From the sequence record NC_031927.1: 64,000 nucleotides of DNA. The stretch is one strand, 5' to 3'. Both the position numbers and the translations under genes were made by a program. The notes below the pieces were generated by a model, which did no database searches, was not told the origin of the DNA, and was given only the letters and a program-made list of their open reading frames with translations. Below are positions 1-64,000 of this stretch, piece after piece; the stretch's first letter is position 1; the number at the start of each line of letters is the position of its first letter.

Positions 1-2
1 CT

Positions 3-383
3 AGAGTCAATGCCTTTGGATACGACAATCTTCCCGATGGTTATCACACATACTACCGCCACGGCAAGAAGCTGGCTAAGGCAGCAGCAGCCGCTAAGGT
101 AGCCGAAGCTAAAGCAGCTGCCCGTTCTATTCAGTGGACTGCCGAAGAATATGACGCGGTTGCTCTTGGCTACATCACATACGGCAAGAATGGATATAAG
201 CAAGCAATCAAGGATTTTAGGTTAGTTAGCCAGCGTCACACAGACAACGCCATTAAGCTGGCAACCTACAGCTGTGCTCACCTTGATACCAAGTCAGACG
301 TAGATGGATTAGCCGATTATGCCGAAGGTCTCCTAGACGCACTCAACGCAATTGAGCCTAAGCGATTCAAGGGCACCCGCTGA
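3..383 (+). CDS. Hypothetical early protein, 5'-truncated by the window edge
   Basis: My translation of frame 3 is open from base 3 to TGA 381-383 (RVNAFGYDNLPDG...DALNAIEPKRFKGTR). It is missing from the ORF track because its start lies outside the window. Confidence 0.8.
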   Translation, partial: RVNAFGYDNLPDGYHTYYRHGKKLAKAAAAAKVAEAKAAARSIQWTAEEYDAVALGYITYGKNGYKQAIKDFRLVSQRHTDNAIKLATYSCAHLDTKSDVDGLADYAEGLLDALNAIEPKRFKGTR

Positions 384-392
384 TTTCCCCTA

Positions 393-442
393 GGGGCTAG
401 CCACCTAGCCCCGATCTATGCTACAATTCATTCATACCAAAC
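393..442 (+). promoter_or_regulatory. Early promoter cassette 1: inverted repeat plus TACAAT -10 box
   Basis: GGGGCTAG-CCAC-CTAGCCCC (393-412), TACAAT (422-427). The 22 nt CTACAATTCATTCATACCAAAC are identical to cassettes 2 and 3. Confidence 0.7.
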
Positions 443-454
443 CAGGAACCATCA

Positions 455-673
455 ATGCCTTTCTCACCTGCCTGCCGCCTTTCAGACCAGACCCGCGTAT
501 GGGTTGAGCGCTCAATCTATGAAGGGTGCGATTGGCAAATCGAAAAGCACTTTGGACCAGCACAAGGGCAAGACGCCCAGACCATTGCCGCTCGCTTCGC
601 TGCTACGTATGGGGATGAGGGCAAGACGATGAGCCTAGCTAACCCCTGCAGCGGAATCAGAGCCGAAGATTGA
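455..673 (+). CDS. Hypothetical early protein, 72 aa
   Basis: ORF track. It sits exactly between two promoter cassettes and its stop codon is the first triplet of cassette 2. Confidence 0.7.
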   Translation: MPFSPACRLSDQTRVWVERSIYEGCDWQIEKHFGPAQGQDAQTIAARFAATYGDEGKTMSLANPCSGIRAED

Positions 674-735
674 TCAGCCAAGGGGGTTGACGGATCAGCC
701 CTCTATGGTCTACAATTCATTCATACCAAACAAGG
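671..735 (+). promoter_or_regulatory. Early sigma70-like promoter cassette 2
   Basis: TTGACG (687-692), 18-nt spacer, TACAAT (711-716). 63/65 identical to 946-1010. Confidence 0.85.
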
Positions 736-741
736 GAACCG

Positions 742-948
742 ATGACGACTCTTCACTCTATCGAAAATCTCACAGCCGAGCTCGACCGCCTAGAGGGAAT
801 CAAGAATCGCCTAGCAGGGCTGATCGTAGACCTTAAGCTCACCAACCCAGACTCACTATTCATCGGACTCTATCAGGACCGCCTCAAGTTCAATGTTCTC
901 CCAGCCATCAAGATCACCAAGGGCTACATTCTCAAGACCAGCAACTGA
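742..948 (+). CDS. Hypothetical early protein, 68 aa
   Basis: ORF track. Bounded by cassettes 2 and 3, with AAGGGA just upstream of the ATG. Confidence 0.7.
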   Translation: MTTLHSIENLTAELDRLEGIKNRLAGLIVDLKLTNPDSLFIGLYQDRLKFNVLPAIKITKGYILKTSN

Positions 949-1010
949 CCAGCCAAGGGGGTTGACGGATCAGCCCCCTATGGTCTACAATTCATTCATA
1001 CCAAACAAGG
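946..1010 (+). promoter_or_regulatory. Early sigma70-like promoter cassette 3
   Basis: TTGACG (962-967), 18-nt spacer, TACAAT (986-991). Near-identical to 671-735. Confidence 0.85.
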
Positions 1011-1018
1011 CAACCCAA

Positions 1019-1111
1019 ATGGACCCCATCTCATTCGCAATCGGTATGGTCGGCGCAGCTCTGGTCGGTATCGTCAACGCCGAGCTGATCAAAGCAAACA
1101 ATAAAGATTGA
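1019..1111 (+). CDS. Small hydrophobic protein, 30 aa (MDPISFAIGMVGAALVGIVNAELIKANNKD)
   Basis: Internal ATG of track ORF 893..1111, located just downstream of cassette 3. The longer track start would read through the promoter. One TM-like segment. Confidence 0.6.
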   Translation: MDPISFAIGMVGAALVGIVNAELIKANNKD

Positions 1112-1151
1112 TCAGCCCAGCTCATCCCACTCAATCAAAACTTTTTTTCAA

Positions 1152-1373
1152 ATGACTCCTTCCATCTTTATCGACACTGAGAACAGCTCAACAGCCGTTG
1201 ATGCCATCGTGCTCACCCCCCGTAGAGTTCAGTTCGCTTGGGCATCTGGTTCCGTCTCCGCTCACACCGTCCGCCTCCGCGATCAAGTGAGATTCTACGT
1301 TCGCCACTTGATGATGGATGAGGCTTTGAGCTACGGGCAATGGGCAAACTTCGTTCTAGATGAGCAGCTCTGA
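1152..1373 (+). CDS. Hypothetical early protein, 73 aa
   Basis: ORF track. Fits the tandem + strand arrangement. Confidence 0.7.
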   Translation: MTPSIFIDTENSSTAVDAIVLTPRRVQFAWASGSVSAHTVRLRDQVRFYVRHLMMDEALSYGQWANFVLDEQL

Positions 1374-1429
1374 CCCCTAGGCATCCTGCCCCATCCGTGC
1401 TACAATTCACTCAAGTCAATCAACCGACA

Positions 1430-1618
1430 ATGCTCAACATCACAGCCGACCAGAATGGAACCATCTCTTGGCAAGAGGCTCTCCGCTTCGTGAATGAGGC
1501 AGCAGCTGATCAGCGCAACTTCCTCATCCGTGATTTCTTACAGTCTGCTTACGCTGGATTGAGAGGAGAGAGAATCGACCTAGGTGAGCTCAACGTCTGG
1601 ATCACAGAGAACAGCTGA
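1430..1618 (+). CDS. Hypothetical early protein, 62 aa (MLNITADQNG...)
   Basis: Track ORF 1397..1618 re-started at ATG 1430, because TACAAT at 1401-1406 (followed by TCACTCA, resembling the cassette motif) marks a promoter. Confidence 0.65.
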   Translation: MLNITADQNGTISWQEALRFVNEAAADQRNFLIRDFLQSAYAGLRGERIDLGELNVWITENS

Positions 1619-1626
1619 ATCACACA

Positions 1627-1650
1627 GCCTCCCGCAAGGGGGGCTTTTTT
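1627..1650 (+). terminator. Intrinsic terminator closing the early cluster
   Basis: GCCTCCC-GCAA-GGGGGGC followed by T6. Confidence 0.9.
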
Positions 1651-2055
1651 AATGCGTGCGTGTCAACAGTGATCGTTCGTGATAGGACAGTGCTATCCAT
1701 TCGTGCGTTGAGGACAGTGATATGGCGTTGCGATCCATCGATGGTGGGCGGCGTTACCCCGTATATAAAAAGTACCTTCTATCTAAGCTATAAAAGTAAA
1801 GATCGACCTATACTTATCGCTATTTAAAAAATTCTCCCAGATATTCTATGGACCCCAGAGTTGGCTCAGAGTTGCCTCAGAATACTCAGTGCCCCCCAGA
1901 GTTGTCTCTATATTATACCACACTTCTTAAATATTCCCCCATAAAAAAATCCCCCAGGTATTCAATACCCCTAGGAGATGATTATTATTATCTTGATAAC
2001 ATTCGCTTATCTCTGTGTAATCCCTCTACACAGAAGTATTGCGTATATCTTCAAT

Positions 2056-2120
2056 AAGTACTTAGAGTGTCTTATCAACCTCAACAAGGCTATTCTACAA
2101 GTATCTCCGTGTATTGTCAA
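2056..2120 (-). promoter_or_regulatory. Minus-strand sigma70 promoter plus conserved 36-bp downstream block, copy A
   Basis: Minus strand reads TTGACA (2120-2115), 17 nt, TAGAAT (2097-2092). 2056-2091 matches 49821-49856 at 34/36. Confidence 0.75.
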
Positions 2121-2446
2121 GCCCCCATCAAGAGTATCCCTTTAAGTATCTCAACCATCCCCTGACAAACTGCACAAGGCTATTTAGAGAGTCATAAAAG
2201 AAGTATTTTCATTGAGATGCCGTAGGCACACACCGTAGGTGTGTTAGTAGAGATACTTAAAGAACCATAGAGAATCTTAGAGAAACATAGAGGACCGCAG
2301 AGAGCGCGAAAAATCCCCCTCTCAAGTTATCTCCGAAGAGAGTATTACAGAGAGGGTTATACTATTACTAAGGAATACCCATATACTCTACAACTCACTC
2401 CGAAGGGTATAGAAGAGCTTAGTGGTCAGGGGGGAAATATGCTGTG

Positions 2447-2454
2447 TATAAATA
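2447..2454 (+). promoter_or_regulatory. T4-type late promoter TATAAATA with no ORF downstream
   Basis: Exact gp55 consensus. Confidence 0.7.
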
Positions 2455-2609
2455 GAAGTGGAATACAAGCCTAGGAGCGTCTCTAATAGGCTCTCATCCT
2501 ACGGGGGATAGAGACACTCCGAGTTCCATTGAGGCTCCCCACAAAGGCATTTAGAGTACGTAGAAGAACATATAGTAACGTAGAGGTCCATAGAGGTCCT
2601 CTTTTTTTA
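2455..2609 (+). ncRNA. Candidate structured late ncRNA
   Basis: Lies between a late promoter and a hairpin-T7 terminator. Contains nested stems and a 6-bp pseudoknot (see findings). No ORF with an RBS. Confidence 0.5.
2582..2608 (+). terminator. Probable intrinsic terminator
   Basis: AGAGG-T-CC-ATAGA-GG-T-CCTCT followed by a T tract. Confidence 0.6.
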
Positions 2610-2691
2610 TGGGCGAACCCTTTTTATGACCCTAGGGGGCAAGCCCCCACAATGAGGACCCATAAATACCAATAGAGAATATTAACTTATT

Positions 2692-3405
2692 ATGGCAGTT
2701 AACATAAGCGGTAATGGAGCTATTGAGGGTATTACTTCTTTTAATGGGGAGGATATTGCTTCTTTTAATGAGGGAGGTCCTACTTTCCGCAATATACTCT
2801 TTAATGGTTGGGTGAACACCAGTATTGGAATAAACCAACGTGGCAAAACAATAGCTCAAGTTTCTAATGGGGAATATTGGGCTGATAGGTGGCAACGTGT
2901 TTCATCCACAACTATGACCCAGAAGGTTGAAGGGGGTAACTATATACCAAATAGGACATATACGTTATCTGGTAATAATGTAACAACAACACAAATCACA
3001 TCCCCTGCTAGTGGAACTTGGGATTGGGGTACTGTGCCCTCCAATGCGTCATTGGTTCAGTTGGAGCTAGGTGATACTGCATCTTCTTTTGAATATAGAC
3101 CCTATGGGTTGGAAGTAATTTTGTGTCAGAGGTATTATGAAGTTGTTGATTGTGAATATGGTACAACCGCAGTACTTGATGCGGGGAATTCGAATAAAGC
3201 TATAAAAAAACCTTGGATATATAAAGTTAGTAAAAGAATTATACCAACCGCTATTGTAACTGCTCAAAGTGGTGCTTATTCTACCAATGCTAGTGTGAGT
3301 GGAATACGAAGTTCTTTTTGCAATCTCAATTGGCAATGGCAACAGACATCTGGAAATTTTGATAGGACCAAGGCTGCTGTAGTTAACGTCGATGCCGAAC
3401 TATAA
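2692..3405 (+). CDS. Putative virion/tail-fibre-associated protein, paralogue 1
   Basis: ADRW, VQLELG..ASSFEYRP and LCQRYY motifs, as seen in phage tail-associated proteins. Has its own late promoter CATAAATA at 2661. Confidence 0.8.
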   Translation: MAVNISGNGAIEGITSFNGEDIASFNEGGPTFRNILFNGWVNTSIGINQRGKTIAQVSNGEYWADRWQRVSSTTMTQKVEGGNYIPNRTYTLSGNNVTTTQITSPASGTWDWGTVPSNASLVQLELGDTASSFEYRPYGLEVILCQRYYEVVDCEYGTTAVLDAGNSNKAIKKPWIYKVSKRIIPTAIVTAQSGAYSTNASVSGIRSSFCNLNWQWQQTSGNFDRTKAAVVNVDAEL

Positions 3406-3436
3406 TATAAATACTAATAGAAAATATTAACTTATT

Positions 3437-4159
3437 ATGGCAGTTAACATAAGCGGTAATGGAGCTATTGAGGGTATTACTTCTTTTAATGGGGGCGGAC
3501 TTACCTTTCGTAATATACTCTATAATGGGTGGGTAAACACCAGTAATGAAATAAACCAACGTGGCAAAACAATATCCGAGGTTTCTGATGGAGACTATTG
3601 GGCTGATAGGTGGCAACGTGTTTCCTCTACGACAATGACCCAAAAAGTTGAAGAGGGTAACTATATACCAAATAGGACATATACGTTATCTGGTAATAAT
3701 GTAACAACAGTGCAGGTAACATCACCTGCCAGTGGAACTTGGAATTGGGGAACTGTTCCCTCCAATGCTTCATTGGTTCAGTTAGAGTTGGGTGATACTC
3801 CATCTGCTTTTGAATATAGACCCAAGGGGTTAGAGTTGGGTTTGTGTCAGAGGTACTATCAAAATCTCAATGTTAGAATGTTGTTAGATCAGGTGAATTA
3901 TTTATTTTCTTCTCGCAATTCTTATGTTAATCCAATGCGAACTGCACCATCAGTAGGTTTTACAGGTAAGTTAAAGTGGGATGATTTAATTACCGGGCAG
4001 TTAAGTTCTTCTGGATTTGATTCGGATAATGTTAATGTTTCATCTAAGGTGATTCGGGCAACACAATTTTACGTTTATGTTGCGTTGTCGGGGGTTCAGC
4101 CGAATGTCTTTAAAAGGTATCAATTTGAAGAGGCTATTAGCCTTGATGCCGAACTATAA
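3437..4159 (+). CDS. Putative virion/tail-fibre-associated protein, paralogue 2
   Basis: Same N-terminal domain as paralogue 1, different C-terminus, ends DAEL. TATAAATA at 3406. Confidence 0.8.
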   Translation: MAVNISGNGAIEGITSFNGGGLTFRNILYNGWVNTSNEINQRGKTISEVSDGDYWADRWQRVSSTTMTQKVEEGNYIPNRTYTLSGNNVTTVQVTSPASGTWNWGTVPSNASLVQLELGDTPSAFEYRPKGLELGLCQRYYQNLNVRMLLDQVNYLFSSRNSYVNPMRTAPSVGFTGKLKWDDLITGQLSSSGFDSDNVNVSSKVIRATQFYVYVALSGVQPNVFKRYQFEEAISLDAEL

Positions 4160-4190
4160 TATAAATACCAATAGAGAATACTAACTTATT

Positions 4191-4865
4191 ATGTCAGTTA
4201 ACATAAGCGGTAATGGAGCTATTGAGGGTATTACTTCCTTTAATGGAGGAGGGCTTACTTTCCGCAATATTCTTTATAATGGTTGGGTGAACACCAGTAG
4301 TGAAATCAACCAACGTGGCAAAACAATAGCTCAAGTTTCTAATGGAAACTATTTTGCAGATCGATGGGAAAGAGTTTCATCCACAACTATGACCCAAAAA
4401 GTTGAAGAAAAAAATTATATACCAAATAGGACATATACGATATCGGGTACTAACGTAACAACAGTGCAGGTAACATCACCTGCTAGTGGGACTTGGGATT
4501 GGGGAACTGTGCCGTCTGATGCTTCATTGGTTCAGTTAGAGTTGGGTGATACTGCATCTTCTTTTGAATATAGACCCTATGGATTGGAGTTGAGTTTGTG
4601 TCAGAGGTACTATCAGTTTGCATATGCTAATATTAGAGGTAGGGGTGGGGGTATTTCTGAAAATGCAGTAACCTGGAATACTCAAATGAGAATAGCTCCA
4701 ACAATATTGCGCATTGCGGCAGCTTCAGGTGGAGGTCTCAATAATATAATTCGATATCTTGATATAGCTCCCTATGGGTGTCGTATGGAAGCAACAAACA
4801 CCCAACCTGGCGGTACGGAGAGTTATGCACTTGCGCAAATCTTGGAACTAAATGCTGAACTATGA
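4191..4865 (+). CDS. Putative virion/tail-fibre-associated protein, paralogue 3
   Basis: Same N-terminal domain, different C-terminus, ends NAEL. TATAAATA at 4160. Confidence 0.8.
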   Translation: MSVNISGNGAIEGITSFNGGGLTFRNILYNGWVNTSSEINQRGKTIAQVSNGNYFADRWERVSSTTMTQKVEEKNYIPNRTYTISGTNVTTVQVTSPASGTWDWGTVPSDASLVQLELGDTASSFEYRPYGLELSLCQRYYQFAYANIRGRGGGISENAVTWNTQMRIAPTILRIAAASGGGLNNIIRYLDIAPYGCRMEATNTQPGGTESYALAQILELNAEL

Positions 4866-4951
4866 TTGGATTTATTGTAATACTATTATTCTTTCTTGGG
4901 ATTATGGGTCTTATGACCTTCCTTTCCGTTTTTGGTGATTGGTTTGTATAG
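4862..4951 (+). CDS. Putative 29-aa membrane micropeptide (MIGFIVILLFFLGIMGLMTFLSVFGDWFV)
   Basis: My translation. ATGA overlap with the stop of paralogue 3. Almost entirely hydrophobic. Confidence 0.45.
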   Translation: MIGFIVILLFFLGIMGLMTFLSVFGDWFV

Positions 4952-5030
4952 TACAGTATATGAAGTGGTACATATTAATAGATGCCCCCAGACCCATGGA
5001 GTATAATAACAAGGTATTCAGGAGGTTGAA

Positions 5031-5192
5031 ATGACTCAACTTTATGATATAATCATTGAAGGACAGACAATTCACAAAGGTGTTTCGGAAGAAACCTTCT
5101 TTGATGTTATGTCTGACCTCTCAACAGCATATTATGAGAGGGGCTATCCAGATCCCTCAACAGTTTCCCACACAACTTACATTAAGGAGTAA
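5031..5192 (+). CDS. Hypothetical protein, 53 aa (MTQLYDIIIEGQTIHKGVSEETFFDVM...)
   Basis: My translation. AGGAGG RBS at 5020-5025 and TATAAT at 5002-5007 upstream. Confidence 0.8.
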   Translation: MTQLYDIIIEGQTIHKGVSEETFFDVMSDLSTAYYERGYPDPSTVSHTTYIKE

Positions 5193-5194
5193 CA

Positions 5195-5329
5195 ATGTTC
5201 GGCAAGACACAGGAAAAAATCGAAAAGGCTGGAAAAAAGACCCGTCAGGGTCGTTCCAACCGCACGAAACTCTCTGCAACTTCCGCGAGACCTAGGCAAA
5301 AGCGTTATCGTGGTCAAGGAAGGAGCTGA
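5195..5329 (+). CDS. Small basic protein, 44 aa (MFGKTQEKIEKAGKKTRQGRSNRTKLSATSARPRQKRYRGQGRS)
   Basis: My translation. AAGGAG RBS at 5184-5189. Resembles a small Arg/Lys-rich ORF I recall upstream of g25 in cyanomyoviruses. Confidence 0.8.
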   Translation: MFGKTQEKIEKAGKKTRQGRSNRTKLSATSARPRQKRYRGQGRS

Positions 5330-5394
5330 AATCCCCTTTTTAGTGCTCGAAAAACAAAACTAACCCTTTTTAGGGACCCTACCCCTTCGGGGTA

Positions 5395-5460
5395 TATAAA
5401 TATTTAAAGTTACGATGGGGATAGAACCCCCTTAAAAGTTCTAAAATGTAGTTTTTAGGA
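5395..5460 (+). promoter_or_regulatory. Late promoter followed by a leader with an H-type pseudoknot and an alternative RBS hairpin
   Basis: TATAAATA 5395-5402. S1 is GGGG 5417-20 with CCCC 5428-31. S2 is TAGAAC 5422-27 with GTTCTA 5438-43. Confidence 0.65.
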
Positions 5461-5468
5461 CAAATTTA

Positions 5469-5585
5469 ATGGGAAGACCCGTAGATCGCTCACCTGGCGT
5501 CGTTTTAGTCACCGATTATGGTGCTCTTGACCGCGCTCTCGCTCAAAAAGCTCGCCAAGAAGCCGAAAAAGCCAAGAAAAATTAA
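5469..5585 (+). CDS. Small hypothetical protein, 38 aa (MGRPVDRSPGVVLVTDYGALDRALAQKARQEAEKAKKN)
   Basis: My translation. AGGA at 5457-5460 upstream, and a terminator follows. Confidence 0.7.
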   Translation: MGRPVDRSPGVVLVTDYGALDRALAQKARQEAEKAKKN

Positions 5586-5594
5586 ATAATCTTT

Positions 5595-5621
5595 AAAAAA
5601 GCTCCTTCGGGGGCTTTTTTT
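5595..5621 (+). terminator. Intrinsic terminator, possibly bidirectional
   Basis: A6-GCTCC-TTCG-GGGGC-T7, with a cUUCGg tetraloop. Confidence 0.9.
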
Positions 5622-5626
5622 ATGCC

Positions 5627-5634
5627 TATAAATA
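5627..5634 (+). promoter_or_regulatory. Late promoter for g25
   Basis: TATAAATA. Confidence 0.85.
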
Positions 5635-6060
5635 ATGATAAATGTTGCTTATGCGATGGCTGACGTAAATCGTATCTCTAGATCATTCAAAGACATCAGT
5701 TTATCGTTCCAGCCACATCCTGTAACGAAGGATATTGGTGTTTTGGTCAATGAAAGGGCAATTAATCGGTCAGTTCGCAATATTGTTCAAACAATTCCTG
5801 GCGAAAAGTTTTTCAATCCACTATTTGGGTCCAATGTTAGGTCTCAATTATTTGAAAACGCCAACTATGCCGTTGCTCTTGCGATTGAACAGGAAATTCT
5901 TACATCATTAAGGAATTTTGAGCCTAGAATTGCTAATGTTGGAGTAACAGCTAATTTATTCCCAGACAGGAATGAGTTTGACGTTACAGTTACATATGAA
6001 ATTGTAGGACAAGCGTTTCCACCCCAAACTTATAACTTTATTTTAACGAGTACTAGGTAA
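5635..6060 (+). CDS. g25: Baseplate wedge subunit gp25
   Basis: FKDISLSF...ERAINRSVRNIVQT..GEKFFNPLFGS...FEPRI pattern, directly upstream of g6. The true start is probably ATG 5656, since 5635 abuts the promoter. Confidence 0.92.
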   Translation: MINVAYAMADVNRISRSFKDISLSFQPHPVTKDIGVLVNERAINRSVRNIVQTIPGEKFFNPLFGSNVRSQLFENANYAVALAIEQEILTSLRNFEPRIANVGVTANLFPDRNEFDVTVTYEIVGQAFPPQTYNFILTSTR

Positions 6061-7985
6061 TGGCTTTCACTAAGTTTACAAATTTAGACTACGATCAAAT
6101 TAGAGAGTCTATTAAAGATTATTTGCGAGCCAACTCAAACTTTAGTGGGTTTGATTTTGATGGTTCTAATTTTAGTATCCTTATTGATACATTAGCCTAT
6201 AATGCATATATCAACTCGGTAAATGCAAATATGATCGTCAATGAATCCTTTTTGGATTCTGCGACACTACGTAGAAACGTTGTTTCATTGGCTGGTAACA
6301 TTGGTTATCTCCCAAGATCACGCAAAGCTGCTAGAGCTAGAGTCAAGTTCACCGTACAGACCTCTTCTACGACCCCTACGTTGACCTTGAAGGCAGGTCT
6401 AGTTGCTGTTGGGTCAGAAGCTAACAGTAGTTACGTATTTTCCATTCCAGAGGATATTACGACCACTGTGGTGAATGGTGTTGCTCAGTTTGGAACTGAT
6501 GATGAGCCTATTGAGATCTACCAGGGAACATTTGCTAAGACATCATTTAATGTAGATACATCATTAGACCAGAGATTCATTATTGCTAACCCAGATCTAG
6601 ACTATAGTACTCTAGTTGTTAGGATCAAGGATCCTAATGAAGTTGGGTTGGGTAAAGTATGGGAGCGTGTAGAGAATATTATTAAAATTGATAGTAATAG
6701 TGAAATTTATTTCTTAGCTGAAGTAAACCAAGAGAACTATGAACTTCTATTCGGTGATGATATCTTCGGCAAAGCTTTACAGAATGGTCAAGTAATTGAT
6801 TCAACATATATTGTAACAAAAGGTAAAGAAGGTGATGGTCCAGCTAACTTTACATTCTCTGGTTCTCTAGTTAATGATAATGGAGCAATTACTGCACCTT
6901 CTAACGTCATCACTGTAGATACTCTAGAATCGGCTAGAAACGGTGCAGACATAGAGACGGTAGATTCTATCAAGTACTATGCTCCCCGCGTGTATGGAGC
7001 CCAATACAGGGCTGTGACGGGGCGTGACTACGAAGGCATCATTAAGAGCATCTATCCAAACACAGAATCCGTTTCTGTCGTTGGTGGTGAAGAACTTGTA
7101 CCCCCACAATTTGGTAATGTATTAATTAGTATTAAGCCAGTAAATGGTCTTGATGTTAGTGACTTTGATAAGAAGCAAATCTTAGATGGATTAAAGCAAT
7201 ATACTATTGCGGGTATTAATCAAAAAATTGTAGACCTTAAAATTCTATTTGTTGAGCTTGATGCTTCTGTATACTATGATGTTACTAAAGTTGGTAACTC
7301 AAATACACTGAAGACTGATATTATGCGGTCACTAAACTCATATTCAACTTCTATTGATATTAATAAGTTTGGTGGTAGATTTAAGTACTCTAAAGTGCAA
7401 AAAGTTATTGACGATACTGATATTGCTGTAACTTCCAACATCACTAAAGTTATTGTTAGAAGAAACCTAAATGCTGTTCTAAATCAGTTTGCTCAATATG
7501 AGCTTTGCTATGGAAATGCGTTCCATCCGATTGCATCTGGTGGTTCTATTAAGAGTAGTGGATTTACTATTGCTGGTTCACCATCCACTCTATACATAAC
7601 AGATGCTCCAAACAAGGATAATAATGGAAACTTGGATGGGTCTGGTATGGGTACCATATCATTCATCAGTGAAAATATTAATTCTACAGGTTCCTCCAAT
7701 TACATAACTGTTGTTGAAGATGCTGGCTTTGTTGACTATGCAAAAGGTGAGATTCAGTTATTTACTACAAATATAACCGGCACATCATTACCTAATGAGA
7801 TTATTGAAATACAAGCATATCCAAATTCAAATGACGTTATTGGATTGAAGGATTTATATGTCGTATTTGATGTTTCTACTAGTAGGATAAATATGGTTAA
7901 GGATACAATTTCTAGTGGTGAACAGATCTCTGGTGTTGGATTCCCAGTAACATCAAGTTACGGAAACGGCAAACTAACAAGGTAA
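6060..7985 (+). CDS. g6: Baseplate wedge subunit gp6
   Basis: LDYDQIRESIKDYL...FDFDGSNFSILIDTLAYN...ESFLDSATLRRNVVSLA and QYRAVTGRDY motifs. Confidence 0.95.
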   Translation: MAFTKFTNLDYDQIRESIKDYLRANSNFSGFDFDGSNFSILIDTLAYNAYINSVNANMIVNESFLDSATLRRNVVSLAGNIGYLPRSRKAARARVKFTVQTSSTTPTLTLKAGLVAVGSEANSSYVFSIPEDITTTVVNGVAQFGTDDEPIEIYQGTFAKTSFNVDTSLDQRFIIANPDLDYSTLVVRIKDPNEVGLGKVWERVENIIKIDSNSEIYFLAEVNQENYELLFGDDIFGKALQNGQVIDSTYIVTKGKEGDGPANFTFSGSLVNDNGAITAPSNVITVDTLESARNGADIETVDSIKYYAPRVYGAQYRAVTGRDYEGIIKSIYPNTESVSVVGGEELVPPQFGNVLISIKPVNGLDVSDFDKKQILDGLKQYTIAGINQKIVDLKILFVELDASVYYDVTKVGNSNTLKTDIMRSLNSYSTSIDINKFGGRFKYSKVQKVIDDTDIAVTSNITKVIVRRNLNAVLNQFAQYELCYGNAFHPIASGGSIKSSGFTIAGSPSTLYITDAPNKDNNGNLDGSGMGTISFISENINSTGSSNYITVVEDAGFVDYAKGEIQLFTTNITGTSLPNEIIEIQAYPNSNDVIGLKDLYVVFDVSTSRINMVKDTISSGEQISGVGFPVTSSYGNGKLTR

Positions 7986-8001
7986 CAACAGGTATCTTAG
8001 C

Positions 8002-11000
8002 ATGATTGGTACTGGTATTGATGTGAGAGTGAAGATTCAAGATATTGTTTCTTCACAACTTCCCGAATTTATTTTAAGTGAAGCGCCATTAACTGATGAC
8101 TTCTTAAAACAGTTTTATGTCTCCCAGGAATTTCAGGGAGGGGCAATTGATTTTGCTACAAATTTAGACCAGTACCTAGACCTAAACAACCTAAGTTCAG
8201 ATTCTCTCTACGGCACATTTGAACTAACCCAAGATATATCATCCACAGATACAGAAGTATTTGTAAATACAACAAAAAGTTTCCCTGGCGAGTGGGGGCT
8301 CTTAAAGGTCAATGATGAAATCATGACCTATACTGGTATTACAACCAATTCTTTCACTGGCGTTGTAAGGGGCTTCAGTGGAGTAACTTCACTTCATGCT
8401 GAAGGTGCTCCCGAAGAGATTGTATTTAATGCCACAGAGGCTTCTAGCCACCTCTCAGGTGCTTCTGTAACAAACCTAAGCACATTATTCCTAAAAGAAT
8501 TTTATAAAAAGCTCTCATACACATTTGCTCCTGGTTTTGAGGACCTAGATGTTGATTCTGAACTTGATGTAGGCAACTGGATTCGACAGGTTCGTTCATT
8601 CTTCCAAACAAAGGGAAGTGAGGAGTCAATCATTATTCTCTTCAAAGTTTTATATGGGGAGAAGCCAACTGTTATTGACTTGGAAGATTTCCTAATCAAG
8701 CCATCAACAGCAGAGTACTCTAGGAGAGATTATGCGGTAGCTATTCCCGTTGAAGGAAATCCAATTGACCTCAAAGGTAAAACTATCTTTCAAGTAGGCA
8801 GCCCCAATGTATTTGGTGCTGTTTCTGAGATTGAAGCATTTACTCGTGATGGGAGATTGTATTATAGGATTTATTTCTTCGTATCTAATGAAGAGGTATT
8901 GAATGAAAGAAAGCTATTCACAATTCCTGGAAGAACTCAATGCCAGAGGGAATGGAATCCTGGTGATACAACGCTCACCGTAGATACTACTATTGGCTTC
9001 CGCGATAATGGTGAGTTCATAACAGCGGACGGCATTGTATTCAATTACGAACAGAGGAGTGTTAATCAATTCCTAGGTGTTACTTGTTCTGTTCCAACAA
9101 AGAAAGTTCTAATTACTGATGAGATCATTGACAATATAATTGTCTCTGGTATGAATGATCTTGGGGAAGAAGTTACTTTGCGCCTAACTGGAGTTATTTC
9201 TGATATTAATTTTGGTGATGATATTCCATTTAATTTCCAAGGTGAGAAAATTCGTGTAGATACTCTAGGTGAAAGTATTTTAAGTAATATTGCTACTAGA
9301 GACGAATCAACCGTACCAGAAATTATTGCTAATAGCTTTGTATATAATACAAGTGTTAGATTTGAAGTGGAAAGTGTTAATGGTACTTCATTCATTTTAT
9401 CAGCACCTTACTTAGACAAATCATCTATTGATGTTGGAGATACTGTTGATATCCTTCCACGTGGTGGTCAGAATGCTTATATCATAGGTGCTCTAGTTAC
9501 CGAAGTTGATTTTGTTAACTCTACCGTTACAATTAATAACTCATTCGGTATTCCAGTTAACCAGTCACTGGATATTAGGAGAAATCAAAAATATGCTAAT
9601 AGTAGTGGAGCTAGAATTGACTATGGTAACAATGCCGTACTATCAAATGTTTTGAACTTATATGATGGTAGAGAGTACGATTCAAATTACTACGTAGCAA
9701 CTAATTCACTACCATCCTATGAAATCTCTGCCAATATTGTAGAGAGTTCATTAGTTAGTCCAACACAACAGAGCTTTGATGATTTTAATAGTTTCACTGG
9801 TGAGTATTCAACTATTATCTTTGCGGGTGATGTTAATTTTTATACCGGGGATTTAGTTACTTATTCCGTAAGTGAAGGAGCAACTTCATTAACTGAAACT
9901 GGGGAATATTATGTTCAAGTTCTATCTGATAGAAGAAAGGTTAAGCTTTTTGTTTCTCCATCATTTATTGGAAGTGAGAATTCAGTTGGACTTGTATATA
10001 CTCCAGACTCAGGCTCACATTTCTTTACTCTAGAAAGTCAGAAGACACGTGAAATTTCAACTAAGCGTATTTTTAGAAAAATTCCTGTATCTGATAGTTT
10101 AGTTGCTATTGATAGAACTCCTGAAGAAACTACTCCTGGTTCTATCGCAGTATTGACTAATGGTGTGGAGATTGTTTCATATAAGTCTCCAAATAAAGTA
10201 TACCTGGGTCCACTTGAGAGATTAGATGTTGGATCACGTGGTGAAGGATATAGTGTAATATCTCCACCCAAAATCTACATTGCCGAACCTGATGTTCAGC
10301 TATATGAAGGTGGTACTGGTAGTGTAGTTCCTACTAAAGCTACAAGTACTCCAGTAATTAAAGGTAAGTTAGAGGAAATTCTAATTGACCCACAGGACTT
10401 TGATATTAAAGAAGTATTCAGTATCACTGTCAGGGGTGGTAATAGTCGTGGTGCATCAGCTGTTCCTATTATTGATAAAAAGAATAGGGAACTACCTTTT
10501 GATAGTAGAGTTACTACATTGGGTGGCGGTGTTAATCCTGATGATAACAGCATCCTTTTTCAGAGCAATCATAATTTAACAGAAGGAACTGCATTAGTTT
10601 ATAATAACAAGGGTGCTGATAGTATTGGTATTACCCTTTCAGATAATACTGATTTTAGTACAGGTGCAACTCTTTCTAATGGTGGAGTTTATTATGCTAA
10701 AATATTAAACAATAGAACTATTCAATTATTCGAGACTTTAGAGTCTTTGAATAATGGTGGAGATCCAGTATTTCTATCATCAAATCTAACTGGGTATGGT
10801 TTTCAGTCATTTGATACATTAAGGGCTGATAGATTGATTGGAGCAACAATCACTGATGATGGTGGAGACTTTTTCTATAGAAATATGTCCTTCAATCCAT
10901 CAAATGTATTTGATGAGTATGATGAAATCAGATACGTATCCCACGGATTTAATAGTGGGGATATTGTAGAGTATGGGACTACTGGAACTGTTATTAGTGG

Positions 11001-14000
11001 AATGTCCACACAGAATCAGTACTATGTCTACAAAGTAAATGATAATGTACTAAAACTATCTGATGCCGGTATTGGAGCAACTATATCCAGCAACTATGAT
11101 AGGTTGGAATTTGTTGACTTTAATAGTTCTGGTACAGGCACTCATAATATCAAATATCCAGACATCACAGCCGATGTTGTAGTTTCTTTTGCTAGTAGTG
11201 CAACTGGAACAATTGTAGCTAGTCCTATTATCCGTGGATCAATTGAACAAGTCTATACAGATGATGGTGGATATTATGGTAGTGATATTATTAATTTTGA
11301 AAAAAATCCAGAAGTATATCCAATTGGTGGGTCACTGGCTAAATTATCACCATCAATTGTTAATGGGATTGTTAATTTTGTTCAAATTATCAATACTGGA
11401 AAAAACTACTCTGATTGTCCTGAATTAGTTGTTAGTGATTCTAGCGGCGCTGGAACTGGTGCTAAATTAAGGGCAGTTGTTGTAGACGGCGAAATAATAG
11501 ATGTTATCATAATTAGTGGTGGTATTGGTTATAATTCGGCATCTACAACTATTGAAGTCCTTGAGACTGGTAGAGATGCGCTAATTATTCCTAGAATTAG
11601 AGACCTAACAATCAATCTAAATTCTAGATTTGGATTTGAGGTTCTTAGTCAAAATAACTATAGGATCGTATCATATAATAGAGTCCTTAGAGAAGGCGTT
11701 TATAGTGATGTTGGTAACTTCCACTCACCTATTATTGGTTGGGCTAATGATGGTAATCCAATTTATGGTGGTTTTGGTTTCTCCGACCCCCAGGATACTA
11801 ACTCAGAAATCCGTGCTATGGAGACCGCATATGAATTGGCTCCCAATGATGTATATGGTAGACCTTCACAGACAGCATATCCAGCTGGTTTCTTCATTGA
11901 GGATTACAAGTATGTTGATGGTGGTGACCTAGATGAATACAATGGTCGTTACTGCCGCACACCAGACTTCCCCAATGGTGTATATGCATACTTTGCTGGA
12001 ATTTCACCAGACCCACAGTCAAGTGCTAGAGAGCCACAGTTCCCATACTTCATTGGACCTAAGTTTAGGGATTCTGCAATTGATTCAAATAGTACTAATG
12101 TTGATCAGAGCTTTGATCTTAATGATAAGCCAATCTTTAGAAATACATTCCCATACTATGTTGGGAGTCCAGTAGCTGGTAGTGAGTTCATCGATCAATC
12201 CTATCTATTTGATATTCAGGATAGTATTGTACAATCAACTTCTCCAGGAACTATTGATTCCATTTCAATTGTTGGTGACGGAAAAGATTACTCCGTTGGT
12301 GATGTACCTTTATTTAATTCTGATGAAGATTTTATCAGTGCTACTATATCTCAGGTAACTGGTATTGGTGTATCAGAAGTTAGAGAAAATACCCTATCTT
12401 ACAGTAAGTTAGATACAGCAGTAATTAGATTAGATCAGAAAACTATTCGCATATATGTTTCCCCCAATCACCAATACAATGATAACGACTCTGTTATTAT
12501 TAGTGGATTAAGTACGATTACATCCACTATTAGTGGATCAAGAATTGTAAATATAGATAACTCAGCAATGACTCTATATTCACCAGTTCAGCCTATCGTA
12601 AATGATGGTGTTACTGATATATTTGTAAATTCAATATCTCAAAATGTGAGTGTTGGATCTTCAATTGAAATTGGTAATCCCGGCGAAACTGAATTGGTAA
12701 GTGTATTAAATATCTTCCCAATCAATAAGGCACTTCGTGTATATCGCCCTGTTGGGTTTAATACTGTCGCAAACATTGGTGATCTCGTATCACCATTACC
12801 AAACTTCTTTGATGTTAATGTTAGAACTCCCGAGTTTGAGTCCGAGCTTGACTATGCGTATAACTTCAATCCAAAACAATCTTTAAGTATTGCTCCATCT
12901 CTTGGAGAATCTACTAGTAGAGTTTATAGTATTGGTAGTATTGATTACCCAATATCAGTACCTGCTGCGTCAATTTATGCACCAAACCATCAATTTAAAA
13001 ACTTAGAGGAAGTTGTATTTACTAAGCCAGCTAATGGTATTAGCCTTGATGGATTGGATTCAAATAATAATCCAGTTGTTGTTCCTATCATTGGCGATAG
13101 CCAAGTGCTGTATGTTCATAACATTTCCAAAGACTACATTGGGTTGAGATTTACTCCTAGTGACGAAGACATCATCTTCCTCACGGATGCTTCCGATCTA
13201 TTCACATATTCTATAAAAACAAATAGGTTTGTTGAAACTGCAAACTTGGATAGAATTCGTGCCGAAGTCACTACTATTAAACCTCATCAACTAAAGAATA
13301 ATGATACTGTTACTATTAGTGTATCTGCGTTGAATTCTTCCGGCATTGGAACTGCTTCCGATGTTTATATTCAGTTTGATGAAATTTCGCAGTCATTGAT
13401 CGTTGATCCAAAATTTGCTACATCAGCAGATATCTCAACTGAATTGAATCTCGTCTTCATTGAAGATCACGGATATATTTTGGGAGACTATGTTTTATAT
13501 GAGTGTGATGGAACTTCTATTTCTGGATTAACAACTCATTCCAAATATTTTATCATTCCATTTGATACCGATAGATTCTATCTAGCGGAAACTGCTATTG
13601 ATGTTAAGATTGGATCTGAGCTTCCTATCATATTGGGTTCTACTGGTTCTGGTGAGCATAAGTTCTCCAAAGTTAATCCAGAACTCAATATTACCGGCAA
13701 TCACGATATATTGTTCGATGTATCTGATCCATCACTTTTAAATAGAGAGCTAAAGTTCTTCTACGATCAGAATCTAACAGAAGTATTTGAGAATAATGGT
13801 ATTGATCCCGTATTTGTTGTTAGTGGAGTTTCTAGTGAAGGAACTATTGGAGCAACTAAAGAGATTAGATTCTCTGAAAACAATCCTGGAGTAATTTATT
13901 ACGGTATTGAGTCTGGTGGATACATCTCCACATCAGATACTAATGCAATCGCATATAACTCAATTAAGTATGTTAATAGTGTATATTCTACTAAAGGAAC

Positions 14001-17000
14001 TATCACATCAGAAGATGATAATGTATTCTCATTATCTTTATCAGAGAAGCCCGAAGTTCCTCTATACACATCCACCAATTCCTTACTATCGTATACTACT
14101 TCATCCAAAAATACTGTTGGGGGTGTAGGTGAGGTTAGGATTATCTCTAGTGGAAATAATTTTAAGACTCTACCAGAATTTATAACAATACAAAGTGAGA
14201 CTGGAAACAACGCATCATTGAGAGCAAATTCCAGTGATATTGGTAGGCTTTCATCATTCAGGATTCAGAATGCTGGATGGGCATATTCTGCAGATAAGAC
14301 ATTGAGTCCTAAGGGAATCGTCCAACCAAGTATTAAATTCACTAATTCTGACTTTGTATCTTCAATTGACGTTATTAATGGTGGAATTGGATATCAGGTA
14401 AATCCTGATGTTGTTCTAATTGATGCTATCACTAGACAAACCATAGATAATGGCTCATTAATTGCAAATACACAATCATCTAAGATTGTTGAAATTGAAA
14501 TTGATGTTGCACCATCAGGTCTTTCAAAAAATCCTCACGAATTATACACAACTAATAATGGTAATGGTATTCCTATTCTTGAGATCATTGATATCGATTC
14601 AACCTCAGCAGAAGTAGTATTTTCCCTACAAACACCTATTATTGGTTATGCATCAACTCCATTTGAGATTGGAGACCAAGTATTCATTGAGAATATCTTC
14701 TCAGATAGTACTGATTCATCCAACTTAAATTCTAGTGATTATGGATATTCATTCTTTGATGTTGTTTCGGTAATTTCATCCAATCCAACTATTATTACCG
14801 TTAAGTATCCAGAAAGTGCGGTTGATAACATCTATACTGGTATTGGAGCAACTAATCAAGGTGCCTTCTCTTCCATTGTTAATAGGAAAAATTATCCAGA
14901 ATTCCAAGTAAATCAAACTACTGCAGTATTTGTTATTGGTGAGAGACTATCAGTTATTATTGATGGTGATGATAGAGAAACTGATTTAATTATTGAAGAA
15001 TCCAATACTAATTTCTTTAAGGTCAGTGGTAATTATGACTTGCTTACAGGTGATACTGTTCGTGGAAACGTTAGTGGTATTGAAGCTACTGTAACGGATA
15101 TCGACAAGAGTTTCTGTAGGTACGTTGTAGACACTGTTAGTCGCACAAGTATTGGTTGGAGAGATTCTATTGGATTTACTAATGATGAATTTCAAGTAAC
15201 ACCAAATAATGATTACTATCAGAATCTTTCATATTCCATTAAGAGTACTATTGGCTTTGAGACACTTATTGGACCAGTCAATCGTCTAGTACATCCAGCT
15301 GGATTGAAAAACTTCTCGGATACTAAAATTGAGTCAATTGGTGTTGTTGGTCTTGGAACGACAGCTATTACAACCGACCCATCAATCACCATTGATTTCA
15401 TTGGATTGACTGATGTATCAGATACCCCATTGCGCGTTGATAGAATTAACGTATTTGATTTGGGGTATGATTCAAACGTTAACAATAACAAGACCAATGA
15501 GATCCGATTTAATAGCGCTACACCTGAGAAGAGGTTAACTAATTATTTTGAAGTGAAGACTAACCGAGTATTACTAATTGATGATATTAGTAGTTCATTT
15601 ATTGATAGTGATAATCTAAGGGCTCAGAATGATTTTATAGACTTTGATGTTATTACTTCAGTTTATACTAGAGGTATTATTCAAGTTAGAAATCCATCTA
15701 CCGATCAAGTCCAACTATCAGAAATTATATCTCTAACATATGATGATAATGCATATACGCTTAGTAAAGCTAGTGTATATGATGGAAACGTTCCGCACGG
15801 TATTTTCCAATCTACTTCATTAACTAGTAGTGATTATACATTGAGGTTTATTCCAACTGAACCAGATACATTTGATATGGATCTAAAGCTATTGACTCAA
15901 AAGTTTGATAGTAACTCTATTGGTGCAAAGGAACTTGGATATGTAACTCTTGGAGGTCTTGCTAGAACTGCACCTGCATTATCATCAACTCTTGTATATT
16001 CAGCACCAAATAATTCCATTAATGCTGTAGCACTTCAAGTATATGTGCAGAAAGCAAGTGGTCAACCATCATACTATGAAGTATATGCATTTGTTGCTAA
16101 TGGTGAAGTTTTATCAAAAACATACAATTTTACTGGTGATCCCATTAGAGAGTCAAACTCACCTGGATTTGACTTTATATCTATTCTAGATGGTGGTGGT
16201 AAGATTAGGATTTCTGTAGAGAACACGGATGCTGATTTCTTACGTATCAACACAAGAGAACTTGAGTATAAAGCAACTGCTTCTGGAGAAAATCCATACA
16301 GGTTCAAAAAGGATAATATCTTTGATGGTTCTGAAAGAGGATTGAATCTTCTATCCGAGCAGACTGTTGGGTCTACAACAGATTCATCCATCAATGTATT
16401 AACATTAAATAGTGAGCTATTCCAAACAGCCAAGTTGGTAGTATACATTGAGGGTACCACTATCGGTGCTATCCATCAAGTTATGGTAGCCAATTCTGAT
16501 GGATCAACATACAACGAAACATATCCATTCATTACTGAGGGTGATGGATCTGGTGGTTCGGGTATTGGTACATTTGGAGCTACTATCAATGGTAGTGACT
16601 GGAACATTGAGTTCTATCCAGATTCTAGTTTTTCTGCGCAGTCATTGACCTTCACAACATATGCTGAAGCATTTTATCGCGAGTATGATGCAGTTAACTA
16701 TGATCCAAGACCACTTACTTACCAAAATAACGAAGAGGCATATTTCTTAGAGATATACAATACCCCTCTAGGTAATAGAACTAATAAGGTTAGTTTTCCA
16801 ATTCAATATAATGGAATACCAGTATATGAAAAGGGGTTTGATCCAATTGCAGTCATTGATGATTCTAGTGATGTTATTTCATTGAATAATCATTTCTTTA
16901 GTGATTCTGAAGAATTGTATTATGAGTTTGGTGATACCGTTAGTACAGTAATACCAGAGGCAATTGGAATTGTTCCTGTTATTGATTACTTGGGCATAAG

Positions 17001-20000
17001 TACCGACAAGATGCCTTCTAAGGTATGGGCAATTAAAATTGACTTAAATAAATTCCGAGTTTCAGCAACAAAAGAAGACGCTGATCGGGGTATTTATATC
17101 GATATCGTTGATTTTGGTGTGGGCAACAACCATAAGTTTGGTATGGAAAAGAAATTGGAGAAATCACTCTATACAATTGATGGAGTTATTCAATCCCCAA
17201 TCGCACAAGCTAACTTAGTATATGAGTTGGATTCATCCACAACAGATAATGATAAGTTATTGCAACTAGTTGGAATATCCTCTATTACTGCTGGAGATAT
17301 CTTATTAGTTGATGAAGAATACATTATCATTGAAGATGTTGGATTTGCTGAGCAGGCTTCTGGTCCAATCTCTAATACTGGATCTATACCACTTATCGAG
17401 GTTAAGCGTGGTACTTTAGGATCATTATCAACATCACATTCAGCAGGAGCAGAAATGTTCTTATTTAGGGGTTCGTATAATATTGTTGGAAACAACCTCA
17501 TTTTTACTGAAGCACCAAATGGTAGTGGTCCACAACAACCAAACCAAAGTAACTTAGTGATTGTGAACTCATCTTTCCAAGGAAGAGTATTCTTACAGCA
17601 GAACTACGATAAGATTGCAATTTTTGATGATATTAGTTCTGAATTTGATGGAACTACTGAGCAATTCAAATTGACTTCTGGTGGAATAACAACAGGGGGA
17701 GTTGAGAATGGTAGTGGAGTATTGATAATCAATGATATCTATCAAACACCAACAACTACAAATAATGAGGGTAACAATTATTACTTTACTGATGCCGAAA
17801 AGAATATTGTATATTCTTGGAGTGACCTTGGCGATACTAGCCAATGTTTAGTCGGTGAAATCAGAATAAGTGATTCTGAAGATGAAATTGGTCTATCCAA
17901 CATAGACTTAAATTCCATTGATCAGGAAGCATATTTTAATACCTTAGTTGCGGGTGATGAATACGTAGTTAATGTTAAGTATAGTGAATCTCAGTTTGAG
18001 TATCGCGGTAATTATCAAGCATCTCTACCAGGAAATACTACCAGATTTGTAGGTGGTTCTGTTATTAGTGGAATTGTAACTACAACTGATGATGTCGTTG
18101 ATGTTACCATTGTACCAGTTATTCCAAAATCAGATGTTGTATTTACCGGCATTAGATCTCCAATCACTGGACTACGTGTTGAATCTGAGTTTGATGTAAA
18201 TCAAAACCAAATTCCTCGTGGTGGTCTCATCGTATCCCTCGGATCAACTCCTGGACTGGGTTATGCTCCACTAGTTGATGCTATCTTGGAACCAGAAGTT
18301 GTTGGTGGTGAGATTGTCGGTGTTTACACAGGCAATAACATTGGAGAAACTACGCAAGTTAGATGGGCTGTCTATGACAATGAAACTGGTGAGTTGACTG
18401 TTAGTTTCTATGGGAACGCCACTACAGCCCAGGAGCCCGTCAGTGGTGCTGTTTACTTTAAGGAGAGTGGTAGGCTATTAGTTACTACACCAGCTTCTCT
18501 AAGCGGTCAGAGCATCCTTACAGGTGATTTGGTGTCATTGGACGCATTACTATTTGAGTGTAGTTCTGGTGGAGCACCTTCACAGCAGATTTTTCCTGAT
18601 CGGGACTCTGTATTTACTATTGAGTCTATTGTTAACGACAATACATTCTCAGTTTCTGTTGGAATATCCACTCTAGATCATACATACATTGCGGGTGGTA
18701 CATGGCAGAAAGTCCTACCATTTGAGTTTGGTCGCCAAGAGTTGAATCCAAGCTTTGTATATCTAAACAACCTGGAATTTGAATGTCCAAGTGGTCAGAC
18801 TGCTGGTTTGACTACAACTCTATTCCCAACAGACACCAATAACTTCCCAGTAATTACTAGGGATGATGGAGCACACTTGAGACTTCAAGTAGGTATTTCA
18901 ACTCTAGTTCACAACTATGTTGGTGGCGGTACTATCGGGGAGATTACAAAGAACTCCGTTGGTTCGGGATATAACAGTGTAGTTTCTATTGGAATTACTG
19001 AAGCTGGTCATACGGGCGCGGCTGCGTCTATTCGCGGAATCCCTGGTCCTGGTGGAGAACTACAGATCGTGATTGATGATCCTGGTAGTGGATATGTTGA
19101 TCCATACATCTGGGCACCATCACCAAACTACTTCAATCTACCCATCAAAGGTATTTCACGCAGAGATGGAACAACAGACACTGGTAAAAACTTGTTTGTT
19201 ACTTGTGAAGTTGGTGGAGCCACAACCACTGCTATTGGTAAATCCGAATACTTTGAAGTTATTAATTATGAAATAAGTAACTTGGGTTATGGTTTTATGG
19301 AAGGTGATGTTGTAACTGTTGTTGGACTAGTTACTGATAAGAGTTTATCACAACCAATCGAAGAGTTTCAATTAACAGTATTGGATACATTTACTGACAA
19401 TTTCTCTTACTGGAATTATGGTCAGCAAGACTATATTGATAGTATTTCATCATTGCAAGATGGAATCAGAACAAGATTCCCTCTAATCTATAATGGAGAA
19501 TTATTATCCTTTGAAAAAAATCCTTTGGATGAAGATTCTGATGCTATCGATTTAAACTCTATCCTATTAATCTATGTGAATTCTGTACTGCAAGTTCCTG
19601 AAGTTGCTTATAGGTTTAATGGAGGAACATCATTTGAATTTACAGAACCACCTTTACCCGCTGATGATATTGATATCTATTTCTATAGGGGAAATAGAGA
19701 CCTTGATAGTATTGAGGTCACAACAATAACTGAGTCAATCAGACCTGGTGATGATTTACAAATCATGAAGAATGACGTTTATGATTTGAGTAAGACCCAG
19801 GATATTAGGTTGGTGACTCAAATCAAATCTTCAGATACTGTTAGGACTAACATCTATTCCGGCAATCGTGATTTGGATACTATAAATCCACGCCCTGTTG
19901 CTTGGGATAAGCAGAAGAGAGATATCTTCATCTATGGAGAACCAGCATTCAAAACTAGAGATAGTCTTGAGTCTGATATTAGACCTGATGCATCTATTAT

Positions 20001-20946
20001 TTCCCCATTGAATTCATCATCAATCAACTTGTACATTGATAGTCCACAACTCTTTAGATATGAGCAAGATGTTGATAATAGTGTAGAAGACATATCAAGT
20101 TTGGCTGCTAATATTTACGGTCAATCTGATTTGTTTACCAATACCTCAGACACCTTTGAGGAGGCAGAAATTAAGGCTGTTGTTAACGCAAATGGACAAG
20201 TTTCTGATCTTCAGGTTATCAATCCAGGTAGAGGTTATCCAACTGATACTCAGATAACAATATCATCTCCGGTTGATGGATCTAGGGCATTCCTAACAAA
20301 CAAAATTATTATTGGAGGTACGATAATCTTCGTATCAACTCAGCCCAGTGGAGTTGGTTCTGGATATGATCCAGCAAATCCCCCAATAGTATTGATTGAG
20401 AGACCCGCAATTAAGTATGAGTCTGGTATTAAGTTTAATGGTGATAATGTACGCGGTTATTCTGCAGCCATTACTCGTATTGTGGGAGCACCAAGTCCAA
20501 ACTTTTCTGTTCCGTACTTCCTAAGGTTCTACTTCAACAAGTTAGACGATAGTCAAAATATTAATGATATTTTAGTTGGAGACTACATCGTTACTAGTCA
20601 AACTAATATTGGCTCTGGAGTAAATGCTATAGGGGGCAATCAACTGGATCTTGTGGGCACATCAAATCAGTTCCTAGATTGTGTTTACAAAGTTAGTGGA
20701 ATCGATGCTTCAACATATGAATACATTGACGTAAACGTTACTACAAATGTTTCTGGTATAGATGTATCTGGTGATCTTGGGTATTTCAGCTTTGGTGTTA
20801 TCAGTAATGTATCCAGACCTAACGGCAAAACGTTTGATATTCCAAATCCAGAATATACTAATGATATGGACAACTTCCCAACATTAGTTAGGACTAAAGG
20901 TGGTCTTCGTGATAGGGGTGGACTCGCAAAGAAAGTTGTAACGTAG
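8002..20946 (+). CDS. g7: Giant baseplate wedge initiator (gp7-like), 4314 aa, multi-repeat, with a YHYH-like domain
   Basis: Located between g6 and g8. N-terminal SQLPEF...FLKQFY.SQE and FFQTKGSEESI..LFKVLYG motifs. Repeated H(G/N)x3GDxVxY and GxGY modules. Confidence 0.85.
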   Translation: MIGTGIDVRVKIQDIVSSQLPEFILSEAPLTDDFLKQFYVSQEFQGGAIDFATNLDQYLDLNNLSSDSLYGTFELTQDISSTDTEVFVNTTKSFPGEWGLLKVNDEIMTYTGITTNSFTGVVRGFSGVTSLHAEGAPEEIVFNATEASSHLSGASVTNLSTLFLKEFYKKLSYTFAPGFEDLDVDSELDVGNWIRQVRSFFQTKGSEESIIILFKVLYGEKPTVIDLEDFLIKPSTAEYSRRDYAVAIPVEGNPIDLKGKTIFQVGSPNVFGAVSEIEAFTRDGRLYYRIYFFVSNEEVLNERKLFTIPGRTQCQREWNPGDTTLTVDTTIGFRDNGEFITADGIVFNYEQRSVNQFLGVTCSVPTKKVLITDEIIDNIIVSGMNDLGEEVTLRLTGVISDINFGDDIPFNFQGEKIRVDTLGESILSNIATRDESTVPEIIANSFVYNTSVRFEVESVNGTSFILSAPYLDKSSIDVGDTVDILPRGGQNAYIIGALVTEVDFVNSTVTINNSFGIPVNQSLDIRRNQKYANSSGARIDYGNNAVLSNVLNLYDGREYDSNYYVATNSLPSYEISANIVESSLVSPTQQSFDDFNSFTGEYSTIIFAGDVNFYTGDLVTYSVSEGATSLTETGEYYVQVLSDRRKVKLFVSPSFIGSENSVGLVYTPDSGSHFFTLESQKTREISTKRIFRKIPVSDSLVAIDRTPEETTPGSIAVLTNGVEIVSYKSPNKVYLGPLERLDVGSRGEGYSVISPPKIYIAEPDVQLYEGGTGSVVPTKATSTPVIKGKLEEILIDPQDFDIKEVFSITVRGGNSRGASAVPIIDKKNRELPFDSRVTTLGGGVNPDDNSILFQSNHNLTEGTALVYNNKGADSIGITLSDNTDFSTGATLSNGGVYYAKILNNRTIQLFETLESLNNGGDPVFLSSNLTGYGFQSFDTLRADRLIGATITDDGGDFFYRNMSFNPSNVFDEYDEIRYVSHGFNSGDIVEYGTTGTVISGMSTQNQYYVYKVNDNVLKLSDAGIGATISSNYDRLEFVDFNSSGTGTHNIKYPDITADVVVSFASSATGTIVASPIIRGSIEQVYTDDGGYYGSDIINFEKNPEVYPIGGSLAKLSPSIVNGIVNFVQIINTGKNYSDCPELVVSDSSGAGTGAKLRAVVVDGEIIDVIIISGGIGYNSASTTIEVLETGRDALIIPRIRDLTINLNSRFGFEVLSQNNYRIVSYNRVLREGVYSDVGNFHSPIIGWANDGNPIYGGFGFSDPQDTNSEIRAMETAYELAPNDVYGRPSQTAYPAGFFIEDYKYVDGGDLDEYNGRYCRTPDFPNGVYAYFAGISPDPQSSAREPQFPYFIGPKFRDSAIDSNSTNVDQSFDLNDKPIFRNTFPYYVGSPVAGSEFIDQSYLFDIQDSIVQSTSPGTIDSISIVGDGKDYSVGDVPLFNSDEDFISATISQVTGIGVSEVRENTLSYSKLDTAVIRLDQKTIRIYVSPNHQYNDNDSVIISGLSTITSTISGSRIVNIDNSAMTLYSPVQPIVNDGVTDIFVNSISQNVSVGSSIEIGNPGETELVSVLNIFPINKALRVYRPVGFNTVANIGDLVSPLPNFFDVNVRTPEFESELDYAYNFNPKQSLSIAPSLGESTSRVYSIGSIDYPISVPAASIYAPNHQFKNLEEVVFTKPANGISLDGLDSNNNPVVVPIIGDSQVLYVHNISKDYIGLRFTPSDEDIIFLTDASDLFTYSIKTNRFVETANLDRIRAEVTTIKPHQLKNNDTVTISVSALNSSGIGTASDVYIQFDEISQSLIVDPKFATSADISTELNLVFIEDHGYILGDYVLYECDGTSISGLTTHSKYFIIPFDTDRFYLAETAIDVKIGSELPIILGSTGSGEHKFSKVNPELNITGNHDILFDVSDPSLLNRELKFFYDQNLTEVFENNGIDPVFVVSGVSSEGTIGATKEIRFSENNPGVIYYGIESGGYISTSDTNAIAYNSIKYVNSVYSTKGTITSEDDNVFSLSLSEKPEVPLYTSTNSLLSYTTSSKNTVGGVGEVRIISSGNNFKTLPEFITIQSETGNNASLRANSSDIGRLSSFRIQNAGWAYSADKTLSPKGIVQPSIKFTNSDFVSSIDVINGGIGYQVNPDVVLIDAITRQTIDNGSLIANTQSSKIVEIEIDVAPSGLSKNPHELYTTNNGNGIPILEIIDIDSTSAEVVFSLQTPIIGYASTPFEIGDQVFIENIFSDSTDSSNLNSSDYGYSFFDVVSVISSNPTIITVKYPESAVDNIYTGIGATNQGAFSSIVNRKNYPEFQVNQTTAVFVIGERLSVIIDGDDRETDLIIEESNTNFFKVSGNYDLLTGDTVRGNVSGIEATVTDIDKSFCRYVVDTVSRTSIGWRDSIGFTNDEFQVTPNNDYYQNLSYSIKSTIGFETLIGPVNRLVHPAGLKNFSDTKIESIGVVGLGTTAITTDPSITIDFIGLTDVSDTPLRVDRINVFDLGYDSNVNNNKTNEIRFNSATPEKRLTNYFEVKTNRVLLIDDISSSFIDSDNLRAQNDFIDFDVITSVYTRGIIQVRNPSTDQVQLSEIISLTYDDNAYTLSKASVYDGNVPHGIFQSTSLTSSDYTLRFIPTEPDTFDMDLKLLTQKFDSNSIGAKELGYVTLGGLARTAPALSSTLVYSAPNNSINAVALQVYVQKASGQPSYYEVYAFVANGEVLSKTYNFTGDPIRESNSPGFDFISILDGGGKIRISVENTDADFLRINTRELEYKATASGENPYRFKKDNIFDGSERGLNLLSEQTVGSTTDSSINVLTLNSELFQTAKLVVYIEGTTIGAIHQVMVANSDGSTYNETYPFITEGDGSGGSGIGTFGATINGSDWNIEFYPDSSFSAQSLTFTTYAEAFYREYDAVNYDPRPLTYQNNEEAYFLEIYNTPLGNRTNKVSFPIQYNGIPVYEKGFDPIAVIDDSSDVISLNNHFFSDSEELYYEFGDTVSTVIPEAIGIVPVIDYLGISTDKMPSKVWAIKIDLNKFRVSATKEDADRGIYIDIVDFGVGNNHKFGMEKKLEKSLYTIDGVIQSPIAQANLVYELDSSTTDNDKLLQLVGISSITAGDILLVDEEYIIIEDVGFAEQASGPISNTGSIPLIEVKRGTLGSLSTSHSAGAEMFLFRGSYNIVGNNLIFTEAPNGSGPQQPNQSNLVIVNSSFQGRVFLQQNYDKIAIFDDISSEFDGTTEQFKLTSGGITTGGVENGSGVLIINDIYQTPTTTNNEGNNYYFTDAEKNIVYSWSDLGDTSQCLVGEIRISDSEDEIGLSNIDLNSIDQEAYFNTLVAGDEYVVNVKYSESQFEYRGNYQASLPGNTTRFVGGSVISGIVTTTDDVVDVTIVPVIPKSDVVFTGIRSPITGLRVESEFDVNQNQIPRGGLIVSLGSTPGLGYAPLVDAILEPEVVGGEIVGVYTGNNIGETTQVRWAVYDNETGELTVSFYGNATTAQEPVSGAVYFKESGRLLVTTPASLSGQSILTGDLVSLDALLFECSSGGAPSQQIFPDRDSVFTIESIVNDNTFSVSVGISTLDHTYIAGGTWQKVLPFEFGRQELNPSFVYLNNLEFECPSGQTAGLTTTLFPTDTNNFPVITRDDGAHLRLQVGISTLVHNYVGGGTIGEITKNSVGSGYNSVVSIGITEAGHTGAAASIRGIPGPGGELQIVIDDPGSGYVDPYIWAPSPNYFNLPIKGISRRDGTTDTGKNLFVTCEVGGATTTAIGKSEYFEVINYEISNLGYGFMEGDVVTVVGLVTDKSLSQPIEEFQLTVLDTFTDNFSYWNYGQQDYIDSISSLQDGIRTRFPLIYNGELLSFEKNPLDEDSDAIDLNSILLIYVNSVLQVPEVAYRFNGGTSFEFTEPPLPADDIDIYFYRGNRDLDSIEVTTITESIRPGDDLQIMKNDVYDLSKTQDIRLVTQIKSSDTVRTNIYSGNRDLDTINPRPVAWDKQKRDIFIYGEPAFKTRDSLESDIRPDASIISPLNSSSINLYIDSPQLFRYEQDVDNSVEDISSLAANIYGQSDLFTNTSDTFEEAEIKAVVNANGQVSDLQVINPGRGYPTDTQITISSPVDGSRAFLTNKIIIGGTIIFVSTQPSGVGSGYDPANPPIVLIERPAIKYESGIKFNGDNVRGYSAAITRIVGAPSPNFSVPYFLRFYFNKLDDSQNINDILVGDYIVTSQTNIGSGVNAIGGNQLDLVGTSNQFLDCVYKVSGIDASTYEYIDVNVTTNVSGIDVSGDLGYFSFGVISNVSRPNGKTFDIPNPEYTNDMDNFPTLVRTKGGLRDRGGLAKKVVT

Positions 20947-20968
20947 AATTTGGTATTATTGAATGGAG

Positions 20969-20976
20969 TATAAATA
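20969..20976 (+). promoter_or_regulatory. Late promoter for g8
   Basis: TATAAATA. Confidence 0.85.
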
Positions 20977-21012
20977 CAACTAAAGGTATTTGTATCACCA
21001 CTAAATTATACC

Positions 21013-22557
21013 ATGGCTGCTTTAATTACTGATGAATTTAGGCTATTTAATGCTGATAACTTCATCGAATCCGTAACTGACCCAGATAATTCATATTATA
21101 TCTTTGTTGGTCTTCCCAATCCCGTTGGTGAGGGCTATGGTCGTTCCGAAGATTGGAACAACGACCCCCTAGCCCCCATCGACAATTTTTCATATATCCG
21201 CAGTTGTTATGACTGGATGATGTATGGTCGCCGTATTACTCCGGGTAATATCCGTAGGGTGATTCGTCGTGTTGATTGGACTAAAGGGACTAGATACGAT
21301 CAGTATAGGGATGATTATAGCGTATATAACGTTTCTCCTAATAGTGGATCTACTAGACTTTATGATACAAATTACTATGTTCTAAATAGTGATTTCCGTG
21401 TTTATGAGTGCTTGAGTAATGGTTCCAGTGGTGATAATCCAAAAGGTAATGGTTCTGAAGATGAGCCAAATTTCGTAGACACAGAGCCATCAGCAGCCGG
21501 TTCTAGTGGAGACGGATATATTTGGAAGTATCTATTTACGGTTTCTCCTGCCGACGTTATTAAGTTTGATAGTACTGAATTTATTACAGTACCTAGCGAT
21601 TGGTTGACTACGGATTCCCCACAGATTGTTTCTATTAGAGAGAGTGGTGATTCTACGATTAATGACGCTCAATTGAAGCAGATTTATATTGATAAGCGTG
21701 GTTCTGGCTATAGTGGTGGTGCTGGGCAAGAACTTCCCATCTTAGGTGATGGTACTGGTGCTAGGGCAGTGGTTGATGTTAATTCAGGTCAGATTACCAA
21801 GGCACTTGTTTCTAAAGGTGGTAAGGGCTATACCTGGGGTCTAGTTGACTTAGGTTCAATTAATACTAGTGCATCTGAAGCAGCTAAGTTAGACGTTATA
21901 GTTCCACCATCAATTGGTCATGGCTTTGATATCTATCAGGAGTTAGGTACTGATAGAGTTCTTGTGTATGCTAGATTTGATGATTCAACACAAGATTTTC
22001 CCATCGATACACAGTTTGCTCAAATTGGTATTTTGAGAAATCCAACTATTAATGACTCTATTACAGTATTTACAGAAAATACATTTACGGCTGCAGATTC
22101 TCTTAAGTTAACTCCATCATATAATGGAACTCTTGATGTTGGTGATGTTATTGAGCAATCAACAGTTGATGGTATTGCTAGAGGCTATGTAATTTCATTC
22201 AATCCCGATACACAAGTTATCAAGTATACTCAGGATAGGTCATTATATTATAATCCACCTGGCAAAACTAATACCGATTATGTTGGAATTTCAACTAATG
22301 GTAACCAAGTTAGCTTTATCTCAAATAGTAATAACATCACAGGTCCAGGATTCTCTGGTGCATTAGACACATCCTTTACTGGATCAACTTTGACTGTTGG
22401 TAATAGAGCAGTTGAATTGGGTGTTGAGTTCACAAAAGGCGTTGCTAGAAGTGAGATAAATAAACCTAGCGGAGAGATTTTATATCTCGACAACCGTCCT
22501 TTGGTGACACGTAACCCACGCCAAAAAGAAGACGTTAAGATCATCTTGGAATTCTAA
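21013..22557 (+). CDS. g8: Baseplate wedge subunit gp8
   Basis: RRVIRRVDW..GTRYDQY, YYVLNSDFRVYECLSN, DGYIWKYLFT and C-terminal SGEILYLDNR...RNPRQKEDVKIILEF. Confidence 0.93.
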   Translation: MAALITDEFRLFNADNFIESVTDPDNSYYIFVGLPNPVGEGYGRSEDWNNDPLAPIDNFSYIRSCYDWMMYGRRITPGNIRRVIRRVDWTKGTRYDQYRDDYSVYNVSPNSGSTRLYDTNYYVLNSDFRVYECLSNGSSGDNPKGNGSEDEPNFVDTEPSAAGSSGDGYIWKYLFTVSPADVIKFDSTEFITVPSDWLTTDSPQIVSIRESGDSTINDAQLKQIYIDKRGSGYSGGAGQELPILGDGTGARAVVDVNSGQITKALVSKGGKGYTWGLVDLGSINTSASEAAKLDVIVPPSIGHGFDIYQELGTDRVLVYARFDDSTQDFPIDTQFAQIGILRNPTINDSITVFTENTFTAADSLKLTPSYNGTLDVGDVIEQSTVDGIARGYVISFNPDTQVIKYTQDRSLYYNPPGKTNTDYVGISTNGNQVSFISNSNNITGPGFSGALDTSFTGSTLTVGNRAVELGVEFTKGVARSEINKPSGEILYLDNRPLVTRNPRQKEDVKIILEF

Positions 22558-22560
22558 ACA

Positions 22561-25500
22561 ATGTCTCAGATCAATCTAGATACCAGCCCATACTTTGACG
22601 ATTTTGATGCTGATAAGGATTATTATAAAGTCCTTTTTAAGCCAGGATTTCCTGTACAGGCACGTGAGTTAACTACTTTACAGTCAATCTTACAAAATCA
22701 AATTAGTACTTTTGGAGAGCACTTCTTCAAAGAAGGTTCTATGGTGATTCCTGGTGGAATTACATACAATCCCCAATATACTGCTGTTATTCTTGAAGCG
22801 CAGCAAGGTGGTATTGACGTATCCTTGTATCTAGATCAACTGGTTGGTAAATCAATTCGAGGTGAAGTAACAGGAGTTCGTGCTAAAGTTATTGGATATG
22901 CTCTTCCCCCACAAGATGCTATAACAAATCCAACTATCTTTGTTACGTATACTGATAGTGGAAATGATGATACTACCGTATTTTTCACAACAAATGAGTC
23001 ATTGCTATTAGATCAAGCAATTGTATATGGAAATACTACAATTACTGCAAATAGTATTTTTGCAACTACTGTTTCTACAGATGCTACTGCGGTTGGTTCC
23101 GCTGCAGAGATTGCTGAGGGTGTATATTTCTTAAGAGGTACGTTTGTACAGGTTTCTAAATCATCTATTGTACTTGAGCCATATGTAAATACTCCATCAT
23201 ATAGAGTTGGTCTTCAGATTACCGAGCAGATTGTTACTGCGGGTCAAGATAATACTTTATATGATAACGCTAAAGGATTTAATAATTTCTCAGCACCTGG
23301 TGCAGATAGATTAAAAATTACTCTCAAGTTAATTAAAAAACCTTTAAATGATTATAATGACTCAAACTTTGTTGAGTTATTGAGAGTTGATTTTGGTGAG
23401 GTTAAAAAGCTAGAAGAAAATAGTAACTATAATATTATTAAGGAGTATATTGCTGGTAGAACTTTTGATGAATCTGGTGATTATGTAATTAATGGCTTCC
23501 AACTAACTGCCGATGACTCATTAAATGATAATATGGGTAATGGCGGTATCTATAATGCCGAGCAGACTACTGAAGGAGGTAGCAAGCCCTCAGAAGATTT
23601 GGCTATTCTAAAAGTGTCTTCTGGTAAGGCATATGTTCGTGGTTTCGACATTAAGAACCCAGGAACTGTTAATATTGATGCACCCAAAGCACGTACAACT
23701 GAAACCCAAACAAGTACTGGCGTTCCATTTGAAATGGGCAGTAAGTATTTTGTAAATAATGTTACTAGCACACCTGTAGTTGGATTAGATATTGCTGATA
23801 ATATCATTCAACTTTATAGTGGTCGTCTAGATGACTCTAAAGAGCCTACAGGGGACTTAATTGGTGAGGCGCGTGTATATAGCTATTCTTTGGAAGATGC
23901 GCCTTATACTTCTCCTGCTACCCCTTGGAACCTGTATCTATATGATTTCCAAATATTTACTAAAATTAACTTAAACCGAGATGTTACCAGTCTGCTGTTA
24001 GCAGGATATAGAGTTCGTGGTCTAAGTTCAGGTGCAACTGGATTTGTTAGGACAGTTTCTAGTGATAGTGCAACTCTAACTGAAGTTAGTGGTGAGTTTA
24101 TTATTGGTGAAAGAATTTCTATTAACGGTTCTAGTATCGAATCTATTTCGATTGCATCATTAACAATCAATAAGCAAAATCAAGTAAAGTCTGTAAAGCA
24201 AAACACAAGTTCATTAGACCCAAATATTGCAGTAGATTTTAGTGCGGATACTAGATTATATGCAAGAGTTGCTAGAAATTTTGCACCTAGCGATACATTT
24301 AGTATTGATACTTCAGGTTTCGTTACTTGTGCCGGAAGATCATTCGACTCATTTAAGGTTGGTGATATTGTTGTTTGGCAAGATTCTACCAATGCCACAT
24401 TAGTTTACAATGAAGTATTGTTTCTACTCCCCAATGATTTGGGTATGAATGTTGGACCTGTTTCTAATGTTGCTGGTGTTGCAGCTGGCACTTTACCAAC
24501 TAGTGATTTGACTGGTGTGAATTTACGTGCAACTGAATCACGTGTTCTTAATACTGAAAATTCAGCTCTATACGTAGAGATGGAGAAGGAAAATATTGCT
24601 AAGGTAAATCTAGATTCTTCACAACTATACTTTACTACACAGATTACTCAACAGGCTACTGTTGGATCTACACTCACTCTTAATAGAACATTGACGGGTG
24701 TAAATGATGCATTATTTACATCATTTGATCAGGAAAGATATTCAATAGTATATAACGATGGCACAACCGAGACTATTGGATCTGAGCAAGTCTCTTTATC
24801 GGCAGATAGTACTGTTATTACATTCACTGGATTATCTAAGATAAATGAGATTGGAATTACTGTAAATGTAACAGCAATCAAACCTTCTATTAAATCAAAA
24901 ACAAAGGTTTTACTTAAGAGCCAATTACTACTAGTTGATAAAATTAGTCCCAATCTACCAGCTGATTTTGGATTAACTTCTAATGAATTCTATGGATTGC
25001 GAGTTGATGATGAGGAAATCTCATTAAACGTTGCTGATGTTGAGTCTATCAGTGCTGTATATGAATCACTTGATGGTGGTGATCCCGTTTTAGATGTATT
25101 AGGTTTTGTTAATGGTCTATCATTAGATGCAAATACTGTTAAAGGTGAATTGATCTTGGGTTCTGTAAGCGGAACCGTTGCTAAGATGGTAGATACTACC
25201 TCACCCTCAAATGTTAGGATTGTATATTTCGGTCAATCCCGTTTTGAGGTTGGGGAGGAAGTTATTTTCTCTGAGTCAAACATAAAGACAAATTTGCAGG
25301 TAGTGCAGCCAGGTAATTATAATGATATTACCTCAAAATATACATTAGATAAGGGTCAAAGAGAGCAGTTCTACGACTTCTCCAGATTGATTAGAAATGG
25401 AAATGCAGCAGCTCCAAATAAAAAGCTATTGATTGTATTCGATCAGTTTGGAGTACCTGCTGATGATAATGGTGATTTCTATACAGCAAACTCATATGTA

Positions 25501-28500
25501 GAGGAAATCTTTGCTACTGGTGTGCCTATGTTGAGGGGCGGTAGATTGCGTGCTTCTGATACATTGGATTTCCGTCCTCGTGTTGCTCCATTCACTGCTA
25601 CAGACGCATCACCATTTGATTATACATCTAGAGATTTTGCTACTTCTGGGTCTACTGTAGTTCTAGTAACTGCTCCAGATGAAAGTATGGTTCTTGGATA
25701 TGACTATTTTGTTGGTAGAAAGGACCGTGTAGTTCTAAACACATTGGGTGAATTGAAGTTGGTTATGGGTGCCCCCGCATTCTTACCCCAACTACCAGAG
25801 AGTGCTGAAGCTGCTTTAGAAATAGCTCGCGTTACATACCCACCATATGTCTATGATGTTGATGATATTACAATCATCACACTAGATAATCGTAGATATA
25901 CGATGCGCGATATTGGTGAATTGGAAGATCGTATTGAGACACTAGAGGAGGTTACTTCACTATCATTACTTGAAAGAGAAACACAGTCATTACAAGTTCT
26001 TGATGCTGATGGTAATGATAGATTTAAGAGTGGTTTCTTTGCGGATGACTTTAGGAATACTGACTTTATCGATTTTGATAATCCAGAGGCTAGAGTTGTT
26101 GTAGGACCTACAGGCACTCTTGAAGTTGGAACACAGTTTGCATCAATCCCAATGCAGCTGCAACCTGAAAGTGGTATTGATATTAATACACTTTCACTAG
26201 ATCAAGATTTCCCTCTAATTGATTCAAATGTTAGAAAGACTGGTGACCTAGTTACTCTAAATTACAATCAAATTGAATGGTTGAATCAGCCACTAGCATC
26301 ACGTGTTGAAAATGTAAACCCATTCAACGTTATTCTATATGATGGTGGGATGACTCTAAATCCCGCTAGTGATGATTTTATTGTAACTAGATCTATCGGT
26401 AACCGCCAAGTCAATGTATTTGGTGAGTCTGATGAGGACTTCAGTAGAACTTTTGTTGAGGGTATTGAGGTTGCTCAATTTATGAGGGAGCGCAATGTTG
26501 CCTTCAATGCGAGGGAGATCAAACCATTAACCAGATTCTATCCATTCTTTGAAGGTTCTGGTGGTATTGACTTTGTGCCCAAGCTCATTGAAATTACAAT
26601 GCAGAATGGTACTTTCCAAGTAGGAGAGGCAGTAATTATTAGTGTAAACAATCAGACAATCTTCAGTGCTCGTGTAGCTGTACAGAATCACAAAACTGGT
26701 CCATTTAATAGTCCAACTACTAGATTTACTACAAATCCATATAATAGGGATGAATTAATTTCTGATGGGTACTCATCATCATCAACAGTATTGAATGTTG
26801 ATATTCAATCACTTTCAAATCTATCTGATGAAAGATACTTTGGTTTGATTGGTCCTGGTTTGAGATTGGTAGGAGATCAAAGTGGTGCTATTGCAGTAAT
26901 CACTGATCAAAGATTGGTTAGTGATGTGTCCGGTGATTTATTTGGATCGATATACTTTAGAGACCCATACACAGATCCAGCTCCGAACTTTAGGTTAAGA
27001 ACTGGTATAAGGACATTTAGATTATCATCTAGCCCTACTAATGAGCTGCCACAGTTGGGTGAAACTATCATTTCATTTGCAGAGGCATCATTTACTTCAG
27101 GTGGTACTATCCAGAATAGGAGAACCGAATCAGTAAATATTCGCGAGCTTCCACCACCACCTCCACCTATTATTATTGACCGTACAGTTACTAATAACTT
27201 TACTACGGTTATTGATAGGACAGTTACTGTTAGACCACAGACAAATATCACTCAGATCACCAATATAACTCAGAGAATCCGAAGAAGACGTAGGGACCCT
27301 CTAGCCCAAACATTTTTTGTTGATGGTACAGGTGCTTTCTTAACTGGTCTAGACATTTATATGAAGACCAAATCTGAAGTAGACAATCTAACAATTCAGA
27401 TTAGGCGGACTGAGTTGGAAATTCCTCTAAGCTCACCTATACAAGATTTTGCGGAGGTTATTCTTACCCCCAATGAGGTTATAGTATCTGATGATGCTAC
27501 ATTACCGACTCCTATTACATTCCCATCTCCTATTTACTTGGAGCCAAATGTAACATATGCAGTTGTTCTTCTAGCACCAACTACCGATGACTATACTGCT
27601 TGGATCGCTAGGATGGGTGAGAATAACATTACCACACCTGAGGGTGCTGCTAGTGGTGCTGCTGTTATTTCTCAGCAGTATTTGGGTGGTTCATTGTTCA
27701 AGTCTCAGAATGGTTCTCTTTGGACACCATCACAGTTTGAAGATTTGAAGTTTACTTTATATAAGGCACAGTTTGTTGATACTGGTACAGTATTCCTAAA
27801 CAACCCATCAATATTTGAAACAACTGATCTCGATAGGAACCCAATTCAAACTCTACCAAGAAAACTAACAGTATTTGTAGAACCAACTACATATGCATTT
27901 GAAACTGGCGAAAAGTTAGCTTCTACTGCATCAGGAGTTAATAATATTGCTCGTGTTGTTGGTGAAGTTGAATTTGTTGGTGCTGGAGTAACATTATCAT
28001 CTGTAACTGAAGGTGGTATTGGATACTTGGATGGATCATATAGTTCAGTTGAGCTAACACCAATCAATACTAATGGAATCAACGTATTAGCTGATGTTAC
28101 TATTACTGGTGGGCAAGTTGGTATAGTATCAATTACATCTTCAGGTAGTGGATATCGGGTTGGAGATACACTGGGAATCACAACTTCCCTAGTTGGAGGT
28201 TCCGGTGGGGATGCAGTAGTCACTGTTGATAGTGTCGGAGATACCGATACTGTATTTTTAACTAATGTTATTGGTGAAAAAATCAACATCACAGACTCAC
28301 TCAACTCATATGATGAAGTTGGTAATGTACTAACTGCTATTGGTACTACTATTAGTGCAGAAAGTGAAGTTACAGATCCTATGAATACTGGATCAGTATT
28401 TGTACTAGATCTAGCAGCACATGGTATGATGGCTGATAACAATATCGTTAGAATCAATGGATGTTTGCCTGATACATTGGGTACTGACCTAGTTGAAGGT

Positions 28501-29748
28501 ATTGATATTTCATCTAACCAAATTACAGTCGTTAGTCCAGAACTATTCTCAACCTTTGAAGGTATTTCCAGTAGTATTGGTTATCTATTGGTTGGTGGTG
28601 AGATTATGGAATATACGGACAATGGTGATGGCACATTGGGAATTACTTCTCGTGGTGTTGATTCAACATTGATTAATATTCATGATCAAGGCTCTAGGGT
28701 ATTCAAATATGAGTTGAGTGGTGTTTCTCTCAGGAGAATTAACACAGAGCACCAATTACCTACTGACCAGATTCTAGGAAATACTAGAGACTTTAATACT
28801 CTTCCATTGGAAATTGATCGTGGAGTTAGATCTATTGATGTTGGAATTACTCCATATACACCACAACTAAGTTTCAACCAAGAGCAACAATCTGGTGGAA
28901 ATTCTGTTAGATCATCACAAAACTTCCAGTATAATGCGATATTCCCTGCATTTGGGGTACTTACTCCTGGTGCAACTACCCAAATTGATACTTTGGTAAG
29001 AACTGTTACAGGAACTAGTGCTGGAGGTAATGAGGCATCATTTATTGATCAGGGTAGTGAGCCTATCGTATTAAATGCATTCAATGACTTTGATTCTCCT
29101 AGATTAGTTGCATCCATATACAATGAGAATGCATACTTACAAGATCTACCTAATAATAAGTCACTAACTATGGCTTTGACTTTTAGAAGCTCAGATCCAA
29201 ACTTAAGTCCCGCATTGGATATCAACCAAGCAACAGTCTTTAGTGCTAGATCTGCTCTTAATAATCCAGTAAGTAATTATGCTGATGATCCAAGAACAAA
29301 CCAGTTACTTGGAGATCCACATACCTCAATCTACATCTCCCAGAAGGTTGATTTGGATAATCCAGCAACATCTCTCAAAGTAATTCTTACTGCATATAGA
29401 GATGAGACGGCTGATTTCCGAGTTTGCTATAGGTTGTTTGGTGCTGATACACAAGGAAGCACAGAGCCAAGTTGGGTGTTATTCCCTGGGTACGACAACT
29501 TATTAGATACTACTGGTAATGGTATTGGTGATAAAATCATTGACGTATCCAAGTTCAGTGGTCTTCCCAATAAGAAAGTTCGTGCTAGTCGCTTAATTGG
29601 TCCATCAGGTTTTGAGGATCTTGAGTATCTTTATGAGATCGATTCTCTACCTGAGTTCTCAGCTTTCCAGTTGAAGATTGTATTCAGTGGAACCAATGAG
29701 GCTAGACCACCTTCACTCAACGACATCCGAGCAATCGCACTAGCTTAA
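22561..29748 (+). CDS. Large virion structural protein (VrlC-like / DUF4815-type), 2395 aa
   Basis: PYFDDFD..KDYYKVLFKPG.PVQARELT.LQSILQNQI, DNRRYTMRDIG.LEDRI and DPLAQTF motifs. Follows g8. Confidence 0.85.
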   Translation: MSQINLDTSPYFDDFDADKDYYKVLFKPGFPVQARELTTLQSILQNQISTFGEHFFKEGSMVIPGGITYNPQYTAVILEAQQGGIDVSLYLDQLVGKSIRGEVTGVRAKVIGYALPPQDAITNPTIFVTYTDSGNDDTTVFFTTNESLLLDQAIVYGNTTITANSIFATTVSTDATAVGSAAEIAEGVYFLRGTFVQVSKSSIVLEPYVNTPSYRVGLQITEQIVTAGQDNTLYDNAKGFNNFSAPGADRLKITLKLIKKPLNDYNDSNFVELLRVDFGEVKKLEENSNYNIIKEYIAGRTFDESGDYVINGFQLTADDSLNDNMGNGGIYNAEQTTEGGSKPSEDLAILKVSSGKAYVRGFDIKNPGTVNIDAPKARTTETQTSTGVPFEMGSKYFVNNVTSTPVVGLDIADNIIQLYSGRLDDSKEPTGDLIGEARVYSYSLEDAPYTSPATPWNLYLYDFQIFTKINLNRDVTSLLLAGYRVRGLSSGATGFVRTVSSDSATLTEVSGEFIIGERISINGSSIESISIASLTINKQNQVKSVKQNTSSLDPNIAVDFSADTRLYARVARNFAPSDTFSIDTSGFVTCAGRSFDSFKVGDIVVWQDSTNATLVYNEVLFLLPNDLGMNVGPVSNVAGVAAGTLPTSDLTGVNLRATESRVLNTENSALYVEMEKENIAKVNLDSSQLYFTTQITQQATVGSTLTLNRTLTGVNDALFTSFDQERYSIVYNDGTTETIGSEQVSLSADSTVITFTGLSKINEIGITVNVTAIKPSIKSKTKVLLKSQLLLVDKISPNLPADFGLTSNEFYGLRVDDEEISLNVADVESISAVYESLDGGDPVLDVLGFVNGLSLDANTVKGELILGSVSGTVAKMVDTTSPSNVRIVYFGQSRFEVGEEVIFSESNIKTNLQVVQPGNYNDITSKYTLDKGQREQFYDFSRLIRNGNAAAPNKKLLIVFDQFGVPADDNGDFYTANSYVEEIFATGVPMLRGGRLRASDTLDFRPRVAPFTATDASPFDYTSRDFATSGSTVVLVTAPDESMVLGYDYFVGRKDRVVLNTLGELKLVMGAPAFLPQLPESAEAALEIARVTYPPYVYDVDDITIITLDNRRYTMRDIGELEDRIETLEEVTSLSLLERETQSLQVLDADGNDRFKSGFFADDFRNTDFIDFDNPEARVVVGPTGTLEVGTQFASIPMQLQPESGIDINTLSLDQDFPLIDSNVRKTGDLVTLNYNQIEWLNQPLASRVENVNPFNVILYDGGMTLNPASDDFIVTRSIGNRQVNVFGESDEDFSRTFVEGIEVAQFMRERNVAFNAREIKPLTRFYPFFEGSGGIDFVPKLIEITMQNGTFQVGEAVIISVNNQTIFSARVAVQNHKTGPFNSPTTRFTTNPYNRDELISDGYSSSSTVLNVDIQSLSNLSDERYFGLIGPGLRLVGDQSGAIAVITDQRLVSDVSGDLFGSIYFRDPYTDPAPNFRLRTGIRTFRLSSSPTNELPQLGETIISFAEASFTSGGTIQNRRTESVNIRELPPPPPPIIIDRTVTNNFTTVIDRTVTVRPQTNITQITNITQRIRRRRRDPLAQTFFVDGTGAFLTGLDIYMKTKSEVDNLTIQIRRTELEIPLSSPIQDFAEVILTPNEVIVSDDATLPTPITFPSPIYLEPNVTYAVVLLAPTTDDYTAWIARMGENNITTPEGAASGAAVISQQYLGGSLFKSQNGSLWTPSQFEDLKFTLYKAQFVDTGTVFLNNPSIFETTDLDRNPIQTLPRKLTVFVEPTTYAFETGEKLASTASGVNNIARVVGEVEFVGAGVTLSSVTEGGIGYLDGSYSSVELTPINTNGINVLADVTITGGQVGIVSITSSGSGYRVGDTLGITTSLVGGSGGDAVVTVDSVGDTDTVFLTNVIGEKINITDSLNSYDEVGNVLTAIGTTISAESEVTDPMNTGSVFVLDLAAHGMMADNNIVRINGCLPDTLGTDLVEGIDISSNQITVVSPELFSTFEGISSSIGYLLVGGEIMEYTDNGDGTLGITSRGVDSTLINIHDQGSRVFKYELSGVSLRRINTEHQLPTDQILGNTRDFNTLPLEIDRGVRSIDVGITPYTPQLSFNQEQQSGGNSVRSSQNFQYNAIFPAFGVLTPGATTQIDTLVRTVTGTSAGGNEASFIDQGSEPIVLNAFNDFDSPRLVASIYNENAYLQDLPNNKSLTMALTFRSSDPNLSPALDINQATVFSARSALNNPVSNYADDPRTNQLLGDPHTSIYISQKVDLDNPATSLKVILTAYRDETADFRVCYRLFGADTQGSTEPSWVLFPGYDNLLDTTGNGIGDKIIDVSKFSGLPNKKVRASRLIGPSGFEDLEYLYEIDSLPEFSAFQLKIVFSGTNEARPPSLNDIRAIALA

Positions 29749-29972
29749 TGGAAGATAAAAGAATAAAAGTAGAGGGACATAACACCCTCTACAGGACTAG
29801 TAAAGGTTCTATTGTAAATTCGGACAAAGATGCCTATGAGGCATATATGACGAAAAGGGCACTTTCTAAATCAAAAAACGAAACATTAAAATGTTTAAGT
29901 AATGAGTTGGAAAATGCTAAGGCTGAGATTGAAGAGCTTAAATGTTTGATAAAACAAATTATTCATAAATAG
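29748..29972 (+). CDS. Small coiled-coil hypothetical protein
   Basis: ORF track. TAATG coupling to the upstream gene. Heptad-like C-terminus. Confidence 0.8.
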   Translation: MEDKRIKVEGHNTLYRTSKGSIVNSDKDAYEAYMTKRALSKSKNETLKCLSNELENAKAEIEELKCLIKQIIHK

Positions 29973-29999
29973 AAATAGTATAGAATTAACTTAACTTCC

Positions 30000-30533
30000 A
30001 TGGCTAGTGCCTACGTATCAAACATTACTATTGATCAAGGTACTGACTTTTCGGCTAGCTTTAAGTTGGACGACGCTGGAACTGCTATTCCAATTAACTT
30101 AACCCAATTTAGAGGTGTAAGTCAGTTGAGAAAGCATTCTGGTGCTAAATTTGGAGTGGGATTCGATGTCTCCATTCTAAATCCAAAGTCAGGTGAAATT
30201 ATCATTAGACTCACCGCCGCCCAAACATCTGTCCTCAGGGAGGGTAGATATGTATATGATGTCATATTGATTAATAATACAGACGGTAAAATTTATCGAG
30301 CTGTTGAGGGCATGGCTCTAGTAAATCCAGGAGTAACAGACATGCATTCAGGAATTATTCCACCATCAACTCCACCAGTTGCTGTTGGTCCAAATCCCCC
30401 AGAAAATCCAATCGAAGGAAATCTCTGGTGGAATACTCACGAAGGTCGTATGTACATCTACTACACCGATCAAGATAGCTCACAGTGGGTACAAACTAAC
30501 CCATCTAGTAAAGATAACGAGAGGTCTTTCTGA
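30000..30533 (+). CDS. Virion structural protein with a C-terminal fibre-type W-rich motif
   Basis: NITIDQGTDF...GRYVYDV...AVEG.ALVNPGVT, then P-rich NPIEGNLWWN..EGRMYIYY.D...QWV. CATAAATA at 29964. Confidence 0.75.
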   Translation: MASAYVSNITIDQGTDFSASFKLDDAGTAIPINLTQFRGVSQLRKHSGAKFGVGFDVSILNPKSGEIIIRLTAAQTSVLREGRYVYDVILINNTDGKIYRAVEGMALVNPGVTDMHSGIIPPSTPPVAVGPNPPENPIEGNLWWNTHEGRMYIYYTDQDSSQWVQTNPSSKDNERSF

Positions 30534-30790
30534 TGGCAAATCTACTCGACCAAATTGGGCAAAGAAATGTTGTCCGTGTTCTTTCTAATGGAGTTCCATC
30601 TTCACTAGAGGGTCTAACTGATACCGACTTTAATGGTATCCAAGACGGATCTGTTCCTGTGTGGAATGGTGAAGTTTTTAGTCAGAAAGTTGAATCATGC
30701 CAGCTAAGTACATCATCTTGTATCCTTACTGTTGATCCTGTAACTAAAAATACAGCATTTACAGACACTCTAGATGGAGGTTTCTTCTGA
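30533..30790 (+). CDS. Short virion structural protein
   Basis: ORF track. Translationally coupled on both sides, ends LDGGFF. Confidence 0.7.
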   Translation: MANLLDQIGQRNVVRVLSNGVPSSLEGLTDTDFNGIQDGSVPVWNGEVFSQKVESCQLSTSSCILTVDPVTKNTAFTDTLDGGFF

Positions 30791-31674
30791 TGGCTAAGCC
30801 AAGTACAAGGCAAGAGCTTGTAGAATACGCTCTAAGGCGTCTAGGTGCCCCTGTATTGGAGATTAACGTTGCTGATGAGCAACTCGATGATATCCTTGAT
30901 GATACCATCCAGCACTTCCAGGAAAGGCACTACGATGGGGTTATTCGTACTTATCTAAAGTATGAATTTACCGAAGAAGACATTATGAGGGGTACTGATT
31001 ACAACCCATTCTTCCAGGCAGGTATTAGTACTGCTTCCCAGACTTATCCAGGAGCCACTGGTGCTACTGTAGATAAGTTTGTAGAAAACTCAAACTATAT
31101 CCAAATACCAGACCATATTATTGGTATTGAGAAAGTATTCACTCCCCCTAGTGCAACTGGTGGCGGTAGTGGATACTATCCTGGTGGTGGTATCTTGGGT
31201 CCAGGAGCATCCTATTATGGGATGAATGGATATGGATACCTCGGTGGTATGGGTGGATTTGGTAATGGGGGAATGGTTACCCTTTATATGGCTGAAATGT
31301 GGAGATCTACTTATGATTTCCTAGCCAACCCACCATCAATCATCCGCTTCAACAAACGCCAAAATCGTCTGTACCTAGATATTAACTGGAACAGACTTTC
31401 AGCGGGTAGTGTGATTATTGTTGATTGTTACAGAGCACTAGATCCAGAGCATTTCTGTGAGATCTACAACGATAGTTGGGTCAAAAAGTATCTAGTTTCT
31501 GCTATCAAGAAGCAGTGGGGTCAGAACCTAATCAAATTCACTGGTACCAAACTACCTGGTGGAGTTGAGATGAATGGAAGACAGTTATATGATGATGGCG
31601 TTAGAGAGCTTGAAGAAATCAAGCGAGATATGTCTAGCGCATATGAACTACCACCCCTAGATTTCGTCGGTTAA
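30790..31674 (+). CDS. g13: Neck protein gp13
   Basis: RQELVEYALRRLGAPVLEINV, WVKKY...IKKQWGQNLIKF...LPGGVEMNG and ELPPLDFVG. Confidence 0.95.
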   Translation: MAKPSTRQELVEYALRRLGAPVLEINVADEQLDDILDDTIQHFQERHYDGVIRTYLKYEFTEEDIMRGTDYNPFFQAGISTASQTYPGATGATVDKFVENSNYIQIPDHIIGIEKVFTPPSATGGGSGYYPGGGILGPGASYYGMNGYGYLGGMGGFGNGGMVTLYMAEMWRSTYDFLANPPSIIRFNKRQNRLYLDINWNRLSAGSVIIVDCYRALDPEHFCEIYNDSWVKKYLVSAIKKQWGQNLIKFTGTKLPGGVEMNGRQLYDDGVRELEEIKRDMSSAYELPPLDFVG

Positions 31675-31679
31675 TTACA

Positions 31680-33143
31680 ATGGTCGTCAATCCTTTCTTT
31701 TTACACGGCTCTACTCAAGAGCAAAACCTACAACAGGATCTCATTAATGAGCAGATCCGAATGTATGGTATGGATGTATATTACATTCCTCGTAATTTTG
31801 TTAGGGAGGCGACCATTATGAGGGAGGTAACTTCCTCTGCCTTCAGATCTTACTTTATTATTGAGGCTTACCTCAACAACTTTGATGGCTACGGCGGTCA
31901 GGGTGATATTATGTCTAAATTTGGTATCCAAGTTAAAGACGAGATCACCTTGACCTTATCAAGAGAGCGATATGAGAATTATATTGCTCCTTTCTTGAAT
32001 TCTAGGATGCTATATCTTATGAATTCTGCTGCCGATGATGGCGCACTTCAAACAATTCAAAGACCTAGAGAAGGGGACTTAATCTATTTCCCACTAGGCA
32101 GAAGACTTTTTGAAATCAAATATGTAGAGCACGAACAGCCATTCTATCAGCTAGGTACAGGATATACCTACGAATTGCAGTGTGAGCTATTTGAATATGA
32201 AGATGAAATCCTCAATACCTCTATTGATGAGATTGATACTACCATCATTAATAAAGGTTTCATCAATACACTAAATCTAGTACCATTAAGTAATAGAGCA
32301 GAGGTTACTGCTAATTTGGGTACTGGTTACATTAGAGAGTTGGTTATATTAAATGAAGGTAATAACTTTAGAGAAACTCCTTCAATCTATATCACTCCAC
32401 CCCCAGAAGGTGGGGTTGAGCCTAATGTTGTCGCACTATTAACTAAAGCAGACTCAAATATTATTGAGCCAGCTATTAAGCAACTAGTTACATTTAGTAG
32501 TGGTTCTGGTTATATTGAAGATCCAGAAGCAATTGCTGTAGGTGGAGGTGGTGAAGGTTCGATTATTAGGGCAACAATCAATACAGAATCTTTAGGTATT
32601 ATTGATTTTGAGGTTACTAATGCCGGTGCTGGTTATCCCGAAGATGCTGCGATTATTGTATATGATAAAGATAATAACCCAGTAGCCGAAGGTTTAGCAT
32701 TGACTGACGGGGAAAAAATTGTATCCGCAATCATTAAAAATCCTGGTGCTGATCTAAAAGATGATATTAATGTTGTAGTATCTGCCCCAGCAACTTCTGG
32801 TGAAGGTGCTTACCTTTACAATGAGATTATTATAGGTAAAGAATCTGGTATGCAGGCACGTGTTCGAGGTTGGAATGCTATTACTTGTCAATTAGAAGTC
32901 ACTAACCTTGACCCAGAGAAAAACTTTGTTAATTTCCAGACAGGTGAGATTATTGAAGGTGAGAAGAGTGGTGCTAGGTATTCATTGAAAAACTTCAACT
33001 CAGATCAGACCCCAGCGGATGGTTTCAGTCAGAATGATGGAATCCAAGAGGAAGCTGATGTGGTTGTAGATACAAGTGAGTATAACCAGTTCTTTGATCC
33101 CAACCAAGATTACTTCTCATCTGATAATCCATTTGGCGAATAA
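31680..33143 (+). CDS. g14: Neck protein gp14
   Basis: NPFFLHG...EQ.L.QDLINEQIRMYG, PREGDLIYFP...LFEIKYVEHE.PFYQLG and terminal DNPFG. Confidence 0.95.
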   Translation: MVVNPFFLHGSTQEQNLQQDLINEQIRMYGMDVYYIPRNFVREATIMREVTSSAFRSYFIIEAYLNNFDGYGGQGDIMSKFGIQVKDEITLTLSRERYENYIAPFLNSRMLYLMNSAADDGALQTIQRPREGDLIYFPLGRRLFEIKYVEHEQPFYQLGTGYTYELQCELFEYEDEILNTSIDEIDTTIINKGFINTLNLVPLSNRAEVTANLGTGYIRELVILNEGNNFRETPSIYITPPPEGGVEPNVVALLTKADSNIIEPAIKQLVTFSSGSGYIEDPEAIAVGGGGEGSIIRATINTESLGIIDFEVTNAGAGYPEDAAIIVYDKDNNPVAEGLALTDGEKIVSAIIKNPGADLKDDINVVVSAPATSGEGAYLYNEIIIGKESGMQARVRGWNAITCQLEVTNLDPEKNFVNFQTGEIIEGEKSGARYSLKNFNSDQTPADGFSQNDGIQEEADVVVDTSEYNQFFDPNQDYFSSDNPFGE

Positions 33144-33171
33144 ATAAAGCATACTGATACTGTTTATTGCT

Positions 33172-33978
33172 GTGGGTGAATATTTCTATCACGGAATATT
33201 TAAGAAGACTACCGTTGCTTTTGGTAATCTCTTTAATAATATCCAAATCCAAAAAGTAAATAACGCTGATAAAACAATCAATGTTATGAAGGTAGGTCTT
33301 GGCTATGGACCTACTCAAAAGTTTTTGGCTAGATTGAATCAAATGGGTGAGTTGGATCAGCCAACACAGATCACTCTACCTAGAATGTCCTTTGAGATGA
33401 CTGGGATTTCTTATGATGCAACTAGAAAAACCAAGCCAACACAGACATTTAAGACCACTGATCGGGGTGAAAAGTTACAGAAAGTATACTTACCTGTTCC
33501 GTATAATGTTGAATATGAGCTTACCATTATGGCTAAGCTTAATGAAGATTGTTTGCAGATTGTAGAACAGATTCTTCCATACTTTCAGCCAGCATATACA
33601 ACGACAGTTGATCTATTAGAAGAAGTTGGTGAGAAGAGAGATATTCCTATTGTACTAAACTCAATCAATTTTACTGATGATTATGAAGGTGACTTCGCTA
33701 GTCGTCGTATCTTATTGTATACATTAAGCTTTACGGCTAAAACTTATCTATTCGGTCCTCTTGATGAGACTGGTGATGGTCTTATCAGGAAGGTTCAGGT
33801 TGATTATCATACAACTCATAAGAGACCTCCTGTTAGAGAAGTTAGATATACCGTCACACCTGACCCAGTTGACGCTGGTCCCGATGATGACTTTGGGTTT
33901 AATGAAGAGACTGAACTATTCTTTGATAGTAAGGTCTATAGCCCAACACAAAATATAGACTATACACCTGATAAATAA
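33172..33978 (+). CDS. g15: Tail sheath stabiliser / tail terminator gp15
   Basis: YFYH..FKKT.VAFG.LFNNI, PRMSFE and EQILPYFQP motifs. GTG start. Confidence 0.95.
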   Translation: MGEYFYHGIFKKTTVAFGNLFNNIQIQKVNNADKTINVMKVGLGYGPTQKFLARLNQMGELDQPTQITLPRMSFEMTGISYDATRKTKPTQTFKTTDRGEKLQKVYLPVPYNVEYELTIMAKLNEDCLQIVEQILPYFQPAYTTTVDLLEEVGEKRDIPIVLNSINFTDDYEGDFASRRILLYTLSFTAKTYLFGPLDETGDGLIRKVQVDYHTTHKRPPVREVRYTVTPDPVDAGPDDDFGFNEETELFFDSKVYSPTQNIDYTPDK

Positions 33979-34000
33979 ACATAGTAAACCCCATATTCCT

Positions 34001-34447
34001 GTGAGTAATTTCGATCCCATTGATGAAGCTCTGAATATTGAGTCTGAGATTGTTAAGCAACCAAAGACCTATGATCTAACTCGGATTGATGATGAGGAAG
34101 AACTTGTCGTTTCTGATCGGAATGATAAGCAGAAGGATTATGAGTATGCTAGGGCTAATCTATACAGCCTAATGGAAAAGGGACAGGAAGCCGTAGCAGG
34201 TGCCCTAGAACTAGCCCAGGAGGGCGACAGTGCCCGTTCTTATGAAGTAGCCATCAATGGCGTCAAAAGTATGGCAGAGGTCGCAGAGAAGCTCCTAGAC
34301 CTTCAGAAGAAGGTTAAGGACTTGGATGAGGTTTCTGTAACCAATACTCAAAATAATGTAACAAACAATTCCGTCTTTGTTGGTTCTACAACAGAATTGC
34401 AGAAGATGATTAAAGAGGGAATGCTAAATAAACTACCAGAATCGTAA
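34001..34447 (+). CDS. g16: Terminase small subunit gp16
   Basis: DYEYARANLYSL.EKGQEA and NVTNNSVFVGSTTELQK motifs. Confidence 0.93.
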   Translation: MSNFDPIDEALNIESEIVKQPKTYDLTRIDDEEELVVSDRNDKQKDYEYARANLYSLMEKGQEAVAGALELAQEGDSARSYEVAINGVKSMAEVAEKLLDLQKKVKDLDEVSVTNTQNNVTNNSVFVGSTTELQKMIKEGMLNKLPES

Positions 34448-34451
34448 GGCT

Positions 34452-34862
34452 ATGGCTAAGAAAGATAAAAAGCGCTGTAAAGAGTGCGAAGGTATGGGAA
34501 AGGACTGCAAGTGCTCTAAAAAAGGAAAGGGTGGGTACTTTGGCTTTGACCAAAATATGGATGACTATACTATGGATTCCGGTCACGGATCGGATGAAGG
34601 TGGAGACGGTGGTGGGATGTCGGAAGGTATTAGGATGCCTAAAGCACCTTCAGATGCCGACAAATCAATGCAAGGTGCATCTAGACAAAGAAAGGAGAAA
34701 ACATTGTCCGATTTTAGATCTGCTGCTGATGACGCCAAAAAACGTCAGAAGTATAAAGATGAGAATGATGACCTTGCGGTTACTCGTATGAAGAAAGGTG
34801 TTCGTTTCTATGATAAGAAGGGATCTGGATACCTTAAAGGTGGTAAAAAAACGTATGACTAA
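34452..34862 (+). CDS. Lys/Gly-rich hypothetical protein in the g16-g17 insert
   Basis: ORF track. C-x2-C-x5-C-x-C N-terminus, GGDGGGMSEG linker, basic C-terminus. Confidence 0.75.
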   Translation: MAKKDKKRCKECEGMGKDCKCSKKGKGGYFGFDQNMDDYTMDSGHGSDEGGDGGGMSEGIRMPKAPSDADKSMQGASRQRKEKTLSDFRSAADDAKKRQKYKDENDDLAVTRMKKGVRFYDKKGSGYLKGGKKTYD

Positions 34863-34960
34863 ATAAGTGTGAAGGGCAATATAATGAAGGACGGCTTTAT
34901 ATGTCGTCGATGCAGTTCTTGGAGCCTTTCACATTATTTTATTAAATCCTGTTATTAGAT

Positions 34961-36079
34961 ATGGCTAAGAAAAAGGGTCTATGGGATAATATCCACGCTA
35001 AACGTAAGCGCGGTGAAGCCCCCGCTAAAAAAGGTAGCAAAGACTATCCCGAGACACTAGATATTGGTGAAGGTATGAAGACCGCTCGCAAGAATGTGGG
35101 CGCTGATACTTGCTGGGATGGTTACAAAGCCAAAGGAACTAAAAAGAAAGATGGTAAAGAAGTCCCAAACTGTGTAAAGGAAGGTAAGACCTTTGCGGAG
35201 TTTTGTGCTGAAGGTAAGTCACGTATTGAGACTGATCCAGATTATAGAAAAAGATTTAAGGCTTTAGCTGATAACTTTGCAGAAAAGCGCAAGGAGCAAA
35301 CAAAGGCAAAGATGAAGAAGGAATCTGTAGAGATTCTTGATGTTGACGGGAATATGGTTGCTGAAATAACAGACCTAATTTCACCAGAGCCTATGAGTGG
35401 TTGGAAGCAGCAGATGGGTGAAGGTGCTATTGCTGATAGGATGAGAGCAAATCTCAAAGCCAAAAAGAAGGAATGGGATGAGAAGGGAGAGAAAGCCAAG
35501 AAAGATGGCTATGATGCCCTAGAAAAAGTCAAAAAGACCCAAGATGACCTTGAGAAGAGTGACTATATCCAAAATGTAGGTGAAGACTACAAGAAACTTC
35601 CCAAGCGCAAGATGGGAATGAAGGCTGGTAAAAAGATTATCAGTGCTATCGGTCACGCTGGTAAAGCTGGCGAAGAGGATGAAGGCACTATTGAAGACCA
35701 GATCCGTATGCAAAAGGCAGGTAAAAAAACTAAGCAAGCTGACAAAATCCATAAGACTGCCAGCAAGCATAGTGAAACTCTATCTAAAATGAAATCTTTG
35801 AAGAATAAGCTTAAGGGTCTTACCAAAGAAGAGTATGTAGATGAGGCTGCTTGGACTAAAAAAGAGGGAAAGAATAAAGCCGGGGGGCTTAACGAGAAGG
35901 GACGCAAATCCTATGAACGAGAGAACCCCGGCAGTGACCTAAAAGCACCACAACCAGAGGGTGGAGATCGCAAGGACTCCTTTTGTCGTAGAATGAAAGG
36001 GATGCGTAAGCGCCAAAAGCCAGAGAATAATACTGGCGATGACCGTCTATCCCTATCACTTAAAAAATGGAAATGCTGA
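34961..36079 (+). CDS. Lys-rich modular protein, possible internal head protein
   Basis: Modules GLWDNIHAKRKRGE, CWDGY...PNCVKE and WTKKEGKN..GGLNEKGRKSYERENPGSDLKAP...FC.RMKGM, separated by xxE-G/A junctions. Confidence 0.8.
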   Translation: MAKKKGLWDNIHAKRKRGEAPAKKGSKDYPETLDIGEGMKTARKNVGADTCWDGYKAKGTKKKDGKEVPNCVKEGKTFAEFCAEGKSRIETDPDYRKRFKALADNFAEKRKEQTKAKMKKESVEILDVDGNMVAEITDLISPEPMSGWKQQMGEGAIADRMRANLKAKKKEWDEKGEKAKKDGYDALEKVKKTQDDLEKSDYIQNVGEDYKKLPKRKMGMKAGKKIISAIGHAGKAGEEDEGTIEDQIRMQKAGKKTKQADKIHKTASKHSETLSKMKSLKNKLKGLTKEEYVDEAAWTKKEGKNKAGGLNEKGRKSYERENPGSDLKAPQPEGGDRKDSFCRRMKGMRKRQKPENNTGDDRLSLSLKKWKC

Positions 36080-36174
36080 TACACGCATTAGGGCATAAAT
36101 GGTTCCTAGGACTACTATGCTATGCACTTGTTATGATACCCACACTAGGTATAATGTACATTCACAAAGAATGA
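36073..36174 (+). CDS. Putative 33-aa membrane micropeptide (MLIHALGHKWFLGLLCYALVMIPTLGIMYIHKE)
   Basis: My translation. Overlaps the upstream stop codon. One TM segment. Confidence 0.5.
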   Translation: MLIHALGHKWFLGLLCYALVMIPTLGIMYIHKE

Positions 36175-36286
36175 TATATAATGCGTCAGTAATACTTCTT
36201 TACCTCAATGGGTCATTTTTACGAAGGCGCTGCCTGCCTATTTGCATTCATCTTTGTTCTAAATATTATTAAAGTATCCAAGTAAG

Positions 36287-36556
36287 ATGTCTAATCAAAA
36301 CTACATAAGATATGATGAGACTCCAGGTGATGTGGCTTCACCCCAACCAACTACAACTCCAGGTACTGTTGATCCGGGCAGTACTTGGGAAACCAAGCCA
36401 TATCTAAACTTTAACGGCGACTACGAAAGGTATAGTGATACCGCAGGAATCTCAACTGCACCTCAACCAACTCCAAATGGTGGGGATTATGTTAGATATA
36501 GTGATGTTCCAGGTGTTGCTGCACCCCCCGCACAGCCCTATGTAAGAACTCCCTAA
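36287..36556 (+). CDS. Pro/Thr-rich protein with three internal repeats
   Basis: YIRYDETPG / YERYSDTAG / YVRYSDVPG, each followed by a PQP(T) motif. Confidence 0.8.
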   Translation: MSNQNYIRYDETPGDVASPQPTTTPGTVDPGSTWETKPYLNFNGDYERYSDTAGISTAPQPTPNGGDYVRYSDVPGVAAPPAQPYVRTP

Positions 36557-36562
36557 TAAACT

Positions 36563-36587
36563 GCCCTACATACAGTAGGGCTTTTTT
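36563..36587 (+). terminator. Intrinsic terminator before g17
   Basis: GCCCTAC-ATACA-GTAGGGC followed by T6. Confidence 0.85.
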
Positions 36588-36593
36588 AATGCA

Positions 36594-38243
36594 ATGGCTG
36601 ATACACAGTATCTCGGTAATCCAAATCTAAAAAAGACTAATGTGCCTGTTCAGTTCTCAAGAGAACAGGTGATGGAGTATATTAAGTGCAAAGAAGACCC
36701 AATTTATTTTGCTCTGAATTATATTAAGATTGTATCACTGGACCACGGTGTTATTCCTTTCAGGCTATATGACTTCCAGGAAAACTTGATTCGGAGTTTT
36801 CACGAGAAGAGATTTACTATTTGTAAGATGCCTCGCCAGACGGGTAAGTCTACCACTTGCGTTGCGTTTCTACTTCACTATCTAATTTTCAACGATAATG
36901 TTACTATCGGCATCCTAGCCAACAAAGCGTCCACTGCGAGAGAGATTCTTGGGCGTTTGCAGTTGGCTTATGAGAACCTACCACAATGGTTACAGCACGG
37001 TATTATTTCTTGGAACAAAGGTTCTGTTGAACTTGAGAATGGTTCCACTATCCTAGCTGCTTCCACATCAGCATCTGCTGTTCGTGGTATGTCCTTCAAC
37101 ATTATTTTCTTGGACGAATTTGCGTTCGTTCAAAACAACATTGCCGACCAGTTCTTCGCTTCTGTATATCCAACAATTACTTCTGGTAAATCTACAAAGG
37201 TTATTATCGTTTCTACGCCTCACGGTATGAACCACTTCTACCGAATGTGGAACGATGCTGAAAAGGGGAGGAATGATTATAATCCCATTGAGGTTCATTG
37301 GTCACAGGTTCCTGGTAGGGATGATGTCTGGAAAGAGACTACAATTAAGAACACAAGTGAAGAACAGTTCAAGGTTGAGTTTGAATGTGAGTTCATTGGT
37401 TCTGTTGATACACTAATCTCTCCGATGGCATTGAGGTCTATGGAGTATCGTGAACCAATCACAAAAAATAAAGGATTGGATATTTTCACAGACCCCGAGG
37501 ATGACCACACATATGTAATAACTGCTGACGTTGCTCGTGGAGTCGGTAAAGATTTCTCTGCGTTTATTGTTTTTGATACAACAACCTTCCCGTACAGAGT
37601 TGTTGCGAAGTATAGGGATAATGAGATTAAACCTATGGTATTCCCAAGTATCATTGAGAGAGTTGCTAAATCTTATAACAAAGCTCACGTTCTTATTGAA
37701 GTCAATGATATTGGTGACCAGGTTGCCTCTATTTTGAATTATGACTTGGAATATCCCAACGTAATGATGTGTGCGATGCGTGGAAGGGCAGGACAGCAGC
37801 TTGGAGCGGGCTTCAGTGGCTCTAAAACACAATTAGGCGTAAAGATGAGCGTAGCCACGAAGAAGCTCGGGTGCTCCAATCTGAAGGCTCTGGTGGAGGA
37901 GAAGAAATTAGAGTTCTGTGACTTTAATATTGTCCAGGAACTAACCACCTTTATTTCTAGGAACAACTCATATGCCGCTGAAGATGGTTGTAATGATGAC
38001 CTTGCTATGTGTATGGTTATTTTTGCTTGGTGTGTAGCACAGGATTACTTCCGTGAAATGACTGATAATGATGTCCGTAAGGAAATCTACAGTGATAAGG
38101 AAGGGCAAATTGAGCAGGATATGGCTCCGTTTGGTTTCATTAGTTCTATGGATGATGATAGTAGCTTCGTTGATGCTCAAGGTGACCGTTGGAATACAGT
38201 TGATGAGTATGGGAGTATGAGTTATATGTGGGACTATAGCTAG
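36594..38243 (+). CDS. g17: Terminase large subunit gp17
   Basis: Walker A-like MPRQTGKST, IFLDEFAF, IVSTPHG, and nuclease ADVARG and DDLAMC motifs. Confidence 0.98.
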   Translation: MADTQYLGNPNLKKTNVPVQFSREQVMEYIKCKEDPIYFALNYIKIVSLDHGVIPFRLYDFQENLIRSFHEKRFTICKMPRQTGKSTTCVAFLLHYLIFNDNVTIGILANKASTAREILGRLQLAYENLPQWLQHGIISWNKGSVELENGSTILAASTSASAVRGMSFNIIFLDEFAFVQNNIADQFFASVYPTITSGKSTKVIIVSTPHGMNHFYRMWNDAEKGRNDYNPIEVHWSQVPGRDDVWKETTIKNTSEEQFKVEFECEFIGSVDTLISPMALRSMEYREPITKNKGLDIFTDPEDDHTYVITADVARGVGKDFSAFIVFDTTTFPYRVVAKYRDNEIKPMVFPSIIERVAKSYNKAHVLIEVNDIGDQVASILNYDLEYPNVMMCAMRGRAGQQLGAGFSGSKTQLGVKMSVATKKLGCSNLKALVEEKKLEFCDFNIVQELTTFISRNNSYAAEDGCNDDLAMCMVIFAWCVAQDYFREMTDNDVRKEIYSDKEGQIEQDMAPFGFISSMDDDSSFVDAQGDRWNTVDEYGSMSYMWDYS

Positions 38244-38269
38244 AAAAGGGGGGTCTAAATGTATTTTTT

Positions 38270-38277
38270 TATAAATA
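38270..38277 (+). promoter_or_regulatory. Late promoter for g18
   Basis: TATAAATA. Confidence 0.85.
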
Positions 38278-38317
38278 TTTTTAGATTATTTCGGACTTTC
38301 ATAGGGAGACCCAAAAG

Positions 38318-40504
38318 ATGCCTGTAAACTTAGCATCGCCCGGTGTTTTAGTTAGAGAAGTTGACCTTACACTAGGTCAAGTACAAACTTCTTCTAGCAA
38401 AACCGGCGCTATTGTTGCCCCCTTTGCTAGGGGACCTGTTGACGAGCCTGTATTAATCGCAAGTGAGAATGAACTACTTGATGTTTTCGGACAGCCATCT
38501 TCTACTGATAGACAGTATGAAGGTTGGCTAACAATTGCATCATACCTTTCTTATGGCGGTATAATGCAGGTCGTCCGCTCGGACAACGACAAAATTAACA
38601 ACAGCTACGCTGGCGTAGCATCAACTGATATTAAAATTAAGAGTATTGAAGATTATAACGCTCTAGCGTATGATGAAAATATTATTCCTGGATACACTGT
38701 AATTGCTAGAAACCCCGGTTCTTGGGCTAACGGTGTTAAAGTTGCTTTCATTGATGGTAGAGCAGACCAGACTTTTACTGGAATCGGAACAACATCTGCC
38801 CCTTCACTAGTTGAAGGTTATGGTTTTACTCAACTAATCAGTAAGGTTGCTGCTGGCGCAGGAACAACTAGCTTGGTTGAAGGGGAACTAAAGGGCATCA
38901 TTACTGGTGTTACTTCAACTACAACAGACTATAGTGTAGACGTTAAGGTTCTATCGTTCACCCCAACTGGAGGCAAAGAGGTAGAAGTTGATTATCAGCA
39001 AGGGGGTACTTGGTCCTTTGTTGCTGGAAATTTTGATATCTATGATTCAGTTGGATTGGTTGAAACTGTTAACAACTCCATCTCCCCAAGAGATTGGTTT
39101 GATGATCAGGAAGTTTCACTTCAGAGTGGAAGAGTAAGCGTTCCTTGGAACACAATTGCTAACCGCCCAACAACTACTGAGTATGCACGTAACCGCAACT
39201 CACGTTTTGATGAAGTCCATATCGTCATCTTTGATGATACTGGAGAAGTAACAGGTAATGCTGGTACTATTCTAGAGAAGAACATTGGTATTTCTAAAGG
39301 TAAGGATGCTGAGTTCTCTGTTGGTACACCTTCTTACTGGAGAAAGTTCCTAGCAAACACATCACGTTACCTATTCGGTGGCTCTGAGCCAGAAGGTGCT
39401 GTTCCAACTTCATTTGAAGCAGGTGGTAATGGATTCGATCCAGAAACCGGTGGTGAGTGGGATCAACAGATCCGTAACACCAGATTCTTCAGCTGCGGTA
39501 ACAAGCAACTAATCCTAGAGAACGGAACAAACTATGACGGCGGTACGGACATCGAACAAACTGGTGCTCTACAAGTTTCCGTAGGAGACATTGCTGCTGG
39601 TTACAACAACTTTGAGTCAGACGATGAGACCAATGTAGATTTCCTACTAATGGGATCAGCTGCTTATAACGAAGCAGAAGCTCAATCACTTGCTAACAAG
39701 CTAATCTCTATTGCTGAGAGACGTAAGGATGCCCTAGCATTCGTTAGCCCATATCGCGCATCACAGATCATCGATGGTCAAAGTGGCGCTCAAACTGTTA
39801 TTGATTCTGAAACAATCACTGGTAAAGTCATTAGTTTCTACAGTACAGTTGCTTCATCTTCATACGTTGTATTCGATACTGGATACAAGTACATGTATGA
39901 CCGCTTCGCAGACAAGTTCCGCTATGTTCCTCTAAATGGAGACATCGCTGGTTGCTGTGCTCGTACTGACCAGATTGCGTTCCCTTGGTTCTCACCTGCT
40001 GGTACAACACGTGGCGCTATCCTAAATGGTGTACGCCTAGCATACAACCCAACATTGATTCAAAGAGACAGACTATACTCTGCAAGAATCAATCCAGTTA
40101 TCTTCTCCAACGATGTTGGTGGTATCACCCTCTTCGGCGATAAGACTGGACTATCCGCATCTTCCGCTTTCGATAGAATCAACGTTCGTCGTTTGTTCAT
40201 CTATGTTGAAGAAGCAATCACAGCTGCTGCACAAGATCAGCTATTTGAATTCAATGACGAAGTTACTCGTACCAACTTTGTTAACATTGTTGAGCCTTTC
40301 CTCCGCGACGTTAAGTCAAAGCGTGGTATTACAGACTTCCTAGTAGTTTGTGACGAGACCAACAACACACCAGCGGTCGTAGATCGCAATGAGTTTGTTG
40401 CTGACATCTTTATTAAGCCCACCCGCTCCATCAACTTCATCGGTCTAACATTTGTTGCTACCCGCACAGGTGTTAACTTTGAAGAAGTTGTAGGAACTGT
40501 TTGA
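38318..40504 (+). CDS. g18: Tail sheath protein gp18
   Basis: LASPGVLVREVDLT, PWFSPAG..RG, FDRINVRRLF and IKPTRSINFI motifs. Confidence 0.98.
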   Translation: MPVNLASPGVLVREVDLTLGQVQTSSSKTGAIVAPFARGPVDEPVLIASENELLDVFGQPSSTDRQYEGWLTIASYLSYGGIMQVVRSDNDKINNSYAGVASTDIKIKSIEDYNALAYDENIIPGYTVIARNPGSWANGVKVAFIDGRADQTFTGIGTTSAPSLVEGYGFTQLISKVAAGAGTTSLVEGELKGIITGVTSTTTDYSVDVKVLSFTPTGGKEVEVDYQQGGTWSFVAGNFDIYDSVGLVETVNNSISPRDWFDDQEVSLQSGRVSVPWNTIANRPTTTEYARNRNSRFDEVHIVIFDDTGEVTGNAGTILEKNIGISKGKDAEFSVGTPSYWRKFLANTSRYLFGGSEPEGAVPTSFEAGGNGFDPETGGEWDQQIRNTRFFSCGNKQLILENGTNYDGGTDIEQTGALQVSVGDIAAGYNNFESDDETNVDFLLMGSAAYNEAEAQSLANKLISIAERRKDALAFVSPYRASQIIDGQSGAQTVIDSETITGKVISFYSTVASSSYVVFDTGYKYMYDRFADKFRYVPLNGDIAGCCARTDQIAFPWFSPAGTTRGAILNGVRLAYNPTLIQRDRLYSARINPVIFSNDVGGITLFGDKTGLSASSAFDRINVRRLFIYVEEAITAAAQDQLFEFNDEVTRTNFVNIVEPFLRDVKSKRGITDFLVVCDETNNTPAVVDRNEFVADIFIKPTRSINFIGLTFVATRTGVNFEEVVGTV

Positions 40505-40537
40505 TCACTACTACCTAACTAATAAGGAGAAATACCA

Positions 40538-41134
40538 ATGGCAAGTACAAGAGTTCAGGTAGAATCCCCAGTATTGAGGACTATCAGCGACTTCAAAGCA
40601 AAAATGACTGGTGGCGGTGCTCGCCCCAATCTATTTGAAGTTGTTCTTCAGTTCCCTCTTTCAGCACCTACCGACACAGATACACTACAGAAATCACGCT
40701 TCCTAGTCAAGGCAGCTGCTCTTCCCGCTTCTAACATTACACCCATCGAAGTTCCCTTCCGTGGTCGTACATTGAAGATTGCAGGAGACCGCACCTTCGA
40801 CACCTGGACCATTACCGTTCTAAACGACACCGACTTCGCTATTCGCTCTGCGATGGAGAATTGGATGAACACAATGAACCGTATGGAGAACGCCACAGGC
40901 ACCCAGGATCCCGCTGAGTACCAGTCCGACGCATATGTCTACCAGATTGACCGCGACGGCTCCACGCTCCGCACATACCGTTTCCACGATGTGTTCCCAA
41001 CGAACATCTCAACGATTGATCTTAACTACGATACAACTGATACCATTCAGGAGTTCACCGTAGAGATGCAAGTTCAGTGGTGGGAAGCGATTAAGGGCAC
41101 AGGTCCTAACGCAGGTGGTCAGGATATCTTCTGA
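40538..41134 (+). CDS. g19: Tail tube protein gp19
   Basis: GGARPNLFEV, PFRGR.LKIAGDRTFD.WTIT and FP..IS.IDL.YD motifs. Confidence 0.97.
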   Translation: MASTRVQVESPVLRTISDFKAKMTGGGARPNLFEVVLQFPLSAPTDTDTLQKSRFLVKAAALPASNITPIEVPFRGRTLKIAGDRTFDTWTITVLNDTDFAIRSAMENWMNTMNRMENATGTQDPAEYQSDAYVYQIDRDGSTLRTYRFHDVFPTNISTIDLNYDTTDTIQEFTVEMQVQWWEAIKGTGPNAGGQDIF

Positions 41135-41156
41135 TTCCAACACAAAAAACACACAG

Positions 41157-41182
41157 AGGATCCCGAAAGGGGTCCTTTTTTT
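41157..41182 (+). terminator. Intrinsic terminator after g19
   Basis: AGGATCCC-GAAA-GGGGTCCT followed by a T tract. Confidence 0.9.
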
Positions 41183-41230
41183 ATGCGCTAAATATAAATG
41201 TAAGACGGTATACACCCACTTTTTATTATT

Positions 41231-42967
41231 ATGGGAAAGCTATTTGGTTTTTCAATTGAAGACTCTGATGTCCAACGCCCCGGATCTATCAGCCCCGTCC
41301 CCGAAAATAATGCGGACGGTGTTGATTACTATGCATCTGGTGGTTTTGGTGGAGCTTATGTTGATCTTGAGGGTGTCTATAGGACAGAATATGAACTTAT
41401 TCGCCGCTATAGGGAGATGGCTCTGTATCCAGAAGTGGACAGTGCTATTGAAGATATTGTAAACGAGGCAATTGTTAGTGACTTGTATGAGTCACCTGTT
41501 CAGGTTGAGTTGAGTAATGTAAATGCTAGCGATAAAGTAAAAAACATTATTCGCGATGAATTCAAATACATTAAAGAGTTATTGGATTTTGATAAGCGTT
41601 CTCACGAAATTTTCCGTAATTGGTATATTGACGGGAGAATGCATTACTTAAAAGTTATTGATATGAAAAATCCCCAAGATGGGATTATGGATTTGAGATA
41701 CATTCCCCCAACGAAAATTAAGTTTGTTCGTAAACTTAATGATAAGGCAGCAACCAATGGTATGGCTAGTCAAGTATTAACCAAAAATAATACTGGTGGT
41801 CAGAATCCACTTGGACGTAATAATATTTTTAGTCAAGAAATTGATGAATATTATGTCTACACCCCAGGAGCAAGTAATGTTACTGGATATGGTGGGGGTA
41901 TGGGTAATAACTCAACAGCTTCTATCAAAATTGCTAAAGACTCTATTGCATATTGCAATTCCGGTTTGGTTGATAGAAATAATAATACAACTCTTTCTTG
42001 GCTACACAAAGCAATCAAATCCACCAATCAACTAAGAATGATTGAGGATGCGATTGTAATTTACAGACTATCACGTGCCCCAGAGCGCCGTATCTTCTAC
42101 ATTGATGTTGGTAACTTACCTAAAGTAAAGGCAGAGCAATATCTACAGCAGGTTATGAGTCGTTATAGGAATAAGCAATCCTACAATGCCCAAACTGGTG
42201 AGATGAAGAATGATAAGAAAGTGATGTCTATGCTAGAAGATTTCTGGCTACCCCGCCGTGAAGGTGGTCGTGGTACAGAGATTTCTACTCTACCTGGTGG
42301 TCAAAACCTAGGTGAGATCAGTGATATTGAGTACTTCCGTAACAAGCTATATGCTTCTTTGGGTGTACCTTCATCCAGATCACCTGGCGGTAGCGAAGGT
42401 TTCAATATGGGACGTTCTAGTGAGATTTTACGAGACGAGGTAAAGTTTTCCAAGTTCGTTGCTCGCCTTCGCAAGCGCTTTGCTGGTTTATTCAGCGATC
42501 TACTAAGGACTCAACTTATCCTAAAAAATGTTATCACCCCTGATGATTGGGAAGGTATCAAGGATAATATTCAGTATGACTTCTTATATGATAATCATTT
42601 TGCTGAACTAAAAGAAACAGAACTCTTCCAAGAGCGTCTAAATCTACTAGCTCAAGCAGAACCTTATATTGGTAAGTACTACTCACAAGAGTATATCCGT
42701 AGCAAAATCCTCCGCCAAACTGATGGTGAAATGGAAGAGCAGGATAAGCTCATTGAGAAAGAGATTGCTGATGGTACTATTCCAGATCCATCAACTCTAG
42801 ATCCAATCACAGGTGAGCCACTACCAGCAATGGAAGGCGAAGGTGATCCTGCTGGTGCAATGGCTGATATGGCTGGCGCAGCAGCTGATATTAATGGTGC
42901 TGCAGGAGCTGTACCAACGGATCCAGCACCCCCTAAGCTCCCCAAGAGCGGTGAAGGTGAAATCTAA
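41231..42967 (+). CDS. g20: Portal protein gp20
   Basis: IYRLSRAPERRIFYIDVGNLPK.KAEQY and LEDFWLPRREGGRGTEI.TLPGG motifs. Confidence 0.99.
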   Translation: MGKLFGFSIEDSDVQRPGSISPVPENNADGVDYYASGGFGGAYVDLEGVYRTEYELIRRYREMALYPEVDSAIEDIVNEAIVSDLYESPVQVELSNVNASDKVKNIIRDEFKYIKELLDFDKRSHEIFRNWYIDGRMHYLKVIDMKNPQDGIMDLRYIPPTKIKFVRKLNDKAATNGMASQVLTKNNTGGQNPLGRNNIFSQEIDEYYVYTPGASNVTGYGGGMGNNSTASIKIAKDSIAYCNSGLVDRNNNTTLSWLHKAIKSTNQLRMIEDAIVIYRLSRAPERRIFYIDVGNLPKVKAEQYLQQVMSRYRNKQSYNAQTGEMKNDKKVMSMLEDFWLPRREGGRGTEISTLPGGQNLGEISDIEYFRNKLYASLGVPSSRSPGGSEGFNMGRSSEILRDEVKFSKFVARLRKRFAGLFSDLLRTQLILKNVITPDDWEGIKDNIQYDFLYDNHFAELKETELFQERLNLLAQAEPYIGKYYSQEYIRSKILRQTDGEMEEQDKLIEKEIADGTIPDPSTLDPITGEPLPAMEGEGDPAGAMADMAGAAADINGAAGAVPTDPAPPKLPKSGEGEI

Positions 42968-43001
42968 TCTTCATAAATAACTCTATATTGGTTTTTTTAT
43001 T

Positions 43002-43175
43002 ATGGCTTCAAACATTGTAGATGCAATCGCATCAGGCTCTTCACCATCTGAAGTGACTCAGGAAATCAAAGACATTCTTTTCGCTAAAAGCAGTGAGAGA
43101 ATTGATGACTACAGACACGCAGCTGCATCTCACCTATTTCAGGGACAAGATCAGACAGAAGCTGAAGAGGAGTGA
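43002..43175 (+). CDS. Small acidic protein between g20 and g21, 57 aa (possible prohead core protein)
   Basis: My translation MASNIVDAIASGSSPSEVTQEIKDILFAKSSERID...EAEEE. CATAAATA at 42972. Occupies the position of T4 g67/g68. Confidence 0.75.
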   Translation: MASNIVDAIASGSSPSEVTQEIKDILFAKSSERIDDYRHAAASHLFQGQDQTEAEEE

Positions 43176-43219
43176 TCCTAATTCAAACTAATCTCATTCT
43201 AGAGTAAGCATTTACTAAA

Positions 43220-43870
43220 ATGAAACTAATCACAGAAGAAATTAACAAGGTTGAGTTTATCGTTGAGGAAATCGACGGTAAAAAGTCTATGTTTATTGAG
43301 GGAATCTTCCTTCAAGGCAATCAAAAGAACCGCAATGGTCGTGTCTATAGGACAGAGACCCTTGAGCGTGAAGTTGGTCGTTACAACGAGCAGTATGTAA
43401 ATAGTGGTCGTGCCCTAGGAGAACTAGGTCACCCCGATGGACCTACTGTGAACTTAGACCGCGTATCCCATAAAATTGTTTCTCTAACTAAAGAAGGAAA
43501 CAACTTTATCGGTAAAGCTAAGCTACTTGAAACCCCAATGGGTAAGATTGCTAAAAGCTTGATCGGTGAAGGAGTAACTCTAGGGGTTTCTTCTCGTGGT
43601 ATTGGCTCACTAACAGAAACCAAGCAAGGTTATAAGTTGGTGGGTGAAGACTTTATGCTTGCTACTGCTGCTGATATTGTAGCCGATCCTAGTGCCCCTG
43701 ATGCGTTTGTTCAGGGAATTATGGAAGGAAAAGAGTGGGTTATGGAGGGAGGAATCCTAAAAGAACACGAAGTAGATAGGGCTAGATCTACTATAAATAA
43801 ACTAGTTGAGACAAGGGAACTCGAAGAGAAGAAAATTCAACTCTTCCAGAACTTTTTGTCCAATCTATAA
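43220..43870 (+). CDS. g21: Prohead protease gp21
   Basis: IEGIFLQ...NRNGR.Y, ALGELGHP, GVSSRG.GS and ADIVADPSAPDAFV motifs. Confidence 0.98.
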   Translation: MKLITEEINKVEFIVEEIDGKKSMFIEGIFLQGNQKNRNGRVYRTETLEREVGRYNEQYVNSGRALGELGHPDGPTVNLDRVSHKIVSLTKEGNNFIGKAKLLETPMGKIAKSLIGEGVTLGVSSRGIGSLTETKQGYKLVGEDFMLATAADIVADPSAPDAFVQGIMEGKEWVMEGGILKEHEVDRARSTINKLVETRELEEKKIQLFQNFLSNL

Positions 43871-43874
43871 ATCT

Positions 43875-43882
43875 TATAAATA
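43875..43882 (+). promoter_or_regulatory. Late promoter for g22-g23
   Basis: TATAAATA. A second copy lies at 43792-43799 inside g21. Confidence 0.85.
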
Positions 43883-43941
43883 ATTGTAGATTTATACTGT
43901 TAAATCATTTACTCGTCGGTAGCAACTAATTTTTACAAGAC

Positions 43942-45087
43942 ATGGAAAACGTAGTAACGAAAGGTGCTAAGGCTGCTGAACCAATGGAAAAGGTTCCGAC
44001 CAGCGTAGTTCCCGGACAATCAATCACTGATCTCGGTGGTCCAACCCCCGAGAACTATACTAACGAACCTGACGGTCCTGCCAAGCTAAAGGATGCATCT
44101 GCACCCCTTAAGCAGGTTAAGGATGTAGTCAATAAGGGCGCAGCTAGTGCTGATGGCATGAAGGAAATTGTAGGCAAGTCCGCAATCCCTTCTGGCGAAG
44201 GCACAACTGATGCTCGTTCCGCTGGTTCACAAGCTGAAAAGGTACCCGCTTCTGTAGTTCCCGGTCAAACCCGCAAGGAAGAGATCGAAGCTGAAGGTGA
44301 AGTTGTAGCTGAAGAGGAGATTTCTTCCGAAGAAATCGCCATGGCTGAACTAGACATCGAAGAAGACGTTACTGCACTTCTAAGTGGTGAAGAACTCTCC
44401 GAAGAGTTCCAGAGTAAAGCTCGCATCATCTTTGAAGCCGCTATCCGTAACAAGGTTGCTGTCGCCAAAGAAGAGCTACAAGCTGCATATGAAGAGAAGC
44501 TAACTGAAGAGCTAGCTACTGTTCGTACCAGCCTAAGTGAGCGTGTAGACGCTTACCTAGAGTACGTAGCAGACGAGTGGATGGCTGAAAATGCCATTGC
44601 CGTCGAACATGGTCTACGCACCGAAATGACTGAAAGCTTCCTAAAAGGAATGCATTCACTCTTCTCAGAGCATTATGTCTCTGTACCTGAAGAGCGTTTC
44701 GATGTTGTTGAGTCCATGGTTGAAAGACTTGATGAAATGGAATCAAACCTCAATGAGCAAATTGAGCGTAATGTAGCTCTTAACAGCCGCCTAAGCGAAG
44801 CTGTTTCTGAGACCATTCTCGCTGATGTTTCTGAAGGGCTCGCTGAGACCCAGAAAGATAAGCTCGCAGCCTTGGCTGAGAACGTTGAGTTTGATAGTGA
44901 AGTAGGTTATCGCGGAAAGCTAGAGTCCCTAAAGGAGAGCTATTTCTCTTCAGGCAGTTCTGCTAGTTTGAGCGCAAGAAACAGTGTCGAAGACCTAACT
45001 GAGGAAGTCGGTACTCAAGATATTAAGCCTGAGTATTCATCTCAAATGGCTTCACTCCTAGAGCATCTCGACAGATTTTCTAAGTGA
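43942..45087 (+). CDS. g22: Prohead scaffold protein gp22
   Basis: Acidic coiled coil with LSEEF..KA..IFEAA and VD.YL.YVA.EW..EN..A.E.G motifs, located between g21 and g23. Confidence 0.95.
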   Translation: MENVVTKGAKAAEPMEKVPTSVVPGQSITDLGGPTPENYTNEPDGPAKLKDASAPLKQVKDVVNKGAASADGMKEIVGKSAIPSGEGTTDARSAGSQAEKVPASVVPGQTRKEEIEAEGEVVAEEEISSEEIAMAELDIEEDVTALLSGEELSEEFQSKARIIFEAAIRNKVAVAKEELQAAYEEKLTEELATVRTSLSERVDAYLEYVADEWMAENAIAVEHGLRTEMTESFLKGMHSLFSEHYVSVPEERFDVVESMVERLDEMESNLNEQIERNVALNSRLSEAVSETILADVSEGLAETQKDKLAALAENVEFDSEVGYRGKLESLKESYFSSGSSASLSARNSVEDLTEEVGTQDIKPEYSSQMASLLEHLDRFSK

Positions 45088-45142
45088 ATTTTAGATCATT
45101 AGATCAAACTTTAATTTTTTTCACCTAAAAGGTATTAATCAA

Positions 45143-46561
45143 ATGTATAACAATGCTAACGCAGAACAGCTCATGGAGAAGTGGGCTCCTGTTCTAGAGC
45201 ACGGAGACGGTATCCAGGACGCACACAAGCGTGCAGTAACCGCACAACTCCTAGAGAACCAGGCTGTAGCCCTTCAAGAAGAGCGCACCTTCCTCTCCGA
45301 GACTCCTATCACAACTGGCTCCAACGCAACTCCTGGTGCTGGTGCAGGCAACGCTGGCTTCTCAGCTGACGCTACCGATGCAGGTCCTGTTGCTGGTTTC
45401 GATCCAGTACTAGTGAGCCTAATTCGCCGCTCAATGCCTAACCTATTGGCTTACGACATCTGTGGTGTTCAGCCAATGAACGGTCCTACTGGACTTATCT
45501 TCGCAATGCGTTCACGCTACGAAGGTCAGAACGGTCCCGAGACCTTCTACAACGAAGTTGATTCTGCTTACTCCGGTCAGCCCCAGAGAAGCGAGCAGTT
45601 CTATGTACAAGGTTCTGAAGGCGAGTCTGTTGGTCTAGGTACCACAGCCCAGCAAGGTTCTAACCCAGGTCTACTTAACCCAACTTCAGGCGCTCCTGCT
45701 AACCAGGTTGCTTATAACGAAGGTCAGGGCATGGGAACCGATGACGCAGAAGTCCTCGGTACCGCTGGTAACGAATTCCGCGAAATGGGTTTCTCAATCG
45801 AGAAGCTTACTGTTACTGCTAAGAGTCGCGCACTCAAGGCTCAGTACAGCATGGAACTCGCACAAGACCTTAAGGCAATCCACGGTCTAAATGCAGAAGC
45901 TGAGCTAGCTAACATTCTCTCCTCTGAGATCCTAGCTGAAATCAACCGCGAAGTCATCCGTACAGTATACAAGACTGCTGTTCCTGGTGCTCAGGCTAAC
46001 GTTGCTCAAGCTGGCGTATTTGACCTTGACGTTGACTCCAACGGTCGCTGGTCTGTTGAGAAGTTCAAGGGTCTTATCTTCCAAATGGAAAGAGACGCTA
46101 ACGCAATCGCTCAGCAAACTCGTCGTGGGAAGGGCAACATCATCATCTGTTCCGCAGATGTTGCTTCCGCTCTAACTATGGCTGGTGTGCTTGATTACAC
46201 CCCTGCTCTTAACGCCAACCTTAACGTTGACGACACCGGCAACCTATTCGCTGGTACTCTACAAGGTAAGTACAAGGTCTACATCGATCCTTATGCTGCT
46301 AACGTATCCTCACAGCAGTTCTACGTTATGGGCTACAAAGGTACTTCACCTTATGACGCTGGTCTATTCTACTGCCCTTACGTTCCTCTTCAGATGGTTC
46401 GTGCAGTTGGTCAGGACACCTTCCAGCCTCGTATCGGCTTCAAGACTCGCTACGGCATGATCGCTAACCCATTCGCTGAAGGTGCAAACCAAGGCTTGGG
46501 TGCTCTTCGTACCAACAGCAACGTCTACTACCGCCGTGTACAGGTCAAGAACCTAATGTGA
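45143..46561 (+). CDS. g23: Major capsid protein gp23
   Basis: LIRRSMP.L.AYDICGVQPM.GPTGLIFAMR, KSRALKA.YS.ELAQDL.A.HG and FYCPYVPL motifs. Confidence 0.99.
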   Translation: MYNNANAEQLMEKWAPVLEHGDGIQDAHKRAVTAQLLENQAVALQEERTFLSETPITTGSNATPGAGAGNAGFSADATDAGPVAGFDPVLVSLIRRSMPNLLAYDICGVQPMNGPTGLIFAMRSRYEGQNGPETFYNEVDSAYSGQPQRSEQFYVQGSEGESVGLGTTAQQGSNPGLLNPTSGAPANQVAYNEGQGMGTDDAEVLGTAGNEFREMGFSIEKLTVTAKSRALKAQYSMELAQDLKAIHGLNAEAELANILSSEILAEINREVIRTVYKTAVPGAQANVAQAGVFDLDVDSNGRWSVEKFKGLIFQMERDANAIAQQTRRGKGNIIICSADVASALTMAGVLDYTPALNANLNVDDTGNLFAGTLQGKYKVYIDPYAANVSSQQFYVMGYKGTSPYDAGLFYCPYVPLQMVRAVGQDTFQPRIGFKTRYGMIANPFAEGANQGLGALRTNSNVYYRRVQVKNLM

Positions 46562-46595
46562 TTTAAACTCCGACGAGTTAATCTTCACAGTAATA

Positions 46596-46625
46596 AAGGG
46601 GGCTCCGAAAGGGGCTCCTTTTTTA
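46596..46625 (+). terminator. Intrinsic terminator after g23
   Basis: GGGGGCTCC-GAAA-GGGGCTCCT followed by a T tract. Confidence 0.85.
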
Positions 46626-46662
46626 TGCCTCTAAATAGTACACGGTCTATTATATTATTAGA

Positions 46663-47229
46663 GTGCCTGACATCTATTACAAGCAGATAACCAATAGGAA
46701 CTATATGAGTCCTCTTGGCTTTGACTTTACCATTGCTAGATTCCCAAAGGTATCATTCTTTGCAAATACCGCATCACTTCCTCAAATCTCTTTAGGTGGA
46801 GCGGAGCAATCGAATTACCTAAAGCAGCTTATGCATCCAGGAGATCGTGTTGAGTATGGTGAACTACCTATTCAATTTCTAGTTGATGAGGATATGATCA
46901 ACTATACTCTAATTCATAATTGGATGACTGGATTAGGATTTCCTGAATCTTGTCAGCAGTTTTTGGAACAAACTACCGATGATTCTGGAGATAGGGATCT
47001 TGAATTGCAGTATAGTGATGCTTCATTAAGAATTCTAAACAGCAATTACAATACGATATCTCAACTTAAGTTTTGGAGTATTTTTCCAACATCATTGTCA
47101 TCACTTGACTTTACAACCTCCGATACGGATGTTAATTACTTCACTGCTAATGTAACATTCCAATTCCTGTATATGCAAATTTTAGATAAGGATGGTAAAG
47201 CCTTATCACCTGATTATGTTAACTCGTGA
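46663..47229 (+). CDS. g3: Tail tube terminator / tail completion protein gp3
   Basis: NRNYMSP.GF.F, PGD...YG.L...FLVDE.M.NY..IHNW motifs. Follows g23. GTG start. Confidence 0.9.
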   Translation: MPDIYYKQITNRNYMSPLGFDFTIARFPKVSFFANTASLPQISLGGAEQSNYLKQLMHPGDRVEYGELPIQFLVDEDMINYTLIHNWMTGLGFPESCQQFLEQTTDDSGDRDLELQYSDASLRILNSNYNTISQLKFWSIFPTSLSSLDFTTSDTDVNYFTANVTFQFLYMQILDKDGKALSPDYVNS

Positions 47230-47239
47230 CTTTTAATTA

Positions 47240-47674
47240 ATGAATTTAGAAAAAATCCAGGAAATGTGGGAAGCTGATTCCAAGATTGATATGGATAATC
47301 TCCACGATGAATCAATCAAAATCCCACAGCTACATCAAAAGTATTACACACTGTATACCACAATTAAACTTCTACGGACAAAATGTAATGATACTCTAGC
47401 TAAAACTAGGTTAGAGAGATACAACTACTACAGTGGTAAGGCACCAGCAGAAGCATATGTCGAAGAGCCATTCCCATATAAGGTAAGGGATAAGGAGTCA
47501 ATGTCTATGCATTTGAATGCCGATGATAAGCTAGCAAAAATCAAGCTTAAAATGGATTACTATGATGTGATGATTTCTTTCTTGGAAGATATTCTAAAAA
47601 TGGTTCACAATAGAGGCTATCAAGTAAAAAATAGTATTGACTTTCTCAAATTTCAATCTGGTATGGGGTTCTAA
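47240..47674 (+). CDS. uvsY: Recombination mediator UvsY
   Basis: W..DS.ID..NL..ES..IP.LH.KY and I.NR.YQ.KN.I.F..F..G motifs. Confidence 0.92.
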   Translation: MNLEKIQEMWEADSKIDMDNLHDESIKIPQLHQKYYTLYTTIKLLRTKCNDTLAKTRLERYNYYSGKAPAEAYVEEPFPYKVRDKESMSMHLNADDKLAKIKLKMDYYDVMISFLEDILKMVHNRGYQVKNSIDFLKFQSGMGF

Positions 47675-47865
47675 TGGATAATATTCCTGACTATACAGTA
47701 GATCTTACAATTGAAGACATTAGGCTTATGCATCAATGCATTGAGTATCGTATTAAGTATTGGGAAGGATCCCCAGCAAGACCACCAGAGGAGCAGGAGC
47801 ATCTTTGGAAGGTTAGAGATTCTCTCTATGCGATGATGCTTGACTATACTTTTCACAATTTGTAA
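47674..47865 (+). CDS. Hypothetical protein, 63 aa
   Basis: ORF track. TAATG coupling to uvsY. Confidence 0.75.
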   Translation: MDNIPDYTVDLTIEDIRLMHQCIEYRIKYWEGSPARPPEEQEHLWKVRDSLYAMMLDYTFHNL

Positions 47866-47910
47866 CCTCCTGAACATCGGCTAAATAACTTTAGCTGATG
47901 TTTTTTTTTA

Positions 47911-49371
47911 ATGTCCGACTTGATTATCAGCAAGAAGAACGAGGTGTTTCTTCAAATTGATTGTGAGCCACATATTCAATATGAGTTGCGTGATGCATTC
48001 TCATTTGAGGTTCCTGGTGCTAAGTTCCATCCATCATTCCGTAAGAGGCATTGGGATGGGACAATTAATTTATTTTCCCCACAAACCAAACAGATCTATG
48101 TTGGGTTGCTAGATCGTGTTATTGCGTTTTGTGAACAGTATGGTTATACATATGAATTCAGGGACAATAAGTTTTATGGATTACCTTATGAAGAAAATGA
48201 AGAGATCTCTCCTATTGGTGTTACTGATTGGGTTAAATCCATTACTTCTTATAAGCCCAGAGATTATCAGCTCCACGGGATCTATACCGCTCTCAAATCA
48301 AATAGGAAACTTATCGTTTCTCCAACTGCGTCTGGTAAGTCGCTAATGATCTATGCCCTAGTGGCATACTATGCTCAACGCAATGAGAATATTCTTATTG
48401 TAGTTCCTACTACATCTTTGGTAGAACAGATGTATAAGGACTTTGAGGATTATGGATTTGATGTTGGTTCTTATTGCCATAAGATCTATGGTGGCAAAGA
48501 ACTTAAAACTGATAAGCAAGTCACTATTACCACTTGGCAGTCTGTATACAAATTACCTAAACCATTCTTCCAAAAGTTTAATGTAGTCATTGGTGATGAG
48601 GCACATAACTTTAAGTCAAAGAGTTTAGTTAGTATTATGACTAAGCTATGTGACGCAAAGTATCGCTTTGGTTTCACAGGTACTCTTGATGGAACACAGA
48701 CAAATAAGCTTGTATTAGAAGGGCTATTCGGTCCAGCATATAACACCATTAGAACAAAGGAGCTAATGGAAGCTGGTCACGTAGCTAAACTTGATATAAA
48801 AGTTCTCTTATTAAAGCATGATGAGCAAACATTTAATAGGTATGAGGATGAGATTCAGTATCTTATCGGACACGAAAGAAGAAACAAATTTATTAGCAAT
48901 CTAGCATTAGGTTTGGAAGGTAATACTTTGGTTCTATTCACAAGAGTAGAAAATCACGGTAAACTCCTTCACGATCTTATAAATAATAAGAAAGATGAGA
49001 AACACCAAGTATTCTTCGTACATGGTGGTGTTGATGTAGAAGAACGAGAACAAGTACGAGAGATCACAGAAAGAGAAAACAATGCGATTATCATCGCATC
49101 CTACGGTGTATTCAGTACTGGTATCAATATTAAAAATCTACACAATGTAATTTTTGCTTCTCCATCTAAATCTCGTATACGTAATTTACAAAGTATAGGA
49201 CGTGTTCTTAGAAAAGGTGCTAATAAAGATAAGGCTATGTTATATGATATAGCTGATGATACGACAAAGAATGGTAAAAAGAACTACACTCTTAATCACT
49301 TAATTGAACGTATTAAAACATATAACGAAGAAAAATTTAATTATGACATAATCAATGTTAATTTACGGTAA
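47911..49371 (+). CDS. uvsW: SF2 RNA-DNA/DNA helicase UvsW
   Basis: SPTASGKS, IGDEAH, GFTGT and LQSIGR.LR motifs. Confidence 0.97.
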   Translation: MSDLIISKKNEVFLQIDCEPHIQYELRDAFSFEVPGAKFHPSFRKRHWDGTINLFSPQTKQIYVGLLDRVIAFCEQYGYTYEFRDNKFYGLPYEENEEISPIGVTDWVKSITSYKPRDYQLHGIYTALKSNRKLIVSPTASGKSLMIYALVAYYAQRNENILIVVPTTSLVEQMYKDFEDYGFDVGSYCHKIYGGKELKTDKQVTITTWQSVYKLPKPFFQKFNVVIGDEAHNFKSKSLVSIMTKLCDAKYRFGFTGTLDGTQTNKLVLEGLFGPAYNTIRTKELMEAGHVAKLDIKVLLLKHDEQTFNRYEDEIQYLIGHERRNKFISNLALGLEGNTLVLFTRVENHGKLLHDLINNKKDEKHQVFFVHGGVDVEEREQVREITERENNAIIIASYGVFSTGINIKNLHNVIFASPSKSRIRNLQSIGRVLRKGANKDKAMLYDIADDTTKNGKKNYTLNHLIERIKTYNEEKFNYDIINVNLR

Positions 49372-49376
49372 GTATT

Positions 49377-49802
49377 ATGACTGATAAGAAGATAGCATCT
49401 ATTAAACTAGTATCGGGTGAAGAAGTTGTATGTACATTACTGAGTATTGAAAAGGATGGTTCTTATACAATCTTATCTTTTACCAATCCATTAAGAATAC
49501 AATTACGGGATAGAAGGAGGAACAAAAGGTATTCATTAGAGCCTTGGTTGTGTCTTAAAAATGATACGATTCATTGTATTGATGTTACTAAAATTATTAC
49601 AGTAAATGAAATTACTGATGAGGATGTTCTTAGTGACTATAACTCATACTACAGGAAAAAGATTAACTTAATGCCTAAACCTAAAAGGGAGATATCAACT
49701 TCTAATAAAATAGGTTATGTAGGTAATACAAAAGACTTTAAAGATGTTCTAGAAAAACTCTATAGAGATACTGATTCATATGAGAAGCCAACTGACGTAT
49801 AA
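49377..49802 (+). CDS. Hypothetical protein downstream of uvsW (Sm-like-type N-terminus)
   Basis: IKLVSGEEVV motif at the position usually found between uvsW and g55. Confidence 0.75.
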   Translation: MTDKKIASIKLVSGEEVVCTLLSIEKDGSYTILSFTNPLRIQLRDRRRNKRYSLEPWLCLKNDTIHCIDVTKIITVNEITDEDVLSDYNSYYRKKINLMPKPKREISTSNKIGYVGNTKDFKDVLEKLYRDTDSYEKPTDV

Positions 49803-49820
49803 GTATCTCTATGTTTCTCT

Positions 49821-49886
49821 AAGTACTTAAAGTGTCTTATCAACCTCGACAAGGCTGATTGTACTCCATTTTGAGACCCTTGTCAA
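49821..49886 (-). promoter_or_regulatory. Minus-strand sigma70 promoter plus conserved 36-bp block, copy B
   Basis: Minus strand reads TTGACA (49886-49881), 17 nt, TACAAT (49863-49858). Block is 34/36 identical to 2056-2091. Confidence 0.75.
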
Positions 49887-49910
49887 GTCTTTACCATTTA
49901 TTGTGAATCT

Positions 49911-49920
49911 GTGCTATAAT
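49911..49920 (+). promoter_or_regulatory. Extended -10 promoter for g55
   Basis: TG-C-TATAAT, 27 nt upstream of the g55 ATG. Confidence 0.7.
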
Positions 49921-49946
49921 GTACACATATAAGCAGTAGAAGTGCT

Positions 49947-50423
49947 ATGGCTAAAGCTAAAACTGAACATTACGTTAACAATAGAGATTTTCTTGATGCT
50001 CTTATCGAGTACCGAGAGAAGGTAGCTGAAGCTGCTGCTAATGATCGCCCTAAGCCTAGGATTACTAACTATATTGGGTCTTGCTTCCTTAAGATTGCTA
50101 CCCACCTTAGCTATAAGTCTAACTTCGTAAACTATATGTACCGTGAGGATATGATCTCCGATGGTATTGAGAACTGCGTACAATACATCCATAACTTTGA
50201 CCCAGCTAAGTCAAAGAACCCATTCGCATACTTCACCCAGATTAGCTACTTCGCATTCCTACGCCGTATTCAGCGAGAGAAGAGACAGCTTGATATTAAA
50301 ACTAAGATTGTAGAGAAGAGTGGATTTGAAGCACTAATGACTTCTGATGCTAATCTAACCAACGAATACCGTAACGATTACAACGCAATCAAAGAAAACA
50401 TCATTACCAAGCTTAACTCATGA
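49947..50423 (+). CDS. g55: Late-transcription sigma factor gp55
   Basis: HYVNN..F, F..Y.YREDMISDG.ENC.QY..NFDP.KS.NPFAYFTQI...AFLRRI..EK.Q motifs. Confidence 0.97.
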   Translation: MAKAKTEHYVNNRDFLDALIEYREKVAEAAANDRPKPRITNYIGSCFLKIATHLSYKSNFVNYMYREDMISDGIENCVQYIHNFDPAKSKNPFAYFTQISYFAFLRRIQREKRQLDIKTKIVEKSGFEALMTSDANLTNEYRNDYNAIKENIITKLNS

Positions 50424-51475
50424 GTTTAGTTGCTATTATCACCGACACCCACTATGGGGCACGTAAAGGTGCTGACTATCTACACAATCATTTTGAGAAG
50501 TTCTACTCAGAAGTATTCTTTCCTACACTAAAAGCTCGTGGTGTAAAGACTATCCTTCACTTGGGTGATGCTTTTGATAGTAGAAAATCTATTGAATACA
50601 ATTCCTTACAGTGGACCAAGCGTGTAGTCTTTGATCCAATGAAAGACTTTGACGTTCATATGGTTGTAGGAAACCACGACTGTTATTTCAAGTCAACGAA
50701 TAGGACCAACTCCCCTGATCTTCTTCTACAAGATTATAGTAACGTTAAAACCTATTCAGATCCCACTGAAATCACAGTAAATGGTGAAAAAATCCTAATG
50801 TTGCCTTGGATATGTGACGAGAATGTTACTAGAACCAAGGAAATGCTTACTAATAGTGACGCAAAGTATGCTATGGGTCACCTAGAACTCGGTGGCTTTG
50901 AGGCATATCGCGGTCATAAGTTTGAAGATGATAAGGGGCTAGTAAAGCCTTCCGAGTTCAGTAAGTTTGATAAAGTATTATCAGGTCACTTCCACACAAG
51001 ATCCGATGACGGTCACATCTATTATATGGGTAATCCATATGAGATGTATTGGAATGATGTAAATGATGCCCGTGGTTTTGTTCTATTTGATACTGAGACA
51101 GGTGAGATTGAGTATGTAAACAATCCAAACACACTATTCTCAATCGTATATTACGAGGACACAAAGCATCAATTATTCAATGCTACCGAGTATCGGGGTA
51201 AGATTGTAAAGGTTGTTGTCCGTAAGAAGACCAAGCAGAAGGACTTTGATAAGTTCCTAGATAAACTATTCAACGTCAATCCAATTGATATGAAGGTCGT
51301 TGAGAACTTCAATATCCAAGAGACAGAAGACTTTGACGCTAGCGATGCCGAAGAGAATACACTCTCAATCCTAAATCGCTATGTTGATGACGCTGACTTT
51401 GAGGATAGTGCCTTGGATAAGAATGAAATTAAAAACTTATTATCCACCATTTACCAAGAAGCCTGTGAGGTCTAA
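50420..51475 (+). CDS. g47: Recombination endonuclease subunit gp47 (Mre11/SbcD-like)
   Basis: ITDTHYG, HLGD.FD, VGNHD, MGHLE and SGHFH phosphoesterase motifs. Confidence 0.96.
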   Translation: MSLVAIITDTHYGARKGADYLHNHFEKFYSEVFFPTLKARGVKTILHLGDAFDSRKSIEYNSLQWTKRVVFDPMKDFDVHMVVGNHDCYFKSTNRTNSPDLLLQDYSNVKTYSDPTEITVNGEKILMLPWICDENVTRTKEMLTNSDAKYAMGHLELGGFEAYRGHKFEDDKGLVKPSEFSKFDKVLSGHFHTRSDDGHIYYMGNPYEMYWNDVNDARGFVLFDTETGEIEYVNNPNTLFSIVYYEDTKHQLFNATEYRGKIVKVVVRKKTKQKDFDKFLDKLFNVNPIDMKVVENFNIQETEDFDASDAEENTLSILNRYVDDADFEDSALDKNEIKNLLSTIYQEACEV

Positions 51476-51771
51476 TGAAATCAGAAGATCAATGCTATCT
51501 TCTAACTAGTGTAGATAGTGATGGTACCAACATATACTCTTTAAGAGATAATGGGAAGGAACCAGAGGTCCTTATTTTCCAAGACCGTGACGATGCCGAA
51601 AGGTATGCTATAATGTTAGAGCAAGACGACGGCTATATTGTTGGCGAAAGCTTAACTATGGATATAGCCGAAGTTGAACTGGGTGCCGCTATTGATATTT
51701 TAAATGAAAAAGAACGTAATTACATCCTTGTAAAAAAAGAAGACTTATTTATTCCACCCCCTATTGACTAA
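51475..51771 (+). CDS. Acidic hypothetical protein between g47 and g46
   Basis: ORF track. F.DRDDAERYA.ML motif. Coupled to both neighbours. Confidence 0.8.
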   Translation: MKSEDQCYLLTSVDSDGTNIYSLRDNGKEPEVLIFQDRDDAERYAIMLEQDDGYIVGESLTMDIAEVELGAAIDILNEKERNYILVKKEDLFIPPPID

Positions 51772-53488
51772 TATGTTGATCTTCAAAAAGCTTCGTTATA
51801 AAAACTTCTTATCTTCTGGTGACTCTTTCACTGAGATAGATTTTCTTGCGAATAACACAAATTTAATTATTGGTAGTAATGGTGCGGGTAAATCTACTAT
51901 CCTAGACTCTCTCACCTTTGTTTTATTTAACAAGCCGTTTCGCAAAATTAACAAACCCCAGTTGGTAAATAGTGTAACTGAAAAAAATTGTCTTGTCGAG
52001 ATTGAGTTTAGTAATAATAATCGTAATTATTTGGTTAGGCGCGGTATCAAGCCTAACGTATTTGACATTGAGGTTGATGGAAAGCTCCTTGATAAGAGGG
52101 GTGATGATAGAGACAATCAAGTCACATTAGAAGAAAACATCCTTAAAGTAAATTATAAGTCCTTTACCCAAATTGTTATCCTTGGTAGTTCTACTTTTGT
52201 TCCTTTTATGCAGCTATCTGCTGCTCACCGTCGTGAGGTTATTGAAGATCTTCTAGACATCCGTGTATTCAGTTCTATGTCCTCCATTGTTAAGGATCGC
52301 ACTAGGACTGTTAGAGATGAGCTAAAACTACTTGACCTTAAAAGATCTTCTCTAAAAGAGAAGGGTGAGATGCAAGCTAAGTTTATTGATGATATTACTA
52401 AGCGTGGTCAAGCCAATATTGAAAAGAAGCGTGAGAGTATTAAGCAGCATATGCTTGAGCAACAGCAACTCCAAGAAAGTTCTGTGGAAGTTCTAGCGCA
52501 GATTGAAACTCTAACCGCTGAATTAGAAGAACTCAAAGGTGCTGGTGATAAGTTGCGTGAGCTTGGTGGTATGAAAGGTAAGATTCAGCAGAAGATTACT
52601 ACACTATCAAAGAATCATAAGTTCTTTAATGATAATACTAGCTGCCCCACCTGCACTCAAGACATTGATGAAGCTCTAAGGCAAACCAAACTATCTGAAT
52701 TAGGAACAGAAGCCAAGACTCTCAAGACTGGATACCAGGATCTTGAAAAGGCTATTGAGGCAGAAGAAACTCGTGAAGCTAGTTTTACTGAAGTCTCTGG
52801 TAACGTTTTAGATCTAAATCGCAAGCTAAATTCAAACAATACGAATATAACTAATATCAATAAGAATATTAGTAACCTTGAAACGGAAGTTGAGAGTATT
52901 CGTGAGTCTATTGAAAACCAGGGAGAAGCTAAGGAGCAGCTGTCTAGTATTGCTACCAAACTATCAGAAGTGACTGATAAGAGATCTGAACTCAATACTG
53001 AAATGGAAAGGTATAAGTTTCTCAACGAACTTTTGAAAGACGGTGGTGTAAAGACCAACATCATCAAACGATACATCCCCCTCATTAATAAGCACGTTAA
53101 TAAGTATCTTCAAATGATGGAGTTCTACATTAACTTCAACCTTGATGAAGAGTTCAATGAGACTGTTGTATCACCTATCCACGAACGATTCTCTTATGCT
53201 TCATTCTCAGAGGGTGAGAAAATGCGTATTGACCTAGCATTACTATTCACTTGGCGTGAGGTTGCTAGAGTCCGTAATTCAGTCAATACCAATCTACTAA
53301 TTATGGATGAAGTATTTGATAGCTCACTTGATGGTTTTGGAACCGAAGAGTTCCTTAAGATCATCCGCTATGTTGTTAAGGATGCTAATATCTTTATCAT
53401 CAGTCATAAGACAGAGCTACACGAGCGTTTTGATTCTGTTCTCAAATTTGAGAAAGAACGAGGATTCTCCAAACTAATTTCTAAATAA
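51764..53488 (+). CDS. g46: Recombination endonuclease ATPase subunit gp46 (Rad50/SbcC-like)
   Basis: GSNGAGKST, zinc-hook CPTC, signature FSEGEK and Walker B LIMDEVFD. The start may be ATG 51773. Confidence 0.97.
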   Translation: MTNMLIFKKLRYKNFLSSGDSFTEIDFLANNTNLIIGSNGAGKSTILDSLTFVLFNKPFRKINKPQLVNSVTEKNCLVEIEFSNNNRNYLVRRGIKPNVFDIEVDGKLLDKRGDDRDNQVTLEENILKVNYKSFTQIVILGSSTFVPFMQLSAAHRREVIEDLLDIRVFSSMSSIVKDRTRTVRDELKLLDLKRSSLKEKGEMQAKFIDDITKRGQANIEKKRESIKQHMLEQQQLQESSVEVLAQIETLTAELEELKGAGDKLRELGGMKGKIQQKITTLSKNHKFFNDNTSCPTCTQDIDEALRQTKLSELGTEAKTLKTGYQDLEKAIEAEETREASFTEVSGNVLDLNRKLNSNNTNITNINKNISNLETEVESIRESIENQGEAKEQLSSIATKLSEVTDKRSELNTEMERYKFLNELLKDGGVKTNIIKRYIPLINKHVNKYLQMMEFYINFNLDEEFNETVVSPIHERFSYASFSEGEKMRIDLALLFTWREVARVRNSVNTNLLIMDEVFDSSLDGFGTEEFLKIIRYVVKDANIFIISHKTELHERFDSVLKFEKERGFSKLISK

Positions 53489-53489
53489 T

Positions 53490-54119
53490 ATGAGTAAATT
53501 TAAGAACAACCTTATAGATGCTAATTTATTTCCTAGTTTTCTTTTATCTACTGATCTAAGATCTCTTGTTAGTAATAATGATATAAACTCAGAGTTTACT
53601 ATTATTAGAAATATTGATAGTGGGTTGAATAAAACAAACGTTGGTGGGTGGCACTCCACTCTTTATAAGAAGAATAGTGATTTGTGTGATTACACTAACA
53701 TAAAAAAACTATATGAACTTGTTTCTGAGTTTGTTGATGAATTTTTAGAAAATGATAAAACTAATTTATATACATCGAGTGTTAACTCATGGTTGTTGGA
53801 AAATGATTGTGGGTCATATAATACACTACATAATCATGGTAAAACTGATCTAATTGGGGTATATTATGTTAATATTCCTGAGGACTGTGGTGGATTAACT
53901 CTAATAAGAACCGACGCATTTACTCATACTGCGCTATGTGGTTCAAATAATTCTACACAATTTGCAAATTCCTTTACCCCAGATATTGATATCGGTAGAT
54001 TGTATGTTATGCCTGGTCATCTTTATCATCATGTAAGACCATTTGATAGTGAAGGATTGAGGAGATCTATTGTATTCAATATTAATTGTCAAGATATAAG
54101 TTATAGACAATCTGAATAG
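53490..54119 (+). CDS. 2OG-Fe(II) oxygenase superfamily protein (TIGR02466-like)
   Basis: W...N..G.YN..H.HG...L.GVYYV..P, L.H.V.P and R.SI.FN motifs. Confidence 0.8.
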   Translation: MSKFKNNLIDANLFPSFLLSTDLRSLVSNNDINSEFTIIRNIDSGLNKTNVGGWHSTLYKKNSDLCDYTNIKKLYELVSEFVDEFLENDKTNLYTSSVNSWLLENDCGSYNTLHNHGKTDLIGVYYVNIPEDCGGLTLIRTDAFTHTALCGSNNSTQFANSFTPDIDIGRLYVMPGHLYHHVRPFDSEGLRRSIVFNINCQDISYRQSE

Positions 54120-54163
54120 TGTCCACTGCCCCGCCAAGGGGCTTTTTAATGCTCTATAATAAT
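54118..54163 (+). promoter_or_regulatory. Repeated hairpin/T-tract plus TATAAT promoter cassette, copy 1
   Basis: 41/46 identical to 57353-57398. GCCCC-N5-GGGGC-T5, then TATAAT at 54155. Confidence 0.8.
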
Positions 54164-54183
54164 TTCATTGAAACGGATACGCT

Positions 54184-56349
54184 ATGTCAGTCAACCTAGA
54201 AGTCAAAGGCACACTTGCCCGTCTGCTCGCAACAGAAGACCTTTTGGTTGAGCACAAGAATGTAAGCACCGCTAGCTTTAACGTCCATAGCCGTGTCCTT
54301 ACGCTCCCACGATGGGAGAAAGCATCCAATAATGTATTCAACCTCCTTATCTCCCACGAAGTAGCCCACGCTCTCTTCACACCAGATGAGGATTGGAGAA
54401 AGAAAACTAAAATCCCACAGGGCTTCATTAACGTCACAGAAGATGTGCGTATTGAAGTATTGATGAAGAAAAAATACGCAGGTCTCCCCAAAACATTCTT
54501 CCGTGGATATCAAGAACTCCACGATCAAGACTTCTTCGGCATTGCTGATGAAGATGTATCCGCAATGAATATTGCTGATCGTGTAAACCTACACTTCAAG
54601 ATCGGCAACTTCCTAAAAGTTCCTTTCACAGCTGCCGAGATGGTTGTTGTGGATCAATGTGCTGCCGCTGTAACCTTCGATGATGCTATCGCAGCAGCAG
54701 AGGCACTCTATGCCCTCCACGAGCAGCAGAAAGAAGAACAGCAGCAATCTGCTAATGAAGAAGTTAGTTCTTCCCCAGAGAGCACCGAGGAGCCACAGGG
54801 AAATGATGGTGGAGAAAGCGAAGAGCCCGAAGAGGCACCATCTGATAGTGAAGGTGAATCAAGTGAGGGTGGCGCTCCCCAAGAAGGTGAGGGTGATGAG
54901 GAACCTATTGAGAGAACTGAAAGTGATGATAGTGAGAATGTCGGCGGAGATTCTGCTGGTAATCTTACTGATGAAGTAAGCACTATGGAAAACTTCAATG
55001 AGAACCTTGAAGATATGGCTACAAAGAGTACCTATAATGAGCCTCTTTACCTGACTTATCCATCATTCCCAGCTGATAAGTATGTTGCTACTAACAAAGA
55101 TGTTCACGAATATATTAGTACTTCATTCACAATGCAACGCCAATTCTTCTATGATAATAACCCAGAAAATGCTGATTACTTTATCAATAATCTATTTGGG
55201 GTATATGATAAAAAGTATGCCGAATTCAAGCGCAATATTCAAAGTGAAGTCAACTATATGGTGAAGGAGTTTGAGTGTAAGAAGTCTGCTGCCGCATACT
55301 CTCGCGCATCAACATCCAGAACTGGTGTTCTTGACTGCACTAAACTCCATACCTATAAGTACAACGAAGATTTATTCAAGAAAGTAACAACTCTCCCACA
55401 GGGGAAGAATCACGGTCTTGTATTTGTTCTGGATTGGTCTGGCTCTATGTGTTATATCCTAGAAGATACTATCAAGCAACTACTCTCTATCGTTATGTTC
55501 TGCGATAAAGTGAATATTCCCTTTGAGGTCTATGCATTCACTAACGAGTGGAACCGAGATAATGCAAGCTTCCAAGCAAACTCTGATACTCCAAATGAGT
55601 TTATGGTTGGTGATGAGTTTAGTATGATGAATATTCTTACTAGCACAGTCAATCGCAAAGAACTACAACGCCAAATGCAAACTATCTTTATGATTGCTGC
55701 ATCCTATAATACTAGGGGTGGTGATATTGTTCCTAGCAGAGTAGGTCTTTCTGGTACTCCACTCAATGAGGCACTAATCTCACTACGCAAAATCCTTCCA
55801 CAATTCAAAAAGAATAATAATGTTGAGAAAGCACACGTAATGGTTCTCACTGATGGTGAAGCTGGTTGGACTAGGTATACCACTGAAATCCAGTCATATG
55901 ATGGTCAAAGTAAAATTAGTGTGGGGCGATTGGGTCATCAGAATGGATATCTTCGTAACCGAGTTACAGGTTCTGTCCGTAAGATTGATAAGAGTAGATT
56001 GGGTGGTGTGACCACATCAATCCTTGAAGACTTGCGCGATGAGTTCCCAGAAAGCACTTTCACTGGATTCCGTATCCTAGAGAGGCGTGGTAACTGGTTT
56101 GTCCGCCAAGCAGTTCAGTATGATGAAACTCAAATATCCAAGTGGAAGAAGGAGAAGTCAATTGCTCTAACTAATGCTGGGTATAATAAGTACTTCATTG
56201 TTGCTTCTGATAGCATCCAAGAATCCACTGAATTTGATGTAGATGAGGGAGCCACCAAAGCTAAAATCAAATCAGCATTTACTAAATCACTAAAAAGTAA
56301 GAAGAGTAACAAAAAAGTATTGGGTGATTTCATCTCACTCATCGCATAA
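54184..56349 (+). CDS. Metallopeptidase-like plus vWA (CobT-like) protein, putative MoxR partner
   Basis: HEVAH (HExxH), acidic linker, MIDAS DWSGS and LTDGE motifs. Confidence 0.85.
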   Translation: MSVNLEVKGTLARLLATEDLLVEHKNVSTASFNVHSRVLTLPRWEKASNNVFNLLISHEVAHALFTPDEDWRKKTKIPQGFINVTEDVRIEVLMKKKYAGLPKTFFRGYQELHDQDFFGIADEDVSAMNIADRVNLHFKIGNFLKVPFTAAEMVVVDQCAAAVTFDDAIAAAEALYALHEQQKEEQQQSANEEVSSSPESTEEPQGNDGGESEEPEEAPSDSEGESSEGGAPQEGEGDEEPIERTESDDSENVGGDSAGNLTDEVSTMENFNENLEDMATKSTYNEPLYLTYPSFPADKYVATNKDVHEYISTSFTMQRQFFYDNNPENADYFINNLFGVYDKKYAEFKRNIQSEVNYMVKEFECKKSAAAYSRASTSRTGVLDCTKLHTYKYNEDLFKKVTTLPQGKNHGLVFVLDWSGSMCYILEDTIKQLLSIVMFCDKVNIPFEVYAFTNEWNRDNASFQANSDTPNEFMVGDEFSMMNILTSTVNRKELQRQMQTIFMIAASYNTRGGDIVPSRVGLSGTPLNEALISLRKILPQFKKNNNVEKAHVMVLTDGEAGWTRYTTEIQSYDGQSKISVGRLGHQNGYLRNRVTGSVRKIDKSRLGGVTTSILEDLRDEFPESTFTGFRILERRGNWFVRQAVQYDETQISKWKKEKSIALTNAGYNKYFIVASDSIQESTEFDVDEGATKAKIKSAFTKSLKSKKSNKKVLGDFISLIA

Positions 56350-56389
56350 TGTGCTATAATAAACACATTAGTATTACTATTAGATAATA

Positions 56390-56590
56390 ATGAAACTAAC
56401 CAAAGAACTAATCGCGGAGATTGAATGTGCTCTGGATATGCGAAAGAAAAATGGTGATGTAGTCTGGGAAGACGGTGACGATATTGAAGTACAAATCGCT
56501 GGCGTATATGCTGGCGATAAGTTTATTGTTCTAAAAAATAGAACAAAGAGTCCCGTTATTAGTAGTGTCGCACCTACGGTAAGTGAATGA
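56390..56590 (+). CDS. Hypothetical protein, 66 aa
   Basis: ORF track. TGCTATAAT at 56354-56362 upstream. Confidence 0.8.
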   Translation: MKLTKELIAEIECALDMRKKNGDVVWEDGDDIEVQIAGVYAGDKFIVLKNRTKSPVISSVAPTVSE

Positions 56591-57327
56591 AAAAAGTAGC
56601 AATCTTTGGTTCATCTAGAACTGACCCAGACAGTAAGCTCTATGCTGCCGTAGAGCGGCTAGGAAAGCGTTGCGCTCAATCTGGCTGGACTGTAGTCACT
56701 GGCGGTGGACCAGGCACTATGGAAGCAGCAAACAAGGGTGCAGCATCTGTTGACCTTACTAGATCAGAAGCAGAGGCAATCTATCTACCATTTGAAGAGG
56801 CAGTCAACCAGTATGTATATGACTATACAAAGCACGATGATTTCTTCACTAGACTGGATACTTTCTCAAATTGCGATGCCTTTATTGTTACCCCTGGTGG
56901 AATTGGTACTCTCCTAGAGATGGCTATGATCTACCAGCTGGTTCAAGTCAATCACATTGAACAGAAGCCAATCATCTGTGTTGGTAGAATGTGGAGAACT
57001 CTCAAAGACTGGTTGGAAGAAGAGATGGTTGAGAATGGTTTTCTCTCCAATAAAGAGATGGATTACATTCACTACGTTGACCGTTTCGGTGAAGCCACTG
57101 CTCTCCTTAATTATTTACACGCCGGACCACTGGAACCAACCGAAAAAGATTACTCGACAGTTGTTAGGAATGAAGAACCCACAAGTAGTGAAATCGATAA
57201 GCTTATGAAAGAATCTGGTATGTCTTGGTATGAGTCAAGAGAATACCTTAGAGACCTTTCGTATAGGGGAGAACATCTAAATAAACCCAACAACCAAAGT
57301 TGGGGTGATTTTTGGAAAAGTTATTAA
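56587..57327 (+). CDS. LOG/SLOG-family nucleotide-binding protein with a C-terminal extension
   Basis: FGSSR, TGGGPG.MEAANKGA and PGGIGTLLE (PGGxGTxxE) motifs. Confidence 0.88.
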   Translation: MKKVAIFGSSRTDPDSKLYAAVERLGKRCAQSGWTVVTGGGPGTMEAANKGAASVDLTRSEAEAIYLPFEEAVNQYVYDYTKHDDFFTRLDTFSNCDAFIVTPGGIGTLLEMAMIYQLVQVNHIEQKPIICVGRMWRTLKDWLEEEMVENGFLSNKEMDYIHYVDRFGEATALLNYLHAGPLEPTEKDYSTVVRNEEPTSSEIDKLMKESGMSWYESREYLRDLSYRGEHLNKPNNQSWGDFWKSY

Positions 57328-57352
57328 TTTAATCAATTTGACCACCTATCAA

Positions 57353-57398
57353 AGTGACCACTGCCCCACTATGGGGCTTTTTTATGCTCTATAATAAT
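57353..57398 (+). promoter_or_regulatory. Repeated hairpin/T-tract plus TATAAT promoter cassette, copy 2
   Basis: 41/46 identical to 54118-54163. TATAAT at 57390. Confidence 0.8.
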
Positions 57399-57419
57399 CA
57401 CATACAACACAAGCCAACT

Positions 57420-58559
57420 ATGCCTCGCAAACTCGCTATGACTACCCAAGAGATGCTGGACAATCTGCGCTCCAATTTTAGTGAGGAGATTTCTGCTGCT
57501 GATGTTCGTGCCTTCTGTGCCTCACAAGGCTTGGCTTATCAGACAGTAACCCGCCGCCTAGAAGAATATAAGTCAGGTCGCGGTAAGTGGAACCTTAATA
57601 TCTCCCAAGTAAAAGCAGAACTTGAGCACACAGTAGAAGCTCCTTCTGCTGTAAAAGCAACTCCTATGGTTGAGCAGAACCTAGTTCCTGCTAAAGACTC
57701 AACCTTTGTTCCATTCGGAAACTTCGCTGATGTAAAGCAAGTAATCAAGTCAAATCTATTCTATCCCACATTCATTACTGGTCTTTCTGGTAATGGTAAG
57801 ACTTTCAGTGTGGAGCAAGCTTGCGCTCAACTAGGACGCGAACTTATCCGTGTAAACATTACTATTGAAACTGATGAAGACGATCTTATCGGCGGTTTCC
57901 GTCTTGTTGATGGTGCTACTGTTTGGCATAATGGTCCCGTTATTGAGGCACTCCAGCGAGGTGCAGTCCTCTTGCTTGACGAGATTGACCTGGCATCCAA
58001 CAAAATCCTATGTCTGCAGAGCATTCTTGAGGGCAAGGGGATTTTCCTTAAGAAGATTGGACAGTACATCACTCCAAGAGAGGGATTCAATGTTATCGCG
58101 ACTGCGAATACAAAGGGTAAGGGATCAGATGACGGTCGTTTTATCGGCACCAACGTTCTGAATGAAGCCTTCCTTGAGCGCTTTCCAATCACCTTCGAGC
58201 AGTCATATCCTTCCGTAGCAATCGAAACCAAGATGCTCAAGGGATACGCCAAGACCTTGAATATTGATGATGCTACCTTCTGTAAGCGCCTAGCTGATTG
58301 GGGTGATATTATCCGTAAGACCTTCTATGATGGTGGTGTTGATGAAATCATCTCTACCCGCCGCCTAGTCCATATCCTTCGTGCTTACAGCATCTTCGGA
58401 GATAAAGGTAAGGCAATCAACATCTGTCTCAACCGATTTGATGATGAAACTCGCCAGTCCTTTATGGACCTATATGGTGCTGTGGACAATGAAGTTGACT
58501 TTGAGACCAGTGAAGTGGATGTCAATGCGATGTCCCCAGCTGACTCCAATTTATTATAA
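57420..58559 (+). CDS. cobS: CobS-like / MoxR-type AAA+ ATPase
   Basis: GLSGNGKT, LLLDEID, ATANTKG.G and NEAFLERF motifs. Start moved from 57354 to ATG 57420 because 57354-57398 is the promoter cassette. Confidence 0.92.
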   Translation: MPRKLAMTTQEMLDNLRSNFSEEISAADVRAFCASQGLAYQTVTRRLEEYKSGRGKWNLNISQVKAELEHTVEAPSAVKATPMVEQNLVPAKDSTFVPFGNFADVKQVIKSNLFYPTFITGLSGNGKTFSVEQACAQLGRELIRVNITIETDEDDLIGGFRLVDGATVWHNGPVIEALQRGAVLLLDEIDLASNKILCLQSILEGKGIFLKKIGQYITPREGFNVIATANTKGKGSDDGRFIGTNVLNEAFLERFPITFEQSYPSVAIETKMLKGYAKTLNIDDATFCKRLADWGDIIRKTFYDGGVDEIISTRRLVHILRAYSIFGDKGKAINICLNRFDDETRQSFMDLYGAVDNEVDFETSEVDVNAMSPADSNLL

Positions 58560-58585
58560 TTGTGGTATAATATAGAGGTAATCCT

Positions 58586-59035
58586 ATGACTAACTCCTGG
58601 GCTATGCTACAAGAAGAACTAGAAGCGATGCGTGATCGTGGTTATGAAATGACCGCTGAAGGCATCTGGATGGGACGAGATCAATTAACCGAAGAAGTTG
58701 TCGTCACAGAGACTGCAAAAGATGCTAACTTTTGGAAGTATAGTGAGGGCAAAATCCTCCGTGAGATTGAAGCATACTTATCTGGTACCTATAAGGGTCA
58801 CTATGTAGCCGATGATAGTAAGATCCAAACTCTAGACCTTATTGATTCCATTGGTGATAGTGAGGCATTCTGCCGCAGTAATGCTATCAAGTATCTTTCA
58901 CGCTTCGGTAAGAAGAATGGTAAGAATCGCCAAGATATCTTGAAGGTTATTCACTATGCTATCCTTCTATATCACTTCGCAAATCTTCCATTCAGTGAAG
59001 ATGCAGTAGAAACACATAGCCCAACTGGGCGATAA
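58586..59035 (+). CDS. DUF3310-like protein
   Basis: GHY, AFC..NAIKYL.R.GKK.G....D..K..HY pattern. Confidence 0.75.
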   Translation: MTNSWAMLQEELEAMRDRGYEMTAEGIWMGRDQLTEEVVVTETAKDANFWKYSEGKILREIEAYLSGTYKGHYVADDSKIQTLDLIDSIGDSEAFCRSNAIKYLSRFGKKNGKNRQDILKVIHYAILLYHFANLPFSEDAVETHSPTGR

Positions 59036-59088
59036 TATGCTATAATCATTACACTCCTCAAACAACCCCCAAAGAATATCTATTTGTT

Positions 59089-59757
59089 ATGAAACTATCT
59101 GACTCAACTATTTCAGTTCTTAAGAACTTCAGCTCTATCAACCAGAGCATCATCGTTGGTGAAGGCAACACCTTGAGAACTATTTCAGTTATGAAAAATA
59201 TACTAGCTGAAGCAACTGTTGAGGAGACTTTCCCTCGCACCTTCGCAATCTATGATCTCAATGAGTTCCTAAACGGTCTATCACTCCACGATGACTACAC
59301 CCTAGACTTCTCTAACGACACTTACGTTGTTATCCGTGAAGGTCGTCGCCGTGTGAACTACCACTTTGCTGACCCAGAGGTCATCGTAGCACCCCCCGAG
59401 AAGCAGCTTGTACTCCCTTCTAGTGATGTACGCTTCCAGTTGGACCATTCACAGCTTCTACAGCTTGTGAAGGCAGCCAGCGTCTATAAGCTCCCTGACC
59501 TTTCTGTTGTTGGTGAAGAAGGAACCATTAGCTTGGTTGTCCGCGATAAGAAGAATGACTCTTCTAACATCTTCTCCGTTGATGTCGGTGAGACCACTGA
59601 TGACTTCTGCTTCAACTTCAAGGTTGAGAACACAAACAAAATCCTCGCAGGAAACTACGATGTTGTTATCTCCCAGAAGCTTCTAGCTGAATTTACGGGA
59701 CAGAAGAACAACGTTCATTATTGGATTGCGTTGGAGCCAGATTCCAGCTTCGGCTGA
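59089..59757 (+). CDS. g45: Sliding clamp gp45
   Basis: MKLS..T..VLKNF.SINQSI, F.IYDL..FL, F...FKVEN and G.Y.V.IS motifs. Confidence 0.96.
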   Translation: MKLSDSTISVLKNFSSINQSIIVGEGNTLRTISVMKNILAEATVEETFPRTFAIYDLNEFLNGLSLHDDYTLDFSNDTYVVIREGRRRVNYHFADPEVIVAPPEKQLVLPSSDVRFQLDHSQLLQLVKAASVYKLPDLSVVGEEGTISLVVRDKKNDSSNIFSVDVGETTDDFCFNFKVENTNKILAGNYDVVISQKLLAEFTGQKNNVHYWIALEPDSSFG

Positions 59758-59764
59758 TACACAG

Positions 59765-59790
59765 AGCCTCCCGTAAGGGAGGCTTTTTTT
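59765..59790 (+). terminator. Intrinsic terminator after g45
   Basis: AGCCTCCC-GTAA-GGGAGGCT followed by a T tract. Confidence 0.92.
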
Positions 59791-59819
59791 ATGCTATATA
59801 TTATAGATTAGATTATATT

Positions 59820-60014
59820 ATGACTTATATTGCTACACCTGGACTTACAGAATATACAGTAGTATTCAGAGCGCATCCCAGACCAGACGGAGCCAAATCA
59901 TTTCGTACCATCTACGCATATACATTAGAAGAGGCAACAAAGGGTATCTATCATTTACCGAACGCAACTAATATCGTTGAAGTCACTGATTGCTTTCCTA
60001 CCATCCGTAATTGA
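59820..60014 (+). CDS. Hypothetical protein, 64 aa (MTYIATPGLTEY...)
   Basis: Track ORF 59721..60014 re-started at ATG 59820, downstream of the terminator. Confidence 0.6.
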   Translation: MTYIATPGLTEYTVVFRAHPRPDGAKSFRTIYAYTLEEATKGIYHLPNATNIVEVTDCFPTIRN

Positions 60015-60172
60015 TGAACCTATTATTAAGAGTCCACGAAAACCCCGCTGACCCAGTATGGAGTGTAATATTTCTCACATTCCTAGCCGTAGCGGGGGCA
60101 AGCTACTACATTTACTATCTCATCAAACTTGCCTTTGATGAATACGAAGGTGAAGAACGCCCCAAACATTGA
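60014..60172 (+). CDS. Small membrane protein, 52 aa (MNLLLRVHENPADPVWSVIFLTFLAVAGASYYIYYLIKLAFDEY...)
   Basis: My translation. TGATG coupling, one TM segment. Confidence 0.7.
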   Translation: MNLLLRVHENPADPVWSVIFLTFLAVAGASYYIYYLIKLAFDEYEGEERPKH

Positions 60173-60224
60173 GTAAGATGGGTGTAAATACTCATATCTA
60201 TTAAAAGTGTAATGGGTTATACTG

Positions 60225-60346
60225 TATCCATAGCGAACCGAGCGCTTTATATTCGGCTTTCCTTGTAAATTCCAAGGACACGGTTACGGAATCTGGGGAA
60301 CGGAAAGCCCTAGATGCTATACTGCCCCCGTAAGGGGGTTTTTTTT
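60225..60346 (+). ncRNA. Candidate structured RNA ending in an intrinsic terminator
   Basis: GGCTTTCC/GGAAAGCC 8-bp stem, nested ATTCC/GGAAT stem, AACCG/CGGTT pseudoknot, then GCCCCC-GTAA-GGGGGT-T8. Confidence 0.4.
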
Positions 60347-60378
60347 GTGCCTAAATAAATCAAAATACTTTTTATATT

Positions 60379-60834
60379 ATGTCTGGTATTACTACATATC
60401 GTTGGGCAGATGAACTTGGTGAATATCTAGTTGGAATTACCACAGATCCTGGCGTCCAATACACAATTCCTACCCTTGTAGGTAATAGGGATTATGATAC
60501 TTTTGTTGCTCTTGGAGTTACTGCACTACCATATGTACCCCCAGTAATAGTTCATAGTCCAGATTATATGGCATTTTGGATTGGTTTGATATCATCCCCA
60601 TATTATGTTAAAGTTAAAACTGGAGCATCTACCGACTTACAAACAAACACCTCAGCAACGGAGTTTATTGCATTGATGGGAGATGCTAAAGGTGGTATGC
60701 GGATCGAATCAGCACTACAAACCTCATTCGATGAACTTCTCACCTTAGTTCCTGCTGATGCTGCGGATCAGTTGTACTTGGATAATCTTCTAGTACAGAC
60801 TCATTTAGATCAGACTTTCACCTTAAATTATTGA
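60379..60834 (+). CDS. Hypothetical late protein, 151 aa
   Basis: ORF track. CTAAATA late-promoter variant at 60351. Confidence 0.75.
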   Translation: MSGITTYRWADELGEYLVGITTDPGVQYTIPTLVGNRDYDTFVALGVTALPYVPPVIVHSPDYMAFWIGLISSPYYVKVKTGASTDLQTNTSATEFIALMGDAKGGMRIESALQTSFDELLTLVPADAADQLYLDNLLVQTHLDQTFTLNY

Positions 60835-60887
60835 TAGTTTTATCATATGATAAATACTATTGATTATGTGTAAATGTTATAATTGTC

Positions 60888-61919
60888 ATGGGTCGCAAAA
60901 AAAATACTTACCAAATCTATAGAGAGGATGTTTTTGATATAGATCTTCCTGAAATAAATTATTCTTTCGATTCTGTTTTTGCAGAACTTAAGGGTGAGTT
61001 GAAGGAAGGTAGTATCAGAAACTCCAAAAAAATTAAAAAGCGGGCACCACCCAAGCCAAAGAAAACTGTAGTAGAGCAAAAACATACCTTACGTAGTATA
61101 GAAGATATTGCATCTAAGTTGGATAGGCTTGAAAGAACGCATCCAACTATAACTGAAAACACAAATGATCCATTAGCATTATCCAACACTCCCGAGTATA
61201 TGACTCAAAGGGAGTTTCAGAAGCATTATAAGTTACTATTAGATCGCGTACAGATACAGTTAGGTTCATTAGGTGGCGGTGGTGCTGTTGCTATCCGAGA
61301 TATGGAGGATGTTGAAACAGCTTTCATAACGGATCCAGCAACATTAGATGGCGCAACGATGAAGATGCGCTATAACTCAACTCAAAAAGTATTGGAGTTT
61401 TATGGTGATAATACTACATTATTAGATCAAAGAACTATATCTGGTACGGCAGATATTAATGTTAATTTCCTCAATAATAATTTTGAAATTTCATTGAGTG
61501 AGAGTATAACACTTCCAGGTACACTTAATACCATTGGAATCACCTCATTAGCTTCAAGTGGTGCAGATACTAATATTGGTGGAGATATTCTAGTAACAGG
61601 AATGGCAAAAGCTACTAAATTTACTACAACTTCAGATGAAAGATTAAAAACTAATATTGCAAAGATTGAAGATCCACTTGAGGTTATTTCACATCTTGAG
61701 GGTGTTAAGTTTAACTGGATTTCTGATGGTAGTGATGATGTTGGACTAATCGCTCAGGATGTTGAGAGGTGTTTACCTGAAGCTGTTACAGAACATAAAG
61801 ATGTTAAGAGTGTTAATTACAATGGGGTAGTAGGATTGCTTGTGGAATCTGTTAAGGAGTTGTCGAAAGATAATCAATTACTGAGGATGGAGATTGAATC
61901 ATTAAAGAGAAGACTCTGA
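60888..61919 (+). CDS. Tail-fibre-associated protein with a C-terminal Peptidase_S74 intramolecular chaperone domain
   Basis: TTSDERLKTNI.KI...L..I..L.GV.F.W...GLIAQDVE..LPEAV...VNYNG.VGLL.E..KEL. SLGGGG junction upstream. Confidence 0.88.
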   Translation: MGRKKNTYQIYREDVFDIDLPEINYSFDSVFAELKGELKEGSIRNSKKIKKRAPPKPKKTVVEQKHTLRSIEDIASKLDRLERTHPTITENTNDPLALSNTPEYMTQREFQKHYKLLLDRVQIQLGSLGGGGAVAIRDMEDVETAFITDPATLDGATMKMRYNSTQKVLEFYGDNTTLLDQRTISGTADINVNFLNNNFEISLSESITLPGTLNTIGITSLASSGADTNIGGDILVTGMAKATKFTTTSDERLKTNIAKIEDPLEVISHLEGVKFNWISDGSDDVGLIAQDVERCLPEAVTEHKDVKSVNYNGVVGLLVESVKELSKDNQLLRMEIESLKRRL

Positions 61920-61931
61920 TATACATATTTT

Positions 61932-61939
61932 TATAAATA
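61932..61939 (+). promoter_or_regulatory. Late promoter for the tail-fibre gene
   Basis: TATAAATA. Confidence 0.85.
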
Positions 61940-62021
61940 TTAACCGTATTCCCATGTTTAATTGGGGGGAATATGCTACATCATGTGTACGTACTCGTGT
62001 AGTGTATAAAAGAAGGTAAAG

Positions 62022-64000
62022 ATGTCATACGAAATTAACGAAGTCGTCATTATTGACGGAAGTCGTAATATTGTAAACGCTGGTGTTGGTACTTTTACTA
62101 AAGTTCACCCAGCAGAATTAGAAGTTGGAACCTCAGGACTAGCTATCTCTGATGTTCTAAACGAGACAGATCTAAGTAGTGATAGTGCATCAGCACTACC
62201 TACCCAACACGCCGTTAAGGCATATGTTGATGCTGCAATCTCAACTGTTCAGTCAGATATAGATGCTAATGAACTAGCTTCCGACAACGCAGAATCTGCT
62301 TTGTCTGGTCGTCTAGACACTCTAGAAGCTGATCCAACAACAGCAACTGCTCTAGCAGCAGTTCAGGCTGATGTGGATGCCAATGAACTAGCTTCCGATA
62401 ATGCTGAATCAGCATTGTCTGGTCGCCTAGACACCCTTGAGGCTGATCCAACAACTCAGACTCTATTGACTGCCGAGGCAACTACTAGAGCTTCTGCAGA
62501 TGCGTCCGAGACTTCAGCTCGTCAAGTTGCAGATAATGCACTTTCTGGTCGCCTAGACACACTTGAGGCAGATCCAACAACCCAAACATTGTTGGATAGC
62601 GAAGCATCTACTCGCTCCGCTGCTGATGTTCTATTGAATGCGGCAGTTAGTAATGCTAATCTAGCTATTGCTGCTAACGAAGATCATATTGATAACCTAG
62701 CCACACTTTCTGGTGTTGCTAAAGATGCAGAAAATCTTGGTTCCTTCACTGGTTCCACGATTTCTGATAACATCACAATCAAAGCTGCTCTACAAGATCT
62801 AGAGACTGGTGTTGATAACGCTCTTGGTGGTGGCGCTGCTGCTTCTTCTGTAGAGACAGTCACACTATCTACTGATGCTACTCACTATCTAACGTTTGTT
62901 AACGCAGACAACGGTACAGGCACTCAGGAGAATCTCTATACCGATGCTGGTATCCAGTACAACCCATCATCCGACATTCTAACTGTTGGTGAAGTTGTTA
63001 TCTCAGGTAACCTAACCGTTAATGGTACTCAAACCATTTTCGATACTACGGTTATTCAGGCACAGGATAAGAACATCACTCTTGGTGTTACTACTGCTCC
63101 TACTGATGCTGGTGCAGACGGTGGTGGTTTGACCCTTATGGGAACCACTAACAAGACCTTTAACTGGATCAATGCAACTGATGCTTTCACAGCTTCAGAG
63201 CACATCAGCATTGCTGCTGGTAAGGAGTATCGTATCGATGGCGTTAAAGTTATCGAGTCCGGCGCTCTAGGTGCATCCATTGTTAGTTCATCACTACAGA
63301 CTGTTGGAACTCTTGCTAGTCTAACTGTTTCTGGTGATATTACAGCTAATGGAAACATCACTGGTGATAACTTTACAGATATCACTGGCATCAGAACGAT
63401 GCACTCTCAGTTCATTACGATTGATAATGTCAATCTAACTGCTAGTGCTACTGAGCTTAACTATCTAGATGGCTCCACTCCAGGTGCTGCAACTGCTGGT
63501 AATGCAGTAGTACTAGACTCTAGTAAAGATGTAACTGGTATCAACCAGCTACAGGCTACTTCACTAGTTGGTGAGCTTACAGGTAATGCTGATTCTTCTG
63601 ATCAGGTTAAGACAGTAAGAGTCACCACAAATAGTGCTCACTATCTAACTTTCGTTGATGGTGATAATAGTAGTCAGACTAATGAGGAACTAAACACCTC
63701 ACTACTAGCAACCTTCAATCCTTCTGACGGTAGCCTAGTAGCTAACAAGCTAACTGCATCTAGCAACTTCTACCTAGGTCTAACCGAGGTTACTGCTAGC
63801 GGAACCGAGCTAAACTACCTAGATGGCTCACTAACCGGAACCGCAGTTGCTTCCAAGGCAGTTGTTCTAGATGCTAGCAAGGACATCGCAGGTATCAATA
63901 ACATTGATATCGCTGGTGACCTAGTTGGTGATGGCGCATCTAACATCAGTGGTATCAACACAGTTACTGCTGCTGGTAAGATGTATGCTCTATCATACAC
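62022..64000 (+). CDS. Long tail-fibre / fibritin-like structural protein, 3'-truncated by the window edge (at least 659 aa)
   Basis: My translation is open from ATG 62022 to the window end. It has coiled-coil repeats (ALSGRLDTLEADPTT x3), GNLTVNGT.T and repeated TELNYLDG...AVVLD.SKD..GIN motifs. Missing from the ORF track because it has no stop. Confidence 0.88.
   Translation, partial: MSYEINEVVIIDGSRNIVNAGVGTFTKVHPAELEVGTSGLAISDVLNETDLSSDSASALPTQHAVKAYVDAAISTVQSDIDANELASDNAESALSGRLDTLEADPTTATALAAVQADVDANELASDNAESALSGRLDTLEADPTTQTLLTAEATTRASADASETSARQVADNALSGRLDTLEADPTTQTLLDSEASTRSAADVLLNAAVSNANLAIAANEDHIDNLATLSGVAKDAENLGSFTGSTISDNITIKAALQDLETGVDNALGGGAAASSVETVTLSTDATHYLTFVNADNGTGTQENLYTDAGIQYNPSSDILTVGEVVISGNLTVNGTQTIFDTTVIQAQDKNITLGVTTAPTDAGADGGGLTLMGTTNKTFNWINATDAFTASEHISIAAGKEYRIDGVKVIESGALGASIVSSSLQTVGTLASLTVSGDITANGNITGDNFTDITGIRTMHSQFITIDNVNLTASATELNYLDGSTPGAATAGNAVVLDSSKDVTGINQLQATSLVGELTGNADSSDQVKTVRVTTNSAHYLTFVDGDNSSQTNEELNTSLLATFNPSDGSLVANKLTASSNFYLGLTEVTASGTELNYLDGSLTGTAVASKAVVLDASKDIAGINNIDIAGDLVGDGASNISGINTVTAAGKMYALSY

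Follow-up and report, generated by a model that had tools for sequence, protein, structure and literature searches.

The segment at 49801-49920 appears to be the leftward-firing arm of a conserved bidirectional promoter that precedes g55 in Synechococcus phage S-CAM7 (genome 216 kb), the source of the 64,000-nucleotide stretch analysed here (record NC_031927.1; hereafter the window). We give somewhat better than an even chance to the reading that this bidirectional promoter directs a non-coding RNA leftward and is part of a dispersed promoter-leader cassette, the copies of which we call A to D. Promoter B, beside g55, would fire away from that gene and yield a non-coding RNA that begins with a conserved leader of ~45 nt and would continue, in antisense, into the 3'-terminal part of gp152, the gene upstream; promoter plus leader would constitute a regulatory cassette present in four copies and both orientations, resembling the PeSLs (promoter-early stem-loops) of other T4-type phages. 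The observations that carry this reading are the architecture of the element, its copy number, its positional conservation, the lack of a conserved ORF behind it and the terminators on copies A and C. A small non-coding RNA is probably made from this backward promoter, which probably competes with the g55 promoter and may help to time late gene expression.

The first-pass annotation had placed a minus-strand TTGACA-N17-TACAAT back-to-back with the g55 promoter, and the motif is present at 49886-49858 (Table 1); the gap of ~25 bp that it gave between the antisense -35 and the oppositely directed extended -10 of g55 measures 25 bp. Only eight perfect TTGACA-N16-18-TAnAAT sites occur in the whole 216-kb genome, against an expectation of ~0.9 (arithmetic based on composition, no tool). 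Promoters A and B are the sole minus-strand pair among the eight, which agrees with their earlier description as the only convincing minus-strand signals, and B is, by its motifs, a near-consensus host-sigma70 ('early'-type) promoter. Sites of the form TGnTATAAT number 33 on the coding strand vs six on the opposite strand, and many of them precede replication or metabolism genes. The gp152 protein gave no Pfam match.

Table 1. Features of the g55 region and of the cassette copies in S-CAM7 (window positions unless marked as record positions).
Feature	Position	Strand	Remarks
Copy A extended -10 TGGTATAAT	1912..1920	-	directly after copy A terminator and TTTAAGAAGTG word
Copy A terminator	1943..1979	-	hairpin + U7; folding z = -3.7 vs shuffles
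Copy A leader element, 36 nt	2056..2091	-	
Copy A promoter	2092..2120	-	TTGACA 2120-2115, 17-nt spacer, TAGAAT 2097-2092
uvsW helicase gene	47911..49371	+	
Terminator-like site	49100-49081	-	
Upstream gene gp152	49377..49802	+	annotated 'methylamine utilization'; 3' end overlapped in antisense by predicted copy B transcript
Long predicted hairpin of copy B transcript	49757..49811	-	z = -3.5 vs shuffles; antisense to last codons of upstream gene
Conserved transcribed leader of copy B	49812..49857	-	36-mer (49821-49856) plus CTTAGAGAA extension
Predicted TSS of copy B	~49850	-	derived from promoter position
Copy B promoter	49858..49886	-	-35 TTGACA 49886-49881, 17-nt spacer, -10 TACAAT 49863-49858
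g55 promoter, extended -10 TGcTATAAT	49912..49920	+	opposite-facing to promoter B
g55, late-transcription sigma factor gene	49947..50423	+	
Copy D leader	record 155142-155177	sense	4 mismatches; outside window
Copy C leader	record 209615-209650	sense	1 mismatch; outside window

Among 78 unselected g55 loci from viral metagenomes, an antisense TTGACA-N16-18-TAnAAT just upstream of g55 is perfect in 72, and all 78 carry the promoter with at most one mismatch per hexamer. When a generic promoter-plus-leader pattern was searched across IMG/VR, about 75 of 120 matches fell exactly in the g55 upstream gap and in antisense. The copy B site is ancestral. The g55 promoter TGnTAYAMT was found in all 63 unique strict loci, at 15-16 bp from TGTCAA in 47 of them, and a palindrome CTTGTCAAG at the -35 in 50. 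By its motifs this palindrome is usually common to the antisense promoter and the extended -10 promoter of g55, giving a bidirectional promoter; in Syn9 the divergent promoters at g55 are interdigitated. The gene upstream of the antisense promoter is swapped for non-homologous DNA in some loci, and a gp152 homologue is missing between uvsW and the promoter in several (for example L025, L026, L046, L050 and L054). The conserved partner is the g55 promoter, through the shared -35 palindrome, and not the upstream gene. The idea of a genuine minus-strand promoter back-to-back with that of g55 is thus supported, and the promoter is selected and near-universal among relatives. Full-text literature searches gave no mention of an antisense or bidirectional promoter at cyanophage g55, though one may have been noted in the Syn9 dRNA-seq study of Doron et al. 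(2016) or the S-PM2 genome study of Mann et al. (2005).

The 36 nt adjoining promoter B differ from 2056-2091 at two positions, confirming the 34/36 match noted previously, and 0 of 100 dinucleotide shuffles gave any match; the promoter spacers of copies A and B are unrelated, again as described. The count of two copies, both minus-strand, did not survive a genome-wide search with the 36-mer, which gives four, A and B antisense and C and D sense. The earlier count was a window-edge effect, because C and D lie outside the window and are oppositely oriented. With four copies, two of them firing in sense, the block is not an 'antisense' device, and it is not uvsW-specific either. All four sit 0-1 nt downstream of TTGACA-N17-TA[CG]AAT. 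Copies A and C fold well and have intrinsic terminators 68-140 nt downstream; the predicted products are a free-standing non-coding RNA of ~140 nt from A and a free-standing RNA of ~68 nt, with its own terminator, from C. The stem of the copy A terminator is identical in two other isolates. The promoter of copy D leads into an ORF 56 nt downstream, the ATG of which has no adjoining SD, and this copy is predicted to be an mRNA leader. A ~110-bp module containing both divergent promoters is common to copies B and C, in inverted form. One copy occurs in the sister genus ACG-2014f, and Syn9 has two, at 123.7 and 52.7 kb, with leaders alike at 16 of the first 17 nt.

Copy A is located in ~1 kb of non-coding DNA in which TAGAG words are phased. 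TAGAG/CATAGAG words are clustered at copies A, B and C, with a further cluster in a tandem array at record 53.86-53.99 kb. Apart from these clusters the words are not enriched, and they were rejected as iterons. We argue that two annotated 'hypothetical proteins' in the 1-kb gap of S-CAM7 are not genes.

The first-pass annotation had also proposed a conserved initially transcribed sequence, and this was borne out, the leader being 85-91% identical in diverged relatives vs 60-70% for flanking coding DNA, a difference in identity that demonstrates local purifying selection. The palindromic binding site TAAGTACTTA that it placed within the block is, however, not conserved in copy D or near relatives. 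The leader contains an inverted repeat across the TSS (CAGCCT/AGGTTG, spanning -6 to +12), an SD-like GAGG, the 14-nt core UAAGACACUUUAAG and a hairpin, CU[U/C]UAA-GUAC-UUAGAG, in which C/U variation keeps pairing with G as an RNA hairpin would. If transcription starts ~7 nt after the -10, as predicted, the inverted repeat cannot lie wholly inside the RNA. Its arms co-vary, the native ones pairing over a mean of 5.29 bp vs 4.85 +/- 0.07 when arms are swapped, and none of 2000 permutations reached the native value in this test, which ignores phylogenetic relatedness. As only a weak U-run follows the long hairpin of the copy B transcript, this copy has no clear terminator. A conserved terminator of the g55-antisense RNA was likewise rejected, the hairpins with a T-run found within 250 nt in 30 of 67 loci having inconsistent positions and mostly weak, G-U-rich stems.

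No conserved ORF was found behind the antisense promoter, and the first 80 nt lack an ATG in 43 of 67 sequences; a small protein was rejected, as substitutions between copies are non-synonymous, judged by eye, in the sole open frame. The window gave no Rfam match at gathering threshold, nor did copies A and B and the family loci in scans by E-value, while copy C had sub-threshold matches only (Atu_C8, 27.9 bits; SraG, 22.2 bits; gathering 50 each), which are at chance level. A 24-nt match to the T3/T7 'primary origin' (E = 4) was also taken as chance, and inspection by eye gave no convincing match to NtcA or LexA boxes. The S-CAM7-type element had no match in one genome from each of 185,579 bacterial/archaeal species, and host mimicry was rejected on this ground.

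Many cyanomyoviruses encode, upstream of a helicase gene, an unannotated small RNA that ends in a terminator and has the same 14-nt core. Some 30 IMG/VR contigs combine this core with the cassette promoter, a leader resembling that of the cassette and an intrinsic terminator, and the locus (promoter, leader, related core words and terminator) is present at 49 of 73 unselected helicase loci; it also occurs, unannotated, in cultured phages, among them S-SKS1 and S-RIM2. The RNAs predicted for other genera are ~70-81 nt long and terminated, with terminators that differ between subfamilies and are not alignable. The layout at copy A, promoter-RNA-terminator-promoter, is that of the helicase-upstream locus of other cyanophages, and at the S-CAM7 helicase locus two ORFs lie between the promoter and a 3' remnant of the small RNA. 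Promoter, intrinsic terminator, absence of an ORF and a conserved unpaired segment are found together in A, C and the helicase-upstream family, whereas B and D are without a terminator. In this family RNAalifold gave one 4-bp helix with no compensatory change. The sequence AACYGTCCAC followed by a hairpin and TGnTATAAT is also found alone as a terminator-promoter module, and because of this part of the core may be a DNA-level signal.

If the g55-centred reading is right, unmodified host RNA polymerase would use promoter B early. Since the antisense -35 overlaps the g55 -35 position in most relatives, a polymerase in the leftward position would shut out one in the rightward position and so delay or limit g55 transcription; once -35-dependent transcription drops, the -35-independent extended -10 promoter of g55 would take over. 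We infer that the conserved leader works as RNA, either by pairing or by binding protein. In S-CAM7 the start of the g55 TATAAT is 28 bp from the end of TGTCAA, the antisense -35, as against a family norm of 15-16 bp. The shift is due to a 13-bp insertion, so that the two promoters share no -35 here and occlusion would be weaker than the family norm. Cyanomyoviruses have no recognisable AsiA or MotA (PMC2984593), and the proposed loss of -35 recognition therefore has no known agent. An extension that we offer tentatively, and consider rather unlikely, is that the palindromic -35 is a family-wide late-timing switch and the leader/core RNA a new conserved riboregulator of the early-to-middle transition. 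The host sigma70 holoenzyme would then bind leftward early, in a -35-dependent manner, making the non-coding RNA and blocking the g55 promoter, until a putative phage factor caused -35 recognition to be lost or outcompeted, whereupon the extended -10 would fire and gp55 appear; the leader/core RNA, which the helicase-upstream locus also encodes in terminated form, would act in this transition.

An explanation closer to the earlier suggestion of antisense coupling between g55 and uvsW is that early transcription from copy B silences gp152 and uvsW in cis, by RNA duplex formation or polymerase collision, until sigma70-dependent transcription fades, tying uvsW expression to g55 activation. Cyanomyoviruses share the antisense orientation and the position of the promoter, the TSS and the upstream stop codon (usually ~20-25 nt apart) have no terminator between them, UvsW is made late in T4 and its timing matters (PMC3016281), and cyanophage S-PM2 is known to have an antisense RNA, CfrI (PMC2984593). 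Like the predicted copy B RNA, CfrI (~225 nt; Millard et al. 2010, as cited in PMC2984593) is a non-coding RNA that runs against the gene direction and overlaps the end of a protein gene; unlike it, CfrI comes from the psbA/homing endonuclease locus, has no sequence relation to it and, as far as that citing account goes, is neither tied to a neighbour-shared consensus sigma70 promoter nor multi-copy. The required geometry is found at copy B only, where the predicted TSS is 48 nt from the gp152 stop with no terminator between, and the same leader stands in sense orientation in C and D. Conservation in the RNA is confined to the non-overlapping leader and does not extend to the antisense portion, the conserved partner is g55 and not the target, and uvsW begins >480 nt downstream, a distance over which the copy B transcript must stay unterminated. 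We consider cis-silencing unlikely; the link to g55 in the earlier suggestion is plausible, but silencing of uvsW is not specifically supported. It is similarly doubtful that A and C, together with the 5' ends of B and D, are sibling trans-acting small RNAs sharing a seed, UAAGACACUUUAAG with its flanks, for pairing with mRNAs of the phage or the host, although A and C have their own strong promoter and intrinsic terminator and no ORF, and the core is common to the ~70-81-nt RNAs of other genera. Copies within a genome (four in S-CAM7, two in Syn9) are more alike than orthologues between genomes, the C/U variation preserves the hairpin, and conservation is higher in the element than in the genes beside it. 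The predicted C and D RNAs have 36-nt perfect complementarity to plus-strand read-through across sites A and B, so that read-through, for example from uvsW-gp152 towards g55, could be marked for cleavage. The targets are, however, only hypothetical, the four pairs given by RNAalifold show no compensatory change, the AACYGTCCAC module also stands without the rest of the small RNA, and neither Rfam nor the 185,579 bacterial/archaeal genomes contained a match.

At the DNA level, the TSS inverted repeat and an AGTACT palindrome could be an operator at which a dimeric phage repressor shuts strong host-type promoters after the early phase, and repressor-operator co-evolution would explain identity within and divergence between genomes. 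The repeat lies where an RNA hairpin cannot fully form, copy C carries a 16-bp perfect palindrome, CTCTAAGTACTTAGAG, and both S-CAM7 and Syn9 encode a small 'transcriptional regulator'. Against this, the stems vary freely (CTC/GAG, CCT/AGG, CCC/GGG) with complementarity kept, and their T-G pairs suit one strand only (5.29 bp in minus sense vs 4.25 bp in plus sense), which together are typical of nucleic-acid structure and not of a protein site; neither copies A and D nor near relatives have the palindrome. Of all the alternatives we give this one the least credence. The proposal of R-loop origins, in which transcripts would persist on the template as leading-strand primers, in the manner of T4 oriF/oriG, until UvsW removes them, is also very improbable, having found little and generic support, namely a promoter and mildly A+T-rich DNA. 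At the sequence level there is a pre-late promoter in a minimal element of ~100 bp, somewhat A+T-rich DNA follows, and the location next to uvsW and uvsY is a recombination/replication neighbourhood, all as at T4 oriF(uvsY), oriG(34) and oriE (PMC3016281), of which oriE depends on an early promoter (Kreuzer & Brister 2010, PMC3016281); the phased repeats of region A have a counterpart in the oriE iterons (PMC3016281). The DNA downstream of the four copies is 65-75% A+T vs a genome mean of 59% (0.59, sd 0.08, 40-nt windows), the first 30 nt of family transcripts are G-rich over C (skew +0.5), copy A adjoins the detrended GC-skew minimum (record 64,401), and an origin, needing no fixed orientation, would fit the mixed orientation of the copies. 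However, the A+T excess is modest, only parts reaching the 90-95th percentile, and an unwinding element was rejected on this weak enrichment; GC skew was rejected as a marker, the S-CAM7 minimum coinciding with the early/late gene-block boundary and the Syn9 extremes (~101.7 and 44.5 kb) lying far from its copies. Strong intrinsic terminators end A (140 nt), C (68 nt) and the helicase-upstream RNAs, and fit discrete small RNAs better than primers, copy D runs straight into an ORF, and the S-CAM7 leader has no G-clusters. Unlike the T4 origins, the S-CAM7 promoter is not a MotA middle promoter, has no clear unwinding element, shows no consistent skew signal, has two of four transcripts closed by terminators and is known here from sequence alone.

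Returning to the bidirectional promoter and its dispersed cassette, we compared them with two known systems. Bidirectional bacterial promoters arising from sequence symmetry were reportedly described by Warman and co-workers in 2021 in Nat Microbiol, with a shared -10 and TSSs said to be ~18 bp apart. At g55, too, one symmetric element serves RNA polymerase both ways, but here it is a palindromic -35 (CTTGaCAAG) that is shared, the predicted TSSs are ~70 bp apart, and the arms differ, one being -35-dependent and the other an extended -10. PeSLs combine strong sigma70-like promoters with stem-loops, have an SD at the 3' end and are shuffled by recombination (PMC2839356, PMC4122927); their hosts are the T4-type phages RB49/phi1, nt-1/KVP40 and PST/T4 (Arbiol et al. 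2010, PMC2839356; Comeau et al. 2014, PMC4122927), and they had not been reported as frequent in cyanophages (PMC4503421). The S-CAM7 cassettes resemble them in being short repeated intergenic units with an SD-like sequence and a near-perfect promoter (TTGACA-N17-TATAAT in PeSLs; near-consensus sigma70 with a 17-bp spacer in all four copies), and in standing at module boundaries linked to rearrangements. In PeSLs the adjoining stem-loop can terminate transcription coming from upstream and often lies between -35 and -10. Of the S-CAM7 copies, D has a clear stem-loop, AGACCTC..TTGACA..GGGGGTCTTTTTTT, with a T-run between -35 and -10; B and C have 4-5-bp stems round the -35 and no T-run, and A has none. 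Instead of dozens of co-oriented copies ending in an SD and an ORFan start, there are only four, of which A and B point against genes and C is terminated. Also unlike in PeSLs, the conserved part runs ~45 nt into the transcript, A and C are self-terminated like RNA genes and not ORF promoters, and one copy is positionally fixed across the whole virus family.

The inverted B/C module, the separation by ORFs at the helicase locus and the single ACG-2014f copy are consistent with shuffling, and PeSL-like cassette shuffling would thereby extend to the cyanomyovirus lineage. The promoter-plus-terminator small-RNA family of cultured and uncultured cyanomyoviruses is unannotated and absent from Rfam. 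T4-like cyanophages rank with the most abundant ocean viruses. What sets the succession of early, middle and late transcription in these phages, which have neither MotA nor AsiA, is still a question (PMC2984593), and a near-invariant promoter of consensus strength that points away from g55 yet shares its -35 is a testable candidate for a component of that timing.

The observation at window 49801-49920 is real and non-random. The window corresponds to record 62,001-126,000 of NC_031927.1, from Synechococcus phage S-CAM7 (Kyanoviridae, Mazuvirus), and the first-pass annotation had described its sequence correctly: the minus-strand promoter and 36-mer studied here (copy B), a second such pair (copy A) with an unrelated promoter spacer, and the extended -10 of g55 were all confirmed. 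None of 100 shuffled sequences gave a match to the 36-mer. It can also be noted that 24 nt at the tail of the element (window 49816-49839) are 92% identical to a region annotated in T3 and related phages as 'primary origin of replication' (E = 4), a match that most likely arose by chance.

Only two copies of the 36-mer had been claimed. Both exist; however, when the whole S-CAM7 genome was put together from the public record and scanned allowing up to 12 mismatches, four copies were found, C and D lying outside the window, and no weaker copies were detected in that genome. Oriented alike, all four comprise cTTGACA-N17-TA[CG]AAT, a gap of 0-1 nt and then the 36-mer, with the 5' to 3' consensus AGCCTTGT[CT]GAGG[TG]TGATAAG[AC/TG]ACT[CT]TAAGTACT[TA]. 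Perfect TTGACA-N16-18-TAnAAT sites number only eight in the genome, and copies A-D supply four of these. Copies C and D fire in the gene direction, A and B in the opposite one. Upstream, B and C have the block ATTATAGCACAGATT in common, which is complementary to the 'g55' extended -10; the duplicated unit therefore comprises both divergent promoters in full, and at site C it is inverted.

Coordinates of the cassette copies and associated features (window positions unless stated; L-numbers denote retrieved loci)
Feature	Position	Strand or orientation	Remarks
Copy B promoter	TTGACA 49886-49881; TACAAT 49863-49858	minus	17-nt spacer; from sequence
Copy B 36-mer	49856-49821	minus	one base past -10
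Copy A promoter	2120-2092	minus	TTGACA-N17-TAGAAT; from sequence
Copy A 36-mer	2091-2056	minus	two transitions relative to copy B
Copy C 36-mer	record 209,615-209,650	opposite to A/B	1 mismatch
Copy D 36-mer	record 155,142-155,177	opposite to A/B	4 mismatches
g55 extended -10, TGcTATAAT	49912-49920	opposite to copy B	25 bp from antisense -35
Small-RNA-like gene	L217 2577-2745		consensus promoter, intrinsic terminator, TGCTATAAT promoter behind
Further small-RNA-like loci	L227, L231, L241, L246, L252, L257, L259, L267, L268, L281, L284-L289, L096, L109, L333-L412		

To place copy B in a wider setting, IMG/VR was scanned with a generic pattern (promoter plus TGT-N1-3-AGGKT), which returned at least 120 loci. 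About 75 among the 120 matches listed fall exactly into the gap that separates g55 from a gp152-like gene, and are antisense to uvsW-gp152-g55-g47. Against pattern bias, we also picked 80 loci solely for the similarity of their g55 protein (69-100% identity), 78 of which had enough upstream DNA for scoring. A perfect antisense TTGACA-N16-18-TAnAAT was present within about 40-120 nt of the g55 ATG in 72/78, and all 78 had an antisense promoter in which neither hexamer departs from the motif by more than one base; it is likewise found in the cultured phages Bellamy, ACG-2014f and Syn9. The copy B site is ancestral and nearly universal. No conserved ORF was found behind the antisense promoter. 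As one of two readings, the first-pass annotation had proposed antisense silencing of uvsW and its neighbour. In several loci gp152 is replaced by non-homologous DNA, and therefore the conserved partner is g55 and not the upstream gene.

The canonical coding-strand layout is ATTnTA-N17-TGTCAA-N15/16-TG[CT]TATAAT-N27-33-ATG(g55). Every one of the 63 unique strict loci has the g55 extended -10, which in 47 lies 15-16 bp from TGTCAA, so that the antisense TTGACA and the -35 position of g55 (TTGTCA) overlap; the palindrome CTTGTCAAG is present in 50. In Syn9 the g55 region has fully interdigitated divergent consensus promoters, TTGACAAGTTTGTCAA (record 123,698-123,769; segment L213 23698-23769). 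A second, sense leader copy of Syn9, AACACTG[CT]CAGGGTTGA, precedes gp88 (L212 2741-2800). A 13-bp insertion in copy B of S-CAM7 widens the spacing to 28 bp as against 15, whereas copy C keeps canonical spacing (14 bp). Across the S-CAM7 genome TGnTATAAT occurs 33 times on the coding strand as against 6 on the other, often directly behind a terminator hairpin and T-run and ahead of replication or metabolism genes, and is probably the main early/middle promoter type of this phage; TTGACA-type promoters are rare. Examples in the window are at 5045, 49912, 51606, 56352, 58563, 59038 and 60875, and at many sites the hairpin, T-run and TGnTATAAT form composite terminator-promoter modules. In T4, extended -10 promoters function without contact of sigma region 4 to a -35. 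From this we infer promoter competition, in which the leftward, -35-dependent promoter would compete with that of g55 for as long as unmodified host holoenzyme prevails.

The leader itself appears in the unbiased g55 set with a (nearly) invariant -10, TGT at the predicted start and purine-rich AGGGTT/GAGGTT. Complementarity links the AGGGTT segment with the 5-6 nt separating the -10 from TGT, in several co-varying versions (CTC/GAG, CCT/AGG, CCC/GGG and CAAC/GTTG). The 5' arm of this inverted repeat lies upstream of the expected transcription start, so that the pairing may act in RNA, in displaced DNA or at another level. Native arm pairs form stems of 5.29 bp, as against 4.85 +/- 0.07 bp when arms are swapped between sequences (native value reached in 0/2000 permutations). 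The 5.29 bp refer to the minus sense, which the pairing fits better than the plus sense (4.25 bp). Seven IMG/VR contigs carry the S-CAM7-type element, which in these relatives occupies sites B, C and A; a search of genomes from 185,579 species of bacteria and archaea gave no match. Where the flanking coding DNA of a relative is down to 60-70% identity, leader and element still share 85-91%. A recurrent C/T polymorphism in CT[C/T]TAAGTACTTAGAG always faces G in the hairpin, so both variants can pair in RNA.

Assuming a start about 7-8 nt past the -10, copy C would give an RNA of about 68 nt ending in GGGACCUCUUUAGGUCCC and U6 (z = -4.9 against shuffles), and copy A one of about 140 nt, closed by a 10-bp hairpin with U7 (window 1979-1943; z = -3.7). 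The predicted copy B RNA has a long hairpin without a clean terminator and would run antisense into gp152; that of copy D has an unstructured 56-nt leader and then a small ORF. Rfam holds no family for any of the four. A terminator-like hairpin and T-run within the 3' part of uvsW (window 49081-49100, minus) could end a ~770-nt antisense RNA from copy B; a terminator-like scan of that region gave 2 sites, with 0.8 expected by chance. Around copy A, gp119 and gp120, two ORFs of the RefSeq record, have no annotation in two other isolates and are disrupted by 19-29-bp indels, and therefore window ~1645-2690 is about 1 kb of non-coding DNA. It holds CAGAGTTG[GC]CTC direct repeats (about 1855-1905) whose copy number varies between isolates; it also has several stem-loops and, at 2447, a late-type TATAAATA. 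TAGAG/CATAGAG words are phased ~11 bp apart there (2250-2300, 2585-2625) and, in copies B and C, also lie directly past the element; another intergenic gap, outside the window, has a tandem array of units with CCATAGAG (record 53,860-53,990; L004 3860-3990). Both could be iteron-like or protein-binding.

A different reading, raised in the first-pass annotation, is that the copies are T4-type R-loop replication origins. T4 oriF and oriG require a promoter together with an A+T-rich unwinding element, and R-loops prime synthesis and are taken away by UvsW (PMC3016281). Promoters are present here, but the downstream DNA is no more than mildly A+T-rich, the skew evidence is confounded and was not reproduced in Syn9, and terminators close the RNAs of copies A and C and those found upstream of a helicase gene. 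We consider this reading improbable.

These helicase-upstream RNAs tie the 36-mer to a broader family of small RNAs. The 14-nt core of the 36-mer, TAAGACACTTTAAG, recurs on contigs of other phages, where it again follows this promoter and a comparable leader. About 30 among the 119 exact core matches listed have the full architecture, cTTGACA-N17-TAGA[CA]T-ACCTTTGTnnGGGTTGAAGA-(10-20 nt)-TAAGACACTTTAAGAAC[CT]GTCCAC-hairpin-TTTTCT, followed directly 3' by a TGCTATAAT promoter and then a helicase gene. The helicase has 52% identity to S-CAM7 gp024, and the contigs are therefore cyanomyoviruses. In an unbiased set the RNA occurs in 49/73 helicase loci, with core variants ..ACAGTTTAAG.. and ..CCACTTTGAG.. 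and terminator stems that differ by subfamily. Many cyanomyoviruses have such a small-RNA-like gene, of ~70-81 nt with consensus promoter and intrinsic terminator, between a tail gene and the helicase gene. It is present, unannotated, in S-SKS1, S-SRM01, S-IOM18, S-RIM2, S-RIM50 and S-BM1, and gave no Rfam match; S-RIM4 and S-H35 have a related sense copy with a ..GAGTACTTAGAGAG tail.

At the S-CAM7 helicase locus the promoter (record 28,619) survives together with a 3' remnant (29,284-29,345), two ORFs lying between them. The core and hairpin remnant lack a U-run and precede a GTG at 29,366 (V-I-Q-L-R-P-H-Q), probably the gp024 start, the annotated start at 29,432 being further downstream (L003 29284-29432). 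A stand-alone AAACTGTCCAC, hairpin, T-run and TGTATAAT module outside the window (record 182,965-183,045; L006 7965-8045) equals the 3' part of the helicase-upstream locus, which thus circulates also as a terminator-promoter unit. The sister genus ACG-2014f has a single copy of its cassette. Together with the helicase-locus remnant and the inverted B/C module, this makes the cassette history look like recombination between promoter cassettes, by analogy with that described for the promoter-early stem-loops (PeSLs) of T4-type phages (PMC2839356, PMC4122927).

In the part of the literature covered, we found no prior description of the outward g55 promoter arm or its cassette. The most fitting description of the feature is one copy, at the ancestral family-wide position, of an early-promoter and leader-RNA cassette; here copy B faces away from g55 as one arm of a bidirectional promoter for this late sigma-factor gene, and it would act through promoter competition and a non-coding RNA.
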